A stretch of DNA of 64,000 nucleotides from Hellea sp. (GCA_020627655.1 JAHDGM010000005.1:2977-66976), one strand, 5' to 3'. Positions 1 to 64,000 are shown, counted from the first letter of the stretch. Notes: a model not told the origin generated them from the letters alone. Numbers and translations: made by a program.

Positions 1-801
1 CTTCAAATAGCTTATGGCTCTGATGCGTTTGACGAATTTCTCAAAGGCGCCGCTGCCATGGACACGCATTTCCGGGATGCGCCATTTGAGAAAAACCTGC
101 CCGTTATGATGGCCATGACAGGGGTGTGGAACCGCAATGTATTGGGCTATAGTTCTGTTGCGGTTATTCCGTATGCCAGACGTCTTAGAAAACTATCGGC
201 CTTTTTACAGCAGCTTGAAATGGAGAGTAACGGCAAATCCAAGACCCGTGAGGGCGGCGACACAGGCCTGACCTGTCCCATAATTTGGGGCGATGAAGGC
301 ACGAATGGCCAACACGCTTTTTTCCAGTGGCTGCATCAAGGCACGCCGGGCGCGCCAGTGGATTTTGTGGCAGTTCTGAAAGACCATGAAGCCCGGCCAG
401 AGCATCATAAAGCCTTGCTCGCCAATTGTTTTGCCCAAAGTGAAGCTTTGATGATCGGTAAGTCCGAATTCGTAGTTAAAGAAGAAATGATGGCGGCAGG
501 TGTAAGCAAGGCAGACAGGGCAGTTCTCGCGCCGCAAAAAACTTTCCCTGGAAACAGGCCGTCCACTACGATTACGCTGGATGAGTTATCGCCTTTCGCA
601 CTAGGGCATTTGATTGCTCTATATGAACATAAAGTTTTTGTGCAGGGCATCATTTGGGGGGTGAACTCTTTTGACCAATGGGGCGTTCAGCTTGGTAAGG
701 TATTGGCAAATTCTATACTCAAAGAATTTGATGGCGGATCGGGTGAGCATGATCCATCAACCGAGGCGCTAATCAGTTTGCGGGCAGAAAAATCTGCTTA
801 G
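1..801 (+). CDS. pgi: glucose-6-phosphate isomerase, C-terminal part (5' end outside window)
   Basis: Frame 1 is open from nt 1 (LQIAYGSDAFDEF...) into the listed ORF. PGI-type stretches are present: FLQQLEMESNGKS and GTNGQHAFFQWLHQG. Confidence 0.9.
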   Translation, partial: LQIAYGSDAFDEFLKGAAAMDTHFRDAPFEKNLPVMMAMTGVWNRNVLGYSSVAVIPYARRLRKLSAFLQQLEMESNGKSKTREGGDTGLTCPIIWGDEGTNGQHAFFQWLHQGTPGAPVDFVAVLKDHEARPEHHKALLANCFAQSEALMIGKSEFVVKEEMMAAGVSKADRAVLAPQKTFPGNRPSTTITLDELSPFALGHLIALYEHKVFVQGIIWGVNSFDQWGVQLGKVLANSILKEFDGGSGEHDPSTEALISLRAEKSA

Positions 802-1212
802 TTATTCTAGTACAAATCTGGCTCGCGATTCGGGTGTTGGAACATAACAGGTCTCTAACCGCCCAAACATTTTATAGCGGTTACGGGCGATGCGATAATA
901 AATCCAATCTCTGATTACCCGGGGGAGGATGCGGGCGATCCGTAGAAATGCCATAGGGCCACCGACTTTTTTCAAGACTGCAAATCCCGCATCCGATGAA
1001 AATGTGGCTTTACCGTCTTCAAGATAAATAAATGTGTGCGGATCGTCCGGATCCACATTGTGTTGTCGGGCAATTTTGCGCCCTAAATGGCTTTTGATTG
1101 CAACAAACTTCATGTCCGGCTGATTTTCATGTCTCAGTACATACTGCACAGCTCGTGAACAAAGCACGCAGTTCCCGTCAAAGACATAAATCGGATCGTT
1201 CATATCTATCAT
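802..1212 (-). CDS. DCC1-like thiol-disulfide oxidoreductase family protein (DUF393)
   Basis: 136 aa with N-terminal VFDGNCVLCSRAVQYVLRHE (CxxC), typical of the DCC/DUF393 family. Confidence 0.7.
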   Translation of the reverse strand: MIDMNDPIYVFDGNCVLCSRAVQYVLRHENQPDMKFVAIKSHLGRKIARQHNVDPDDPHTFIYLEDGKATFSSDAGFAVLKKVGGPMAFLRIARILPRVIRDWIYYRIARNRYKMFGRLETCYVPTPESRARFVLE

Positions 1213-1332
1213 GAAGATAATATGGGAGTTTATGGATCATATTTCCATGAGCTACGCTGTCACGGCTTGACTCTAGGTGGAGGGTCTGATTTTCATGACC
1301 TATAAAACAAATTGCATATGGGGAGCCGCTGA

Positions 1333-2859
1333 ATGTCATACGCCGTCACAGACTGGGTCAATTATTACGCCTATACTACGCCCGACAAAGTTGCCATGCG
1401 CGAACTTCCTAGCGGACGGAACTTCACTTATGCTCAAATGGATGAGCGGGTCGGCCGCTGCGCCGCTATGCTAAGGGCAAAAGGCATAAATAAGGGCGAT
1501 AGAGTTGCCTATTTAACACTTAATTCTACGGATACTATGGAGCTCATATTTGCGTGCTGGCGCATTGGCGCTATTTGTGTTGCCCTCAATTTTCGCCTGA
1601 CACCGCCTGAGTTGAAGTTTATTTTAGAAAATTCTGAAACATCTCTGGTTTTGGTCGATAGCCCATTTACAATGATTAAGGATGCCCTCGAAGGGAATTG
1701 TTGCGTCAAGGATTGGGTGCTGACCGATGGCATGGGTGGCGATAGTGAATATGAAAACCTGCTGGCCGAGGTGGAGCCAATATATGACATGATTGATCAA
1801 AATCTCGAAGATCAATGCATGTTAATGTATTCTTCCGGCACAACAGGAACGCCTAAAGGCGTGATAATTACGCATGGCATGATGTATTTTTCAAACGCAT
1901 CAGCTGTAAGTGCCGCCAAGCCTGAAGCTGATAATGTGTCATTATCGAATATGCCGTTATTCCATATCGGAGGATTAAACGTAACGGCTTTACCGGCGAT
2001 TTGGATCGGCGCAACGACAGTGATCATGCGCATGTTTGATCCTGCCTTGACGTTATCAGCAATTGATAATGATACGTTTCAAGTCACAACATTATTCATG
2101 GTGCCTGCGGCGTATAATGCATTGAAAGCCATGCCCAATGTTGAGGATATAAATTTCTCCCGAATTAAAATTGCGCTATGCGGCGCTGAAGCAGTGCCGG
2201 TTGAGTTGGTCAAGTGGTGGATGGAAAAGGGCGTTACTATACAGGAAGGCTATGGCATGACAGAAACAGCGGCTGTTGGCTGTATGTTGACCAAAGAATT
2301 CATTCCGGAAAAAGTTGGGTCCGCTGGCAAAAGCGGAATACATTCACGTATTCGGATCGTTGATGCGAGCGGTAAAACCTGCGCCCCGAATGTACCGGGG
2401 GAAATATGGTTTAAAGGCGCCTGTGTTACGCCGGGTTATTGGCGCCGCCCTGATGCCAATGCGGAAAGCTTCGTTGATGGCTGGTTCCGTTCAGGTGATA
2501 TAGGGCGCATGGACGCGAACGGCTTTATTTATATCGAAGACCGAGTGAAAGACATGTATATTTCAGGCGGGGAAAATGTCTATCCGGCTGAAATTGAAAA
2601 TGTGCTGTTCCAAATGCCTCAAATCAGAGAGGCCGCCGTCATTGGTGTGCCTTGTGATAAATTCGGTGAGACTGGCTGTGTATATGCGGCTTTAAACAAA
2701 GGATCTGAGTTGGAGCTTATTGAAGTTCAAGCACATGTGGCCACGCAGCTGGCGAAGTTTAAACACCCAAACCACTTGCGTATCGTGAGTGAACTTCCGC
2801 GTACGGCATCGGGGAAAGTTCAAAAATTTATTCTCCGCGAAAACTTTAACGCTGAGTAA
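1333..2859 (+). CDS. AMP-dependent acyl-CoA synthetase/ligase
   Basis: 508 aa with the AMP-binding motifs YSSGTTGTPKGV, GYGMTE, SGDIGRMD..YIEDRVKDMYISGGENVYP and LPRTASGKVQK. Confidence 0.85.
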   Translation: MSYAVTDWVNYYAYTTPDKVAMRELPSGRNFTYAQMDERVGRCAAMLRAKGINKGDRVAYLTLNSTDTMELIFACWRIGAICVALNFRLTPPELKFILENSETSLVLVDSPFTMIKDALEGNCCVKDWVLTDGMGGDSEYENLLAEVEPIYDMIDQNLEDQCMLMYSSGTTGTPKGVIITHGMMYFSNASAVSAAKPEADNVSLSNMPLFHIGGLNVTALPAIWIGATTVIMRMFDPALTLSAIDNDTFQVTTLFMVPAAYNALKAMPNVEDINFSRIKIALCGAEAVPVELVKWWMEKGVTIQEGYGMTETAAVGCMLTKEFIPEKVGSAGKSGIHSRIRIVDASGKTCAPNVPGEIWFKGACVTPGYWRRPDANAESFVDGWFRSGDIGRMDANGFIYIEDRVKDMYISGGENVYPAEIENVLFQMPQIREAAVIGVPCDKFGETGCVYAALNKGSELELIEVQAHVATQLAKFKHPNHLRIVSELPRTASGKVQKFILRENFNAE

Positions 2860-4612
2860 CTTTGAATATTGTTACGGTACCGTCCTCTAATGTTTTAAGG
2901 GGTGTGAGATAGCCTGGAATTTCTCCATCCATGAGCTGCCCCATTAATCCATCTGGGTTGTGGTTTTTTAAAGTCTCGCTTTCGCCTGTGGCAGAACAGA
3001 AGTGAACATAATCTATCTGTTCCTGCGCTAAATTTTCTAGGGAATTATCACCCGCGAATATTTGAATGGTTTTAGCAATCCCATTTACATTGCGATGGTA
3101 ATTTCCAGATAGCCCGCTGTGATGTGTTTCTCGCAAAATATGAGGTGTCCCATTTTCCGTTGTGACGAAACGGCCTTTTGGTAATGATTTCATATAACCC
3201 AACACTTCTTCTGAATAACAATTTTTTGCTTTTTGAAGGGAATTTTCAAAATCTGGTTCAGGTTCAGGGCTAAACAGAATTCCAGGTAAAGCCCAAAAAG
3301 CCGGTACAGCTAAAGTCAGCGCGCCAATATAAGCAAGATGAACTTTATCGGGGCGCTCAGTTTTCTTTGCATGCAATTCAGCGATCCAGGCCCCCAGTAC
3401 GATAAGCGAAAATACTTGTGCGAAAACATAAAAACGAATTTGATATAGTGAGAGTCCTGCAAGGATCACAAATAGGCCTAAGAACAGACCATACGGGACA
3501 GGGTTTTTGGTTTTTGAAATTTTGAATAAACTTATTATCGCTGCTACAAATGTTCCTCCGAGAGCGGCTGGAGCCAAGGTCCACCGCGTTTCAGGGTTGG
3601 CCAGCAAAGGCTGGGCTTCTATAATATTCTCAAGCCATAATTTTTTAACTTCAACAGGTAGGTCGCTAAGGGGGTTAGTAAGGCATTGAGGAGCTTGCAA
3701 TAAAAGGAGCATTGCGCAAATTATTGCTAAAACTATGAGGCCTGTCAGTCGTATTTTTATAGATGTGCCGGACAAAAATTTTGCGTTCAGCGCGAGACCT
3801 AGGCTGCCAGTGACACCTGTTGCAACTGTTATAAAAGATAAAGCGTCGCAATGAATATCATAATAATTGCTTGGCGGAATAACAGCGAGAAAGCTTATGG
3901 ACAATGTTGCGGCTAGGCCGATGCTGAAAGCGATGATGCCTTTTTGAGTTGATTTGCCTTTCGTCAACCAATGTAAAGCGACAAATCCAGATATGGCAGC
4001 ACCTAGGATGTATATATCCGCCCCTACGGCAAAAGATAGTCCAAGGCATATGCCGCTGATAAGTAGTGACTTAGGACTGCAATTCGGATCTATAGCAAAT
4101 CCTATTGCTAAACTCAGCAGGCCTATTTGCAGGTTGTGATGGTCAATGGCTCCAGGAGCAAAGCGGTAATGGGTCAGCATAAAGATGGCAGTAATAATCA
4201 AAGCCCACCAACCAGCGCGCACGCCCCCTAGGTTTTTTGCGCCTGTAAAAACACCCCCAAGAACAAGTCCAGTGCTGAGGGGTGGCCATAAAGAAATAGC
4301 AATCGCTTCGGCTGTTGCATAAGGCAGAAAAAGATCAAAAATACCTATAAGCACAAGCACAGGAATATCGGCCAATCTTGACCAATGCATAGGTGTGCCA
4401 TCTATGCTACCCATCCTGTACTGGGTCGTGTCGAACCAGCTTTGTCCACCCAGATAAAAATCACGTATTTGCATTAAACGCATGCTGTCGTCGTCATCTG
4501 CAGCAATTTTACCGACTTCGCCAAGCACCGTAGCTTGTATAAGAATGAGACAGACAAGTAATGCGTAAACGGCCCAAAAAGCATAGTTTGGGTGTATGCT
4601 AGGTCGATTCAT
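2846..4612 (-). CDS. polytopic inner-membrane protein, candidate GT-C-fold glycosyltransferase
   Basis: Long ORF with more than 10 hydrophobic segments and an acidic first loop (AADDDDSMRLMQIRD). It is divergent from a GtrB/ArnC-like GT2 gene. Start re-picked at MNRPSIHPNYAFW (ATG 4612). The function is inferred, not recognised. Confidence 0.5.
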   Translation of the reverse strand: MNRPSIHPNYAFWAVYALLVCLILIQATVLGEVGKIAADDDDSMRLMQIRDFYLGGQSWFDTTQYRMGSIDGTPMHWSRLADIPVLVLIGIFDLFLPYATAEAIAISLWPPLSTGLVLGGVFTGAKNLGGVRAGWWALIITAIFMLTHYRFAPGAIDHHNLQIGLLSLAIGFAIDPNCSPKSLLISGICLGLSFAVGADIYILGAAISGFVALHWLTKGKSTQKGIIAFSIGLAATLSISFLAVIPPSNYYDIHCDALSFITVATGVTGSLGLALNAKFLSGTSIKIRLTGLIVLAIICAMLLLLQAPQCLTNPLSDLPVEVKKLWLENIIEAQPLLANPETRWTLAPAALGGTFVAAIISLFKISKTKNPVPYGLFLGLFVILAGLSLYQIRFYVFAQVFSLIVLGAWIAELHAKKTERPDKVHLAYIGALTLAVPAFWALPGILFSPEPEPDFENSLQKAKNCYSEEVLGYMKSLPKGRFVTTENGTPHILRETHHSGLSGNYHRNVNGIAKTIQIFAGDNSLENLAQEQIDYVHFCSATGESETLKNHNPDGLMGQLMDGEIPGYLTPLKTLEDGTVTIFKVTQR

Positions 4613-4698
4613 GATATATTTCCCAAAAAGTGATATTTGGAAACGTAAACTTAACCACATTAAGATTTATTGAAGCCATAACAATAATGGGGTGAAAA

Positions 4699-5715
4699 GT
4701 GGACTTTAAAGATTATTCGATCGCAGTCTTACTGCCGTGCTATAATGAGGAACAGGCTATTGCAGGTGTTGTTTTAGACTTTCGCCGGGTGCTGCCAAGC
4801 GCAAAAATTTACGTTTATGACAACAATTCCACAGATGAGACAGCGCAACAGGCTGTATTAGCCGGCGCTATAGTCGTTCCAAGCCCGCGTCAGGGTAAGG
4901 GTAATGTCGTGAGGCAAATGTTCTCTGATATTGAGGCCGATATATATATCATGGCCGATGGTGACGGAACTTATGATACATCCGCAGCACCTGCTTTAAT
5001 ATCCAAGTTAATCCACGATCGTTTGGATATGGTTGTCGGAACTCGAAAAGATGTGAAACAAGATGCAGGCCGTAAAGGTCATGCCTTTGGGAATGATCTG
5101 TTTAACCGGATTTATCAGTTTTGTTTCGGTACTGACTTTACCGATATTTTCTCTGGCTACCGTGTGTTTAACCGCCGTTTTGCCAAAAGCTTCCCGGCTG
5201 AGAGCCCTGGTTTTGAGATTGAAACTGAAATGTCAGTTCATGCCTCTGTTTTACGATTGCCGGTTGCTGAAATGGAATGCGAGTATGGTCGGCGCGTAGA
5301 GGGGTCCGAAAGTAAGCTTTCTACCTTCCGCGATGGTTTCAAGATATTGCGGATGATTTTTACGCTTGTCAAAGAAACCCGGCCATTCACATTCTTTAGT
5401 GCAATCAGTACAGGTCTTTTCCTGGCCAGTATGGCATTTATCATACCGGTTGTGATTGAATATTTTCAAACGGGTCTTGTTGAGCGGTTTCCAACCTGGA
5501 TTATGGGTATGACGCTGCTATTGGGTGCTATGATGACCTTTACGGCCGCTATGATTTTAGACTCATTGGCAAGATCGCGGGCTGAACAGAAGCGGATTTT
5601 CTATCTTTCCATAGATCCTGCCCGGGGTGAAAAGCACATTACGGGTGCTAAAATGTCAATTGAACGCCGCCAAACAACTATGCACACTCTCGGAAAAACC
5701 GGTCGCGCAGAATAA
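4699..5715 (+). CDS. family 2 glycosyltransferase with C-terminal TM helices (polyprenyl-phosphate glycosyltransferase-like, GtrB/ArnC type)
   Basis: GTG start. Motifs VLLPCYNEEQAI, VYDNNSTDET and ADGDGTYD, with two C-terminal hydrophobic helices. Confidence 0.8.
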   Translation: MDFKDYSIAVLLPCYNEEQAIAGVVLDFRRVLPSAKIYVYDNNSTDETAQQAVLAGAIVVPSPRQGKGNVVRQMFSDIEADIYIMADGDGTYDTSAAPALISKLIHDRLDMVVGTRKDVKQDAGRKGHAFGNDLFNRIYQFCFGTDFTDIFSGYRVFNRRFAKSFPAESPGFEIETEMSVHASVLRLPVAEMECEYGRRVEGSESKLSTFRDGFKILRMIFTLVKETRPFTFFSAISTGLFLASMAFIIPVVIEYFQTGLVERFPTWIMGMTLLLGAMMTFTAAMILDSLARSRAEQKRIFYLSIDPARGEKHITGAKMSIERRQTTMHTLGKTGRAE

Positions 5716-5737
5716 TAATAGGCTTAGTATCAGCATA

Positions 5738-6085
5738 CTAGCCTTTGGGCGCGGATGAGCTTTCCGTTACGGGAATTTCATCGCTACAAACGTCCAGCAC
5801 TTCGCGTCCGTTTGAGTCGACATAGATAATTTGCGCTTCTTTTACGACACGCGTTATTGTTTCTTTGCGCTCAATGGGTTCATATGGTGGGTTGTCTATC
5901 ATAGTGATAGCCGTATAGGTTTCCGTTTCTTCTGGGATAACAACCTTTTGCAACATTGAAATCGGCGTGCAGGTGAGAACCGGGTCAATTTGAATTTCAA
6001 CGGTTTCAGCTTCAGGTTCGGGCGTTGTTTTACAAGCCGATAACGCTATGAGAGCGCCTAGAATCAAAGGGGTATTCTTATACAT
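5738..6085 (-). CDS. hypothetical lipoprotein
   Basis: 115 aa with signal peptide and lipobox (LILGALIALSAC). No recognisable family. Confidence 0.55.
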   Translation of the reverse strand: MYKNTPLILGALIALSACKTTPEPEAETVEIQIDPVLTCTPISMLQKVVIPEETETYTAITMIDNPPYEPIERKETITRVVKEAQIIYVDSNGREVLDVCSDEIPVTESSSAPKG

Positions 6086-6287
6086 GGCAGTTTCCTTCTC
6101 TATTAACGGCCTTTTGAAAGGTGAGTTTGTCTAATTTGTGTCTTTACTGGACATATTCCAGTCACAATTATGGGCATTGTTGGAAATATAGTTAAGACTT
6201 TATTGCAGAAATTTACCTTAAATACTGTTAATTAGCCCGAAGCGTTATAACATGCCAAAAAGATATCAAGCAGAATAGGTAAAAAGA

Positions 6288-7013
6288 ATGACGATGCTGA
6301 ATATGGCTGTAGAGCCAATGTTGATTTTGGCCAGTGGGGATTATTCCTTTTTATCCCTGTTCACACAGGCCAGTTGGGTCGTAAAGGCCGTGATGGTTTT
6401 ACTGTTGCTGGCCTCATTATGGTCATGGGCTATAGCGATTGATAAGCTTATAACTTTTCGTCTTTTAAAAGGCCGTGCGGATAAGTTTGAAGAAACTTTT
6501 TGGTCTGGCCGGACATTAGAGGATTTATCATCTGGTCTCGCTGGCGACGTGCGCGACCCTATGGCCCGAGTGTTTTCAGCTGCTATGCGGGAATGGGAAG
6601 AAAGCAAAGGCGCAAATATGCGTGGTGATGGTGCTATGATCAGTGCTCAGCAGCGGATTAACGGGGTTATGAACCTGGTTGTGAACCGGGAACTCACCAA
6701 GGCAGAGCGTGGTATGACCGTTTTGGCGACAATTGGGTCATCGTCAGTGTTTATCGGACTTTTTGGGACGGTTTGGGGGATTATGAATTCTTTCAGAGCC
6801 GTTGGAGAAATGCAATCTGCTGATTTTTCCGTAGTTGCACCTGGTGTTGCAGAAGCGCTGTTTGCGACGGCTCTCGGTTTGGTTGCCGCTATTCCTGCTG
6901 TTATTTTCTACAATATTTTTACGAATGAACTGGATCGTTATGCGGGCCGTCTTGAGGGATATGCAGATGAGTTGTCAGCTATCCTGTCCCGCAAACTGAC
7001 TAAAGGCAGTTGA
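6288..7013 (+). CDS. tolQ: Tol-Pal system protein TolQ (MotA/TolQ/ExbB channel)
   Basis: Motifs GLFGTVWGIMNSF and VAPGVAEALFATALGLVAAIPAVIFYN. It is the first gene of a tolQRAB-pal cluster. Confidence 0.9.
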   Translation: MTMLNMAVEPMLILASGDYSFLSLFTQASWVVKAVMVLLLLASLWSWAIAIDKLITFRLLKGRADKFEETFWSGRTLEDLSSGLAGDVRDPMARVFSAAMREWEESKGANMRGDGAMISAQQRINGVMNLVVNRELTKAERGMTVLATIGSSSVFIGLFGTVWGIMNSFRAVGEMQSADFSVVAPGVAEALFATALGLVAAIPAVIFYNIFTNELDRYAGRLEGYADELSAILSRKLTKGS

Positions 7014-7014
7014 T

Positions 7015-7449
7015 ATGGGTATGTCGCTACAGACAGCATCTCGCAGGCGTGGGCGCCGGGGACGCCGATTGAATTCTGAAATCAATATCGCTCCGCTCGT
7101 TGATGTCATGTTGGTTCTGTTGTTAATTTTCATGATGACTGCAAAGGATCTTTTGTCGGGTGTCGATGTGACATTGCCAAAGACCGACGCGACGACGCTT
7201 CCAGTTAATAAAGACCCGTTGATGATTACAATTCAGCAGGATGGCGGCGTTTTCCTATTGGATAATGCTGTCACGCTGGACGATCTTGTCGATAAACTAT
7301 CAGCAATTGCCGGAAATGGCTTTGAAGAGCGTATTTATCTGCGGGGCGATGCTAATACACGACATGAGGATATCATGCTGGTAATGTCCCGAATTAACGA
7401 GGCTGGCTTTACCAATATTGGATTGGTGACGGAGCCAATTAAAGAGTAA
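7015..7449 (+). CDS. tolR: Tol-Pal system protein TolR (ExbD/TolR)
   Basis: 144 aa with EINIAPLVDVMLVLLLIFMMT. Starts 2 nt after the tolQ stop. Confidence 0.9.
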   Translation: MGMSLQTASRRRGRRGRRLNSEINIAPLVDVMLVLLLIFMMTAKDLLSGVDVTLPKTDATTLPVNKDPLMITIQQDGGVFLLDNAVTLDDLVDKLSAIAGNGFEERIYLRGDANTRHEDIMLVMSRINEAGFTNIGLVTEPIKE

Positions 7450-7452
7450 AAT

Positions 7453-8256
7453 ATGCGGTTCGGTTGGCCTATATCGCTGAGTTTGCATATACTCTTTCTG
7501 TTTGGAGGCTGGATTGTTTTATCTAGAGCTCCGGTTCTGGAAAATCAGCCAGAGATCATACCAGTGCAGATTGCGACAATTTCGGAAATTACTAACGTAC
7601 GCGCGAGTGTGAAAAGGCCTTCGCCCAAACCAGAGCCCGTGCCTGAACTGCCGATGACTTTGGAAACGCCAATGGAAAATGCGCAGGATCAAGATGACGC
7701 CGTTGTCATACCGGAGCAAACTATACCAGATGAACCGCAAACTTCTCCCGACAAAGTTGCTGAGGTAGAAATTTCTGTAGAACCTACTGAACCGGAAGCG
7801 CCAAGTTTTGACCTCGACCGATTTGCGGCCGTGATAGACCGAACTCGCGAAACGCAGCCTGAAGTGGGACAGCAGCGCAGCCTGCAATCCGAAGAGAATT
7901 TTTATGTTTATTCACAAACATCTCAGGCGGCTGTCGGTGAGGGCTCCGCTTTAACACTCAGTGAAATTGATGCGCTGCGCCAAAAAATGTATGAATGTTG
8001 GCGAATACCAGCAGATGCCAAAAACCCTTCTGAATTGATGGTTGAGGTTCGCGTAGCCCTTCGTGCTGATGGAGTGGTCGTATCTGCAGAGCTTGCCGAT
8101 CCTGGCAAAGTTGCGTCAAGTACAAATAGCTTTATGCCAATTGCCGCCCGCCGCGCCGTTAACGCCGTTCAGCGATGTGGTCCTTATGATTTTCTGCCTG
8201 CAGAAAAGTATAGCCATTGGCAGGATATGACCTTACGTTTCATACCGGAATTCTGA
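7453..8256 (+). CDS. tolA: cell envelope integrity protein TolA
   Basis: N-terminal TM segment, a Pro/Glu-rich linker and a C-terminal TolA/TonB-like domain. Sits between tolR and tolB. Confidence 0.75.
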   Translation: MRFGWPISLSLHILFLFGGWIVLSRAPVLENQPEIIPVQIATISEITNVRASVKRPSPKPEPVPELPMTLETPMENAQDQDDAVVIPEQTIPDEPQTSPDKVAEVEISVEPTEPEAPSFDLDRFAAVIDRTRETQPEVGQQRSLQSEENFYVYSQTSQAAVGEGSALTLSEIDALRQKMYECWRIPADAKNPSELMVEVRVALRADGVVVSAELADPGKVASSTNSFMPIAARRAVNAVQRCGPYDFLPAEKYSHWQDMTLRFIPEF

Positions 8257-8259
8257 ATT

Positions 8260-9576
8260 ATGAAAATTTATGTGAAACTGATATTGGTGGTTGTGGTTCT
8301 CTTGGGAGCTCTTTCCACCTCGGCCAAAGCGCAGCTTAGTATTGATATTACGCAAGGTAACCTTGAGCCATTACCCATCGCGGTCCCTGACTTTATTTCT
8401 GCGGATACTAGTGGCCGAGATATTGGAGCACAAATTGCTCAAGTCGTTCGGGACGATCTGGAGCGTTCAGGCATATTTAAGTCTTTATCGCCAGACAGTT
8501 TTCTGGAGACCCAAACAAATATTGATTACAAACCAGTTTTCGCGGATTGGCGCGTCATCAAGGCTGATGCTTTGGTGTCAGGACGTGTGGTTATGGAAGG
8601 CCCTAATCGTATGCGGGTCGAATACCGTTTATGGGACGTCATAAAAGGTGAGCAAATTGCCGGGTTTAGGTTTTCTGCTACGCCGCAGCAATGGCGCCGT
8701 ACAGCTCACAAAGTTGCCGATAGTATCTACAAAAAACTCACGGGTGAAGAAGGCTATTTTGATACCCGCATCGTTTTCGTAGACGAAAAAGGGCCGAAAA
8801 CTAATCGTCGTAAACGTCTGGCAATTATGGATCAGGATGGCGCTAATGCGCAATATCTTCAATCCGGAGCAGATATCGTTCTGACACCGCGTTTTTCCCC
8901 AAATAGTCAGACGATCACTTACATGTCCTATGAAAGTGTTGTGCCACAAGTTTATGTCCTGGACATAGAAACAGGCCGCCGGGAATTGTTAGGTAATTTC
9001 CCAAGTATGACATTTGCACCGCGTTTTTCTCCTGACGGACGGTCAATGGTTTTGAGCCTGATGAAAAAAGGCAATAGCGATTTATATCTTATGGATTTGA
9101 CATCACGTTCAACTAGTCGCTTGACAACGTCCCCAGCAATTGATGTCTCGGGAAGCTTTTCCCCGGATGGACGCCAGCTGGTCTTTAACTCTGACAGAGG
9201 CGGGTCACCACAACTCTATGTGATGAGCGCCAAAGGGGGAGACGCAAAACGTATCAGCTTTGGAAAAGGCCGTTATTCTGCACCTGTCTGGTCGCCTCGA
9301 GGAGATAAAATCGCTTTTGTCAAAAGTAAGGGCGGCAAGTTTGCTATAGGCGTCATGAATCCTGACGGGAGTGGTGAGCGCATTTTAACGGAAAGTTTTC
9401 TGGATGAAAGCCCGACTTGGTCACCCAATGGTCGTGTCATAATTTTCAGCCGCGAGACCCGCGGTGAGCGGGGCAAAAGTGAATTATGGTCTGTTGATTT
9501 AACGGGACGGAATTTACGTAAAGTTTCGACGCCTGGCCGCGCATCTGACCCTGCATGGTCACCTTTATTGCCATAA
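8260..9576 (+). CDS. tolB: Tol-Pal system beta-propeller protein TolB
   Basis: Signal peptide plus repeated propeller motifs ([58 protein letters not shown]). Confidence 0.95.
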
Positions 9577-9706
9577 TTCTGACCTAATTTTTAAAGACCA
9601 TGACAAAAATATAATGGCTATTGCAGCCTGTTTCGCTTGATTCGCATAGTAGAGTTTGGTGAAGTAGGGTGCTATAATAAATATAACCCGGATAGGGAGA
9701 CGACTA

Positions 9707-10285
9707 ATGAAGATAAGATTGATCCTATTAATTGCGGGAACAGCCATAGGTCTTGCTGGCTGTAAGACGACGCCTGAGGAGTTACCAGATCCAACACCTG
9801 TTGCAGAGGCGCCCATTGTTCCGGCCCCTGCGCCAGTCGTGCAATCGCCGCGACCAGTTGTTGAGACAGCTCCGCAATCGCAAGGGCCGATTTTTCAAGG
9901 CCCGACACCGGGTACTCTGGATGACTTTCTATATCAATCGGGCGGTGAAGCTCGTGTCTATTTTGGATATGATCAATATGATCTATCCAGTGAAGCGCGT
10001 GACGCATTGCGGCGTCAGGCCAGTTGGCTGCAAACATATTCCACTGTTACGGCTGTGATCGAGGGCAATGCGGATGAGCGCGGTACGCGCGAATATAATC
10101 TGGCTCTGGGCGCGCGACGTGCAGAGAGTGTGAAAGCCTTTTTGGTCAGTCAGGGGGTTTCTCCTAATCGATTGACTACTGTATCTTATGGAAAAGAACG
10201 TCCAATCGATCCGCGTTCAAATGAAGAGGGATGGTCCCGTAATCGGAATTCTCATACTAACCTAATGTCTGGCAGTATTGGCTAA
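9707..10285 (+). CDS. pal: peptidoglycan-associated lipoprotein Pal (OmpA-like)
   Basis: Lipobox IGLAGC and an OmpA-like domain: VIEGNADERGTREYNLALGARRAESVKAFLVSQGV. Confidence 0.9.
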   Translation: MKIRLILLIAGTAIGLAGCKTTPEELPDPTPVAEAPIVPAPAPVVQSPRPVVETAPQSQGPIFQGPTPGTLDDFLYQSGGEARVYFGYDQYDLSSEARDALRRQASWLQTYSTVTAVIEGNADERGTREYNLALGARRAESVKAFLVSQGVSPNRLTTVSYGKERPIDPRSNEEGWSRNRNSHTNLMSGSIG

Positions 10286-10345
10286 CTGCAAAAGCACTGC
10301 GGGTGTTAGGTGACCGGAAACTATTTGCACGTTATGTGGATTATT

Positions 10346-11278
10346 ATGCGTAAAATTGTTTTGTTTTTTCTGATCGCCATCTTCGTCTCTGGGCCTGCTT
10401 TGGCGCAAAGTAAAAAAGAATTAGCAGCTCAAAATGCGGCTTTGGCTGAGCGGTTATCGCGTCTGGAAAGCCGTATGTTAACCGGTGACCCGGCGGCAGA
10501 ACAACTCATGCAGCGTATGGATGCGCTAGAGGCCGAGCAGCGTAGCCTGACCGGCGAAATTGAGCAGCTGCGTTTCGAGCGTAATAATCTAAAAGCTGAA
10601 ATTACAGCACTCAACGAGGATATTAGTTCATTAGAAGCGCTCGAAGATCGTATGCGTTTACATTTGGATGCAGTCGATCTGGTGAGTTCTGAGCGTTCCA
10701 GACAACAGAGTGTGACTGTACAACCACAATCAACAACGGTTTATGATGGAAGCCCGGTAACGGATAGTTACGGGGCAATTACAGGGATAGTAGATCCTAA
10801 CCAGCCTTCAAATGTTCCGTCAGCGCCCGTAAGCCGCGATGTTGAAATCCCCGTAGGCTCTTATCCCGGAGGGTCCGCTCCTGCACAAGCATATCCCAAT
10901 CTTGATAATCTGCCTGAACAGGGCAAACAAAAGCTTTATGAAGGCAATTTCACAGGCGCGCAGTCGGACTTTAAAACTTATCTTGCGATTTCGCCTGATG
11001 CCGCTAACTCTGGAGAAGTCAGTTATTGGTTAGGTGAAACCTATTTCGTGAAAGGTGGTTACGCCGACGCGGCTGATGCCTATATCACCTCTATGAGGAA
11101 GGACCCCCAGGGGGTTAAGGCTCCGGAGGCTTTAATTCGGCTCGCAGCTTCTATGCGTGAACTTGGAAAGAAAACTGAGAGTTGTCAGGCCTTAGATAGT
11201 TTTCCGGTTCAGTTCCCAGGCGCTTCAGCCGAGCTTCGTGAAAAGGTCCGCACCGAGCAGGCCCGAACGGGATGCTAA
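10346..11278 (+). CDS. cpoB: cell division coordinator CpoB (YbgF)
   Basis: Signal peptide MRKIVLFFLIAIFVSGPALAQ, a coiled-coil N-terminal half and a TPR-like C-terminus (YWLGETYFVKGGYADAADAY). Lies directly after pal. Start re-picked at ATG 10346. Confidence 0.8.
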   Translation: MRKIVLFFLIAIFVSGPALAQSKKELAAQNAALAERLSRLESRMLTGDPAAEQLMQRMDALEAEQRSLTGEIEQLRFERNNLKAEITALNEDISSLEALEDRMRLHLDAVDLVSSERSRQQSVTVQPQSTTVYDGSPVTDSYGAITGIVDPNQPSNVPSAPVSRDVEIPVGSYPGGSAPAQAYPNLDNLPEQGKQKLYEGNFTGAQSDFKTYLAISPDAANSGEVSYWLGETYFVKGGYADAADAYITSMRKDPQGVKAPEALIRLAASMRELGKKTESCQALDSFPVQFPGASAELREKVRTEQARTGC

Positions 11279-12591
11279 TCGCCGAAAGGCTCAAACTTAT
11301 TCTTAAAACCTTGCCAGACACGCGTCTGGCTATTGCATTTTCAGGCGGCGGTGACAGCACTGCACTTGTTCATATGTGCCGAAATCTGTCTCAGAAACCC
11401 TTAATCCTCATTGTCGATCATGCCCTGCGAACTGGGTCGAACCAAGAGGCTGAAACGGCCAAGCTATGGGCAGAAAGCTTGGGTCTGGAAACTCGGATAT
11501 TGCACTGGACACATGATGGCGTGTCCACAGGTATTCAGGAAAAAGCAAGGACGGCGCGTTATGCATTAATGGGACAGGTTTGCCGAGATGTCGGAGTAGA
11601 ATTTTTGCTGACCGCACATTCAAAGGATGATCAGGCCGAAACCTTGTTGATGCGATATGATAAAGGGACAGGCTGGCGCGGGGCGGCGGGTATGATGCCT
11701 AGTATTTATGCGCCGCTTTGGCCGCATTTGGCAGGCGTAACGCTTTTACGGCCATTATTATCTGTGAGCCGAACAGAGCTGCGGGCCTATAACAGGCAAA
11801 ATAATTTAAACTGGATCGAAGACCCATCTAACCAGAATGAAAGCTTTGAAAGAATTCGTGCGCGGAAATACCTTGCGGGAAAACCCGCGCTTGCCAGACA
11901 TCTGCATAGAACCTCAACATTTCTTCAAAACGGCCTTGCACTTGAAAAACAACGACTTGTTCATCTCACTCATGAACGAGTTAAAATCGATGAGAACGGC
12001 CTAATTCGCATTTACGGTGCTCTGCCGCCGCGATTATGGGAATGTATTGTAAGAGCTGCAAGCGGGACGGGTGGCCCGGTCGAGAAAAGAAAAATCCTAA
12101 ATTTGATGTCAGCTGTCTCTCAGCCTGACTTTAAGGGTCAAACCTTAGGCGGTGCGTTAGTTATTGCCGAAGATCATCGGCTTTGCGTCGGACGAGATCC
12201 GGCTGCTTACAAAGGTCGCAGCAATAACCCTGCTGTTGAAGCACAATCAGTTTCGGCTGGACAGTCTGTTATTTGGGATGGACGATTTGAAGTCACCGCG
12301 GAGGGAGCGGGGGGGGAACTTATGACCTTTGCACAAGCGCGGCGTCTCTATCCCAGCATAATGGAGCTATCAGGGGACACAAATCATAACCTTATTTTCA
12401 ATTTACCGGTTCAGGCTTTTGCCGGGAGTCACCCAGTCGTGATAAAAGATGGTAATGTTATTTCAAATATCGGACTTAGGCCGTCTAAAGGCGTGAGAAT
12501 TACGTCTCTAGTGGCCCGCCGTTTGCATCATAGGGTTGGTGATATGAATTTGACTGAAAAAAACTCACCAAAGAGCTGCGACAAGACTTAA
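11272..12591 (+). CDS. tilS: tRNA(Ile)-lysidine synthetase
   Basis: PP-loop AFSGGGDSTAL and AHSKDDQAETLLMR. Confidence 0.9.
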   Translation: MLIAERLKLILKTLPDTRLAIAFSGGGDSTALVHMCRNLSQKPLILIVDHALRTGSNQEAETAKLWAESLGLETRILHWTHDGVSTGIQEKARTARYALMGQVCRDVGVEFLLTAHSKDDQAETLLMRYDKGTGWRGAAGMMPSIYAPLWPHLAGVTLLRPLLSVSRTELRAYNRQNNLNWIEDPSNQNESFERIRARKYLAGKPALARHLHRTSTFLQNGLALEKQRLVHLTHERVKIDENGLIRIYGALPPRLWECIVRAASGTGGPVEKRKILNLMSAVSQPDFKGQTLGGALVIAEDHRLCVGRDPAAYKGRSNNPAVEAQSVSAGQSVIWDGRFEVTAEGAGGELMTFAQARRLYPSIMELSGDTNHNLIFNLPVQAFAGSHPVVIKDGNVISNIGLRPSKGVRITSLVARRLHHRVGDMNLTEKNSPKSCDKT

Positions 12592-12654
12592 CTTTATTAA
12601 GACCCTTCCTATATGGTATAAGTAATTTCGCGCCTCTTGCGGACAGGAACAGCT

Positions 12655-14562
12655 ATGAACAACAATAATATGCGTAATTTGGCTATGTGGGCTTTGGTTA
12701 TCACAATGTTTATTGTGATGATTTCAGTGTCTCAGAATTCTTTCCAGGCTGCGACTGAGAATAAGTATTCATATTCTGAGCTTGAAGAAATGGTCAGCGC
12801 CGGAGAAATCAAAACGGCACAAATTGATGAGGCAGGCGGCCTTATCACAGGTGAAACATCTGATGGTAAAAAATATAAAGCCAATACGTCGCGTATTGAA
12901 GACCGTGCTGGCGAAATGTTTGACGAGGCAGGGGTTGAATATGATTACGCGGATGTGAAAACAACCAGTCCTTTGATGTCACTTTTGATCAACGCATTAC
13001 CGCTTTTGCTGATTATCGGTGTCACTTTGATGTTTATGCGTTCTATGCAAGGTGGCGGTCGCGGCGGCGCTATGAGCTTTGGTAAGTCGCGTGCAAAACT
13101 GCTGAATGAACCCTCAGGCAAAGTCACCTTCGATGATGTGGCCGGCGTTGAAAGCGCCAAAGAAGATCTCAAAGAGGTCGTTGAATTCCTGCGTGATCCG
13201 ACAAAATTTACACGTCTTGGGGCTAAAATTCCAACAGGCGCTCTGCTTGTTGGCCCTCCCGGCACAGGTAAAACATTGCTTGCACGTGCTGTTGCTGGCG
13301 AAGCAGGAGTGCCGTTCTTCACCATTTCCGGTTCGGATTTTGTTGAAATGTTTGTCGGTGTGGGTGCGTCTCGTGTTCGGGATATGTTTGCAGATGCCCG
13401 CAAAAATGCGCCATGTATTATCTTCATCGACGAGATTGATGCCGTTGGCCGTCACCGCGGTGTTGGGACATCGGGCGGTCATGAGGAACGCGAGCAGACC
13501 TTGAACCAGCTTTTGGTTGAGATGGACGGATTTGACGGTAAAGAAGGCGTGATCATTATCGCGGCGACTAACCGTCCTGACGTTCTGGATAAGGCTCTAT
13601 TGCGCCCTGGTCGTTTTGACCGACAAATCGAAGTGCCATATCCGGATATTGCAGGACGCGAGAAAATTTTACAGGTTCACATGCGCGGAAAGCCAATGGC
13701 TGCTGACGTTGATGTAAAATATATTGCAAAAGGTACGCCGGGCTTTTCAGGGGCCGATTTAGCTAACCTGGTTAATGAGGCTGCGCTTCTGGCAGCGCGC
13801 CGGAACAAGCGTAAGATAAACTTGCGAGAGTTTGAGGACGCCCGTGACAAAGTCATGATGGGCGCTGAACGTCGTACATTGGCAATGAGCGAAGAAGAAA
13901 AGCAGATGACTGCCTATCATGAAGCCGGACACGCTATTGTAGGTCTTAATATGCCGGGATCCTTACCGATCCACAAAGCTACTATTATTCCTCGTGGGCG
14001 TGCACTGGGCATGGTGCAATATATGCCGGAGCGGGATCAGATTTCGCAAAGTCGCGAAGAAATGATCGCTCGTATGGCTATGGCTATGGGGGGACGTGCA
14101 GCCGAAGAGATCAAATTTGGGTATGACAAAGTCACTTCTGGAGCGTCATCAGACATTGAACAGGTCACACGTATTGCCACCGCTATGGTTACCGAGTGGG
14201 GTTTATCTGATGAAGTTGGCCCGATTGCCTATAAGAATACCGACAGTAACAGCTTTCATCCTGGTATCGGCCGTGGATCTGCGATTTCCCCGGAAACTGC
14301 TAGCATGATCGAATCCGAAATTAAGCGGTTTGTAACTGAAGCTCATGAGACAGCAACTAAAATCCTCAAAAAGAAAAAGAAGCATTGGGTGGCTCTGGCT
14401 GAAGCGCTTTTGGAGTATGAAACGTTGACAGGAGACGAGATTAAAAATCTGCTCGAAGACGATATCAAGCCCAAGCGTCCAAATGCGGCGGGCAAGCCCA
14501 CCTTGTCAGCTGTTCCGACAACAAGCGGCCCTACTATTGGTAAGGCTCAACCGGAATCATAA
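12655..14562 (+). CDS. ftsH: ATP-dependent zinc metalloprotease FtsH
   Basis: Walker [24 protein letters not shown], the AAA second region of homology, and zinc motif [11 protein letters not shown] 12655 is preceded by AGGA. Confidence 0.97.
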
Positions 14563-14662
14563 CCTGTATTTTAGCTGGTTTTAGCATTTTGGTTATAACG
14601 AGGCTTGAATTTGATGGTTGTCAGGCTCTTGCGCACAATTTGCGGGCGCGATAGGGACAATT

Positions 14663-15493
14663 ATGGGGACTCGTCCAAACTTTCAACGCCCACAGGTTAT
14701 GGGCATATTAAATGTCACGCCTGATAGTTTCTCAGACGGGGGCAAAGTTAAAAGTGTAAGCGCTGCTGTTAAGCTGGCAACAAAAATGGTTGAGGCCGGC
14801 GCGGATATTATCGACATTGGTGGTGAGAGTACGCGTCCAGGTGCTGAGACAATCACTATTGCCGAAGAGATTAAACGTACTATCCCAATCATTAAGAAGT
14901 TGGCGGCTTCTTGGAAGAAAAAAGACATTCAAGCGCAAATTTCTATTGATACCCGCAAGGCAGAAGTTGCTGAAACGGCTATCAAGGCTGGAGCGCATAT
15001 CTGGAATGATGTGTCTGCGCTTACCTATGATGAAGAGTCAGTGGATGTCGCTGCCAGGCTTGGCTGTCCGGTGATATTAATGCACGCACAAGGAGCGCCT
15101 GAGACGATGCAGGATAATCCGTCCTATGAAGACGTACTCGGTGAAATTAAACTCTGGCTATCAACCCGTGTGGCTGTAGCGGTGGCCTCAGGCGTTAAGA
15201 TGGAAAATATCACCATCGATCCGGGGATTGGATTTGGTAAACGCCTTGAGGACAATCTGGCGATCTTGCGTCATCTCTCAACTTTTAGAGATATAGGTTG
15301 CCCTGTTTTACTTGGCGCGTCGCGCAAAAGCTATATGGGTAAAATTGATGGTTCCAAAGTTGATGACCGTCTTGGAGGCTCTGTTGCTACGGCGCTTTGG
15401 GGCGCTGAAAACGGAGCGGATATCATTAGGGTTCATGATGTTCAGGAAACGGCACAAGCGCTGAAAATTTGGGAGTCGATACAGGATGGATGA
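14663..15493 (+). CDS. folP: dihydropteroate synthase
   Basis: GILNVTPDSFSDGG and DIGGESTRPG. Start re-picked at ATG 14663 (AGGGA upstream). Confidence 0.9.
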   Translation: MGTRPNFQRPQVMGILNVTPDSFSDGGKVKSVSAAVKLATKMVEAGADIIDIGGESTRPGAETITIAEEIKRTIPIIKKLAASWKKKDIQAQISIDTRKAEVAETAIKAGAHIWNDVSALTYDEESVDVAARLGCPVILMHAQGAPETMQDNPSYEDVLGEIKLWLSTRVAVAVASGVKMENITIDPGIGFGKRLEDNLAILRHLSTFRDIGCPVLLGASRKSYMGKIDGSKVDDRLGGSVATALWGAENGADIIRVHDVQETAQALKIWESIQDG

Positions 15494-16352
15494 TAATGAC
15501 GTTGGCCGCGTTTTAATCATTGCGGGATCGGATTCTGGCGGCGGTGCCGGCATTCAAGCTGATATCAAAACTTGTGCAGCTTTAGGTGCTTATGCGGCTA
15601 CCGCGATTACAGCTGTGACAGCACAAAATACGCTAGGCGTACAAAAGGTCGAGGCGCTTTCAGTGGATATGGTCCGGGCTCAAATTCGGTCTGTCCTCGA
15701 TGATATTGGCGCAGATGTTATCAAGATCGGCATGCTGGCCAATGAAGAGATTATCCGGGCTGTGGCTGATGAAGTTAAAGATGAGCAGGCCTATGTGGTG
15801 CTGGATCCAGTTATGGTCGCGACGAGCGGGGATAAACTGCTCGAAGATGGTGCCGTTCGCGCGCTCAAAGAACTTCTCATTCCTATTTCTGATGTGATTA
15901 CGCCAAATGTGCCTGAAGCTAAAATCCTCACAGGTATTGAAATTGATGACGTTGATGATCTGGGTAAAGCTGGACAGGTCCTGATCGATCTTGGGGCGTA
16001 TGCGGCTGTTATGAAGGGCGGACATCTTGATGGCTCTATGGTTGTAGATATGCTGGTTTCAGAAGATGAGAACGCAGTTATGACCGCGCCGCGTATCAGG
16101 TCTAAGCATACACACGGTACAGGTTGTACGCTGGCCAGTGCTATTGCAGCTTCGATGGCGCTGGGCGCGCCACTGGATGAAGCGGTCAATACGGCTCGTG
16201 AATTTGTTTTTGAAGCGATCCGATCCGCGCCAGGATTGGGGCAGGGGAATGGCCCGCTCAATCACGGTCTTATTCTACCAGATACAGATGGTGGTGATGA
16301 TGACCCGGCGGCCAGCAATCCTTTTGCCGCTTTAAAAGAGCTTAAGAACTAG
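15486..16352 (+). CDS. thiD: hydroxymethylpyrimidine/phosphomethylpyrimidine kinase
   Basis: IAGSDSGGGAGIQADIKT and HGTGCTLASAIA. Confidence 0.9.
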   Translation: MDDNDVGRVLIIAGSDSGGGAGIQADIKTCAALGAYAATAITAVTAQNTLGVQKVEALSVDMVRAQIRSVLDDIGADVIKIGMLANEEIIRAVADEVKDEQAYVVLDPVMVATSGDKLLEDGAVRALKELLIPISDVITPNVPEAKILTGIEIDDVDDLGKAGQVLIDLGAYAAVMKGGHLDGSMVVDMLVSEDENAVMTAPRIRSKHTHGTGCTLASAIAASMALGAPLDEAVNTAREFVFEAIRSAPGLGQGNGPLNHGLILPDTDGGDDDPAASNPFAALKELKN

Positions 16353-16383
16353 AAAGCTTGGATTCGGGCTTTAAACCCTCTAT

Positions 16384-17121
16384 ATGCCCCAAATGTCTGA
16401 AAATGGCCCTGATATGTGGCGTGCTAGCGTCTTAACCCTGTTTCCGGACGCATTTCCGGGGATTCTGGGCCAATCCATCATTGGAACGGCTGAAAAGAAT
16501 CGAATTTGGGGGCTAGAAACAGTAGACATACGAGATTTTGCTGCTAATAAGCACCGCAATGTCGATGACACCCCTGCAGGCGGCGGACCAGGAATGGTCA
16601 TAAAGCCGGATATAGCTGCAGCCGCCATCGATAGCGTGGCCCAGATGGGCCGCCCTATAATCTATATGACCCCGCGCGGGACGCCATTGACACAAAAGCG
16701 TGTCAAAGAGCTGGCGGCCGGTCCGGGTGTTATTGTGTTTTGCGGGCGGTTTGAAGGCCTTGACCAGCGGGTCATAGAAGCGCGTCAGATGGAAGAAATA
16801 TCCATTGGCGACTTCGTACTGGCCGGTGGCGAGGTAGCAACAATGGCTATGCTGGAAGCTTGTGTGCGGCTTCTGCCCGGCGTCCTAGGGGATGCGAGCA
16901 GCGCAGACGAGGAGAGTTTTGAAGATGGTCTTTTGGAGTATCCGCTCTATACGAGGCCAAGAGAATGGGAAAACCGGAAAATTCCGGAGGTTCTGCTCTC
17001 CGGTGATCATAAAAAGATTGCCGCGTGGCAGCAGACCCAAAAAGAAGTCATAACCAAGGCCCGACGGCCTGATTTATATAAGGCCTATAAGGCAAAAGGA
17101 GACGGTCATGAACATGATTGA
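16384..17121 (+). CDS. trmD: tRNA (guanine37-N1)-methyltransferase
   Basis: TrmD-type sequence ([31 protein letters not shown]). Immediately precedes rplS, as is typical. Confidence 0.95.
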
Positions 17122-17518
17122 AACTTTGAATAAAGAAGAAGAAGCCCGCTTACTGGAATCCGGTAAGGTTATTCCTGATTTTTCAGCTGGTGATACTCTG
17201 ATCGTGCAAGTGCGGATTACTGAGGGTAACCGGACACGTCTTCAGGCTTTTGAAGGGGTGTGTATAGCCCGTTCTGGTAAAGGCCTGAATGAGAGTTTTA
17301 CAGTTCGTAAAATTTCTTACGGTGAGGGTGTAGAGCGGGTATTCCCGGTTTACTCACCGCTTGTTGAAGAGATCCAAGTTAAGCGTAAGGGTAAAGTTCG
17401 CCGTGCTAAGCTTTATTACTTGCGTGAGCGCCGCGGTAAATCGGCTCGTATTGCTGAGCGGACTACTGGACGCGGTATCGAAGCGACCCGTAAAAAGGGC
17501 GAAGCTAAAAAGAAATAG
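17108..17518 (+). CDS. rplS: 50S ribosomal protein L19
   Basis: [56 protein letters not shown]. Confidence 0.95.
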
Positions 17519-17535
17519 CTTGAGCTAAAAATTAG

Positions 17536-17567
17536 AAAAAACCCGGCCGTTGAGCCGGGTTTTTTTA
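17536..17567. terminator. bidirectional rho-independent terminator between convergent rplS and the PKD-like gene
   Basis: AAAAAACCCGGC-cgttga-GCCGGGTTTTTTT. A 7-bp GC-rich stem is flanked by an A-run and a T-run. Confidence 0.75.
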
Positions 17568-17575
17568 TTGATAAA

Positions 17576-18379
17576 TTATCGGCTATGTTGCCCGTGAGAG
17601 CGGCCATTATGTGTTACGATTACCGTATCAGCTTCCTCAGAATCGGCTTGGCCATCATTGACTGTTAACGCAAATGCCAGGATTTGGTCAGCCCTGCCCG
17701 GAGGGTATGTAAAACTTGGAGTCGCCGATGTTGGATCATCTAAGGCAACCTCTGGGCCTTCGATCTGAGTCCAGCTGTAAGTCAACGTGTCGCCATCTTC
17801 ATCAAAGGACGCGGTTCCGTCCAAAGTGATCACTCGATTAGGTATGGCTTTGTCGATGTCTTCTCCTGCCATAGCAACAGGCGGTGTGTTAAATCTTAGA
17901 GCAAGGTCAGCACATCCGCCGCCAGCATCAATCAAAGTTTGAGCATCAAGTTCTACCTCATCTTGGTATGTGTCATTAGTCCGTGCGTAATCTGTGTCAA
18001 AAAATTGTAATGTGAGCGGCCCGTTAGTATTTGGCGTAGGGTAAGTGATTATTGAAGTACGCCATAATATCCAGCGTGGATTGGCATAAGTTCCATATCG
18101 AGAACCAAAACGCGATGCTAACTCGGTCCCTGATCCATCAATAATTTTGACTTTAAAATAGTCGTAATTACTTGGTGCATCACGACCATAAGGATGCGCA
18201 CGTGTCAAAACGCGCAAGTTGATCCTACACTGAGCAGAATAATATGGTGGGTATGCATCATAGCCTTGGACGGTATAAGTCAGGCTATCAAGATCAAACT
18301 CTGCGGCTCGAGCATTGTCAGTTGTAAATAAAGTCGAGGCTAATAAGCCTGCTGCCAAAGATTTATATAGATGTTTCAT
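17576..18379 (-). CDS. secreted protein with C-terminal PKD/Ig-like domain
   Basis: Signal peptide (..FTTDNARA/AE). The C-terminus ITLDGTASFDEDGDTLTYSWTQIEGPEVALDD..TPSFTYP..FALTVNDG is a PKD-type pattern. Confidence 0.6.
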   Translation of the reverse strand: MKHLYKSLAAGLLASTLFTTDNARAAEFDLDSLTYTVQGYDAYPPYYSAQCRINLRVLTRAHPYGRDAPSNYDYFKVKIIDGSGTELASRFGSRYGTYANPRWILWRTSIITYPTPNTNGPLTLQFFDTDYARTNDTYQDEVELDAQTLIDAGGGCADLALRFNTPPVAMAGEDIDKAIPNRVITLDGTASFDEDGDTLTYSWTQIEGPEVALDDPTSATPSFTYPPGRADQILAFALTVNDGQADSEEADTVIVTHNGRSHGQHSR

Positions 18380-18383
18380 TAAA

Positions 18384-18411
18384 CTCTCCCAATTTTTCTA
18401 GAATTGGAGAG
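18384..18411 (-). promoter_or_regulatory. stem-loop that sequesters the Shine-Dalgarno of the PKD-like gene
   Basis: mRNA sense reads CUCUCCAAUU-CUAGAAA-AAUUGGGAGAG-UUUA-AUG. The stem is 10 bp with a 1-nt bulge, and its 3' arm is the SD (GGGAGAG). Confidence 0.45.
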
Positions 18412-18459
18412 CTAGTACAGTGCGGAAAATTAAGTGCCTGTGATGAAAATCACGCCTTT

Positions 18460-18933
18460 TTAACTAATGCCCTGCTCACAAGTCGCAGTCGTGCCTTTTT
18501 TGAACCCATAAGAAATCCAGCCGGTTTCAAAATGTTCTTTCGTCACGGGTACCTTACGCCGGGCGCTGTAATGAAAGTAACAATTACCTGACTGGAATAT
18601 ATAAAAACAATGTGTACCGGTAATCTGCTCATGATTATAACTGTAGCAAATAGTGTCATTACCAATGATGTAGACGCCCTTGGTTTTGTAGCTGGGATCA
18701 CCATAATGTTCGTATGACGTTGTTGCGTTATCGTGATGGATTTCCAGATATGACATGGGCGTTTGGCCCTCAGGCATATTATAGACGCCATTAATTGCCT
18801 GGCCGCCATAAACCGCCATTATCTGTTCACTGCTTAGTCGTTTATATTCTGGACTTTTAGGTTCATTGGCATCCGATAAACCCGATACGTAAATTAAAGC
18901 TGCAAAGACGATTAGGTAAAATCGGGCAGACAT
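18460..18933 (-). CDS. secreted Cys-containing hypothetical protein, paralog B
   Basis: 157 aa with a signal peptide. Aligns along its length with the upstream 168-aa ORF (GVY..E(F/I)HH.N.TT.Y.H.G...Y..KGV.I....CY.YN...I.G..CFYIF...NCY.HY). Four Cys are conserved. Confidence 0.6.
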   Translation of the reverse strand: MSARFYLIVFAALIYVSGLSDANEPKSPEYKRLSSEQIMAVYGGQAINGVYNMPEGQTPMSYLEIHHDNATTSYEHYGDPSYKTKGVYIIGNDTICYSYNHEQITGTHCFYIFQSGNCYFHYSARRKVPVTKEHFETGWISYGFKKGTTATCEQGIS

Positions 18934-19418
18934 GTCTGTTTATCCTCCCGGCGATAGGCCATGGATGACCAATTCTCGAAACCTTCTTTGGTCTTGGGCA
19001 TAGGGGCGCCTGCAAAATAGTGATAATAGCAATTTTCTTTTTCGAAAATGTAGAAACAAAACCTGCCAATAATGTTGGGTGGATCATTATACATATAACA
19101 CATCCGGTCTTTTTGAACGATGAACACGCCTTTGGACGTGTAGTTTGTATAACCTCTGTGTTTGTAGGTGGTCGTGCTGTTCTTATGGTGAAATTCTGTA
19201 AATGTGACGGGAGATCCATCGGGTAAAAGCTTGTGAGAGCCCGGCGAATAAACACCCTCCAAAGTGATTTCCATATGAGTGGCAAGAAGTTCGTCGCCTG
19301 ACAATAAACGATAACCATGAGATTCGGTTGTGTCTTCAGATAAGTTTTCTGCAGTTGCCGGACTCGAGAAGAGCCCTGTAATCAGGATTGATAAAACTAT
19401 AATCGGACTGTTACGCAT
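18912..19418 (-). CDS. secreted Cys-containing hypothetical protein, paralog A
   Basis: 168 aa with a signal peptide (..SSPATA/EN). Tandem paralog of 18460..18933, with a 22-nt overlap. Confidence 0.6.
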   Translation of the reverse strand: MRNSPIIVLSILITGLFSSPATAENLSEDTTESHGYRLLSGDELLATHMEITLEGVYSPGSHKLLPDGSPVTFTEFHHKNSTTTYKHRGYTNYTSKGVFIVQKDRMCYMYNDPPNIIGRFCFYIFEKENCYYHYFAGAPMPKTKEGFENWSSMAYRREDKQTCLPDFT

Positions 19419-19509
19419 AACAGTTCATAGCATATTTGAAGAATTTGACTATATTCTTATACAGAGTGGATAGATGTACTTTTGTCCTTAATTGCCGTAG
19501 AGTTTTCCG

Positions 19510-19830
19510 ATGACTGAAAATAAAAAAAGGCGTAGCGACAGTATATCTGAACGCAGGTTTCGCCGACACAACAGAGCGGCTGAACGTCGCCGCAAAGCAG
19601 CACAGGAAGATAGCCGTTTTTTCAGAGCTGTATTTTCACTTGCCGGCGTAACGGCAGCTTTTGCTATAGGGCTTGCCGTCTTTGGACTAAGCGGTGGTTC
19701 GATTGATCCGGCGTCTATGGACGGACTGCTGGCACCCTGGATTGGCCCATTATCGAGATTGGATATAGCCGGTTTAGCGTTCATTCTACTATTAGGCGGA
19801 CTTTATTTTTGGCGCATACGTAAACGCTGA
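19510..19830 (+). CDS. small membrane protein with Arg-rich N-terminus (hypothetical)
   Basis: 106 aa with a basic N-terminus and two hydrophobic helices. No clear SD. A competing antisense ORF (19488..19784) has no such features. Confidence 0.4.
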   Translation: MTENKKRRSDSISERRFRRHNRAAERRRKAAQEDSRFFRAVFSLAGVTAAFAIGLAVFGLSGGSIDPASMDGLLAPWIGPLSRLDIAGLAFILLLGGLYFWRIRKR

Positions 19831-19914
19831 ATTTAAGATAGACACGCAAAACATTTTCGCTTACATGCGGCTGTCTAATTTTAGGCGCAATTTCATGCCA
19901 GATAGGAGGTCATT

Positions 19915-20943
19915 ATGGGATATTCTTTCGCAATCGTCGGCGCGACCGGCAATGTCGGTACAGAGATGCTCACGATTTTGGCTGAGAGTGATCTGGAAGT
20001 CGATGAAGTACATGCTGTTGCGTCTCGTCGGTCTATTGGCCGTGAAGTCAGCTTTGGGGATCAGACATTAAAATGCCAGGACCTTGAAAATTTTGACTTT
20101 TCCAAAGTTGATATTGCTCTCATGAGTGCAGGCGGTTCGGTTTCCAAAGAATGGTCCCCTAAAATTGCTGCCGAGGGTGCTATTGTCATTGATAACTCAT
20201 CTGCCTGGCGCATGGATCCTGATGTGCCTTTAATTGTTCCTGAAGTGAATGCTGATGCAGTCGCCGGTTTTACCAAAAAAGGTATTATTGCGAATCCCAA
20301 CTGTTCAACCATTCAGATGGTTGTTGCATTGAAACCCCTTCATGATCGGGCCAAGATCAAGCGCGTTGTGGTGTCAACGTACCAATCTGTGTCTGGCGGC
20401 GGCAAAAAGAACATGGATGAGCTTTGGCTGCAAACCAAAGGTATCTACTCTAATGATGAGCTAAAGCCTCATAACTTCACAAAGCAAATTGCCTTTAATG
20501 TTATTCCGCACATAGACGTTTTTATGGACGGGGGTGACACTAAAGAAGAATGGAAAATGAAAGCGGAAACCAAGAAAATTCTTGATCCAAAAATTAAAGT
20601 GACGGCAACATGTGTACGCGTCCCGACATTTGTTGGCCATGCCGAGGCCGTGAATGTTGAATTTGAAGATGAAATAAGTGCCGACGAAGCCCGCGAACTT
20701 TTAAGAGTGAGCCCGGGTCTTATGGTGGTAGATAAACAGGAAGATGGGGGTTACGTAACACCTGTTGAATGTGTTGGTGAATTTGCCACTTTTGTGTCTC
20801 GTATCCGGGAGGATTCCACGCAGGATAATACGCTGAATATGTGGGTTGTGTCTGATAACCTTCGTAAAGGCGCGGCGCTAAATACAGTACAAATTGCGGA
20901 ATGCCTGGTTAATCGCGGCCTTCTGAAGCAAAAAGCAGCCTAA
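19915..20943 (+). CDS. asd: aspartate-semialdehyde dehydrogenase
   Basis: FAIVGATGNVGTEM and IIANPNCSTIQMVVAL (active-site Cys), preceded by AGGAGG. Confidence 0.95.
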   Translation: MGYSFAIVGATGNVGTEMLTILAESDLEVDEVHAVASRRSIGREVSFGDQTLKCQDLENFDFSKVDIALMSAGGSVSKEWSPKIAAEGAIVIDNSSAWRMDPDVPLIVPEVNADAVAGFTKKGIIANPNCSTIQMVVALKPLHDRAKIKRVVVSTYQSVSGGGKKNMDELWLQTKGIYSNDELKPHNFTKQIAFNVIPHIDVFMDGGDTKEEWKMKAETKKILDPKIKVTATCVRVPTFVGHAEAVNVEFEDEISADEARELLRVSPGLMVVDKQEDGGYVTPVECVGEFATFVSRIREDSTQDNTLNMWVVSDNLRKGAALNTVQIAECLVNRGLLKQKAA

Positions 20944-22695
20944 TCAGTCGCCTATACCATGAAACAGCGCGCGCTGTTTCAGGTTAAGTCCGTTAGGATC
21001 TGTCACTTTTAGACTGCCGCCCCTTTGAACAATTGAAAAATTGGCAGCTTCAAAAGCGCTGTAAGTCGTTTCGGTTACAGTATTAACGCCGACAAGCCGG
21101 ACTTTAGCTTTCTGCCGTGATAGCGTCAGGTCAACATAGCCGCTGGTGAGGGGGTTGTAATAGCGTACATCCGGATTGGTTTGGGTCACCAACAGAGCAT
21201 AATCCGGGGCGCCATCTCCTAGGAAGGCCGCCAGTGTTTCAGAAGATACAGAACTTGTGCCAACTTCTGCGCCCATTTTGGCACCATTATCATCGGTCAG
21301 GTCATTGACCCAAAATTCATGGGCGTCTCCGGTGAGTACCAACATGTCATTAATGCCGGCCTTATCCAAAGCGGTATAAAGTTGTTGCCGGGCTGCAGGG
21401 TATCCGTCCCAGCTATCGGGGTAAACAGGCAGGCCAAAAGCCGACAGATTAACAAAGTCCCTTATACCGGCCCATTCGGCCTCGATGGCAGAGATAGCAT
21501 CTTCGTCCACATGGGGGGTTAGGTCAGGGGTTTGAAGACGACCCATGACAACCTGATTGGCTAAAACGCGCCAAAGTTTTCCATCATTTTTTGATTGTTT
21601 GAACTGTTCGGCTATCCAGTTCGTTTGAAGACTTCCCAGCATATCCCGTGAAGGATCAGACAGGATATCCTGATTAAAGATTTCCAGGCCACCATCCTGT
21701 TTTAGTAGGTCATAATATTCTTCGATAATAATAGGCGCACCACGCGCTAGAAGCCGGGTTTCAACGGCGCATAGAGTAGCCAGATCACCCCATTCAAACT
21801 TGCGGAATAAAAACTCTCGTCCTCTACCGGGCTTGGGGTCACGTACAGGCATCCATTCATAATAGGCGCGCATGGCCGCTTCTTTGCGGGCCTGCCAGTC
21901 ACCTTCAGTTTCTGTTGTGTGGTTCTCCGCGCCGTCTTTCCAGCTGTCATTACTGCTCTCATGGTCATCCCAAATCGCAATCATAGGCATTTGAGCTGTT
22001 AAAGCCTGTAGAGCAGGATCAGAGCGGTATTGAGCGTGGCGTATTCGATAATCTTCCAGTGAGACGATTTCATGACGCGGTTCATGAAGGCGACCCTTAG
22101 CGGCCATTTCAGTGCTGGCGACTTTATCGGCGCTGTATTCATAAATATAATCGCCCAAATGCAGGAGCGCATCAAAAGGTTGTTTTGTTTGAGCCTGTTC
22201 GCGCGCTATGTGATCATAGACGTTAAAGTAACCTTGTTGCCAGTTGGCGCAGGAAACGACTGCAAAACGGACCGATTTTGTGTTGTCTTCTGGTAAGGTT
22301 CGAGTTCGGCCGACGGGAGACGCGGCATCACCTATTTTAAAGCGGTAAAAATACCAAGTGCCTGGACGCAGGCCGGATGCATCCACCTTAACGGTCCAAT
22401 TACGGACAGCACTTGTCGGAAAAGTTCCCTTAGCCACTATATCTGAAAAATCATCCTGCTTAGAAACTTCCCAATTTACTTCAACGGAAGCGACGCGAGG
22501 GTCTTCTGGAGTGATACGGGTCCATAAAATGACACGGGTTTGCTCCGGATCGCCACTGGCAATGCCGTGAGCGAAGGTTCCTGTGACAGGCGTGCGTGCG
22601 GAATTGAGGATTTCAGGGCCTTTAGGCGTACAGGCCGCGGTTCCGCTTGCCAAAAGTGCGCCTAGGGCATGGCGTCTTGTAATATTGAAGCTCAT
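20944..22695 (-). CDS. phoD: alkaline phosphatase D family protein (Tat-exported)
   Basis: Twin-arginine leader TRRHALGALLASGTAAC. PhoD motifs IASGDP, FAVVSCANW, LHLGDYIYEY, IWDDHE. Confidence 0.9.
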   Translation of the reverse strand: MSFNITRRHALGALLASGTAACTPKGPEILNSARTPVTGTFAHGIASGDPEQTRVILWTRITPEDPRVASVEVNWEVSKQDDFSDIVAKGTFPTSAVRNWTVKVDASGLRPGTWYFYRFKIGDAASPVGRTRTLPEDNTKSVRFAVVSCANWQQGYFNVYDHIAREQAQTKQPFDALLHLGDYIYEYSADKVASTEMAAKGRLHEPRHEIVSLEDYRIRHAQYRSDPALQALTAQMPMIAIWDDHESSNDSWKDGAENHTTETEGDWQARKEAAMRAYYEWMPVRDPKPGRGREFLFRKFEWGDLATLCAVETRLLARGAPIIIEEYYDLLKQDGGLEIFNQDILSDPSRDMLGSLQTNWIAEQFKQSKNDGKLWRVLANQVVMGRLQTPDLTPHVDEDAISAIEAEWAGIRDFVNLSAFGLPVYPDSWDGYPAARQQLYTALDKAGINDMLVLTGDAHEFWVNDLTDDNGAKMGAEVGTSSVSSETLAAFLGDGAPDYALLVTQTNPDVRYYNPLTSGYVDLTLSRQKAKVRLVGVNTVTETTYSAFEAANFSIVQRGGSLKVTDPNGLNLKQRALFHGIGD

Positions 22696-22759
22696 GGCGC
22701 GCTGTTATACGCCCCTGATTGAAAAGGTAAAGTTCTTGTTTCTCAAGAGGAGAAATTAT

Positions 22760-24280
22760 CTAAATTTTCTGATCGTACTCGCCGATTTCATCATAATTTG
22801 CCAGACGCGCCTCAATTTCTCTAAACATTCCTATTTTATTTTCATCTGACGTAGGACTTTCGACGACAACAACCAGATTGGGTGTATTCGAGCTGGCCCG
22901 CACAAGTCCCCATGTTCCGTCTTCCAGAACAACCCTCACGCCATTGACGGTAACTAAGTCTTTGATTTTCATACCCATGATTTCGCCGCCTGATGCTTTG
23001 TAATCTTGATATTCTTTGACAGCACGATCAACGACACCGTATTTTTCTTCGTCAGCACAATAAGGCGACATAGTGGGTGAACCCCAAGTCTGCGGAAGAT
23101 CGCGACGCAGGTCGGCCATGGTTTTATCCGGGTTGCGGTCAAGCATTTGCAGGATAGCTATGGCGGATAGAATGCCATCGTCATAGCCTCGGCCGATAGG
23201 ATTGTTGAAAAAATAATGTCCTGATTTTTCAAACCCCACTAGGGCTCCAAGTTCAGCAGACCGGCGTTTTATGTAAGAGTGGCCGGTTTTATAATAATCT
23301 GTCTTGGCGCCGTTTTTGACTAATACTGGATCGGTTAAATAAAGCCCTGTAGATTTCACATCGGCTACGAACTGTGCATTTGGATAGAGTTCTGAAAGAT
23401 CACGGGCCAGCATAACGCCGACTTTGTCAGCGAAAATTTCTTCGCCTTCATTATCAACAACTCCGCAGCGGTCTCCATCTCCGTCAAAGCCAACAGCGAT
23501 ATCGGCGTCAAATTTTAATACGGCATCCCGCATGGCATGCAGCATTTTCATGTCTTCGGGATTGGGATTATAGGTTGGGAACATATAATCCAGATCGCAG
23601 TTTAGAGGAATGACTTCCGCGCCGATTTTATCAAGCACATGAGGGGCAAAAGCGCCGGCTGTTCCGTTTCCGCAAGCTGCAACGACTTTTATCTTTTTCT
23701 TGAGTTTAATGCCTTTGCAAAGGTCATTCATATAAAGTTCTCTAACCCCCGGTACAAATTGGTAACCACCGCCGCCTCGTGACTTAGACTGTCCTTGAAG
23801 GACGATTTCCTTCAGCCGGCTCATTTCATCCGGGCCAAATGTTAGTGGAGGTTCAATACCCATTTTGACACCTGTCCACCCGTTTGAATTATGGCTGGCG
23901 GTCACCATGGCGACACCCGGGCAATCCAGTGCAAACTGCGCGAAATATGCCATGGGGGATAAGGCCATGCCGATGTCAAGAACTTCAATTCCGGCATTCA
24001 TGAGGCCAACGATTAAGGCCTGTTTTATGGATAAAGAATAATGCCGAAAATCATGTCCAACGACGATCTTTGGGTCAATGCCCCGTTCATACATGAGTGT
24101 TCCCAAGCCTTCGCCCAGTGCCTGAATTCCATATAAGTTGATTTCAGGATCTTTTTCGTGGCCAGGAATACCAAACCACCAGCGCGCATCATATTCTCTA
24201 AAACCGGTGGGTTTGACGAGAGCGCGGTTTTCAAATTCCAATGTATTGGGTTTCATACTGGCGATAGGTTTCTGTGACAT
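22760..24280 (-). CDS. phosphomannomutase/phosphoglucomutase
   Basis: Active-site MVTASHNSNGWTGVKM and metal loop GFDGDGDRCGVVD. Confidence 0.9.
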   Translation of the reverse strand: MSQKPIASMKPNTLEFENRALVKPTGFREYDARWWFGIPGHEKDPEINLYGIQALGEGLGTLMYERGIDPKIVVGHDFRHYSLSIKQALIVGLMNAGIEVLDIGMALSPMAYFAQFALDCPGVAMVTASHNSNGWTGVKMGIEPPLTFGPDEMSRLKEIVLQGQSKSRGGGGYQFVPGVRELYMNDLCKGIKLKKKIKVVAACGNGTAGAFAPHVLDKIGAEVIPLNCDLDYMFPTYNPNPEDMKMLHAMRDAVLKFDADIAVGFDGDGDRCGVVDNEGEEIFADKVGVMLARDLSELYPNAQFVADVKSTGLYLTDPVLVKNGAKTDYYKTGHSYIKRRSAELGALVGFEKSGHYFFNNPIGRGYDDGILSAIAILQMLDRNPDKTMADLRRDLPQTWGSPTMSPYCADEEKYGVVDRAVKEYQDYKASGGEIMGMKIKDLVTVNGVRVVLEDGTWGLVRASSNTPNLVVVVESPTSDENKIGMFREIEARLANYDEIGEYDQKI

Positions 24281-24326
24281 GAGTGGGTTTCCCGAATTTA
24301 TTTTATGTTTCTATAAAGTGTATGTT

Positions 24327-24788
24327 TTAAGGATTCGTGACGGTGGCTTCTTTGGACGGGTTTTTTCTTTGATTCATATAAAGCGGCAAGAGCATGAGCA
24401 AAAGCTGAACAGCCCCGATGAGAATAACGTCAGTGAAATCCAACGCAGGTAACAGTAATTCATTTTCAGAAACTCCATTGCTGATTATACGGTCGCGCAG
24501 GAGATCGATGAAATTGCCCTGTAAGCCCCACATTATGAGCGCCACCAAGATCATAATTACGGTCGCCAGATAGCTCAGCTGAACGGAAAGAGGCCTGGCT
24601 TTGAATATCTGGCGAATGGCCGTAATAAAAATGAAAATGCCAGGAATGCAGCAGAGAAAAATGATGAAACTGCTGAGCCTGGCCTGGTCAATTTGGAGAG
24701 CCGTTCCAAAGCCGTAAAACAAAAGCGATAATCCCCAATGCGCGAGGATTAGAAAGCTTACGATACGCAGTATCAATTGTCGGGTCAC
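24327..24788 (-). CDS. hypothetical membrane protein (about 4 TM)
   Basis: 153 aa and hydrophobic. Its start overlaps the kpsF stop (ATGA-type overlap). Confidence 0.5.
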   Translation of the reverse strand: MTRQLILRIVSFLILAHWGLSLLFYGFGTALQIDQARLSSFIIFLCCIPGIFIFITAIRQIFKARPLSVQLSYLATVIMILVALIMWGLQGNFIDLLRDRIISNGVSENELLLPALDFTDVILIGAVQLLLMLLPLYMNQRKNPSKEATVTNP

Positions 24789-25738
24789 ATTAATCCAGCA
24801 CGTAAAAAATCATGCAGATGAACAAGGCCGATAGCCCTGTCGTCTTCGGTTACAAACATTTGCATTATTTTATGCTCCCCGCCTGTCATACGCCGCAAAA
24901 CGTCAGCTGCGAGTTCATCGGGTCGGGCTGTTTTGGGGTCTTCTGTCATGACATCTTTGGGGGGGGCGTCAGGCAGGGTTGAGATGTTTCGCCTGATGTC
25001 GCCGTCGGTAATGATGCCGACTAAACGTCCACCTTGAGTGATACCGGCGCACCCAAATCCTTTTTCGCCCATGATAGCCAGTACGTCATCCATGCTCGCG
25101 TCTTGATCAATCAGCGGCAAGTGTTGCCCCGCATGCATAAGATCGCTGACCGTAGCCAGAGAGGCTCCCAGGGCCCCACCGGGGTGATAGGCTTTGAAAT
25201 CCTTGGCTGTGAAACCTTTTGCTTCCAGCAGCGTTACGGCAATCGCGTCGCCAAGGGCAATTTGTAGGGTCGTGGAGGTTGTTGGAGCTCTGGTTTCGGC
25301 ACAAGCTTCCGGCGCATCAGGCAGAGAGAGTATGAAATCCGCCGCTCGGCCCAATGTGCTCTCAGCTTTCACTGTCATAGCAATAAGCGGCACAGAAAAC
25401 CGCCGACAAAATCCAATAATGTCGGCCAGTTCTTGAGTTTCACCTGAGCGTGATAGAGCGATAACGGCGTCATCTCGCGTTATCATCCCCATATCGCCAT
25501 GGCTGGCCTCTGTCGGGTGAATATAGAGGGATGGACTGCCTGTAGAAGCCAAGGTCGCGGCTATCTTTCGTGCGACATGACCGCTTTTTCCAACACCCGT
25601 AAGAATAATACGGCCGCGAACGGATTTAAGGCGCTCGATAACGTTTGAAAAATCATCAGATAAGCTATCGGCTAAGGCTTTTAGGCCATCGGTTTCAGTG
25701 GCCAAAACTCGGCGTGCAGATTGGATATGATCGCTCAT
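24785..25738 (-). CDS. kpsF: arabinose-5-phosphate isomerase (KpsF/GutQ family, SIS + CBS)
   Basis: SIS motif LTGVGKSGHVARKIAATLASTGSPS and a C-terminal CBS pair. Confidence 0.9.
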   Translation of the reverse strand: MSDHIQSARRVLATETDGLKALADSLSDDFSNVIERLKSVRGRIILTGVGKSGHVARKIAATLASTGSPSLYIHPTEASHGDMGMITRDDAVIALSRSGETQELADIIGFCRRFSVPLIAMTVKAESTLGRAADFILSLPDAPEACAETRAPTTSTTLQIALGDAIAVTLLEAKGFTAKDFKAYHPGGALGASLATVSDLMHAGQHLPLIDQDASMDDVLAIMGEKGFGCAGITQGGRLVGIITDGDIRRNISTLPDAPPKDVMTEDPKTARPDELAADVLRRMTGGEHKIMQMFVTEDDRAIGLVHLHDFLRAGLM

Positions 25739-26781
25739 ATGTCCGTCTTACCAGTATTGGTGAAATTATCCAGCTTTGGAATGCGTCGTTTATAGACTTT
25801 TAGAGGTGACCAGGTAAAGGCACGCAGGATTTTACCTATAGGTATTTTGCGTTGATTTCGGCCTGTTTTGTGGGTTCCATATGGATATTGGAAAAACCCA
25901 TTTACGGTACCGCGAAAAGTCGGTTTGAACCGCCCTTTTCGAAAGGCTGACCATATGAGTGTGAACAGGCTGGTAGCCATATGGGCAGGGAGTAAGATTG
26001 GAAGCAGGGGGCGCGGTGTGTTTTTAAGGAATGTCCAGATACGGTTCCGGGTTCCGTAATAAACCGCAAATTCTGAGGCACGGCCAGATATGCCAGAGCT
26101 GACATGATCGACAATGGCTAAATTGTTTTGAATGCAGATGCCGCCATCGCGGCGCATGCGATAAGCAAGGTCAACGTCTTCATGATAAGTGAAGAAGCGT
26201 TCATCAAACCCGCCAAGCCGTAAAAATGTCTCCCGGTGATAGAGCGCCGCTGCGCCGCACGGCCCAAAAGTTTCCTGCAAATCAGGAATTGGGTAGGTAT
26301 CGTTTTTATGACCGCATCCTGCTCTATAGGCGAGGCCAAAAGCGTGATAACAATCCCCCAAACCGTCTAGGATACCGGGCTCAAAAGCCATATTCTGACG
26401 TGAGCCTGCCATGGTGACATTTTCAGTAACCTTAGGTGTTCCTAGCAGTATTTCGAGCCAGTCAGAGTGCGCAAATGCATCTGGATTTAAAAGAGCCAGC
26501 CAGTCTGATCGAGCGCGAGCCGCGCCAATATTATTAGCCTTGGCAAAGCCGGTGTTCTCATCAAGCTGTATAACCTCAAACCGATCATCCATTTGGGGGA
26601 GCCGCGCGATTGACTTATCACTGGAAGCATTATCGACGATAAAGCACTCAAACTCCGTCTGTGTTTGATCCAGAAGTGATTGGACACAGCGATTCAAATA
26701 ATCTCCGCCATTATAATTGACGACGATTACGCTGACCTGTGGGGTGGCCGAATGGATATTTGACGGTGTTGTCATGACCAA
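25735..26781 (-). CDS. family 2 glycosyltransferase
   Basis: VSVIVVNYNGGDYLNRCVQSLLDQT and FIVDNASSDKS. Overlaps the kpsF start by 4 nt. Confidence 0.8.
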   Translation of the reverse strand: MVMTTPSNIHSATPQVSVIVVNYNGGDYLNRCVQSLLDQTQTEFECFIVDNASSDKSIARLPQMDDRFEVIQLDENTGFAKANNIGAARARSDWLALLNPDAFAHSDWLEILLGTPKVTENVTMAGSRQNMAFEPGILDGLGDCYHAFGLAYRAGCGHKNDTYPIPDLQETFGPCGAAALYHRETFLRLGGFDERFFTYHEDVDLAYRMRRDGGICIQNNLAIVDHVSSGISGRASEFAVYYGTRNRIWTFLKNTPRPLLPILLPAHMATSLFTLIWSAFRKGRFKPTFRGTVNGFFQYPYGTHKTGRNQRKIPIGKILRAFTWSPLKVYKRRIPKLDNFTNTGKTDI

Positions 26782-26813
26782 GGTTTAAAACATGGGCGCA
26801 CAGTATGAAACCA

Positions 26814-26841
26814 ATAAAAAAGGCCCCATGCGGGGCCCTTT
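26814..26841 (-). terminator. rho-independent terminator after atpF
   Basis: Minus-strand sense GGGCCCCGCAUGGGGCC followed by UUUUUUAUU. Confidence 0.75.
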
Positions 26842-26862
26842 AGAATAATATAAAATCACGCT

Positions 26863-27378
26863 TTAGTTGAGCGTCTTACCCATATTGGCAATACCCTCTT
26901 TGACAAGGGATGTATGGTCTGCGCTTGTTAGATTACCTTTTAGCAGTTTTTCGGCCGAAGAGACGGCGAGGTCAGCTGCTTTGGCGCGAACTTCAGCAAG
27001 AGCCTGAGCTTCTGCACTGGCGATCTTGGCTTCAGCCATTGCAGCGCGGCGTTCAAGGCGATCTTTTAGGTCCGCGCGGGATTTTGCAGCCATAGCTTCA
27101 GCATCTTTACGAGCCTGCTGTATAATACCTTCAGCTTGTTCTTCAGCTTCTTTCTGTTTCCGTTGATAAGATGCTAGAAGCGCTTGGGCCTCTTCGCGAA
27201 GGCGGCGGGCTTCATCTAGGTCAGCTTTAATTTTATCGGCGCGAGCATCTAGGGCTTGCCCCATAGACTTAAAAACGCCTTTCCAAACCAAGACCAAGAA
27301 GAACAAACCTACACAAACGGCGACCCAAAATGTCGGGTCGAGATAAAAAGGTGTTCCTTTTGCGGCCATAATCAACAT
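26863..27378 (-). CDS. atpF: F0F1 ATP synthase subunit b
   Basis: One N-terminal TM segment plus a long Ala/Glu/Lys-rich helix. Last gene of the atpI-B-E-F'-F operon. Confidence 0.88.
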   Translation of the reverse strand: MLIMAAKGTPFYLDPTFWVAVCVGLFFLVLVWKGVFKSMGQALDARADKIKADLDEARRLREEAQALLASYQRKQKEAEEQAEGIIQQARKDAEAMAAKSRADLKDRLERRAAMAEAKIASAEAQALAEVRAKAADLAVSSAEKLLKGNLTSADHTSLVKEGIANMGKTLN

Positions 27379-27387
27379 GACTGACTC

Positions 27388-27915
27388 CTAACCGTTCAAG
27401 ATCTTTTTCAGCTGGGCAGCAGTTGGGGCCTTGCCAGTGAATTTCTTCACAATATCAGATGCTACGTCAGTGGCGATTGTATCGATATTGCTTAAGGCTG
27501 CTTTGCGGATTTTCGAAATATGGGCTTCAGACTTTTCCGCCTGGACCATGGCCTCCGCATCGGCAGCTTCTATTTCGGCCTCAATTTCAGCATTGATAGA
27601 AGTACGGGTGGATTCGGCAACATTGTGAGCTTTGGCTTTGGCATCAGCCAAAACTCGCTCATAGGTCCGCTCGGCTTCCTCGGCTTCGCGCTGCATACGA
27701 GATGCTGTGTCCAGATCATCTGCAATACGGTGCTGCCGTTCCGCTATTGGGTTACCCAGCTTTGGCAGAATGAACCGCCAAAGGATAAGGTAAAGCAGGC
27801 CGAATGTAATAACCAGCCAGGTGATCTGGCTGGCAAATGTCGAAACGTCAAATTGCGGCAGACCTTCTGCCGCTGCCGCTTCAACTTCTTTGGAAACTGT
27901 AGATTCAGCCGCCAT
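27388..27915 (-). CDS. atpF2: F0F1 ATP synthase subunit b'
   Basis: A second b-type subunit directly after atpE, which is the alphaproteobacterial arrangement. Confidence 0.85.
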   Translation of the reverse strand: MAAESTVSKEVEAAAAEGLPQFDVSTFASQITWLVITFGLLYLILWRFILPKLGNPIAERQHRIADDLDTASRMQREAEEAERTYERVLADAKAKAHNVAESTRTSINAEIEAEIEAADAEAMVQAEKSEAHISKIRKAALSNIDTIATDVASDIVKKFTGKAPTAAQLKKILNG

Positions 27916-27939
27916 AATAAATTCCGTTCGTTATTGTGA

Positions 27940-28164
27940 TTAGCCGTTTAGGATAATCATGGCCAATACGAAGCCGAACAGACCGGTCGCTTCACAAAGC
28001 GCGAAACCTAGAAGAAGGTTTGTACGCTGAGAGGCAGCGGCGGATGGATTGCGCAATGCACCTGAAAGGTAGTTGGCGAAGATGTTACCGATACCAATAC
28101 CGGCACCAATCAGAGCTGTACCTGCGAGGCCGGCGCCGATGAATTTTGCTGCTTCTGCTTCCAT
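27940..28164 (-). CDS. atpE: F0F1 ATP synthase subunit c
   Basis: 74-aa hairpin proteolipid with a Gly-rich helix 1 (GAGLAGTALIGAGIGIG) and a carboxylate in helix 2 (FALCEATGLFGF). Confidence 0.95.
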   Translation of the reverse strand: MEAEAAKFIGAGLAGTALIGAGIGIGNIFANYLSGALRNPSAAASQRTNLLLGFALCEATGLFGFVLAMIILNG

Positions 28165-28192
28165 TTTAGTCTCCTTGAAAATATGGAATTAG

Positions 28193-28942
28193 CTAGTGAT
28201 CGACGTGATAAACGTCATTCAGATAAACACATGTCAGGATAGCAAACACGAAGGCTTGCAAAGCTGCCACGAGGAATTCAAGCGCGACAATAGCCGCTGT
28301 TCCCATGATCGGGACGATTGCCATACCAGCTGAAAGGGCGTCCTTACCCACCAGATAGGCGATGAAAATAGCGAATAGCTTAAGCATGACGTGCCCGGCA
28401 GTCATATTGGCGAATAATCGAACGGCCAAAGTAACAGGGCGGCTTAAGAATGAGATGATTTCAATCGGAATAATGATTGGATACATGATAAGTGGTAGGC
28501 CGCTGGGCGCAAAGATCTTGAACCACTTCAGGCCATTTTTCCAGATTCCGGCTATAATAACCAATAAGATAGTGAAAACTGCAAGAGCGGCTGTTACCGC
28601 TATGTGCGATGTTGTTGTGAACGCATATGGGTTCATACCAACAAGGTTGGCAAATAAGATAAAGAAGAAGAGGGTGAATACATAAGGGAACCATTTAGCT
28701 GCTTCCGGTCCCGTCGTATCGCGGAGCATATCTGCGATAAACTCATAGCTCATTTCGCCCATGGACTGCAGACGTCCCGGGATAAGCTTGCCGCGGGCTG
28801 AAAGTCCTAAAAAAATGATAACAGCTAAAGACCCAATTACCATCCAAAGGGATGAATTTGTAAACGACAAATCGATAGGACCGATTTGCGGGCCATCAAA
28901 GATCTCTTTGATCTTAAACTGTTCCATTGGGTTGTTGGCCAT
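28193..28942 (-). CDS. atpB: F0F1 ATP synthase subunit a
   Basis: Signature LAVRLFANMTAGHVML. Start re-picked at MANNPMEQF (ATG 28942). Confidence 0.95.
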   Translation of the reverse strand: MANNPMEQFKIKEIFDGPQIGPIDLSFTNSSLWMVIGSLAVIIFLGLSARGKLIPGRLQSMGEMSYEFIADMLRDTTGPEAAKWFPYVFTLFFFILFANLVGMNPYAFTTTSHIAVTAALAVFTILLVIIAGIWKNGLKWFKIFAPSGLPLIMYPIIIPIEIISFLSRPVTLAVRLFANMTAGHVMLKLFAIFIAYLVGKDALSAGMAIVPIMGTAAIVALEFLVAALQAFVFAILTCVYLNDVYHVDH

Positions 28943-28949
28943 GATTACC

Positions 28950-29324
28950 TCAAAAATCGTTTTCGTCTTCGTCCGGCAGGTCGTCCCCAATGGGGAGATG
29001 AGATGTTGCGGCGTCCATTTTTTCGGCCACGCGCAATGTGTTCATTATCCCTGCTGCAAATCCAAATCCTAACCCTACTAACAATATCCATGGGGCAGTT
29101 CCAAAAACACGGTCCAGTAAATGCCCAAGGCCTGTACCAACTAAAACTGCCACGACTAATTCCGTGCTTAGGCGCCATGCCATCCCGAGTAGTGAGCCTG
29201 CATCCGTGTCTTGTTCCGGCTTTTTATGCTTCGCTTTGAGTTTATCCAAGCGTTGCTCAAGCTGTTCTAGATCGGATGATGGCTCGCGAGTTTTCGATGT
29301 CTCGTTCTCGTTCGTCATACACAC
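28950..29324 (-). CDS. atpI: AtpI/AtpZ-type ATP synthase protein I
   Basis: 124 aa with two TM helices (GMAWRLSTELVVAVLVGTGLGHLLD..APWILLVGLGFGFAAG). Sits upstream of atpB. Confidence 0.75.
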   Translation of the reverse strand: MCMTNENETSKTREPSSDLEQLEQRLDKLKAKHKKPEQDTDAGSLLGMAWRLSTELVVAVLVGTGLGHLLDRVFGTAPWILLVGLGFGFAAGIMNTLRVAEKMDAATSHLPIGDDLPDEDENDF

Positions 29325-29487
29325 CTAAATTGCCCTCAAGAGACCCCTCCTGAAAGCGCGCGCAACTTACTCGCAGGTCTATAGGAAGTCAACAGCGCCG
29401 AGGTGGTGTGTAAGTCTTTGAAAACACAGGAATAAATAAGGCTTTTTCAGGGTGCGACAATCTTGTGCAAGTCGTGAAAGACGAGTG

Positions 29488-32400
29488 CTATTCAGCGGCA
29501 ACCAGGCGCGCCGCTGATTCCAATTCCATGGAAACCAGTTGCGAGACCCCTTGTTCAGCCATAGTAACCCCGAATAGTCGGTTCATACGGCTCATTGTGA
29601 CGGCATTATGCGTGATGGCGATGAATTTCGTGTTTGTTTGCTTTGTCATTTCATCAAGTAAGTTACAATAACGGGCGACGTTCGCATCATCCAGAGGTGC
29701 ATCGACCTCATCCAAGACACAAATTGGGGCTGGATTGGAGAGAAAAACCGCGAAAATAAGAGCTGTCGCTGTAAGAGCTTGCTCACCGCCAGACATTAAG
29801 GACATTGAACCTAATTTCTTGCCTGGCGGGCTTACCATGATTTCCAGGCCGGCTTCCAGGGGATCTTCCGACTCCGTAAGCGCCAAAGAGGCTTCTCCGC
29901 CGCCAAAGAGCGTTGTGAACAAGCGAGAGAAGTGACCATTGACGGTATCAAATGCTTTGAGCAGTCTCTCGCGGCCTTCCGAATTGAGCTCATCAATGCC
30001 TTCACGCAACCGTGCAATGGCCGCCATAAGGTCTGCACGCTCGTCATTCATGGCAACAAGGCGTTCTTCCTGCTCGTCGGCTTCGATATCAGCGCGTAGA
30101 TTGACGCCGCCCATTTTCTCGCGTTCGTTTTGCAGGCGCTCAAGTTTACGCTCGATATCAGATTCTGTCAGATTGCTTTCGGGGGACAGTTCGCCCAATT
30201 GATTTTTAAGGCCATCGGGCTCGCAGTTCAGTGTTTCGTCGATGCGGGCTTTGGTCTCATCAATGCGTTCGGATGCTGCTGTTGCTCGGGCCTCTGCTGC
30301 AGCGCGTTGTTCGCGGGCTGTCCCATGGGCCGCCTCTGCTTCGCGGGCTTCTTTCTCTGCATTGCGAAGATTTGTTTCTGCTTGTGCCAGATTATCAGCG
30401 GCGGAGTTCCGGCGAGTTTCGGCAGCTTCGAGTTCAGAGAACAACTTGTTACGCCGTGCTTCAAATTGATCTGGACCATCTGTTGCAGAGCTTAGAGCCA
30501 ATTGCGTGCCTTCGCGGCGACCGGTCAAGGTTTTAACGCGCTCGCTCGCGGTCTGGCCACGTTTTTCCCAGGCAGATTTTTCGCGAGTTACGGCTTCGAG
30601 GCGCGATTTTCGGGCGTCAGCTTCATTTTTCAAAGTCCGATAAGCGGCGCTGGCTTCGTCAGCTTCTAAGCGTGTGGTCGACAATTTTTCAAATAAATTA
30701 GCCTTTTTCTCTTCATCATTGCTATTATCTTTAAAGCCGGATTTGAATTCCAGGGCCGTGTCGCGTTGAGCTGTTACGTCCCGAATTTCGTGAGATAAAC
30801 GTTCTACCCGATCCTCGAGTGCATTTTTCTCAGCATTTTCTCGCGCGATGTCGGTTTCGTATTGCGCTAGAGCTGCTTGTGCTGCTCGCTGTTTGCGCTC
30901 TAGGTCAGGAAGAAGTTGACGCGCAGACCGGGCAGCATCTTCGGAGGCTCTGCGAGCTTCCCTTGCTTTTTCAAAAATATTTTGAGCGTCACTAACTTTT
31001 TGAATTAACTTGGTTATCTCACCTTCAATATCACTTAGCCGGTTTTGTTGCTCAAGACGAATAGCTGCCGGAGTTTCGGCTTCTGCGCGAACTTCAAATC
31101 CATCCCAGCGAATAAGATGGCCTGATTTAGTGACAAGGCGTTGGCCAGTTTTAAGTTCTGCCCTCAGGCGGGTGATATCCGCGTCAGATACAACCCCAAT
31201 TTGCGAGAGCCTTGCGGCCAGTTCTTTTGGGGCTTTGACGTAATCGGATAGTGGTTTGGCGCCGCCCGGCAAAGCCGCCGTGGGTGCATCGGCACCGTTC
31301 CATCGATAAGATGCGTCTCCGCCAATAGGAGCTTGAACGTCTTCACCTAGCGCAGCTGCGATGGTTTTTTCATACCCTTTTTGCACATCCAGTTTTTCAA
31401 GGGCCGGTGTCCAGTCTTGTTCGGAAGACCGCCGCAGGATTTTTTCAAGGGCTGATTTTTCAGCTTCCAGGCGGCCTAGAGCGCTTTTGACTTCGGACAA
31501 GGCTTCGCGCGCCGCTTGATCTTTTTCTTCAGCAGCGCTTCGTTGTTCCTGAAGAGCCTGTTCTTCATTTCGAGCTTTGACAAGTATCTCTTCAGCTTCA
31601 TTCGCGCTGGCTGCAAAGAGATTGCCACTTTGACCTTTGGCTTCGGAAGTCAGAATTTTAAGTTTTTCTTCGGCGCCTGCTTTTTCTGCTGTCAGGCGTT
31701 CTAAGCGTTGTTCAGCTTGTGACAATTCACGCTCAGCCAGTTCCCGGCGAGCGTTCAGGTCGGCCATTTGCCGGGTAAGTTCGTTATACTCAGTTTCAAG
31801 GCTGCTTCTCTTTTGGATAGCGCGCTCTGCATCATCGGCAGCGGCGTCCAGGGCTGCACTTGTATCAGCCATTGAGGACAAATGCTCATGTTCAGCGGAT
31901 AGTCGTGCCGTGGCCGTTTCCGCATCGGAGACAATCCCTTCTTCCCGGGAAATATCAGTGGCTAACTGCTCTAATTGTTGCTCGAGTTTTCGAATTTCTG
32001 ATTTGGCAGAGTGCTCATCTTGTTCCAGCGTTTCCTTTGCAGCATTGAGACGGGCCATAACAGCTGCTGCGATGATTTGTTCTTCACGTTTGGGTTCGAG
32101 ATGTTCCGCTAGTTCAGCCGCTTTGCGGGTTAATTCAGAGGCTTTTGCTGCTGTATCTGCGACTTGAGTTTCACAAACTTTCAGGGCGTCCTGAGACCCT
32201 GCCAGAGTTTCAAGCGCGTGTTCCCAGCGTTTTAGCCAAAGCAAAGATTTATATTCATGTATTTCGCCGGCCAGTCTTTTGTAACGGGCGGCCTGACGGG
32301 ATTGACGGCGTAGGGATAAAAGCTGACTTTCAATCTGGCGAATGACGTCATCAAGTCTGTCCAGATTGTTTTCAGCGGCGCGCAAGCGCAGTTCAGCCTC

Positions 32401-32973
32401 GTGGCGGCGAGTATGAAGCCCTGATATACCAGCAGCTTCTTCCAGGATGCGTCGGCGGTTAGAGGGTTTTGCCGCAATCAATTCGCTAATTTGACCCTGA
32501 CGAACCAAAGCCGGAGAGTTTGCACCAGTACTGGCATCAGCGAATAACAGCTGAATGTCTTTGGCCCGAACGGTCTTGTTATTGACCTTATATTTACTGC
32601 CTTGCCCGGAGGTGATAATCCTTGTGATTTCCAGGACATCGTCATCATTAAACATAGGCGGCGCTACGCGCGCGCTATTATCAACGGTTAGTGTCACATG
32701 GGCCTGATTGCGGCCGGGACGTGCTTTTGTACCGGAGAATATGACATCATCCATGCCTTTGGCGCGCATGGCTTTTGCCGAATTTGCCCCCATAACCCAG
32801 CGAATAGCTTCCAGAAGGTTGGATTTGCCGCAACCATTGGGCCCAACAATACCCGTGAGTCCGGGCTCAATCAGAAAGTCAGTTGGATCCACAAAGGATT
32901 TAAACCCAACCAGTTTAATCTGATTAAAGGCAAGTGCCTTATTATTGCTGGGGCTGGTCTGCGTCATTTTCAC
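29488..32973 (-). CDS. smc: chromosome segregation protein SMC
   Basis: Walker A GPNGCGKSNLLEAIRWVMG, long coiled coils, signature LMSGGEQALTA, and Walker B PICVLDEVDAPLDD. Confidence 0.95.
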   Translation of the reverse strand: MKMTQTSPSNNKALAFNQIKLVGFKSFVDPTDFLIEPGLTGIVGPNGCGKSNLLEAIRWVMGANSAKAMRAKGMDDVIFSGTKARPGRNQAHVTLTVDNSARVAPPMFNDDDVLEITRIITSGQGSKYKVNNKTVRAKDIQLLFADASTGANSPALVRQGQISELIAAKPSNRRRILEEAAGISGLHTRRHEAELRLRAAENNLDRLDDVIRQIESQLLSLRRQSRQAARYKRLAGEIHEYKSLLWLKRWEHALETLAGSQDALKVCETQVADTAAKASELTRKAAELAEHLEPKREEQIIAAAVMARLNAAKETLEQDEHSAKSEIRKLEQQLEQLATDISREEGIVSDAETATARLSAEHEHLSSMADTSAALDAAADDAERAIQKRSSLETEYNELTRQMADLNARRELAERELSQAEQRLERLTAEKAGAEEKLKILTSEAKGQSGNLFAASANEAEEILVKARNEEQALQEQRSAAEEKDQAAREALSEVKSALGRLEAEKSALEKILRRSSEQDWTPALEKLDVQKGYEKTIAAALGEDVQAPIGGDASYRWNGADAPTAALPGGAKPLSDYVKAPKELAARLSQIGVVSDADITRLRAELKTGQRLVTKSGHLIRWDGFEVRAEAETPAAIRLEQQNRLSDIEGEITKLIQKVSDAQNIFEKAREARRASEDAARSARQLLPDLERKQRAAQAALAQYETDIARENAEKNALEDRVERLSHEIRDVTAQRDTALEFKSGFKDNSNDEEKKANLFEKLSTTRLEADEASAAYRTLKNEADARKSRLEAVTREKSAWEKRGQTASERVKTLTGRREGTQLALSSATDGPDQFEARRNKLFSELEAAETRRNSAADNLAQAETNLRNAEKEAREAEAAHGTAREQRAAAEARATAASERIDETKARIDETLNCEPDGLKNQLGELSPESNLTESDIERKLERLQNEREKMGGVNLRADIEADEQEERLVAMNDERADLMAAIARLREGIDELNSEGRERLLKAFDTVNGHFSRLFTTLFGGGEASLALTESEDPLEAGLEIMVSPPGKKLGSMSLMSGGEQALTATALIFAVFLSNPAPICVLDEVDAPLDDANVARYCNLLDEMTKQTNTKFIAITHNAVTMSRMNRLFGVTMAEQGVSQLVSMELESAARLVAAE

Positions 32974-33649
32974 TTTCTACGGGGGCAAGACCACCGTTTA
33001 GAAGGGGCTGAATAACCTCGTCAAAATCTTCAATCTTAAAGACTTTGGACTGTGTGCCATTGATAAAGAACGTAGGTGTAACACTCACACCAAGGTCTAC
33101 GCCGCCTTGAACAATAGCGTCATAGCGGGCTTTCCAATCCGGATCAGAAAGGCAAGCCTCATATTTTTCAATGCTGAGGCCTGAGGCTTTGGCAAGATCT
33201 TCATAAGCCTGCCTGCGATCGGGTGCCGATAGCAGGGCGCGTTGCCGTTTAAACTGTACGCCGATATTTGAGAGGAACTTCTCTTCACCGGCACAGTTGG
33301 CGATCGTAAAGCCCGCAAATGCTAAGCGTTCAGGCGCAGTCGGGAACTCACGAAAAATGTAGCGAACCTTCCCGGTTTCAACATATTTTTTCTTGAACTC
33401 TGGATAAACATTATTGTGCCAATTAGCGCAGGCCCCGCAAACAACAGAGGCATATTCGATGACTGTGATCGGTGCATCGGGTTTACCTGCCGCATGATCG
33501 CCAGCAACTTCATATTTGGAAACGGGCACCGGGCCTGAGACGGTACTGACAGGCGTAGATGTTGATTCTTTATCACCGCAGGCGCTCAAAAGTGCTCCGG
33601 CTACAAGGCCTAAGGTCCAGGTTCGTATGTGCGAATCGGTTTTTAACAT
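32942..33649 (-). CDS. DsbA-family thiol:disulfide oxidoreductase lipoprotein (CGAC active site)
   Basis: Lipobox GALLSAC and thioredoxin-fold YASVVCGACANWH. Start re-picked at ATG 33649 (GGGAGA SD). Confidence 0.8.
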   Translation of the reverse strand: MLKTDSHIRTWTLGLVAGALLSACGDKESTSTPVSTVSGPVPVSKYEVAGDHAAGKPDAPITVIEYASVVCGACANWHNNVYPEFKKKYVETGKVRYIFREFPTAPERLAFAGFTIANCAGEEKFLSNIGVQFKRQRALLSAPDRRQAYEDLAKASGLSIEKYEACLSDPDWKARYDAIVQGGVDLGVSVTPTFFINGTQSKVFKIEDFDEVIQPLLNGGLAPVESENDADQPQQ

Positions 33650-33767
33650 AAGTGAGTCTCCCAATTTCAACCGCAAAGGCAAGAATTGCATAAAGGTTTT
33701 GTTAATTTATTAACGGATTCCTAATCCCGGATACTGAAAAACTTGGGATTAATGGCTCTTGAAGGCT

Positions 33768-34595
33768 TTATTCGCCGCCAGACGTCATGAATTTCACTAA
33801 ATTATCAGTGCTAGTGTCTCTATCTGAAAATAACTCACCATTGATCACGAAGGCAGGAACGCCGCTTGGTCCTGTAGCTTCCAGGCGCATGCTGGACGTG
33901 TTTAGGCGTTCAATATGTGACTGTTCGTCAAAACAGGCTTTCAGCTTGGCTTCTGTGTCTAGCCCGGCGCGAGCCGCCAGATCATCATAAACTTCCTTGC
34001 CTTGCCCCGCCTGCAGTTTTTCAAAGATCTGTTTTTGCTGCTGCATCTGATACACAATGTGATCCATATACTGATCCTTAGGTGCGCAATCTGCTATGAC
34101 AAAGCCGTAAGCTGCTATTTGTTGTGGCGGCGTTGCAATCTCGCGAAACACCACAAGGGTATTTCCGGTGTCGACTTGCTGAGCTTTAAATTTGGGCCAG
34201 TCATTGGTAAACCAGTCCGAACAATGGGGGCAGGTGACAGAGGCATAAATGATCACGGTGTTAGGAGCATCCAAATTACCATAAAAATGATCATCGGGCG
34301 CTCGGTCTAAAACATGGGTGACATTGGATAAGTCCCGAGGTTCACCTGCTGGCGCGCCATGATTGTGGCCATCATGTTCATTGTGAGCCTGCTCGATAGG
34401 TGTGCTCTGAGCTGCGCTTTGCTGGTCATTGGCGTTTGTCGCAACAGGCGTGGCTTCAACAGGCTGCGCCGATAGAGTTTTCGGGGTTTGTGGGTCAGCC
34501 GTTTTTGCACCTTCCTGAGCGCAGGCAGCTGTGCTGAGTGCGAGGATAATTGCAGATGATGTCGTTATCAGAGTTCGTGATAATCTATGTGCCAT
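33768..34595 (-). CDS. DsbA-family thiol:disulfide oxidoreductase lipoprotein (CPHC active site) with His-rich linker
   Basis: Lipobox LSTAAC, YASVTCPHCSDW, and the AHNEHDGHNH stretch encoded at 34359..34385. Confidence 0.8.
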   Translation of the reverse strand: MAHRLSRTLITTSSAIILALSTAACAQEGAKTADPQTPKTLSAQPVEATPVATNANDQQSAAQSTPIEQAHNEHDGHNHGAPAGEPRDLSNVTHVLDRAPDDHFYGNLDAPNTVIIYASVTCPHCSDWFTNDWPKFKAQQVDTGNTLVVFREIATPPQQIAAYGFVIADCAPKDQYMDHIVYQMQQQKQIFEKLQAGQGKEVYDDLAARAGLDTEAKLKACFDEQSHIERLNTSSMRLEATGPSGVPAFVINGELFSDRDTSTDNLVKFMTSGGE

Positions 34596-34606
34596 GTCTA
34601 GTCCTT

Positions 34607-35155
34607 TTAAGGGTCTTTGCGGCTATAAGCCTGTCGTCCCAGTTTTTCCAGTGCCTGTTTCAGTTCCGGATCGTTGATTTTGTCCAAAGATTTTTCCAAT
34701 TGTTCGGTTTGGCCGACGGTCAGATCCTGTTTGCGTTTTTGTTGACTGCCTGAGAGCTGACTGTCTTTGAGACTGGATTGCACTACTTTAATATGGCGTA
34801 CATAACCCGGGCCCAGAAAGCCGTTGGCACGGTCAATAATCGTTTGTCCGGCAGCAGTGATCAATGCTGCGGCTGGCCCCGGAGCCGATATCAAAAGCGT
34901 CCGGCCTTCTCGCCCGCCTAAAAACCTCTCAGGTCTTGAAATACGGGCAAAGCGAGCGCCAACAATCTCAGGCCAGTTATCAACTAGGCCGGAACGGCCT
35001 GCGCCGAACTTTGCGGATAATGGCCGCATGATTTTTGAGATCGCCCGTTCAGCTTTGGGGGCTGCGCGATAAGCACGCCGACCCCGTTGCTCACCCAGCC
35101 ATCGATTAATGGCGGCGGCGTCTTTTCGGTCTTTATGCGGTTTATCCGATTGCAT
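34607..35155 (-). CDS. DUF721-domain protein
   Basis: 182 aa. Sequence and position (divergent from mutY, next to dsbA-like genes) match the DUF721 proteins conserved in alphaproteobacteria. The family call is from memory. Confidence 0.6.
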   Translation of the reverse strand: MQSDKPHKDRKDAAAINRWLGEQRGRRAYRAAPKAERAISKIMRPLSAKFGAGRSGLVDNWPEIVGARFARISRPERFLGGREGRTLLISAPGPAAALITAAGQTIIDRANGFLGPGYVRHIKVVQSSLKDSQLSGSQQKRKQDLTVGQTEQLEKSLDKINDPELKQALEKLGRQAYSRKDP

Positions 35156-35201
35156 GGGATGATAAATGCCTTAAGCCGGGAAGCGGGTAAAGGTATGTCT
35201 T

Positions 35202-36260
35202 ATGAATATTGAGTCACATATCCGCAAGTTACGACAGGATTTACTATCCTGGTATGATGCGCAGGGCCGGGTTTTACCATGGCGCATACGACCTGAAGAC
35301 CGAGCAAGTGGCTTTAAGGCCGATCCTTATGCGGTCTGGTTGTCTGAAATCATGTTGCAGCAAACTACAGTGGCCCATGGTGCCCCTTATTGGGAAAAGT
35401 TCCTCATGCGGTGGCCAAGTGTCATTGACTTAGCAAATGCTGATAGAGATGAGGTTTTGGCTATGTGGGCGGGGCTTGGCTATTATGCCAGGGCGCGAAA
35501 TCTGTATAAATGTGCTCAGCTTATCCGGGATGAGTATAGTGGAAATTTCCCGAGCACTGAAAAAGAGCTGCTGACATTGCCGGGTATAGGGCCCTATACG
35601 GCAGCAACAATGGCTGCCATTTGTTTTGGTCAAGCAACAAACATTGTGGACAGTAATGTAGAACGGGTGATTGCCCGGATTTATGCGGAAAGTGCGCCGC
35701 TGCCAAAGTCCAAAACCTTATTGAAAAAACTCGCTGCACCGATTGCAGATCCGGATAGGCCGGGTGATTATGGACAGGCTTTGATGGATTTAGGGGCAGT
35801 GGTCTGCACGCCGAAATCTCCGGATTGCAATGCATGCCCGTGGAGTTTTGCGTGTAAGGCGCGAATGTATGGCAATCCAGAGGATTATCCGCAAAAAATC
35901 AAAAAGGTCAGACCTGTAAAATATGGGGCTGCTTTTGCGCTATTTAGTGGGGGCAAAATTTTATTACGTCAACGACCCGATAAAGGGCTTTTGGGCGGTA
36001 TGCTAGAGCTGCCGGGTACGCCGTGGGCGGATAATATGCCGGACGATCCTTGTAAGACTGCGCCTTCTACGAAAAATTGGGAAAAATGCGAAGGCCGAGT
36101 AAAGCATGTTTTCACCCATTTCGAACTATATCTGGATGTGTACAGGGCTGAAACAAGGACGCAAAAACCGGAAGGTATATGGGCGGAGCATAACAATCTT
36201 GGGAATTTTGCAGTTCCGACTTTAACTAAAAAAGCAATTGCGTTAGCTTTAAACTCATAA
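35202..36260 (+). CDS. mutY: A/G-specific adenine glycosylase
   Basis: HhH LPGIGPYTAATMAAICFG, a 4Fe-4S Cys cluster CTPKSPDCNACPWSFAC, and a NUDIX-like C-terminus. Confidence 0.92.
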   Translation: MNIESHIRKLRQDLLSWYDAQGRVLPWRIRPEDRASGFKADPYAVWLSEIMLQQTTVAHGAPYWEKFLMRWPSVIDLANADRDEVLAMWAGLGYYARARNLYKCAQLIRDEYSGNFPSTEKELLTLPGIGPYTAATMAAICFGQATNIVDSNVERVIARIYAESAPLPKSKTLLKKLAAPIADPDRPGDYGQALMDLGAVVCTPKSPDCNACPWSFACKARMYGNPEDYPQKIKKVRPVKYGAAFALFSGGKILLRQRPDKGLLGGMLELPGTPWADNMPDDPCKTAPSTKNWEKCEGRVKHVFTHFELYLDVYRAETRTQKPEGIWAEHNNLGNFAVPTLTKKAIALALNS

Positions 36261-36273
36261 CGGAGGAAACATC

Positions 36274-36681
36274 ATGCCAAAACTTACCGGAAACTGTCTT
36301 TGCGGAAATGTCAGCTTTAAAGCCGACGGAGATATAATGATGCAAGGCAATTGCCACTGTTTGGATTGCCAACAAGTGACGGGCGCCGCCTATGCCACGC
36401 TGGTTTTTATGAGTGAAAATGATGTGAAGATTACCGGCGAAACCAAAAAGTTTGAACATAAAGTGGATAGCGGCAATAGCCTCACAAAGGATTTCTGCCC
36501 AAATTGCGGATCTCAAATGTTTGGCGCCAATCTTGGACGACCTGGATCAATTGCCCTTCGGGCTGGCAGCATCAACGAAAAAGCCGAAATAAAGCCTCAA
36601 TTTAATGTCTATGCCAGTCGTAAGCTCGACTGCGTTATTCTTGATAATAACATTCCGGCTTTTGATAAAATGCCGGGGTAG
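36274..36681 (+). CDS. GFA-family (CENP-V/glutathione-dependent formaldehyde-activating-like) protein
   Basis: Cys pattern CLCGNV..CHCLDCQ..CPNCGS. Confidence 0.8.
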   Translation: MPKLTGNCLCGNVSFKADGDIMMQGNCHCLDCQQVTGAAYATLVFMSENDVKITGETKKFEHKVDSGNSLTKDFCPNCGSQMFGANLGRPGSIALRAGSINEKAEIKPQFNVYASRKLDCVILDNNIPAFDKMPG

Positions 36682-36683
36682 AT

Positions 36684-37781
<1,098 letters not shown>

Positions 37782-37804
37782 TTAGCGTTCGGCCTTGTTC
37801 ATGC

Positions 37805-37827
37805 GAATCAAGGCGGGGGTTCGAATC
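37805..37827 (-). promoter_or_regulatory. two GANTC (GAATC) methylation sites in the ccrM leader/promoter
   Basis: GAATC at 37805..37809 and 37823..37827, which is 36-58 nt upstream of the ccrM ATG. Confidence 0.6.
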
Positions 37828-37891
37828 AGTTGATGGTTTTGGTGGGCTGCTTCGCTTACCAAAGTGTTAAGGCATTGATTAATAAGGGTTT

Positions 37892-37906
37892 TTAACCATT
37901 TGTTAG
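37892..37906. promoter_or_regulatory. CtrA-box-like element (TTAACCAT 8-mer; TTAA-N7-TTAG) upstream of ccrM
   Basis: TTAACCATTTGTTAG. It holds an exact TTAACCAT 8-mer and a near-consensus 9-mer-type half-site spacing, about 125 nt upstream of the ccrM start. Confidence 0.45.
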
Positions 37907-38017
37907 GGATGGTTAATATCCACAGCTGTTGATAAAACTTAAACGTGAAACCTCTTGGTAATTAATCAACGAAATGACGGGCTTGCCGGGCCTTGGATAT
38001 CGTGCCAAACCGCCAGC

Positions 38018-38908
38018 ATGTTTACTTGGGACGAATTTAAAAACACATTGCATGTGGAGCAGCTGGACACCTATTTGTTCAAAGCGGATTCTCTACAATT
38101 CCGGCTTAAACGCGTATTTGGCGGGCAGGTTTTAGCTCAGTGTCTTAACGCGGCTTACAGATCTGTCGATGAGGATAAGGTTCCACACAGCCTGCATGGT
38201 TATTTCCTGCGTCCCGGCGATATGAAACGCCCGATCATTTATGAAGTTGATCCAATTCGAAATGGTCGAAGCTTCTCGACCCGGCGAGTTGTCGCCCGGC
38301 AAAACGGGGAAGCCATCTTTAACTGTTCAGTTTCGTTTCAGAAGGTTGAAGATGGGCCATCTCATCAATTTGATATGCCCGATAATATTCCGGGCCCTAA
38401 AGAATTGAAATCTGATGCTGTGCATCTTGAAGAGCTGGCAAGCACTCTTGAACCAGATCAGGCGGATAAGCTGCGTAATTACTATCTGATTTTTTCAAAG
38501 GATTTGATTGATATGCGCTCGCCGTTTTTAGGGGATATGTTGAATCCTAAATCGGCACCGCCTAAACATGGGTTTTGGTTTAAAGTTACGCCTGACGTAG
38601 GCGATGATCCGGTCATGCATATGACCCTATTGGCGTTTATTTCTGATAAGGCGCTGATGAGTACTGGCATCCGGCCCCATCGCAGTGAGATGGCTGGTAA
38701 AACCATGATGGGGGCGAGCCTTGATCACGCTATGTGGTTCCACGGCAATATCAACGTAAATGACTGGAATTATTATTACCTGGATAGTCCCCGTTCAGGC
38801 CGGGCACGGTCATTTAACCGGGGGTCGTTTTATTCCGAAAGTGGACGTTTGATCGCCTCAACAGCGCAGGAAGGCCTGTTCCGATTTTACGATAAAAAAG
38901 ACCGCTAG
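38018..38908 (+). CDS. tesB: acyl-CoA thioesterase II
   Basis: Double hot-dog TesB-like sequence (VFGGQVLAQCL.., RNGRSFSTRRV.., ASLDHAMWFH). Start re-picked at MFTWDEF (ATG 38018). Confidence 0.85.
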   Translation: MFTWDEFKNTLHVEQLDTYLFKADSLQFRLKRVFGGQVLAQCLNAAYRSVDEDKVPHSLHGYFLRPGDMKRPIIYEVDPIRNGRSFSTRRVVARQNGEAIFNCSVSFQKVEDGPSHQFDMPDNIPGPKELKSDAVHLEELASTLEPDQADKLRNYYLIFSKDLIDMRSPFLGDMLNPKSAPPKHGFWFKVTPDVGDDPVMHMTLLAFISDKALMSTGIRPHRSEMAGKTMMGASLDHAMWFHGNINVNDWNYYYLDSPRSGRARSFNRGSFYSESGRLIASTAQEGLFRFYDKKDR

Positions 38909-39330
38909 GCTGGCGGTTTAAGCTTTTTGATGGTGCCTGAAAAGTTCAGTGCCGGATCTCCGTCTGCAGTGATTATGCCTCTTATGAAAATAATAGATTT
39001 TCCGGCCCGTAAAACTTCGCCCTTGGCTTCGATCAACTGGCCTGCTTTGGGCGCGGAAAGAAACTCGCTCGTAAAAGCCACTGTTACGGCATAATAGTCA
39101 ATGTAATCAGCTGCGATGGCGAAGAGCGCAAAATCTCCAAAGGTCATCAGGCAGCCCCCATGCACTGTGCCGCCGCCATTTAAATGTTTTTGACTGGCGC
39201 GAAAGCGCGAAACATATTCATCGCCGATTTTTTTATAATAAAACGGGCCTGCGGTGCCAAATTCAAAGGCTTCTGACGGCCAGTAATACCAGTCTTTAAA
39301 TTCGCCTTTAGTTTCAAGTGTTGGTTTCAT
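38905..39330 (-). CDS. PaaI-family hot-dog thioesterase
   Basis: 141 aa with HLNGGGTVHGGCLMTFGD. Confidence 0.8.
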   Translation of the reverse strand: MKPTLETKGEFKDWYYWPSEAFEFGTAGPFYYKKIGDEYVSRFRASQKHLNGGGTVHGGCLMTFGDFALFAIAADYIDYYAVTVAFTSEFLSAPKAGQLIEAKGEVLRAGKSIIFIRGIITADGDPALNFSGTIKKLKPPA

Positions 39331-39340
39331 TAGGCGTGCC

Positions 39341-40441
39341 CTATATTTTTCTTGAACGCAAAAATGTTAAAAGTTTATCTGCTTCTGGTCCTCGTAATTG
39401 CCAGGACATACATCTGACGCCGCCGCCCATTTGACAAACAGGATTAGACATAATCGGAATTATTTCCTTGTCCGTCCATTTGCGCATATTGGCGATAGCT
39501 TCTTTGTCTTCGGGAATTCCAAATTGCGGAAAATATATCCGGTTCGGGGTCACCAGCATATTTGTATAAAGGCCGCAAGCCGAACCAAAACGCTTGTCGT
39601 AAATCACGCTACCATCATAAGGCGTAACGATTTCATGGATGGTGACTCCGGGTAAACCATTGCGAAGATCCGCGATTAAAGAGGCCGCATAATCAGGATC
39701 TTCCGGGTAACTGTTAATAACCAATATATTCTCATCAATAAATGCGACAACACCATCAGCATGCTCTAGGCCGCCTTGTTCATCGGCTTCTATAAACGCC
39801 ACATTGGCTGCGCCCATTGTCTGACGTATAAGCTGACGGCCTTTATCTTCTGTAATGTTATTATCGCGTAGGAATTTCCGGCTGAGGACGAGATTTCCAG
39901 AATAATCATCCACAAGGTTACCGCCATCATTGAAATAATTGCTTTCCCCGAAAGGGTACCCGGCACTGGTCAACAAGCTCGCCAATTTTTCTTGAACAAA
40001 GTCAGCTTCTTTTTGGCCCCGTCGTCCACCGCCTTGCCCTGCTGCTGAATAGCGCATCATGATCGGCTGGGCCGCATTTTGCGGGCTGAAGTCCCGCATC
40101 CAGATATCCTGCATTTCCACAGGCGCAACATATTTTGCACCATTTTCGCCAAGGGCTTTCACATAGACAGGGTAGTCATTTTTACTGGTCAAGATGATCA
40201 CATTGTCATGCTCCATGATCTTCTTGGCGTAATTAATATGGAAGTCAAAAATGGCTGATTTTTGATCGTTATAATAATCATCTGTACTGGGCGGTGCTGC
40301 AAGTATGATCAGTTCCTGGTTGTTCATTTCTGGATCCAAATGTGGAGTAAGGGTTTGACTGTTTACCTTGCTTTCAGGGCCGCAGACACTGATGAAAATC
40401 GCAAGTAAAAGATATTGCCATAGGTGCCGGATTTTTCTCAT
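39341..40441 (-). CDS. exported agmatine deiminase / PAD_porph-family (guanidino-group modifying) lipoprotein
   Basis: DIWMRDFSP, GLEHADGVVAF and a C-terminal catalytic-Cys motif MGGGVRCMSWQL. Signal peptide with lipobox LLAIFISVCG from ATG 40441. Confidence 0.7.
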   Translation of the reverse strand: MRKIRHLWQYLLLAIFISVCGPESKVNSQTLTPHLDPEMNNQELIILAAPPSTDDYYNDQKSAIFDFHINYAKKIMEHDNVIILTSKNDYPVYVKALGENGAKYVAPVEMQDIWMRDFSPQNAAQPIMMRYSAAGQGGGRRGQKEADFVQEKLASLLTSAGYPFGESNYFNDGGNLVDDYSGNLVLSRKFLRDNNITEDKGRQLIRQTMGAANVAFIEADEQGGLEHADGVVAFIDENILVINSYPEDPDYAASLIADLRNGLPGVTIHEIVTPYDGSVIYDKRFGSACGLYTNMLVTPNRIYFPQFGIPEDKEAIANMRKWTDKEIIPIMSNPVCQMGGGVRCMSWQLRGPEADKLLTFLRSRKI

Positions 40442-40494
40442 GCCGTCATGATAATATGCTAGAAGCAAATATTATAGAGTGAAATGGTACGGAT

Positions 40495-40941
40495 GTGAAT
40501 TTTGATCTTTGGTTTTCTATTGTCAATATATCGGTGATGCCGGCATGGGCGTTGCTGGTACTTGCGCCCAATTGGGAATTGACGCGCAAATTGGTGCATT
40601 CCATGCTCTATCCCTTATTTCTTGGGGCTGTTTACATTGGCGGATTTGCGCTGGCCTTTATGGGGCACGGCGCAGAGGGTGGTAGTTTCTCTTCTATTGA
40701 AGGGGTGAGGACTTTGTTTTCATCGGATGTAGGTATCCTAATCGGATGGACACATTACCTTGTATTTGATTTGTTTGTCGGGGCCTGGGAGGCACGAGAT
40801 GCGAAAAGACGGGGCTTTTCCCATTGGTTGCTGATACCCTGCCTGTTCTTCACTTTCATGGCCGGACCTATAGGTTTGTTTTTGTATCTACTATTACGCA
40901 AATTCACACATAAGGGCGGCTGGAGCTTGTCAGAAACATGA
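40495..40941 (+). CDS. ABA4-like/DUF4281 membrane protein
   Basis: 148 aa, 4 TM, GTG start. The family call is from memory of the DUF4281 pattern. Confidence 0.55.
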   Translation: MNFDLWFSIVNISVMPAWALLVLAPNWELTRKLVHSMLYPLFLGAVYIGGFALAFMGHGAEGGSFSSIEGVRTLFSSDVGILIGWTHYLVFDLFVGAWEARDAKRRGFSHWLLIPCLFFTFMAGPIGLFLYLLLRKFTHKGGWSLSET

Positions 40942-41470
40942 AGTGGATAGCCTTACTGAGGGGTATAAATGTCGGCGGAAATAACATCCTGCCTATGGCG
41001 GAGCTGCGCGAACTATTACCTGGTCTGGGTTATGAAAATGTCAAAACTTATATCCAAAGCGGCAATTGCCTGTTTGATTGCAAAGAGACCGATGCGAATA
41101 TTATTTCTGATCAAATTTCAGGAGCCATAGGGGCAAGGTTTGAGTTTCGCCCTCAAATTATGACCGTAACTGCGGACAGGATTGAGAAAGCCCTTTTAAA
41201 CAACCCATTCCCGCAAGCGGTTGATAATCCCAAGTCACTCTATATGTTTTTTATGACTGAGGCGCCTGAAAATGTGGATGAAGAATTACTTGGTTCCATC
41301 CAAAAAGACGGCGAAGATTCGCTTATATTGATCATGTCTTTTATCTCTACGCTCCGGGCGGAATATGGAAATCCAAAATCGGAGGGCGGGTAGAAAAGAT
41401 ACTCGGCGTGCCGATGACGGCTCGTAATTTGCGAACGGTTACGAAATTAAATGAAATGGTGAGTGCTTAA
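40938..41470 (+). pseudogene. DUF1697-family gene interrupted by a frameshift
   Basis: The N-terminus MKWIALLRGINVGGNNILPMAELRE is typical DUF1697. The listed ORF stops at 41393. The expected C-terminus (..DHVFYLYAPGGIWKSKIGGRVEKILGVPMTARNLRTVTKLNEMVSA*) is read in another frame up to 41470. Confidence 0.7.
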
Positions 41471-41497
41471 TTCAGTGCTGGCCTAGTCTAAACCCGG

Positions 41498-41558
41498 ATT
41501 ATGAGAAATTTTTCCCTGTTTCACGCTGGTATTATGAGAAATTTACGCGATTTCACGC
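41498..41558. repeat. two tandem ~29-nt direct repeats (period 33 nt)
   Basis: ATTATGAGAAATTTTTCCCTGTTTCACGC and ATTATGAGAAATTTACGCGATTTCACGC. They share the ATTATGAGAAATTT and TTTCACGC blocks. Confidence 0.7.
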
Positions 41559-41577
41559 GCGCCAATATTAGCCATTA

Positions 41578-42306
41578 CTAATTCAGTAAGAGGCCTTGAT
41601 AGCCTGTATCAGTAGCGGAGCTTATTTTTAGGTCAGTGTTTTTATTCAATATATGCTGAATTTCGAGGGTAGTGTAGGGGCGCTGCCAAAGCCATGGGCG
41701 GTTTTCGACAGCTTTTAAATCGGCATTGGGCGGAATGTCCTCGGTAAACCCTAGAAAGTACAAATCAAAACCAAATTCAGTTACGGGCTGAATGGACAAT
41801 AATTTCATGCCCAGCTCATCCTGGTAATGGGCGAGGTCTTTTTCAATATTTGTCGTCCGCAAAGTGATTTGCCCGATCAGCGCGCCGCCGCCCAGCGGTA
41901 AATCCGGGTCGCCTTCCTGCGTGCGCGGCTGTTCTGTAAATGTATGCTGTAAAAGCTCAATCTGAAACCCTTCGGGGTCGGTGATGTGACAAAGATATCC
42001 GATATCTTTGAACTGGCGTGGTTGGGTGATTGGGATGCCTTTGGCGGATAGCTGATCATAGGCCAAGTCAATGTTTGGAAGCGTTATGCCGATTTTCCAA
42101 TATTCATCTTGTCTGGAATATGCGTAAGGCTGGTTTGATGGACTTTGGGACAAAATAAGCTCTGCGCTTTGTCCCCCATAACCTAAATGAATATGCTCGC
42201 CGACTTGCCGGGCCGACATGCCCAGATGTTCGGTGTAAAACTCAGAGAGTTTTCCGGATGAAACCACATTCAGCTTAACGCCGGTTAAGGCACTAAGCTT
42301 CATCAA
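41578..42306 (-). CDS. two-domain VOC (glyoxalase/dioxygenase) family protein
   Basis: 242 aa made of two glyoxalase-like halves ([16 protein letters not shown]; MKLLSIQP..). Confidence 0.7.
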
Positions 42307-44111
42307 TCATCATCCATTTTAAGGGCGGCGATAAAGGCGGCTTGCGGAATTTCCACCTTGCCGAATTGGCGCATTTTCTTCTTACCTTTTTTCTGTTTGT
42401 CCAGAAGCTTGCGTTTACGGGACGCATCTCCGCCGTAACATTTTGCTGTTACGTCTTTGCGCATGGCGGCAATGGTTTCGCGGGCGATGACCTTTCCGCC
42501 CAAGGCGGCCTGAATTGGAATTTTAAACAGATGGCGCGGGATCAGGTCTTTGAGCCGTTCGCACATTTGACGGCCCCGGCTTTCGGCTCGGGAACGATGG
42601 ACAAGCATAGAGAGCGCATCAACCGGATCGCCATTGACAAGAATGCTCATTTTAACAAGATCGCCTTCGCGCTTGCCAATAGCCTGATAGTCAAAACTGG
42701 CATAACCCTTGGAAACGGATTTCAGACGGTCATAAAAATCAAAGACCACTTCATTGAGTGGCAGTTCATATTCAACCATGGCGCGGGAGCCCACATAGGA
42801 CAGCCCGGTTTGTACGCCGCGTCGATCCTGGCAGAGTTTTAAAATGCCGCCCAAATAGTCATCCGGTGTCATGATAGTGGCTTTGATCCAGGGCTCTTCA
42901 ATATGTTCGATCGCCATGATATCGGGCATGTCGGCGGGATTATGGAGCAGAACCGGATCAGCCTTTTTCATAATCAGCGTATAGACCACAGAAGGCGCGG
43001 TAGTGATGAGGTCGAGATTAAATTCCCGCTCAAGCCGTTCCTGAATAATCTCAAGATGCAAAAGACCCAGAAATCCGCAGCGAAAGCCAAAGCCAAGGGC
43101 AGCAGAGGTTTCCATCTCGAACGAAAAGCTCGCATCATTAAGGCGCAGGCGGCCCATGGCTGCGCGCAGGTCTTCAAAATCTGCCGCATCAACCGGGAAA
43201 ATTCCGCAAAAGACAACGGGCTGTGCTGGTTTAAACCCTTCAAGCGGCGTTTCTGTGGGGCGCTTATCTTCGGTGATGGTATCGCCAACGGCGGCGTCAG
43301 CCACTTCTTTGATGGAGGCGGTTAAAAAGCCGACTTCACCGGGGCCGATTTCCTTCAGATCTTCAGGCTTTGGCCGGAAGCAACCAACCTTATCGACCGT
43401 ATAGCTTGCGCCCGTATTCATTGTGCGGATGCGCATGGCTTTTTTAACGGTTCCTTCCATTACGCGGAACAATACCACCACGCCCATATAAGTGTCATAC
43501 CAAGCATCAATCAGCATGGCTTTAAGTGGAGCATTGGGATCGCCATATTCGGGCGGAGGTAATTCTTTGACGATAGCCTCGAGCACATCTTCAATGCCGA
43601 TGCCGGATTTGGCGGAACATTCAATGGCACCGGAAGCGTCAATACCGATTACGTCTTCGATCTGTGTTTTAACGCGCTCTGGTTCGGAGGCAGGTAGGTC
43701 GATTTTATTCAGGACCGGAACAATTTCATGATCATGGTCTATGGCCTGATAAACATTGGCCAGGGTTTGCGCTTCTACGCCTTGGGACGCATCGACCACG
43801 AGAATGGAACCTTCACAGGCTGAGAGGCTGCGCGAAACTTCATAGGCAAAGTCTACATGGCCCGGCGTATCCATCAGATTGAGCAAATAGGTTTCACCGT
43901 CCTTGGCCTTATAATCAAGACGCACGGTTTGAGCCTTGATAGTGATACCGCGCTCTTTCTCGATATCCATATTGTCGAGCACTTGTTCGGACATCTCACG
44001 ATCAGACAGCCCGCCCGTAAAATGGATCAGACGATCCGCAAGGGTAGACTTACCGTGATCAATATGTGCCACGATAGAAAAGTTTCGAATTTTGGACTGG
44101 TCAATACTCAT
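42303..44111 (-). CDS. lepA: translation elongation factor 4
   Basis: [26 protein letters not shown], and the LepA-specific C-terminal domain. Confidence 0.97.
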
Positions 44112-44154
44112 GCTGCGCTATGTATTTGTTTTTTGGCAATGCGCAAGAGTAAAG

Positions 44155-44182
44155 GCTTGATAGATAACCGTTACTATCAAGC
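44155..44182 (-). terminator. near-perfect 28-nt palindrome abutting the stop of the 132-aa gene (possible terminator or operator upstream of lepA)
   Basis: GCTTGATAG-ataaccgtta-CTATCAAGC with 9-bp arms (the inner TAAC/GTTA is also complementary). On the minus strand it is followed only by the weakly U-rich CUUUACUCUU. Confidence 0.4.
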
Positions 44183-44580
44183 TACCCGCCAACGAGCGGT
44201 GTCAGCTTTATAAAGCTGACGGCCATGTTCGGTTTAAGTTCTATAATTTCATCCAAATTTTCGATTTGACGGTTATCGATCAGCATAAAAAAACCATTTC
44301 CTTGAAAGGCTTTTAAGGCGGTTGCAATCTGTTTAGCGGCATTGACCTTACGCCGTTTTTTAAAACGGTACCCATTCAATGTTTCCTCCGTCTCTGTTGG
44401 TTGAACGAGGCCGTTGAAGCGCTTTTCAACTTTGCGGTTATATGCATCGACTTCTTGAATGACCCGTTCTCGGATAATGTCTTCTGCTGAAACATTTGGG
44501 CTTTCGAAATTCAGGTTAAATTCCTGTTTAACTTCACCGCCAACTGTTTCGTCTCGGACAATAAGTTGTAAGATTCCCAT
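44182..44580 (-). CDS. small hypothetical protein ending ...LTPLVGG-stop; MoaD/ThiS/ubiquitin-like (beta-grasp) candidate
   Basis: 132 aa. The ATG lies 2 nt after the TAA of the upstream gene, with GAGG 5 nt upstream. The C-terminal GG is directly followed by TAG. The fold is inferred only. Confidence 0.6.
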   Translation of the reverse strand: MGILQLIVRDETVGGEVKQEFNLNFESPNVSAEDIIRERVIQEVDAYNRKVEKRFNGLVQPTETEETLNGYRFKKRRKVNAAKQIATALKAFQGNGFFMLIDNRQIENLDEIIELKPNMAVSFIKLTPLVGG

Positions 44581-44582
44581 GT

Positions 44583-47123
44583 TTACCTCAGCTGACTCAG
44601 GATGGTTTTATCAGTAATTTTATTGTCCTCTGCTAACATGAAGGCTTTACTTAGAACAATGGACAGACCTCTATCGCCCTCAAAGGGTAGGTATAAAGCT
44701 TCGACAGTTTTATCTTTACCGCGTCCAGGCACTATACAAAGATACCGGTCATCAGGTTGAATCAGTATATTGCCGCTCCCTATATGAATTTTGTAACTAT
44801 GTTTCATACCTTGGATGTGTAAGAACTTGCCCTCTATGTGGGCTTTATCACGTATTTTCAGCCTCGGTACAAGACGCTCCAATACGGCTTTACGTGTCTT
44901 AGCCGTTTCACTCAGGTCGCCAAAAGAATATGATCGCCAATATTCATGTGTGCGTGGTGCGCCGCCGCGGTCCATCCATGTTGGGTCATTGCCAATACTG
45001 GCGACGCCGACAAACAAATCCGTGTCGCGTAAAATTTCTGACAACACAATTGGCGGAATATTGATCAGCTCAACAACGTCATCATATTCATTAATAAAAC
45101 GAACTTGATCCGTGGCGACATAATTCCATATGCCTGCTTCATTAAAATGATCTGCATCTTCTATAATTTCATCGATCCAAAATTCGGCATTAAGATTATA
45201 GGCCGGTATAGCTTTGCTGGCGATTGTGTTGTCACGACCATCATCATAAGCGCCCATTAGTGAATATTGCCATCCACGTATGGCGGCTAAAGAATTAAAC
45301 TGATGTTGTTTAATAATATGGGCGGCCATTCGGTTGGAATATGTTCCGGTGTTTATTTCGGCATCAGTCAAAATGTAAATTTCTCTGTATGCCTGTTTGA
45401 AAGGCTGTCTTATTTCGAGGGTTTCTAATCGATCTCTCCATGTCATGATTTCGTCCGTCTTGGATTGGATCGGATGCCACAGGTGGATGGTGTCAATTTG
45501 GTCTTTAATTAGTTTTCCGCCTGAATCTTGCCAATTGCCTTTTATATATAAAGCATTGATGGTTTTGCCTTTAATAGTGAGGGCCCAAATAAGTTTTCGA
45601 GCGATAACAGAGACTAGTCCATGATCTAGATAATATTTTGAAAAATCTTCCGGTGTCCAAGATATGTCTTGAGTGTAAAGTCTATCAATCCGGTCTCGCT
45701 GGGTTGATAAGGCTTTTTTAATTTCTTTGACTTGGGCTCTTACGTCAGCAAGTTTGGATTTAAGAGCCGCGTTGTCTTTGATGAAGGCAGGGGTTGTTTT
45801 CTGTGGCGAGCCATCAGGTTTAAGCCAGGTTTGAGATATGTTTTGGACGCCTTCTGCTGAAATTCGCAGTGTATAATCTTTAAGAGAAATGTCTTTACGA
45901 CCTGAGCCAAGTCCAAAATCGGGAGCCGCCATCTCTTCAATCTTTGTTGCTGGTAATCCTTGTTTCTGAGCTTGTTCTTCTATGTGTTTTTGTATGAGTT
46001 TTTGCGTGTTGTTTTGTTTAACTCGCAATTTCAATCGAGAGAGATGTGCTACGCCTCCGAGGCCTTTAGAATTGGCCAGAGTATAAATACAGGCATTTCC
46101 AAGTGCGGCAGCACCCGGTCCGATACCAGGTAATCGGTTAAAACATTTTTCGGCAAGTTTTGAGACCGCAGCGAGAGTCTTTTCATCATGAAATCTGGAT
46201 AAGCCCCAAACTAGGCCTTTGAGCAAGGTTTGCATGATATTGCTTAGCGCGCCAGCATTGTAATGATTAACAGTGTTGTTATCTTGAAAGGCATTTGCGC
46301 TTGCGGCCGCTGTCAGCCAATCTTGCATTTGGCTTTTAAACTTTGATAGTTCCATTGTTTCTAATTGGGTGTCAAAGTTTTTGAGATATGTTTTAGATGG
46401 CTTAGATCCGTTGGAAGTAGCCGCTATATGGAATAATCTATACCATGATTGTCTTAATTCATCAGGCATATCATCCAGGTCTGCCTTCATTTTCTGCCCT
46501 ATTCCCTCATTACTCAGAGGGTAAGGTGCAGCTGCCAAGTCTTCAGTTGAAATCAGTTTAACCAGTTTTGCATGGGCTTTTTGCAAATCGGAGCCGTAAT
46601 AATTACGTTTGTCAAAGGCTTTCCATTTAGAAACTTTTATCAACGCTTCTTGTTGCATATCTGTGAGTTCATTGTTCTTAAGGCATTTTTCAAGTTGTGA
46701 AACAGTGAGGCCGATTGGCCAACGTGGAAAATTAATGTCTTTGTGGTTTTTATAATTGTGCAACAGGGTAATTATGTTGTCTGGCGTAAAATTAATTTTA
46801 CGCCGCAAAATCATACTTAAAGGATCAACCGTTCTGGTGACATTAGTCCAAGTGTAGTTCTTGTGACCCTTACTTGTCGTTAATGGGGGATTGGCAGAAA
46901 ACGCTAAAACAAAATCTGCTTTTTCATCTGGTGATAGGGCTGCAATTTTTTGAAATGAAGGCATTTCACGATAATCGCTTTGGGCTGGATATCCAGAAAG
47001 TTTTTTCAGATCAACTGCAAACTCTTTTAATAATCCGGTATAATTGCCAGACTTCAGAGATGTAGATTTTGCCGTTTCTTTATGAGGCTTAGGCGTAGAT
47101 TTTCTTTTAAAAAAATTGAACAT
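44583..47123 (-). CDS. DUF4132-family large protein (MolR/YehI-like C-terminal region)
   Basis: About 846 aa (ATG 47123; the listed ORF starts at GTG 47129). The C-terminal half carries blocks I associate with DUF4132 proteins: LWHP, QPFKQAYREIY, IKQHQF..LAAIRGW, TDQVRF, SEILRDTDLFVGVASIGNDPTW, YKIHIGSGNILIQPDDRYLCIVP, LPFEGD. The family call is from memory. Confidence 0.65.
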   Translation of the reverse strand: MFNFFKRKSTPKPHKETAKSTSLKSGNYTGLLKEFAVDLKKLSGYPAQSDYREMPSFQKIAALSPDEKADFVLAFSANPPLTTSKGHKNYTWTNVTRTVDPLSMILRRKINFTPDNIITLLHNYKNHKDINFPRWPIGLTVSQLEKCLKNNELTDMQQEALIKVSKWKAFDKRNYYGSDLQKAHAKLVKLISTEDLAAAPYPLSNEGIGQKMKADLDDMPDELRQSWYRLFHIAATSNGSKPSKTYLKNFDTQLETMELSKFKSQMQDWLTAAASANAFQDNNTVNHYNAGALSNIMQTLLKGLVWGLSRFHDEKTLAAVSKLAEKCFNRLPGIGPGAAALGNACIYTLANSKGLGGVAHLSRLKLRVKQNNTQKLIQKHIEEQAQKQGLPATKIEEMAAPDFGLGSGRKDISLKDYTLRISAEGVQNISQTWLKPDGSPQKTTPAFIKDNAALKSKLADVRAQVKEIKKALSTQRDRIDRLYTQDISWTPEDFSKYYLDHGLVSVIARKLIWALTIKGKTINALYIKGNWQDSGGKLIKDQIDTIHLWHPIQSKTDEIMTWRDRLETLEIRQPFKQAYREIYILTDAEINTGTYSNRMAAHIIKQHQFNSLAAIRGWQYSLMGAYDDGRDNTIASKAIPAYNLNAEFWIDEIIEDADHFNEAGIWNYVATDQVRFINEYDDVVELINIPPIVLSEILRDTDLFVGVASIGNDPTWMDRGGAPRTHEYWRSYSFGDLSETAKTRKAVLERLVPRLKIRDKAHIEGKFLHIQGMKHSYKIHIGSGNILIQPDDRYLCIVPGRGKDKTVEALYLPFEGDRGLSIVLSKAFMLAEDNKITDKTILSQLR

Positions 47124-47135
47124 ATACACTTTCGG

Positions 47136-47717
47136 CTATTCACTGCCCCAGACAGGTGGCGGTATGTCGATGGGTTTTGTGAGGTCAAACTCGGCGCGGA
47201 AATCGCGATTTGGGCGTGAGAGCGCGTAAGTAAAGGATGTTCCGGGGTTAATCGAAATTTTCCATGTATTTTCAACGGATGCGGTGAGGCCTTCTTCGCG
47301 GAACAGGCTTTTTGAAAAGTCATCCACTGGAAAAGCCTGAGATTTGGCGGTTCCAAAATCAGCGGTCAGCCCGCCATACATGGTAACATCATCCGGCGTG
47401 CCATCTTCATGTCTGTGATCATGTTTTAGCTCAAGCCCGTTATGTAGATGGGATATGACCCAGGTACGGGAACGGTTTTCGCCAACATGGAGCGGTATTT
47501 TTATTTCCGTATCGCTGCAATCGCGGACATGCATGATCAGGGTTTCCTTGACCCAGTCCGCATCTTGAGGATCTTCGGATATAACCTTGCCGGCAAAAGC
47601 CTTGCCGCACAGGGATGAGAGATTATTCATAAACTCTAATTGAAGGTCTGCTTGTTGCGGGACGCAGGCGCCCAATAGACCGAAAGATATTGTGAGACTT
47701 ATATAGCGCATAATCAC
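47136..47717 (-). CDS. hypothetical lipoprotein with His-rich core motif
   Basis: 193 aa with lipobox FGLLGAC and the block ELKHDHRHEDGTPDDVTMYGG. Ends 6 nt before the listed GTG start (47129) of the DUF4132 gene, or 12 nt before ATG 47123. Confidence 0.6.
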   Translation of the reverse strand: MIMRYISLTISFGLLGACVPQQADLQLEFMNNLSSLCGKAFAGKVISEDPQDADWVKETLIMHVRDCSDTEIKIPLHVGENRSRTWVISHLHNGLELKHDHRHEDGTPDDVTMYGGLTADFGTAKSQAFPVDDFSKSLFREEGLTASVENTWKISINPGTSFTYALSRPNRDFRAEFDLTKPIDIPPPVWGSE

Positions 47718-47749
47718 AGCATAAATCTCTTATGAGTATTTTGTCTATG

Positions 47750-48991
47750 TTAAAGGACGACCCGAATTTGTGCATACCGCCCGATCAATTCGTCATTTGG
47801 CATTAGAGACATATCTGTTGTTGATCGGATATTCAGTTCAGGACTGCCCTGCATGGTAAGGGCGTCGGAGACTATCATGGTTCCGCCGCCTGTAATATTA
47901 AGTACGGGACTACCATGTAATTTTAGTTCGGCATTCTTTGTGTAAATTATACCGCTCATATTAATTTCACCGCCGCCCGTAATTTGGTTGGGCGAGCGCG
48001 GATTGATACCGCGTTCCTGGAAAATCGCTACGCCTCGGTAATGGCCTGAATCAGGAGGTGTGACATTCCAGGTCCCGCCAGAATGCAAGTCGAAGTTAGA
48101 GCGTTCACCTTTGAGGTAAAGCATTACGCCTTCACCGGATATACTGGCGTTGGGACCGAGTGAAAAACTACCGTCAGATATGACATATATACCCGGTTCA
48201 AAAACTACATTGGCATTAGCCGGGATAGACAGGCCTCCGCAGTAGTTTCCAGGTTCTATTGAGATAGGTGTGTCTGATTTCCCAAATTTTACCTTATCCT
48301 CACATTCCGGAATGTCGGGCTCTAATAGACTTTTATATGGGTCCTCTAGAGCCGCGCAGCCAAGTTCCGGTGCGGGTGTCCATTTACGACCTTCATATCC
48401 GCCATTTAAGCAAAAATCTGCGCCTAATAGCTCAGGGTTGCCACGGGCCAAAGAGCTGTTTTCAGAGTTTGAGTTATTATGTATATAGCAATTCTCTGTT
48501 GTGATCGTGGGATGGCCTTGCAGACGTATGGATGGTCCGCGGTTTGGCGCATTAACTAAGACACAAGCCGGCTCGAAAATCATCTCGGCAGCTACTTTTG
48601 TAGTGACGGATAGTTCTTTTTTACCCACGAGGGCCATAAGTTGAGTTGACATGACTGTATGCGCCGTAACTGTCGACCGAATTGGGGTAAGGTCTACCTT
48701 CACATCCGGTTGACGGGCTTTAAACGCTGAATGTTGGAAGTTTTCTTTAATATAGAGTTTAGCAACATTTTTACGCTTATCATCCGAATTAGGCGTTGAG
48801 CGCACACTTGCGACGGCAGCACTCTCTGCTGCGTCGCGGAGTTCAGATTTTGCCCGCTGCAAGTTGTTGAGGTCGATGGCTACGCCGACACCAATTAACA
48901 TTGGCACGACACAAAGCGCGCTGATTATGGCAAAATTCCCGGAATTGTCTTTTCCGAGTTTTTTAAGTTTTTCTAAAATGACGTATTTCAT
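47750..48991 (-). CDS. TadE/TadG-like (Flp-pilus-assembly N-terminal domain) protein
   Basis: The N-terminus KDNSGNFAIISALCVVPMLIGVGVAIDLNNL..AAESAAVA is the TadE/G-like pseudopilin-type segment. Start re-picked at MKYVILEK (ATG 48991); ATG 49003 is also possible. Confidence 0.6.
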   Translation of the reverse strand: MKYVILEKLKKLGKDNSGNFAIISALCVVPMLIGVGVAIDLNNLQRAKSELRDAAESAAVASVRSTPNSDDKRKNVAKLYIKENFQHSAFKARQPDVKVDLTPIRSTVTAHTVMSTQLMALVGKKELSVTTKVAAEMIFEPACVLVNAPNRGPSIRLQGHPTITTENCYIHNNSNSENSSLARGNPELLGADFCLNGGYEGRKWTPAPELGCAALEDPYKSLLEPDIPECEDKVKFGKSDTPISIEPGNYCGGLSIPANANVVFEPGIYVISDGSFSLGPNASISGEGVMLYLKGERSNFDLHSGGTWNVTPPDSGHYRGVAIFQERGINPRSPNQITGGGEINMSGIIYTKNAELKLHGSPVLNITGGGTMIVSDALTMQGSPELNIRSTTDMSLMPNDELIGRYAQIRVVL

Positions 48992-49084
48992 TCCAACCCC
49001 CATGCCAGCGTCATAGAGGTTTTGAGTTTGTTTTAGTTTAATAAACTTGCGCGGGATGATAAAAAATAAAAACAAGGTAAATTT

Positions 49085-49105
49085 ACAATAAATAGTGATT
49101 ATTGT
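49085..49105. promoter_or_regulatory. inverted repeat ACAATAA-N7-TTATTGT in the divergent promoter region (candidate operator)
   Basis: 7-bp perfect arms, located 45-65 nt upstream of the small-protein/TonB-receptor operon. Confidence 0.3.
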
Positions 49106-49149
49106 GGGTGGTGTGTTTGTCTTTGTAGACAAATGTTATTTTATACGGT

Positions 49150-49470
49150 ATGCGGGCGACCATGATGCGCCGTGCGTTATATCCTGTTTTGACAGTTTTT
49201 TTGTCAGTACTGTTTCTGTGCCTGCAAAGCGGCGCACAGCTACATAGCCTGCAGGCCTCGGATAATTCTAACCACAAAGACTGTGTTGTTTGTACGGCCT
49301 CAGCCAATGCGGAAGTGAATATTGTCGTTCCTGAACCCGTTTTACGGGGTGTCCCGCTGGTTAAATCTGCATCCGTAACTGAATTTGAAACACATCACGA
49401 AAGCCGGGATTACCGAACCCCGCCGGGCCGTGCCCCGCCGCCGCGAAGTCCCCCGCTTACTCATATTTAA
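49150..49470 (+). CDS. small exported CxxC protein with Pro-rich tail (DUF2946-like?)
   Basis: 106 aa with an N-terminal hydrophobic segment, HKDCVVC, and the C-terminal PPGRAPPPRSPP. Lies 58 nt upstream of a TonB-dependent receptor gene. The family assignment is uncertain. Confidence 0.5.
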   Translation: MRATMMRRALYPVLTVFLSVLFLCLQSGAQLHSLQASDNSNHKDCVVCTASANAEVNIVVPEPVLRGVPLVKSASVTEFETHHESRDYRTPPGRAPPPRSPPLTHI

Positions 49471-49528
49471 ACACAAACCGGCTCGCCCTGGTGAGCTATA
49501 ACTTCTGTTTTTATATGAGGACAATTCC

Positions 49529-51682
49529 ATGTCTGTTTTTACGCAAAACCTATTTCCTAAAGCTATTGCAGCTGTATTTTTATCAACTGTTTCTATGCCT
49601 GCACTGGCGCAGGCACAATCCACTGAAGACGAAATCATTGTGACAGGTGCCCGCCTGCTCGAAGGCTCCATTGATGACGCAATTACGGGCGTATCTGTAC
49701 TCGCTGGGGACGCCCTAGAAGACCGCCTTGCGCCAACGATTGGTGAAACTCTGAAAAGTGAACCAGGCGTGTCGTCCAGCTTTTTCGGGGCCGGAGCGTC
49801 CCGGCCTATTATACGCGGGCAGGGTGGAGATCGCGTCCGTGTCCTGACCAATGGGATTGGCTCTATTGACGCGTCATCCGCGTCACCTGATCATGCTGTT
49901 GCGGCTGAACCTGCTCAGGCTGAGAAAATCGAAGTGTTACGCGGTGCGTCTTTGCTGCGTTTCGGATCTTCTGGATCTGGCGGTGTTGTCAATGTGATTG
50001 ATGGAAGAATACCGCATAGCATACCGGAGGGCAGCGAAGCGGCTGTTCGTATCGGCGCTAGTTCAGTTGACTTAGGCCGCGAACTCGCCGCCTCCGTTGA
50101 CCAGGCAGTGGGCTCTAACGTGGCTTTACATTTAGATGTCACCTGGCGTGAGGCTGACGATTACAGAATACCCGGATTTGCAGAAAGTGAAATTCTGCAT
50201 GAGGCGGAAGAAGCTGAACACGAGGATGATCACGAAGATGAACATGAAGACGATCATGAGCAGGAAGGCCGCGAAGGGGAACAACGTGACCGCTTGGAAA
50301 ACTCTTCATTGAAGTCTTCATCTTTGACCGGCGGATTGTCTTATATTGGTGATAATGGCTTTATAGGCGTTTCGCTTCACCGTTTTGACAGCCGTTACGG
50401 CGTTCCGGGTGGCCATGCTCATGCAGAGGAGCATGGAGATGAGGAAGAGCATGAAGACGAAGAAGATCATGATGAGGACGAACATCACGAGGACGAGCAC
50501 GGCGAAGAGGCAGAAGAGCTTGTGTCCATCGATCTTGAACAAACACGGCTAGATTTTAACGCCGTTCGTGAACTTGATGGTTTTTTTGAACGGGTACAGA
50601 TGTTTGCCGGTTATGCCGATTATAAACATACTGAATTGGAAGGTGCTGATATCGGGACAGTCTTCACCAATGAAGGTTGGGAAGCCCGTCTTGAAGCTAT
50701 ACAGACAGAGAAAAATGACTGGCGGGCTGCTTATGGTATCCAGATTCGTGATCGTGACTTCTCAGCCATTGGCGCAGAAGCCTTTGTGCCGCCCACGAAT
50801 AGCCGTCAATATGGCGCCTATATGTTCCATGAAAAGGACATAGATAATTTACATGTGGAAGGCGCTGCGCGGTTTGAACGGACTGAACAGGATAATAGCT
50901 TAACAGGGCAGGGGCGAAAATTTGATCTGTTAAGCGTCTCAGCTGGCAGCGATATTCATGTGACTGAAGATATCAGAATTGGCGGCACTGTCTTTCGGAC
51001 TGAACGGGCACCAACCACTGAGGAACTGTTTTCTAATGGGCCTCATCTGGCGACTGATGCGTTTGAGCGCGGAAATCCTGCTTTGGGTAAAGAAGTCGCC
51101 AGGGGCGCGGAACTGGCCTATCGCCATAAACATGACAGCCATTTCCTGACCGCGAATTTGTATTATACGGATTATAGTAATTATATTTTCGAGCGCAGAA
51201 CAGATGAAGTCGAAGACGGTTTGGACGTTTTCGAATTTGTGGGTGAAGATGCCACATTTAAAGGTTTCGAAGTTCAGGGCGGATTAGACCTAGGCCAAAT
51301 TGGAAAGGCTGCCTTATCCGTTGATGGGCTGGCTGAATTTGTCAGAGCAAAAACGGATAGCGGTAACCTGCCGCGTATTCCGCCGCTGTCATTATTGGCA
51401 GGCGTAGACGCCGAATGGGATAATTTTTCTGTGAGGGGCGAGATCGATTATGCAGCGTCGCAGAAAAAGATTGCGGCTAATGAACTTACGACCGAGGAAT
51501 ATGCTCTGGTCAATCTGTTCACGACCTGGGACATGCCGGTGGGCGGGGATGAAGTTGTGAAGCTTAAGCTTTCTGTGCTTAACCTTTTAGACACAGAAGC
51601 CCGGCAGCACACATCTTTTCTCAAAGATGTTGTGCCATTACCGGGCCGGAACTTTCGCTTGGCGATGAGCACCAAGTTCTAG
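49529..51682 (+). CDS. TonB-dependent receptor with two His/Asp/Glu-rich inserts (metal, possibly zinc, uptake)
   Basis: Signal peptide, TonB box DEIIVTG, plug motifs (RGQGGDRVRVLTNG), and a terminal ..STKF. The inserts are encoded at 50198..50290 and 50408..50518. Confidence 0.9.
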   Translation: MSVFTQNLFPKAIAAVFLSTVSMPALAQAQSTEDEIIVTGARLLEGSIDDAITGVSVLAGDALEDRLAPTIGETLKSEPGVSSSFFGAGASRPIIRGQGGDRVRVLTNGIGSIDASSASPDHAVAAEPAQAEKIEVLRGASLLRFGSSGSGGVVNVIDGRIPHSIPEGSEAAVRIGASSVDLGRELAASVDQAVGSNVALHLDVTWREADDYRIPGFAESEILHEAEEAEHEDDHEDEHEDDHEQEGREGEQRDRLENSSLKSSSLTGGLSYIGDNGFIGVSLHRFDSRYGVPGGHAHAEEHGDEEEHEDEEDHDEDEHHEDEHGEEAEELVSIDLEQTRLDFNAVRELDGFFERVQMFAGYADYKHTELEGADIGTVFTNEGWEARLEAIQTEKNDWRAAYGIQIRDRDFSAIGAEAFVPPTNSRQYGAYMFHEKDIDNLHVEGAARFERTEQDNSLTGQGRKFDLLSVSAGSDIHVTEDIRIGGTVFRTERAPTTEELFSNGPHLATDAFERGNPALGKEVARGAELAYRHKHDSHFLTANLYYTDYSNYIFERRTDEVEDGLDVFEFVGEDATFKGFEVQGGLDLGQIGKAALSVDGLAEFVRAKTDSGNLPRIPPLSLLAGVDAEWDNFSVRGEIDYAASQKKIAANELTTEEYALVNLFTTWDMPVGGDEVVKLKLSVLNLLDTEARQHTSFLKDVVPLPGRNFRLAMSTKF

Positions 51683-51683
51683 T

Positions 51684-52292
51684 TTATTTTTTCATCATGC
51701 CTTTTTTCTCGATACCGAGAAGCTGGACATTGAAAAGAAGTGTAGCATTTGGAGGAATGGAGCCGCGGCCATTAGGGCCGTAGGCAAGGTCGCCGGGGAT
51801 AAAGAGTGTCCGGGCCTCGCATGGCTTCATATCGCCCATAGCTTCGATCCAGCCTTTGATAACGCCATTTGCCGGAAATTCGATGGGCTCGCCGCGATCA
51901 TAAGAACTGTCAAATTTTTCACCGTCTTTGAAAAAGCCGTGATAATTGACTTTGATGATATCTGTTGGGTCGGGTTTGGCATCGCCTTTACCTTCGCGAA
52001 CGACAATATATTGCAGGCCTGTGGGCGTGGTAATAACACCATCACGCTCACTATTGGCTTTGTGCCAATCCGCACCTTCAATAGTCGCTTCCGGCAGACC
52101 TTCCAGGCTGGCTTTATAAGCTGATGTATCGGTATAAATGTCACTGCCTTCACAGGTTCCGATGACCTTACCATACATGTCTAGTTTCATTTTCTCGACA
52201 TCAGCGCGCAGATCATCAATGTTGGCGTCACTGGCGGGTTGACAGGCTGTTACCGCTAATAAGGCAACAGAAAGCATTGCTAATTTCTTCAT
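51684..52292 (-). CDS. FKBP-type peptidyl-prolyl cis-trans isomerase lipoprotein
   Basis: Lipobox LLAVTAC and an FKBP domain (VNYHGFFKDGEKFDSSYDRGEPIEF, LFIPGDLAYG). Start ATG 52292 with a GGAGAA SD. Confidence 0.9.
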   Translation of the reverse strand: MKKLAMLSVALLAVTACQPASDANIDDLRADVEKMKLDMYGKVIGTCEGSDIYTDTSAYKASLEGLPEATIEGADWHKANSERDGVITTPTGLQYIVVREGKGDAKPDPTDIIKVNYHGFFKDGEKFDSSYDRGEPIEFPANGVIKGWIEAMGDMKPCEARTLFIPGDLAYGPNGRGSIPPNATLLFNVQLLGIEKKGMMKK

Positions 52293-52362
52293 AAGTTTTC
52301 TCCTTGGCGTGGTGCTAATCAAAGCGCCCCTCAATGTAAAGTATGGCGTGTGTGTTGTTAAA

Positions 52363-53406
52363 CTAGCCGCCAGCAGCTTCTATTTCGGGTGACCACTCGC
52401 CCATTGAGGCCAGGCCGTTCATCTTTGCGCGGTGATTGAAGGCTTTTTGCGCGGCATCATAATTAGCGTCTTCACCTTGCCATGCAAATAATGCGGACTG
52501 CTGTAAAGCGCGTCCATAGGAGTAGGTGATGTTCCAAGGGAAACCACCGATCTGGTTCATGGCGTTAAGATTCTCAGTAGCCTGGACATTGTCTTGTCCG
52601 CCAGAAAGGAAGGCTATTCCCGGTACGGCAGATGGGACGCAGGCTTTTAAAACCTGAACCGTACGCTCTGCAACTTCCTCAACGGAGGGCTGAACCGGGC
52701 ATCGTTTTCCGGCCACAACCATATTTGGTTTTAGGATAGTACCTTCCAAGTGAACGCCTTGTTCGTGAAGGTCAGAATACAGACTTTTCAACACATTTTG
52801 CGTCACGTCATAGCAGGTTTGGATGCCATGATAACCGCCCATCAATACTTCGGGTTCAACGATAGGAACAATATTGGCTTCCTGACAGAGGGCAGCATAA
52901 CGTGCCAGAGCATGAGTGTTTGCTTTTATAGCGCCCCAAGTCGGCGTTACCCGATCAGCCGTGTCTGGATTTGAAATTTCGATCACAGCGCGCCACTTAG
53001 CGAATCTGGCGCCGAGCTCATAATATTCATTGAGCCGATCGCGGAGGCCATCAAGTCCCTCAGTGATGGTTTCGCCAGGATGGCCTGCCATTGGCTTAGC
53101 ACCTGTATCAACCTTAATTCCCGGAAGAGCGTCATTGGCTTTGATAAGGTCAACGAGCCTAGTCCCGTCTTTAGCTTGTTGCCGAATGGTTTCATCATAT
53201 AAAATGACGCCAGAAACATGGTTGCGCATGGCATCATCTGTACGGAATAACATCTCGCGCCAGTCGCGGCGTTTGTCTTCAGTTGACTTGGTGTTGATCG
53301 AATCAAAACGCTTTCCGATTGTACCGGTAGATTCATCGGCGGCTAATAGGCCTTGTCCAGGCGTTACCATTTTCACGGCGACTTTATTGAGCTGTTCGAG
53401 GTTCAT
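52363..53406 (-). CDS. fba: class I fructose-bisphosphate aldolase
   Basis: GLLAADESTGTIGKRF and LEGTILKPNMV (Schiff-base Lys region). Confidence 0.92.
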   Translation of the reverse strand: MNLEQLNKVAVKMVTPGQGLLAADESTGTIGKRFDSINTKSTEDKRRDWREMLFRTDDAMRNHVSGVILYDETIRQQAKDGTRLVDLIKANDALPGIKVDTGAKPMAGHPGETITEGLDGLRDRLNEYYELGARFAKWRAVIEISNPDTADRVTPTWGAIKANTHALARYAALCQEANIVPIVEPEVLMGGYHGIQTCYDVTQNVLKSLYSDLHEQGVHLEGTILKPNMVVAGKRCPVQPSVEEVAERTVQVLKACVPSAVPGIAFLSGGQDNVQATENLNAMNQIGGFPWNITYSYGRALQQSALFAWQGEDANYDAAQKAFNHRAKMNGLASMGEWSPEIEAAGG

Positions 53407-54585
53407 TTAACTAACTCCAGTTTTTAAAATTTCCACACCGGGCAAAGCTTTGCCTTCCATCCATTCCAGAAAGGCGCCACCGGCAGTTGAGATAAAAGTA
53501 AAATCATCGGCTGCAGATGCGTGCTTCAGAGCGGCAACCGTATCACCGCCGCCGGCGACAGCAATCAATCCGTTCTTTTTAACACGGCGAGCTGCATATT
53601 GCGCCGCTTCGACGGTTGAAGTATCAAAGGGCGTTATCTCAAACGCGCCCAATGGGCCGTTCCATATAAGTGTTTTGGCGGCGTCAATAGCGTCTAAAAG
53701 CTGCGTAACTGTGTCAGGTCCAGCGTCCAATATCATTTCATGTGGCGCTACTTGATCCAGGGCGCAAACGCGGTGAGGCGCGTGGGCCGCAAACTCAGTG
53801 GCAGCGACCACATCAACAGGCAATAATATCTTACAGTCAGCTTTGTCGGCTGCATCTATAATTTTCAGAGCGGTGTCTTTCAGGTCATGTTCGCATAACG
53901 AGTTGCCAACGTCATAGCCCTGTGCGGCCAAAAATGTGTTAGCCATGCCGCCGCCAATGGCAAGCATGTCAAGCTTGCGCACCAGATTAGATAAAAGGTC
54001 GATTTTGGTCGAAACTTTCGCCCCGCCAACAACACCTAAAACGGGCCGTTTAGGATTTTCCAGAGCCTGCGCCAGGTGATCCAGTTCCCGTTCCATGGAA
54101 AGTCCGGCATAGGCTGGCATAAATGCGGCGAGGCCTGCACTGGAAACATGATTGCGATGCGATGCCGAAAAAGCGTCCTGAACGAATATATCACCAAGAG
54201 CAGCCCACTGTTTTCCGAGGGCTTCATCACTTTTCGTTTCGCCCGGTTGGAAGCGCGTATTTTCAATCAGGGTAATGTTTTCTGTAATGGCGGATGGATC
54301 AAAGCCGTCCGTAAATCCGATTGACTCGCCGAGATGCTCTTGCAGTGTGGGGATTAAGAAATTCAGCGAGAGCTCAGATTTCACTTCGCCTTTGGGCCTG
54401 CCAAAATGTGAAAGAAGGACGACTTTGCCGCCGGCATTTCTGATTGCACGAATAGTCGGCAGGGCTGCCTGAATTCTTGTATCATCAGAAATACTGCCAT
54501 CTTCGCGGCGTGGTACATTGAAATCAACACGCACTAAAGCTGTTTTGCCAGAGAGCGGAGCTGTTTCTAAGCGGCGGAAATCCAT
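53407..54585 (-). CDS. pgk: phosphoglycerate kinase
   Basis: RVDFNVP, SHFGRPKG, and GGGDTVAA. Confidence 0.97.
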   Translation of the reverse strand: MDFRRLETAPLSGKTALVRVDFNVPRREDGSISDDTRIQAALPTIRAIRNAGGKVVLLSHFGRPKGEVKSELSLNFLIPTLQEHLGESIGFTDGFDPSAITENITLIENTRFQPGETKSDEALGKQWAALGDIFVQDAFSASHRNHVSSAGLAAFMPAYAGLSMERELDHLAQALENPKRPVLGVVGGAKVSTKIDLLSNLVRKLDMLAIGGGMANTFLAAQGYDVGNSLCEHDLKDTALKIIDAADKADCKILLPVDVVAATEFAAHAPHRVCALDQVAPHEMILDAGPDTVTQLLDAIDAAKTLIWNGPLGAFEITPFDTSTVEAAQYAARRVKKNGLIAVAGGGDTVAALKHASAADDFTFISTAGGAFLEWMEGKALPGVEILKTGVS

Positions 54586-54588
54586 TGC

Positions 54589-55602
54589 TTATCCTTTGAT
54601 TTGACCTGCCATGACGCGGGCCACATCAATCATTCTGTTGGCAAATCCCCATTCATTATCATACCAGGCGATAACTTTGACCAGATCCCCATCCAGAACT
54701 TTGGTCAGAGGCGCTGCAAATATAGAAGAATTCGGATCATGGTTTAAATCAGATGAGACCAGAGGTTCTTCCGTATATCGCAGGACACCTTTCAGCTTGC
54801 CTTCTGCTGCTTTTTTGACAGCCGCATTCAAATCTTCTGATGTGGTGGCAACTTCCGGCTGAAATGCAAGATCGACCATAGATACGTTTGCAGTGGGAAC
54901 TCTTACCGCAGATCCCGATAATTTACCCAGTAACTCCGGTATGACGAGTCCGACGGCCTTGGCCGCGCCTGTTGATGTGGGGATCATATTTTGTCCCGCG
55001 GCGCGGGCGCGATATAAATCTTTATGGGAATTATCCAGAATACGCTGATCTTGCGTATAGGCATGAACCGTTGTCATGAAACCCCGGCGGATGCCCACGG
55101 TTTCCATGAGAACCTTAGCAAGGGGCGCAAGGCAGTTTGTTGTGCAGGACGCGCAAGACACAACTGTGTCATCGGCTGTCAGGTCTTCATGGTTGACGCC
55201 GTAAACAATCGTTCTATCGACACCATCAGCTGGCGCAGAGATCAATACGCTTTTTGCACCGGCTTCCAGGTGGGGCATTACGCGATCTTTAGTGCGAAAT
55301 ACGCCTGAACACTCCATGACCACATCAACATCCAGTGGGCCCCAATCGGCATCAGCTGGATTACGCTCATGTGTCATCCGGATTTTACCGCGCCCAAAAT
55401 CAATGAAGCCCGGTCCTGTTTTGACTTCCGGAGCAAACCGTCCATGGACGCTGTCATAGCGCAAAAGATGGGCTGAAGTTTCCAGCGCGCCCGGGCTGTT
55501 AATAGCCACAAGCTCTATATCTTGTATGTCATATTCACTGATAGCCCGAGTTACCAGGCGACCAATACGGCCAAAGCCATTAATTGCGATCCGAATCGTC
55601 AT
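54589..55602 (-). CDS. gap: glyceraldehyde-3-phosphate dehydrogenase
   Basis: INGFGRIGR and ASCTTNCLAP. Start re-picked at MTIRIAING (ATG 55602). Confidence 0.97.
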   Translation of the reverse strand: MTIRIAINGFGRIGRLVTRAISEYDIQDIELVAINSPGALETSAHLLRYDSVHGRFAPEVKTGPGFIDFGRGKIRMTHERNPADADWGPLDVDVVMECSGVFRTKDRVMPHLEAGAKSVLISAPADGVDRTIVYGVNHEDLTADDTVVSCASCTTNCLAPLAKVLMETVGIRRGFMTTVHAYTQDQRILDNSHKDLYRARAAGQNMIPTSTGAAKAVGLVIPELLGKLSGSAVRVPTANVSMVDLAFQPEVATTSEDLNAAVKKAAEGKLKGVLRYTEEPLVSSDLNHDPNSSIFAAPLTKVLDGDLVKVIAWYDNEWGFANRMIDVARVMAGQIKG

Positions 55603-55796
55603 GCTACCCACTCTATTTTTTGCGACTGGCCATAGCGCAGAAAGTTTAATTTTCCGTTCGAGCCCTGCAAGGAAACACTTTTTAAATAATGAGCCCGAAA
55701 TGGCTAAGGCTCTGGGTGATGTCAACAAGTTATCGCTTGTTGTGAGGCAATAAATGAGCCATTCTAGGCTAATAATGTTTTGTTTTGGGGAATGAT

Positions 55797-56096
55797 ATGA
55801 ATGACAGCGCTGACATCAAACTGGCCGCTGAGCGTTTGAACCAAGCTTTGCAATCACTTGAACGTTCACTGGATCCCATGGTTGAGGATTTAGGGCGATA
55901 TAAAAAGATTGCGACAGAATCAGAAGGGTTCGCCACCGACCGAAGCCGGCTGGCACAGGAACTGGATGATGCAAAGGCCAGAGAAGAAACTTTGAAAAGC
56001 CGTCAAGTTGATTTTAAAGCACTAGCGGATGAGACGACCACAGAACTTGATCGGGCCATTTCCAAAGTTCGTGAAGTATTAGAACGAGGGGCGTAA
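55797..56096 (+). CDS. DUF4164-like coiled-coil protein
   Basis: About 99-aa coiled coil immediately upstream of, and overlapping (TAATG), zapA. ATG 55797 with a GGGGA SD. Confidence 0.6.
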   Translation: MNDSADIKLAAERLNQALQSLERSLDPMVEDLGRYKKIATESEGFATDRSRLAQELDDAKAREETLKSRQVDFKALADETTTELDRAISKVREVLERGA

Positions 56097-56461
56097 TGGC
56101 TAAAATCAATATCACTGTTAATGGCCGTCGTTATGCTTTGGGCTGTGATGACGGAGAAGAAGAACGTCTCATGATTTTGGGACAAAAGCTTGATAACCGG
56201 ATTAAAGACTTGGCCAATCAATTCGGACAAATCGGTGATCTTCGTCTGCTTGTCATGTCTGGTCTTACTATGCTGGATGAGCTTGAGGATACGGATAGTC
56301 TTGTCGAGCAAAAGGCAGAACGTTTGGCTGCCGATGTCAGGCGGGCCAGTGAAGATGCTGTCAGTGCAGCTCGGCGTCAGCAGGCCCAAGCTGCTAGCAC
56401 CCTTTTAGAGGCGGCGCAGCGGATTGAGAAACTGGCCGATAAGCTCAATACGGGCGATTAG
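56096..56461 (+). CDS. zapA: cell division protein ZapA
   Basis: INITVNGRRYALGCDDGEEERL...L is a ZapA-type N-terminus, followed by a coiled-coil tail. Confidence 0.85.
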   Translation: MAKINITVNGRRYALGCDDGEEERLMILGQKLDNRIKDLANQFGQIGDLRLLVMSGLTMLDELEDTDSLVEQKAERLAADVRRASEDAVSAARRQQAQAASTLLEAAQRIEKLADKLNTGD

Positions 56462-57052
56462 CTATTTGCGATAAGCTTTTTTGATGATCACGGGCTGTTT
56501 CAAAAACTGATTGGGCGTCACAGGATCATCGTCATTATTGGTTTCGCCTTGCTGAATGACTCTCACCACATCAAGTCCTTTGGTCACTTTACCAAATACT
56601 GCGTAACCTTGACCATCGGGATTACGCTCGCCGCCAAAATCCAAGAACGTATTGTCTTCAGCGTTGATGAAAAAATACGCTGCGCTTCCTGTTCCGGGGG
56701 CATCCCTGGCAATAGCCACTGATCCTGCAATATTGGAAAGACCGCTTTTTTCTGTTGTTTCATGGTCTATGGATTGTGTCAGTTTTTCCAAATCCAGACG
56801 TCCGCCTTGGATGAGAGACATACCCATCTCTTTTGGGTCGTTGTCTGGGTGGACTACGCGGTAAAAGCCCTGATTGTCATAGAGCCCTTCATCCACATAA
56901 TACAGAAAGTCTGCGGCAGAAATGGGCGCCTGCTTGGTCAGGACCTGAATGTGGATATTACCTGCTTCCGTTTCCAGGACGACCGTATTGCTTTTCGCAT
57001 TACATGCCGACAATCCGGCAATAGCCATGCTGACTATGATAAATTTCTTCAT
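56462..57052 (-). CDS. cyclophilin-type peptidyl-prolyl isomerase lipoprotein
   Basis: Lipobox IAGLSAC, plus GFYRVV, GSVAIARD..GTGSAAYFFIN and YAVFGKV. Confidence 0.9.
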   Translation of the reverse strand: MKKFIIVSMAIAGLSACNAKSNTVVLETEAGNIHIQVLTKQAPISAADFLYYVDEGLYDNQGFYRVVHPDNDPKEMGMSLIQGGRLDLEKLTQSIDHETTEKSGLSNIAGSVAIARDAPGTGSAAYFFINAEDNTFLDFGGERNPDGQGYAVFGKVTKGLDVVRVIQQGETNNDDDPVTPNQFLKQPVIIKKAYRK

Positions 57053-57204
57053 GATTTGTCTTGTAGGTTAAGAACGCCTTCGGCGAGGATGATGGCGACA
57101 ACGGCAATCAACAGGCTGAAAAGTGGATTTTTAATGGTCAAAATGGATAATATTCCGGCGATAGATCCAACGACCAATGCCAATGGGCGGAGACTGATAT
57201 TCAT
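57049..57204 (-). CDS. unlisted 51-codon two-helix membrane protein
   Basis: Hand translation: MNISLRPLALVVGSIAGILSILTIKNPLFSLLIAVVAIILAEGVLNLQDKS*. GAGGA lies 7 nt upstream of the ATG. The stop overlaps the cyclophilin start (TCATGA). Confidence 0.5.
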   Translation of the reverse strand: MNISLRPLALVVGSIAGILSILTIKNPLFSLLIAVVAIILAEGVLNLQDKS

Positions 57205-57215
57205 TTTAGAATCCT

Positions 57216-57824
57216 CTAAACTTCTGAGGATTTAAGTTCTACGTCCCAATACAAATAGTCAAGCCAGCTTTCATGAAGATGATTAGGCGGAAACCTGCGG
57301 CCTTGCGCCTGAAGTTGATGCATGCTTGGCCTGTAAGGTTTTTGCGAAAGTGACATTCCGGCTTCTTTGGGTGTGCGCCCACCTTTCTTTAAATTACATT
57401 TTGAGCAGGCTGCGGCAATATTTGTCCAGCTTGTTTCACCGCCAAGCCGTCGCGGAACCACATGGTCAAAGGTAAGCTCCTCAGGACTGCTGCAATATAC
57501 GCACTTAAACCCGTCCCGTAAGAACAGATTAAACCGGGTGAAAGCGGGTGAACGGTTTTGAGTGACATAATCTTTGAGCGCGACCACACTGGGGAGCGGC
57601 ATTTCGAAATTGGCCGAGCGCACGGTGCGCTCATAATTATTAATTACCTGAACACGGTCGAGAAAGACAGCTTTAACAGCATCCTGCCAGGACCACAAAG
57701 ATAAAGGGAAGTAGGATAAAGGCTGATAATCTGCGTTTAAGATCAAACAGGGACAGGCCCCGCTGGCTAGACTTTTATCGGGAGACTGGAGCGGAAACAT
57801 CATACTCATGACAATGTCCTGCAC
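57216..57824 (-). CDS. HNH endonuclease family protein
   Basis: CVYCSSPEELTFDHVVPRRLGGETSWTNIAAACSKCNLKKGG. Confidence 0.85.
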   Translation of the reverse strand: MQDIVMSMMFPLQSPDKSLASGACPCLILNADYQPLSYFPLSLWSWQDAVKAVFLDRVQVINNYERTVRSANFEMPLPSVVALKDYVTQNRSPAFTRFNLFLRDGFKCVYCSSPEELTFDHVVPRRLGGETSWTNIAAACSKCNLKKGGRTPKEAGMSLSQKPYRPSMHQLQAQGRRFPPNHLHESWLDYLYWDVELKSSEV

Positions 57825-57948
57825 AGAAATAGAGTGTTCCGATTTGTGGTCTTAGTGAATATCCTGAACGCATTTCTCCTTGATTCTGTGGTTAGCTAAC
57901 CAGAATGACGCGCTTGTGACAAGCTCTATAAGTTTCACGACATTATAG

Positions 57949-57963
57949 TTAACACAAGGTTAA
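57949..57963. promoter_or_regulatory. perfect CtrA-box consensus TTAA-N7-TTAA
   Basis: TTAAcacaaggTTAA, 24 nt upstream of ATG 57987 and about 125 nt upstream of the divergent HNH gene. Confidence 0.4.
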
Positions 57964-57986
57964 GCCTTTTGGGGCTAGGAAAACGT

Positions 57987-59288
57987 ATGAGTTTTACGGA
58001 CTATTTTAGACGTTTTGCAGTGTTTGCAGTCTGTGTTTCTGCTTGTGTTTTCATGAGCCTGTCGGCGCTGGCCGATCCGGGGGACGAATGGGCGATTGGC
58101 GATAAAGCGCTCCCCATGACAATAAAAGCTCCGCTGCACGCACGCCGAAAGTCTTCTGCTGAAAAACCTAAAGCAAAAACCGGTGTTCAGGTTGACACCT
58201 ATGCGAAAAACCTAGGACAGATTTCTGCTATTGATACGGGGGACAAGGGTGAAATTTACGTCCTGAACCAATTCAACGGAACGCTAAGCGTGCTTGAGGA
58301 TCGCGAGCTTGATGGGCGCATGGATATGCAGCGGCCACTGCAGAGTGGTTTTACCCAGCCAAGCGGGCTGGTGCTTGCAGGCGAGCATATTTACATTTCA
58401 GATGCGACTGCCATTTGGGTTATGGACCGAACAGGCGGGACTAAACGTGTTTTGGCCTCTTTGGAAAAAGTTCAAGCCAGCCCGGAAAACAGGCCTTTGA
58501 GCTTAAGTCCAGATGGAAAATGGCTATATCTAGGATTATCAAAAGCGGATGGTACCGCGCGGATCGTTCGCGTAAACAGGCAATCTGGTCAGGCTGAAAA
58601 CCTGTCAGCCGGCCCAGGTCCGGTTCGGGCCTTAGCGCAAGCTAAAGGTACGCCGTTATGGGTTGCCGTGAATAACAGCCTCATAGCTGTAACCACGGAG
58701 CGTTATTCGCTCGGCGAAGCCCATCACATGGAACCCGGGGTTTTGGTTCAAGGATTTTATCTTCCGGCCGAAGCGAATGCTATGCCGGAAATATTTAATG
58801 AATTGACGGGACAGTTTTTGGTTTTGCAAGGCGGCGGTGCAAGATTATCCGGTAAGAGCAGCGGCGGGCAAAACCTGGTTGCAGTTCCCGTATCATTCGG
58901 GCAGCCGCAAAACAAAATGCAGGTTGTCATTGACGGATTAGTGACCAACCATGGACGAACGGTTTGGGGCGAGTTCTCGGATATAGCCTGGGATGCACGC
59001 GGATTGTTTTTAGCAGATCGTCAAAATGGAATAATCTGGAAAGCGTCTAAAGCGGTAGATAAACCCAAAATTCTATCGCCCAAAGAAAAGCCTGAAACTA
59101 AGTTTCAAGCCGCCAGCAGCGTCAAAAAACCAAAAGCAAAATGGGGAAGCTCAATTGCCAAAGCGTCGACAATTACGACTGGGTCTACCTTGTCAGAAAA
59201 CTGGAAAGAGCAAAGTTTGATGCCAGAGGAGACGCTGATGGAAAAACTTCGGCGCGAGGAAGAAGAGGCTCTTGAGGAGTCAGATTAA
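57987..59288 (+). CDS. secreted hypothetical protein (beta-propeller-like) with Lys-rich C-terminal tail
   Basis: Signal peptide FAVFAVCVSACVFMSLSALA. Blocks such as GEIYVLNQFNGTLSVLED and PSGLVLAGEHIYISD resemble propeller blades. ATG 57987 with an AGGA SD. Confidence 0.55.
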   Translation: MSFTDYFRRFAVFAVCVSACVFMSLSALADPGDEWAIGDKALPMTIKAPLHARRKSSAEKPKAKTGVQVDTYAKNLGQISAIDTGDKGEIYVLNQFNGTLSVLEDRELDGRMDMQRPLQSGFTQPSGLVLAGEHIYISDATAIWVMDRTGGTKRVLASLEKVQASPENRPLSLSPDGKWLYLGLSKADGTARIVRVNRQSGQAENLSAGPGPVRALAQAKGTPLWVAVNNSLIAVTTERYSLGEAHHMEPGVLVQGFYLPAEANAMPEIFNELTGQFLVLQGGGARLSGKSSGGQNLVAVPVSFGQPQNKMQVVIDGLVTNHGRTVWGEFSDIAWDARGLFLADRQNGIIWKASKAVDKPKILSPKEKPETKFQAASSVKKPKAKWGSSIAKASTITTGSTLSENWKEQSLMPEETLMEKLRREEEEALEESD

Positions 59289-60793
59289 TCGATCTGAATT
59301 TTATGACTGATTAATTGGCCGAGCTTACGCAGTCTATGGGTAACACGTTCTGTTAAAACCGATTCCCAGTCCTTATCTGCGCGAATACGCAAAACGCCAT
59401 TTTCCGGTAGGATATGTATTTTATCCAGAACCAGTGCAGACCGTCCAGAGGCAACGATCGCTAAGCGAATAGCCGTTCCATAAATAAGCGCAGCTTGCCG
59501 CTCGCGGGATGTCAGGAGCAGGTTGATAGCGTTCGGATTGGTCGTTTTGCTCCGACCCGTATAAGAATGAAAAAGAATTAGAGCGAGATAAGCACGTTCT
59601 TTGTGATTTAATCCGGCTAGAGGTGCATAGAGTACATCTTCGAAAACCAGATCGGCGCGGTAGTCAGGATGCAACCCTTTGCCGATGCCGACAAGTTGAC
59701 AGGCGGCTTGTCGAAGACGGGTTTCGTTTTCGGTATCGAAAACATGAGGTAAAATATTTTCCAGAGGTTTTAAAAATTCCATAAGAGGCTCGGCAAAGCC
59801 AAGGCCCTGTAAATTACCCGTGGCAAGATCGCGGCATCCGTCCAGCAAAGCATCCCGCTTCTGAAAGCTTTTGGGCATGTAATCATAGACAAGACCTTCT
59901 CTGAGGCCTGATGATGAAATGACAATTTTGCTAGGGGAGAGCCGATCCAAAAGAATATCCAGCAATAATCCGCCATAAGGTAAAGTTTCAGCGCGTCTTT
60001 GATTGATTTGCGGCCAATGCAAAAGATCATGACGTCCTGGACCGTAGGCCCAGCGGGCCAGGTCCTGAGCTGCGCCGGGCATGAGCTCATAGGCCTGCAG
60101 TGTTTTCATGGGATAAAGATGCCGTTTTTGATGGACGCCAGCCAGATTACGCCACGCTCCCCCAATGAGGTAAAGCGGTTCTGACGTAGTCTTTGGGAAT
60201 GGTTTAGAATCGAGTTCAACCAGTATTTTTGCGCGCATGGACTCTGTGTCGAAGTCCCCTTTTAATCCCAGATCCATACCGGCGACCTGAAACGGACCAA
60301 TGGGATAGGAAATACCCTTGCCGACTTCGCCATTGTTTATTTTGATAAGTTCAAGGCTGGCGCCGCCAAGGTCAGCCGCTATGCCATTGGCGCGAGGCTC
60401 TGCCGCTATAAGGCCCTGCGCTGTCAAATAGGCTTCTTGCTGTCCAGATACGGGCGTAATGTCTAGCCCTGTGGTGTCTTTGACTTCTTGGATGAATTGA
60501 TCGGCATCGCTGGCTACCCGTAGAGCCGCAGTGGCTCCGATCAAAATGTGGTCGAGCTTTTGAGCCTCAGCGAGAGTTTTAAACCGCGTGAGGGCGGCCA
60601 TGGCTTCAATTTTACCACGGGGATTAAGGCATCCAGTGGTGCTGAGGCTTCGCCCCAGCCCGGCTAGGACCTTTTCGTTATATACAGGTGTGAAGGCCGC
60701 GCCGAATAATTCGTAAATTACAAAACGAACCGAGTTGGAGCCAATATCCAAAACCCCGATACGGTTGTGAAGCGAATTATCAGGCTGCTGCAT
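59285..60793 (-). CDS. ppx: exopolyphosphatase (Ppx/GppA family)
   Basis: IGVLDIGSNSVRFVIYE. Start re-picked at MQQPDNS (ATG 60793), overlapping the ppk end by 14 nt. Confidence 0.9.
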   Translation of the reverse strand: MQQPDNSLHNRIGVLDIGSNSVRFVIYELFGAAFTPVYNEKVLAGLGRSLSTTGCLNPRGKIEAMAALTRFKTLAEAQKLDHILIGATAALRVASDADQFIQEVKDTTGLDITPVSGQQEAYLTAQGLIAAEPRANGIAADLGGASLELIKINNGEVGKGISYPIGPFQVAGMDLGLKGDFDTESMRAKILVELDSKPFPKTTSEPLYLIGGAWRNLAGVHQKRHLYPMKTLQAYELMPGAAQDLARWAYGPGRHDLLHWPQINQRRAETLPYGGLLLDILLDRLSPSKIVISSSGLREGLVYDYMPKSFQKRDALLDGCRDLATGNLQGLGFAEPLMEFLKPLENILPHVFDTENETRLRQAACQLVGIGKGLHPDYRADLVFEDVLYAPLAGLNHKERAYLALILFHSYTGRSKTTNPNAINLLLTSRERQAALIYGTAIRLAIVASGRSALVLDKIHILPENGVLRIRADKDWESVLTERVTHRLRKLGQLISHKIQID

Positions 60794-62984
60794 TCTTGCT
60801 ATCTTTGGGCGTTGCGGGTTTTTTAGATTGGCGAGACGGCAATGGAAGTTCTTCGGGGGCATTATATTTCAGAGCCTTGCCTCGACCTGACAATGATGGG
60901 TTTTCCATAAAATATTTATGGGCGGAAAAGCCTTTCTTGCCAGCTTCCAAAGTCTTACGGATATATTTTCCGTCGGGCTGTAATTCCCAGCAATTTGTCT
61001 CATCGTTTAAGTTTGCCACCATGATTTGACGCATAACCTGACGACGAACAGTGGTGGCTTCTATAGGAACCATTGTTTCAACACGGCGATTTAAATTTCG
61101 CGGCATCCAGTCTGCCGATGACATAAAGACTTTAGCGTCTTTATTAGGCAGCGTGTCCCCATTTCCGAAACAGGCGATACGTGAGTGTTCTAAAAAGCGT
61201 CCGACAATGCTTCTGACACGAATATTTTCCGATAAACCAGGCACACCGGGACGCAAGCAGCAAATTCCGCGGACAATCAAATTAATCTGTACGCCTGCTT
61301 GTGAGGCTTCATATAATTTGTCGATAATTTTTGTGTCGACCAGGGCATTCATTTTAGCCCATATCGCGCCTGGTTTGCCATCTTTGACGTTTTTAATCTC
61401 ATTATCTATGAGCTGTTCCAGCGTATTGCGAAGTCCCATAGGCGCGATGATCAGTTTTTCCAGGTCTTTGGGTTTTGAGTATGAGGTCACATAATTAAAT
61501 AATTTACCGACATCACGTCCCATAGCTGGATCAACGGTAAACAAAGCTAGATCCGTATAAATTTTTGCGTTTTGCGCATGATAGTTCCCAGTCCCTAAAT
61601 GCGCGTAAGTGCGTAATGTTTTTCCTTCGCGGCGCACTACAAGGGATACTTTGGCGTGAGTTTTATAATCGACAAAGCCGTAAACAACATGAGCCCCTGA
61701 ACGTTCAAGATCGCGGGCCCAGCGCATATTGGACTCTTCGTCAAAACGCGCTTTAAGCTCAACAAGAGCCGTCACGGTTTTACCTCGCTCGGCAGCTTCG
61801 ATCAGGGCTTTGACAATAGGGCTGTCATCAGAAGTCCGGTAAAGCGTTTGCTTGATCGCGACGACATTAGGATCAAGGGCCGCTTGTTCCAGAAACTGGA
61901 CGACGACATTAAATTCTTCATAGGGGTGATGGACCAAAATGTCCTTGGCGGCTATGGCGGCGAAACAGTCTCCGTCATAATCACGAATGCGTTCAGGGAA
62001 GCGAGCCTGAAAAGGCTTAAACAAAAGATGTGGTCGATAATTGGTGATAAGGTCCGAGAGGGAAGCCATGCCTAGGAATGGACTGCCGTCTTGGATATCT
62101 TCGTGCCAGCACTCAAAGCCTTCAATCAAAAATTCCCGCAGGTCTTCAGATATGGTCGTGTTCATTTCAAGACGAATGACGCGACCTCTTCGGCGTTTCT
62201 TCAAAAGAAACTCAAAGTGCTGTACCAGATCTTCGGCTTCTTCATCGACAGCGATATCGCTATCACGGGTTATTCGGAACAATCCTGTATCCCTGATTTT
62301 AAAGTCAGGGAATAAATCAGGAGCCATCAAGCGCAGGGCTTCTTCGACCGGTACATAGACATCGATTTTTTTCTTCTTGTCATAGGACAAGTGTAAAAAG
62401 CGCGGCGCGTGTTGAGGGATAGGTATGATCGCGTAAAGCGGATCAGCGGCGTTGTCTCTTTTAAGCGATAACACCATGCCAAAGCCAAGATTGGCAATGA
62501 ACGGAAATGGATGCGCCGGATCAACCGCCAGCGGTGACAGCAATGGTAAAACTTGATCTTGATAGGCGGCTTTGAGAGTCGTGGTCTCTTCGGGCGATAA
62601 ATCGTCCAGGCTTTTGACTTGAATGCCTTCTTTCGACATTTTCTTACGCAAGCTGTTCCAGCATTTTTCCTGAGCTTTAATAATCTTACCTACACGTTTG
62701 CCGATTTTCTCAAGTTGCCGCGTGGGTGTGTACCCATCAAAACTGGGTTCCGTAATTCCAGCCAGTTCCTGAGTTCGCAGGCCCGCTACGCGCACCATGT
62801 AGAACTCGTCTAAATTACTTGCGGAAATCGATAGAAAGCGTAACCGCTCCAGTAAAGGCACATTTGAATTTCCCGCCTCATCCAAAACACGGGTGTTAAA
62901 AAACAGCCACGACAGTTCTCTGTTGAAGTATCGCTTGGGTGTCTTCACCTTAGGGGCATTCGGGGAGGGCTGAGTGTCGGTCAT
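60780..62984 (-). CDS. ppk: polyphosphate kinase 1
   Basis: YFNRELSWLFFNTRVL, HAKVSLVVRRE, and GSADWMPRNLNRRVE. Confidence 0.97.
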   Translation of the reverse strand: MTDTQPSPNAPKVKTPKRYFNRELSWLFFNTRVLDEAGNSNVPLLERLRFLSISASNLDEFYMVRVAGLRTQELAGITEPSFDGYTPTRQLEKIGKRVGKIIKAQEKCWNSLRKKMSKEGIQVKSLDDLSPEETTTLKAAYQDQVLPLLSPLAVDPAHPFPFIANLGFGMVLSLKRDNAADPLYAIIPIPQHAPRFLHLSYDKKKKIDVYVPVEEALRLMAPDLFPDFKIRDTGLFRITRDSDIAVDEEAEDLVQHFEFLLKKRRRGRVIRLEMNTTISEDLREFLIEGFECWHEDIQDGSPFLGMASLSDLITNYRPHLLFKPFQARFPERIRDYDGDCFAAIAAKDILVHHPYEEFNVVVQFLEQAALDPNVVAIKQTLYRTSDDSPIVKALIEAAERGKTVTALVELKARFDEESNMRWARDLERSGAHVVYGFVDYKTHAKVSLVVRREGKTLRTYAHLGTGNYHAQNAKIYTDLALFTVDPAMGRDVGKLFNYVTSYSKPKDLEKLIIAPMGLRNTLEQLIDNEIKNVKDGKPGAIWAKMNALVDTKIIDKLYEASQAGVQINLIVRGICCLRPGVPGLSENIRVRSIVGRFLEHSRIACFGNGDTLPNKDAKVFMSSADWMPRNLNRRVETMVPIEATTVRRQVMRQIMVANLNDETNCWELQPDGKYIRKTLEAGKKGFSAHKYFMENPSLSGRGKALKYNAPEELPLPSRQSKKPATPKDSKNAAA

Positions 62985-63079
62985 ATTTTCAACTTGGATG
63001 GATAGTCCAGTCTTATGACAAAACTTCCGGTTAGGTGCAATATAGCTGCATGAGGTTATACCTCATTTGCGAGTCATGC

Positions 63080-63559
63080 CTAGGCGGCGTTAGCGCGCGT
63101 ATCATCCGTGAAGGCAATATAGACGCTTTCGGCGTTAGGCGCGCTACGCAAACGAGCCCGAAGCTCATCTTTGCGAAGACGTCTGGAGACTTGAGCCAGA
63201 GCCCGTAAATGTTCACCGCCAGCGTCGCTGGGTGCCAGAATCAGAACTACGAGATCAACCGGGCGATCATCAATAGCTTCAAATTCGACGGCTGTTTCCA
63301 AACGGGCAATGGCAATGTGAACTTTATCAAGGCCGTCCAGTCGTGCATGAGGCAGAGCAACGCCAGATCCCACGCCCGTTGACCCCAGGCGTTCACGCTC
63401 CATAGCAGCGCTAACAATCTGGCGTAGTTCCAAATCGCTGTCTTTTAGGGTCTCGCTGGCCAGTATAAGCTGGGCCATTTCCTGTATAAGCTGCTTCTTG
63501 CTGGTAACCTTTAAGTCAATGGCTACACAGTCACGCGACAGCAAATTTGCAATACTCAT
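63080..63559 (-). CDS. ptsN: PTS IIA-like nitrogen regulatory protein
   Basis: REKLGSTGVGSGVALPHARL-type motif (ERERLGSTGVGSGVALPHARL). Lies downstream of hpf. Confidence 0.9.
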   Translation of the reverse strand: MSIANLLSRDCVAIDLKVTSKKQLIQEMAQLILASETLKDSDLELRQIVSAAMERERLGSTGVGSGVALPHARLDGLDKVHIAIARLETAVEFEAIDDRPVDLVVLILAPSDAGGEHLRALAQVSRRLRKDELRARLRSAPNAESVYIAFTDDTRANAA

Positions 63560-63607
63560 AGAGTCGCTTTCTGAACAATATATTCAAAATTCGGCTGGCC
63601 CTTACAC

Positions 63608-64000
63608 CTAGTCGGTCTTGGGGTCAATCCACCCTATGTTGCCGTCTGATCTTTTAAAAACCACATTTAAGCGGCCATGTTTGGCATTATTGAAAATTAC
63701 AACGCCTGTATCGGCTAATCCCAGCTCTAAAGCTGCCATGCCCGGGGTCATGGTTTTCAGGCTGCCGGGTTTTTCGGCAATAACCATGGGTTCGCTATTG
63801 CCTGCACTGTTGTCGTCTTCTTCATCACCAACAGGGTTTTCCAGAATGAACATGGAAAATGCTTCCTTCTTGGCAGCGGCATTGTGATCTTTCAGGCGGC
63901 GGGAGTAGCGTCTTAGACGCTTTTCAATATGCTCAAGTGCTTCATCTGTAGCGGCGTAGCCGTCATGGGCACTACCTTGGGCTTCAAGTGAAGCCCCGGA
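63608..64000 (-). CDS. hpf: ribosome hibernation promoting factor (long HPF), 5' end outside window
   Basis: The frame stays open upstream of the listed Met (..DGYAATDEALEHIEKRLRRYSRRLKDHNAAAKKEAFSMF..). A C-terminal dimerisation domain is present. Confidence 0.88.
   Translation of the reverse strand, partial: SGASLEAQGSAHDGYAATDEALEHIEKRLRRYSRRLKDHNAAAKKEAFSMFILENPVGDEEDDNSAGNSEPMVIAEKPGSLKTMTPGMAALELGLADTGVVIFNNAKHGRLNVVFKRSDGNIGWIDPKTD

Follow-up and report, generated by a model that had tools for sequence, protein, structure and literature searches.

Urm1-Uba4 in eukaryotes, SAMP-UbaA in archaea and TtuB-TtuC in Thermus operate with an E1 only and without an E2, and the E1 is sometimes fused to a rhodanese domain. 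In an article on Urm1 (PMC7911844), this protein is presented as a dual-function ubiquitin-like and sulfur-carrier protein with a MoeB-type E1, and a survey of prokaryotic ubiquitin-like systems from 2006 (Iyer et al., PMC1779556) set out the operon types 6A-6E, among which DUF4132 is absent. In the searchable literature, no paper connected DUF4132 with a ubiquitin-like protein; DUF4132 came up in only four papers, each time in passing, and DUF7737 and DUF5724 in none, and a search on MolR, WGR and SWIM returned nothing relevant. The first-pass annotation of the DNA analysed here had taken the pairing of a small Gly-Gly protein with a DUF4132 protein to be undescribed, and both this literature and the 2006 survey agree with that view.

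The window, a stretch of 64,000 nt from Hellea sp., encodes on its minus strand a 132-aa protein with a terminal Gly-Gly (GG), directly after the gene of a large DUF4132-DUF7737 protein. On balance, we favour the explanation that the small protein represents a new beta-grasp family, ubiquitin-like or sulfur-carrier-like, which acts as the dedicated partner of the adjacent DUF4132-DUF7737 protein. The locus comprises the following features, in window coordinates:

44182..44580, minus strand: gene of the small GG protein, 132 aa (translation, AF2 model, Foldseek, homologs)
44182..44208, minus strand: tail codons KLTPLVGG and the TAG stop, the stop being 44182-44184 (tail invariance among homologs)
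44365..44415, minus strand: conserved loop motif NGLVQPTETEETLNGYR in the insert, with L58, P61, E65 and N69 invariant (alignment; low pLDDT)
44578..44589, minus strand: coupling junction, with GAGG at 44586-44589, TAA at 44583-44585, a 2-nt gap and ATG at 44578-44580
44583..47129, minus strand: partner gene, encoding an N-terminal alpha-solenoid followed by DUF4132 and DUF7737; the product has 848 aa if started at GTG and 846 aa if started at the ATG at 47123 (Pfam, AF2)
45270..45812, minus strand: DUF4132 (PF13569) of the partner, residues 440-620 of the 848-aa translation (Pfam)
44589..44903, minus strand: DUF7737 (PF24879) of the partner, holding the invariant H780 and the near-invariant C796 (Pfam)
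44784-44786, minus strand: H780 codon of the partner (numbering of the 846-aa protein)
44736-44738, minus strand: C796 codon of the partner (numbering of the 846-aa protein)

The small-protein ORF reads MGILQLIVRDETVGGEV...SFIKLTPLVGG and is closed by TAG, and the partner gene passes into it through the junction CTGAGGTAA-AC-ATG (CTGAGG-TAA-AC-ATG), in which GAGG lies within the partner's last codons. The first-pass annotation had read the same terminus and stop, and had likewise placed the ATG 2 nt past the TAA of the 848-aa DUF4132 gene, with GAGG in its last codons. It had also reported that the window contains no ThiF/MoeB-like E1, and we reached the same result, since neither tblastn nor an E1 profile HMM run against all six-frame ORFs detected a ThiF-family E1 at E<=10. 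LepA lies downstream of the small gene, and a 193-aa lipoprotein-like ORF of no family and a Tad-type gene lie upstream of the pair. Scans for promoters, terminators, Rfam families and tRNAs gave no informative result.

The terminus KLTPLVGG followed immediately by a stop was found at the DNA level in 81/81 genomic copies, with all three stop codons in use (TAA 40, TGA 22, TAG 18). A database search returned 134 homologs of ~130 aa from Bacteroidota, Alpha- and Gammaproteobacteria, Leptospiraceae and others, and among the 120 matches listed, in which the C-termini were scored, GG is terminal in 119 and LVGG in 118. The sole exception ends in …GGWYEPDQ and, because its cluster also holds the normal 129-aa form, is by its sequence a stop-to-Trp read-through variant. 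When 1.84 billion cluster representatives were searched exhaustively with a profile, 2,391 members were obtained at E<=1e-3 (clusters at 50% identity); GG is terminal in 146 of the 149 distant representatives that were retrieved from these, and two of the three others appear frameshifted. The small protein is present in 410 of about 186,000 species representatives, and its family alignment has a mean column identity of 51% across phyla. Hence, the terminal GG is invariant and unextended in the main family, which speaks against the coincidental GG that the first-pass annotation had allowed for. A coincidental GG or a spurious ORF has nothing in its favour except that the small protein lacks any database annotation, with no match in Pfam, NCBIfam or PADLOC at E<=1, and can be practically dismissed in view of the number of clusters, the column identity, the invariant end and a confident AF2 model.

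Between its N-terminal and C-terminal parts, the small protein carries an insert. Of the 47 residues in its central segment (46-92), 12 are Lys or Arg, so that the Lys/Arg-rich insert of ~45 residues noted earlier stands as regards its composition; it is, however, not of low complexity, as it contains the family motif GLVQPTxAExTLNGY, whose four invariant residues are listed above. The conserved loop is probably an interaction loop. A 969-aa protein (P0297), in which DUF4132 and the small protein seemed to be fused, was set aside: its middle is of low complexity and rich in Arg, Gly and Pro, so that a frameshift or an error of gene calling is the likely cause.

The structure of the small protein was predicted by AF2 from a 51-sequence alignment, and the model (pLDDT 82.5, pTM 0.73) has the order b1 (4-11), b2 (17-25), a1 (32-53), loop 54-80, a2 (81-93), b3-b4-b5 and a free tail; it is confident in the core and has a pLDDT of about 60 at residues 51-80, across the conserved loop. 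The top Foldseek matches of this model in the PDB are almost all beta-grasp proteins, namely MoaD (6jbz_B, 3rpf_C, 5mpo_A), Urm1 (1wgk), ISG15, SUMO and ubiquitin, and superantigen C-domains and Ras-binding domains are also among them; the best E-value is 0.027, with none at E<=1e-3. The Foldseek probability reaches 0.97 (ISG15) and the target-normalised TM-score 0.57, and the query-normalised TM is about 0.3-0.4 because the small protein carries the insert. In the viral library BFVD, the named matches are ubiquitin or ubiquitin-like proteins. Thus, the beta-grasp fold proposed from the sequence is supported by AF2 and Foldseek as beta-grasp-like, with every E at 0.027 or above.

At the sequence level, E. 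coli MoaD could be aligned by hhalign over the last strand and tail only (E 0.06, non-significant) and ubiquitin not at all, and a PDB profile search with the small protein gave no relevant match. Of the earlier claim that the last ~37 residues are MoaD/ubiquitin-like, the resemblance to MoaD comes down to this non-significant match of the tail. Membership in ThiS/MoaD (PF02597), ubiquitin, Urm1 or Prok_Ub was rejected, as none gave a significant Pfam/NCBIfam/PADLOC, PDB-profile or hhalign match. In summary, the small protein is, going by its model, beta-grasp at the fold level and a member of no known sequence family.

With MoaD as the best structural match and the non-significant alignment of its tail, the small protein could be a classical sulfur carrier of the MoaD/ThiS/CysO kind, on which a housekeeping MoeB, ThiF or MoeZ would make a thiocarboxylate without any conjugation. 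We hold this reading, in which the DUF4132 protein would insert sulfur into an unknown small-molecule or nucleic-acid substrate, to be unlikely; a solenoid partner of 850-1,700 aa resembles no known thiocarboxylate-using enzyme. In part, it coincides with the explanation that we favour, one outcome of which is the delivery of sulfur.

The linkage of the small gene to the DUF4132-DUF7737 gene was examined in both directions. A one-genome-per-species scan gave 410 loci, and 80 of these together with the window made up the 81 loci examined; in 78 of them, the small gene adjoins a DUF4132-DUF7737 homolog with the same orientation, and in three it is solo. The gap between the two genes is mostly -14 to about +20 nt, and the usual order is small gene followed by DUF4132 gene, which is inverted in the window's clade (Maricaulaceae, Litorimonas, Algimonas, Arenicella). 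For the opposite direction, DUF4132-protein motifs alone were used to locate 80 loci in metagenomes, and the small gene lies immediately upstream in 69/69 evaluable loci, the other 11 contigs stopping short of the position. Distant members are also paired, as in Novosphingobium (…LTPLKGG, 4-nt overlap) and the actinomycete Nonomuraea. The connection that had been noticed in a single genome is thus conserved across the family, and is essentially obligate whichever gene is taken as the starting point. Such tight gene coupling suggests a stoichiometric complex, and we consider it very probable that the beta-grasp protein is in complex with the DUF4132 protein.

The genes flanking the pair differ between loci, even among Pedobacter species, and the synteny of the window's own neighbours (LepA, glyoxalase, the 193-aa lipoprotein and the Tad protein) is kept in 0/80 loci, which implies that the pair behaves as an autonomous module. 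An integrase or transposase lies near the cassette in some loci. No relatives were found on viral contigs or in phage genomes, the only plasmid matches were five on large non-mobilizable megaplasmids, and neither the small protein, the DUF4132 protein nor the upstream 193-aa protein had a match in PADLOC-DB 2.0 at E<=1. On these three grounds, a reading of the pair as a defence system was rejected.

Across the 160 loci, the only recurrent neighbours are the DUF4132 gene and a gene for a ~235-aa ThiF-family protein (PF00899, E 1.5e-68). This E1 lies directly 3' of the cassette in 17/64 evaluable genome loci and 12/71 evaluable metagenome loci, i.e., directly after the pair in 29/135 evaluable loci (about 21%) from several bacterial families, and the gap at the cassette-E1 junction is nearly always -4 to +4 nt, with overlaps of 4 nt or 1 nt. 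In the metagenome loci, it also lies upstream in 2; an initial E1 cluster in 25/80 of these loci had been swollen by out-of-frame ORFs through single linkage and was corrected to the 12 downstream and 2 upstream cases. Neither an E2 (UBC-like) gene nor a cluster of JAB or other deubiquitinase/peptidase genes recurs as a neighbour in the 160 loci. The first-pass annotation had asked whether E1 or JAB genes occur in other instances, and the answer differs for the two: the E1 does in about a fifth of the loci, and a recurrent JAB does not. The association with the E1 holds at the level of the family, and the window itself has no E1, as is the case for ~79% of the evaluable loci.

The E1 falls in the MoeB/ThiF clade (NCBIfam), under every equivalog cut-off. 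Among the 31 E1s collected, the GxGGxG, NLhRQ and DCtDn..tR motifs are kept and 29 have the crossover-loop Cys, and the CxxC zinc motif was found in none; judged by their intact adenylation motifs, the cassette E1s are predicted to be competent. One of the ~29 in-cassette E1s (L146) is fused to a rhodanese domain. At another locus (L129), the neighbour is a Moco cluster (MoeA, MoaC, MobA) that includes an E1-rhodanese gene; as this gene belongs to the adjoining cluster, it was rejected as evidence on the cassette. The divergence of the E1 correlates with that of the small protein (rho 0.76), a correlation that could stem from shared phylogeny.

The E1 data bear on two rival readings. The MoeB/ThiF class of the E1s, the one rhodanese fusion, the locus that adjoins the Moco cluster and the lack of any recurrent E2 or deubiquitinase gene all suit a classical sulfur carrier, and so does the majority of loci without an E1, as the sharing of housekeeping E1s is the norm for sulfur carriers. 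Nevertheless, the rhodanese domain is confined to that single cassette E1, and no cysteine desulfurase or other biosynthetic gene recurs nearby. Alternatively, the small protein could serve its partner only non-covalently, as a subunit or regulator, with its tail plugging a pocket of the partner, its GG kept for fit, and the nearby E1s incidental or devoted to another substrate. The large share of loci without an E1, including the window, and the gene coupling described above are in line with such a subunit. However, a ThiF E1 abutting the pair at the frequency seen is, we infer, far above chance given 2-4 ThiF genes per genome, and the stop placed right after GG in every genomic copy, by way of all three stop codons, is a hallmark of E1 substrates. 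We regard a purely non-covalent role as unlikely, and activation of the GG end by an E1 as likely.

The partner protein matches PF13569 and PF24879, each with E 5e-38 (131.2 and 129.6 bits, against a gathering cut-off of 27), and homologous partners range from 850 to 1,700 aa. Its AF2 model (pLDDT 81.2) shows an N-terminal alpha-solenoid (~residues 30-400) followed by alpha/beta regions that span DUF4132 and DUF7737. Foldseek with the full-length model returned only ARM/HEAT-type repeat matches (best E 4.7e-3), and for the C-terminal half, which is rich in invariant polar residues, no relative emerged from a PDB profile search or from Pfam scans of sub-regions at E<=10. Residues 723-846 are predicted by AF2 to form helices, a meander of 4-5 strands, a His...Cys loop and helices, an order that, with H780 and C796, reminded us of the UBC/E2 fold. 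C796 is 98% conserved among the partners of GG-type proteins.

These features raise the possibility of a minimal conjugation pathway of the E1-E2 type, in which DUF7737 would be an unrecognised E2-like domain, C796 would take the thioester from the E1, and the solenoid would pick cellular or phage targets. In addition to the order of secondary structure and to the invariant H780 and near-invariant C796, this scenario draws on the solenoid scaffold, which is common in substrate-recognition proteins, on the variable cassette flanks with an integrase or transposase near some loci, and on the loss of C796 in partners that have no GG-type small protein beside them (see below). An E2-like DUF7737 has, however, no support at the sequence level, as Pfam at E<=10, the PDB profile search and hhalign against UBE2D2 were all negative, and no E2 is among the top 50 Foldseek matches of the full-length model. 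The lack of a recurrent deubiquitinase or JAB gene, of a PADLOC match and of phage or viral relatives also weighs against it, as does the majority of loci without their own E1, a situation that is unusual for known bacterial conjugation operons. We thus judge a pathway of this type to be improbable.

A sister branch of the small-protein family, with at least 91 clusters (Chryseobacterium, Chitinophaga, Fulvivirga, Empedobacter), has the tail FIRLTFLAGS(Y/I)W, which is equally conserved and lacks the terminal GG; a divergent Chondrinema copy ends in ...FIRLTFLAGSIW. In 4/4 loci examined, the sister small gene is followed directly by a gene encoding a DUF5724-DUF4132-DUF7737 protein of ~1,680 aa, and no E1 was found at these loci (0/4, a small sample). 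The pairing of a small beta-grasp protein with DUF4132-DUF7737 is thus the deeper invariant, and the free GG and the E1 are traits of one branch. As the sister branch is paired without GG, binding to the partner does not in itself need a free GG, and as it keeps the partner without GG or E1, non-covalent binding is sufficient for this branch. A conserved tail without GG, on the same type of partner, speaks for the non-covalent subunit considered above, and it is also hard to square with a pure sulfur donor. On the other hand, the E1 accompanies the GG branch only, within the small sample of sister loci, which weighs against such a subunit.

H780, K826, D817, E581 and R580 are kept in the partners of both branches, while the position of C796 is Ser or Pro in 4/4 sister partners. 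Furthermore, a GG-branch-like partner from Paraglaciecola (P0228) lacks the Cys at this position, and there is no small-protein gene within 8 kb of it. In two independent comparisons of sequences, the presence of C796 therefore appears to track GG-type small proteins, which is suggestive, although the covariation is confounded, with 46/76 conserved positions also differing between the branches.

Taken together, our best reading for the GG branch is, with modest confidence, a putative E1-only carrier or modifier similar to Urm1, SAMP and TtuB. The small protein and its partner would form a stoichiometric complex, and an E1 of the MoeB/ThiF class, encoded in cis in some genomes, would adenylate the terminal Gly; in the genome of the window, this role would fall to an E1 gene outside the window, probably that of a housekeeping enzyme. 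The activated C-terminus, an acyl-adenylate and then probably a thiocarboxylate, would be handed to the partner, into its conserved C-terminal region, and C796 of DUF7737 might receive it there or react with it. The outcome would be either the delivery of sulfur or covalent attachment to the partner or to a client of the partner. The whole would operate with an E1 and without an E2, as in Urm1-Uba4, SAMP-UbaA and TtuB-TtuC. An Urm1-like hand-off that involves C796 is a real possibility by this analogy, if somewhat short of probable. It is rather unlikely that DUF7737 is a new E2-like thioester acceptor, or a reactive-Cys site like those of Urm1 targets, and that the trio is a minimal and widespread conjugation pathway; if this were true, the solenoid giant would unite conjugation and substrate selection in a single chain, and the sister branch without GG would be its non-conjugatable 'UBL-domain' counterpart.

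The pairing provides a first functional clue for the large bacterial DUF4132 family, one major branch of which is served by a dedicated ubiquitin/MoaD-like partner, with an invariant Gly-Gly that would be activatable, and often by an E1 of its own. It also brings to light a widespread small-protein family that is invisible to Pfam, NCBIfam and PADLOC. The branches with and without GG, together with the covarying partner Cys, are natural controls, and their contrast is useful for the question of how covalent ubiquitin-like signalling evolved out of non-covalent beta-grasp partnerships. If the chemistry is confirmed, this would be another E2-less ubiquitin-like or sulfur-carrier system in bacteria.

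Compared with Urm1, SAMP and TtuB, the system described here has in common a small beta-grasp protein whose free GG is encoded directly, so that no processing is needed, and an E1 of the MoeB/ThiF class that is sometimes fused to rhodanese, with no E2 or E3 as far as the genes tell. It differs from them in having no detectable sequence similarity and a conserved insert of ~45 residues, and in its obligate partner, which is a DUF4132-DUF7737 solenoid and not a tRNA thiolase or the like; moreover, only about 21% of the loci have an E1 in cis, and there is a sister branch without GG. With MoaD-MoaE/MoeB and ThiS-ThiG/ThiF, it shares the best structural match (MoaD), adjacent and translationally coupled genes and the MoeB/ThiF clade of the E1, whereas its partner is unrelated to MoaE, ThiG and CysM, the small protein has no Pfam ThiS/MoaD match, and the pair lies outside cofactor operons except for L129 beside the Moco cluster.

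As in Bil, Bub, CBASS Cap2/Cap3 and the 6A-6E operons, a ubiquitin-like protein and an E1 are found in a compact cassette with variable flanks; unlike these, the cassette has no recurrent E2, JAB or deubiquitinase gene and no PADLOC match, and its E1 is of the plain MoeB/ThiF type, without an E1-E2 or JAB-E1 fusion. Within the DUF4132 family, which we take to include E. coli MolR/YehH/YehI (annotated as 'molybdate metabolism regulator'), the large partner has the same PF13569 domain, and the subfamily found here is set apart by DUF4132 plus DUF7737 with an N-terminal solenoid (DUF5724 in the sister branch). In summary, prokaryotic E1-linked beta-grasp carriers and modifiers are already known, and what is new here is the sequence family, its obligate partner and its natural counterpart without GG.

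The start of the DUF4132-DUF7737 gene in the window is ambiguous (47123-47129, minus strand): GTG 47129, the start of the mechanically called ORF, gives a protein of 848 aa, whereas ATG 47123, the start in the database protein P0121, gives 846 aa. Only 6-12 nt separate the start of this gene from the stop of an ORF that precedes it:

47136-47717, minus strand: ORF of 193 aa whose N-terminus (…FGLLGAC…) resembles that of a lipoprotein

Because of this short spacing, the 193-aa ORF may be co-transcribed with the pair formed by the small beta-grasp protein gene and the DUF4132 gene. Searches of Pfam, NCBIfam and PADLOC with the 193-aa protein gave no match, and the ORF was absent near the pair in all 80 of the other loci examined. 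The 64-kb window as a whole (1-64000) contains neither a tRNA gene nor an Rfam match above the gathering thresholds.

In P0027, P0232 and P0233, homologs of the small protein, the stop that normally follows the GG is replaced by a Trp, which extends the protein to …LVGGWYEPDQ. The normal GG-stop form, P0231, belongs to the same Flavobacteriales lineage as these variants and the locus L011. The Trp-for-stop forms lie on several short contigs of this lineage, in which the GG-stop form is also present, and could be either natural read-through alleles or assembly variants. A metagenomic protein of 969 aa, P0297, appeared to join DUF4132 to the small protein, but a real fusion was rejected. Since its middle section is of low complexity and rich in Arg, Gly and Pro, we judged it most likely to be a gene-call artefact, with an out-of-frame call spanning a GC-rich DUF4132 gene and the small gene behind it.

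In a Saprospiraceae locus (L012:1677-6934), a single small-protein gene is followed by tandem DUF4132-DUF7737 paralogs of 883 and 872 aa, an additional 225-aa ORF and then the E1 gene. At another locus (L039:4068-9973), the cassette's own DUF4132 gene is apparently split, and the region upstream of the cassette holds two ORFs of about 400 aa each as well as a second DUF4132-like match, a distant one. One of these ORFs starts '...KKWRLILGGDEADG', which resembles the N-terminus of the vWA proteins of MoxR-vWA systems. This neighbourhood hints at a clustering of different DUF4132 systems.

In a single case, a Moco biosynthesis cluster lies directly upstream of the pair:

L129:781-4772: MoeA, MoaC, a MobA-like protein and an E1-rhodanese

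This adjacency is curious, given that E. coli DUF4132 proteins carry the old annotation 'molybdate metabolism regulator'. In two Chitinophaga loci (L164:17681-18426 and L165), the gene for a WGR+TPR protein of 1,378 aa lies some 3 kb downstream of a sister-branch pair, in which the small protein ends in LAGS(Y/I)W; in the MolR-type proteins of E. coli, DUF4132 is fused to a WGR domain.
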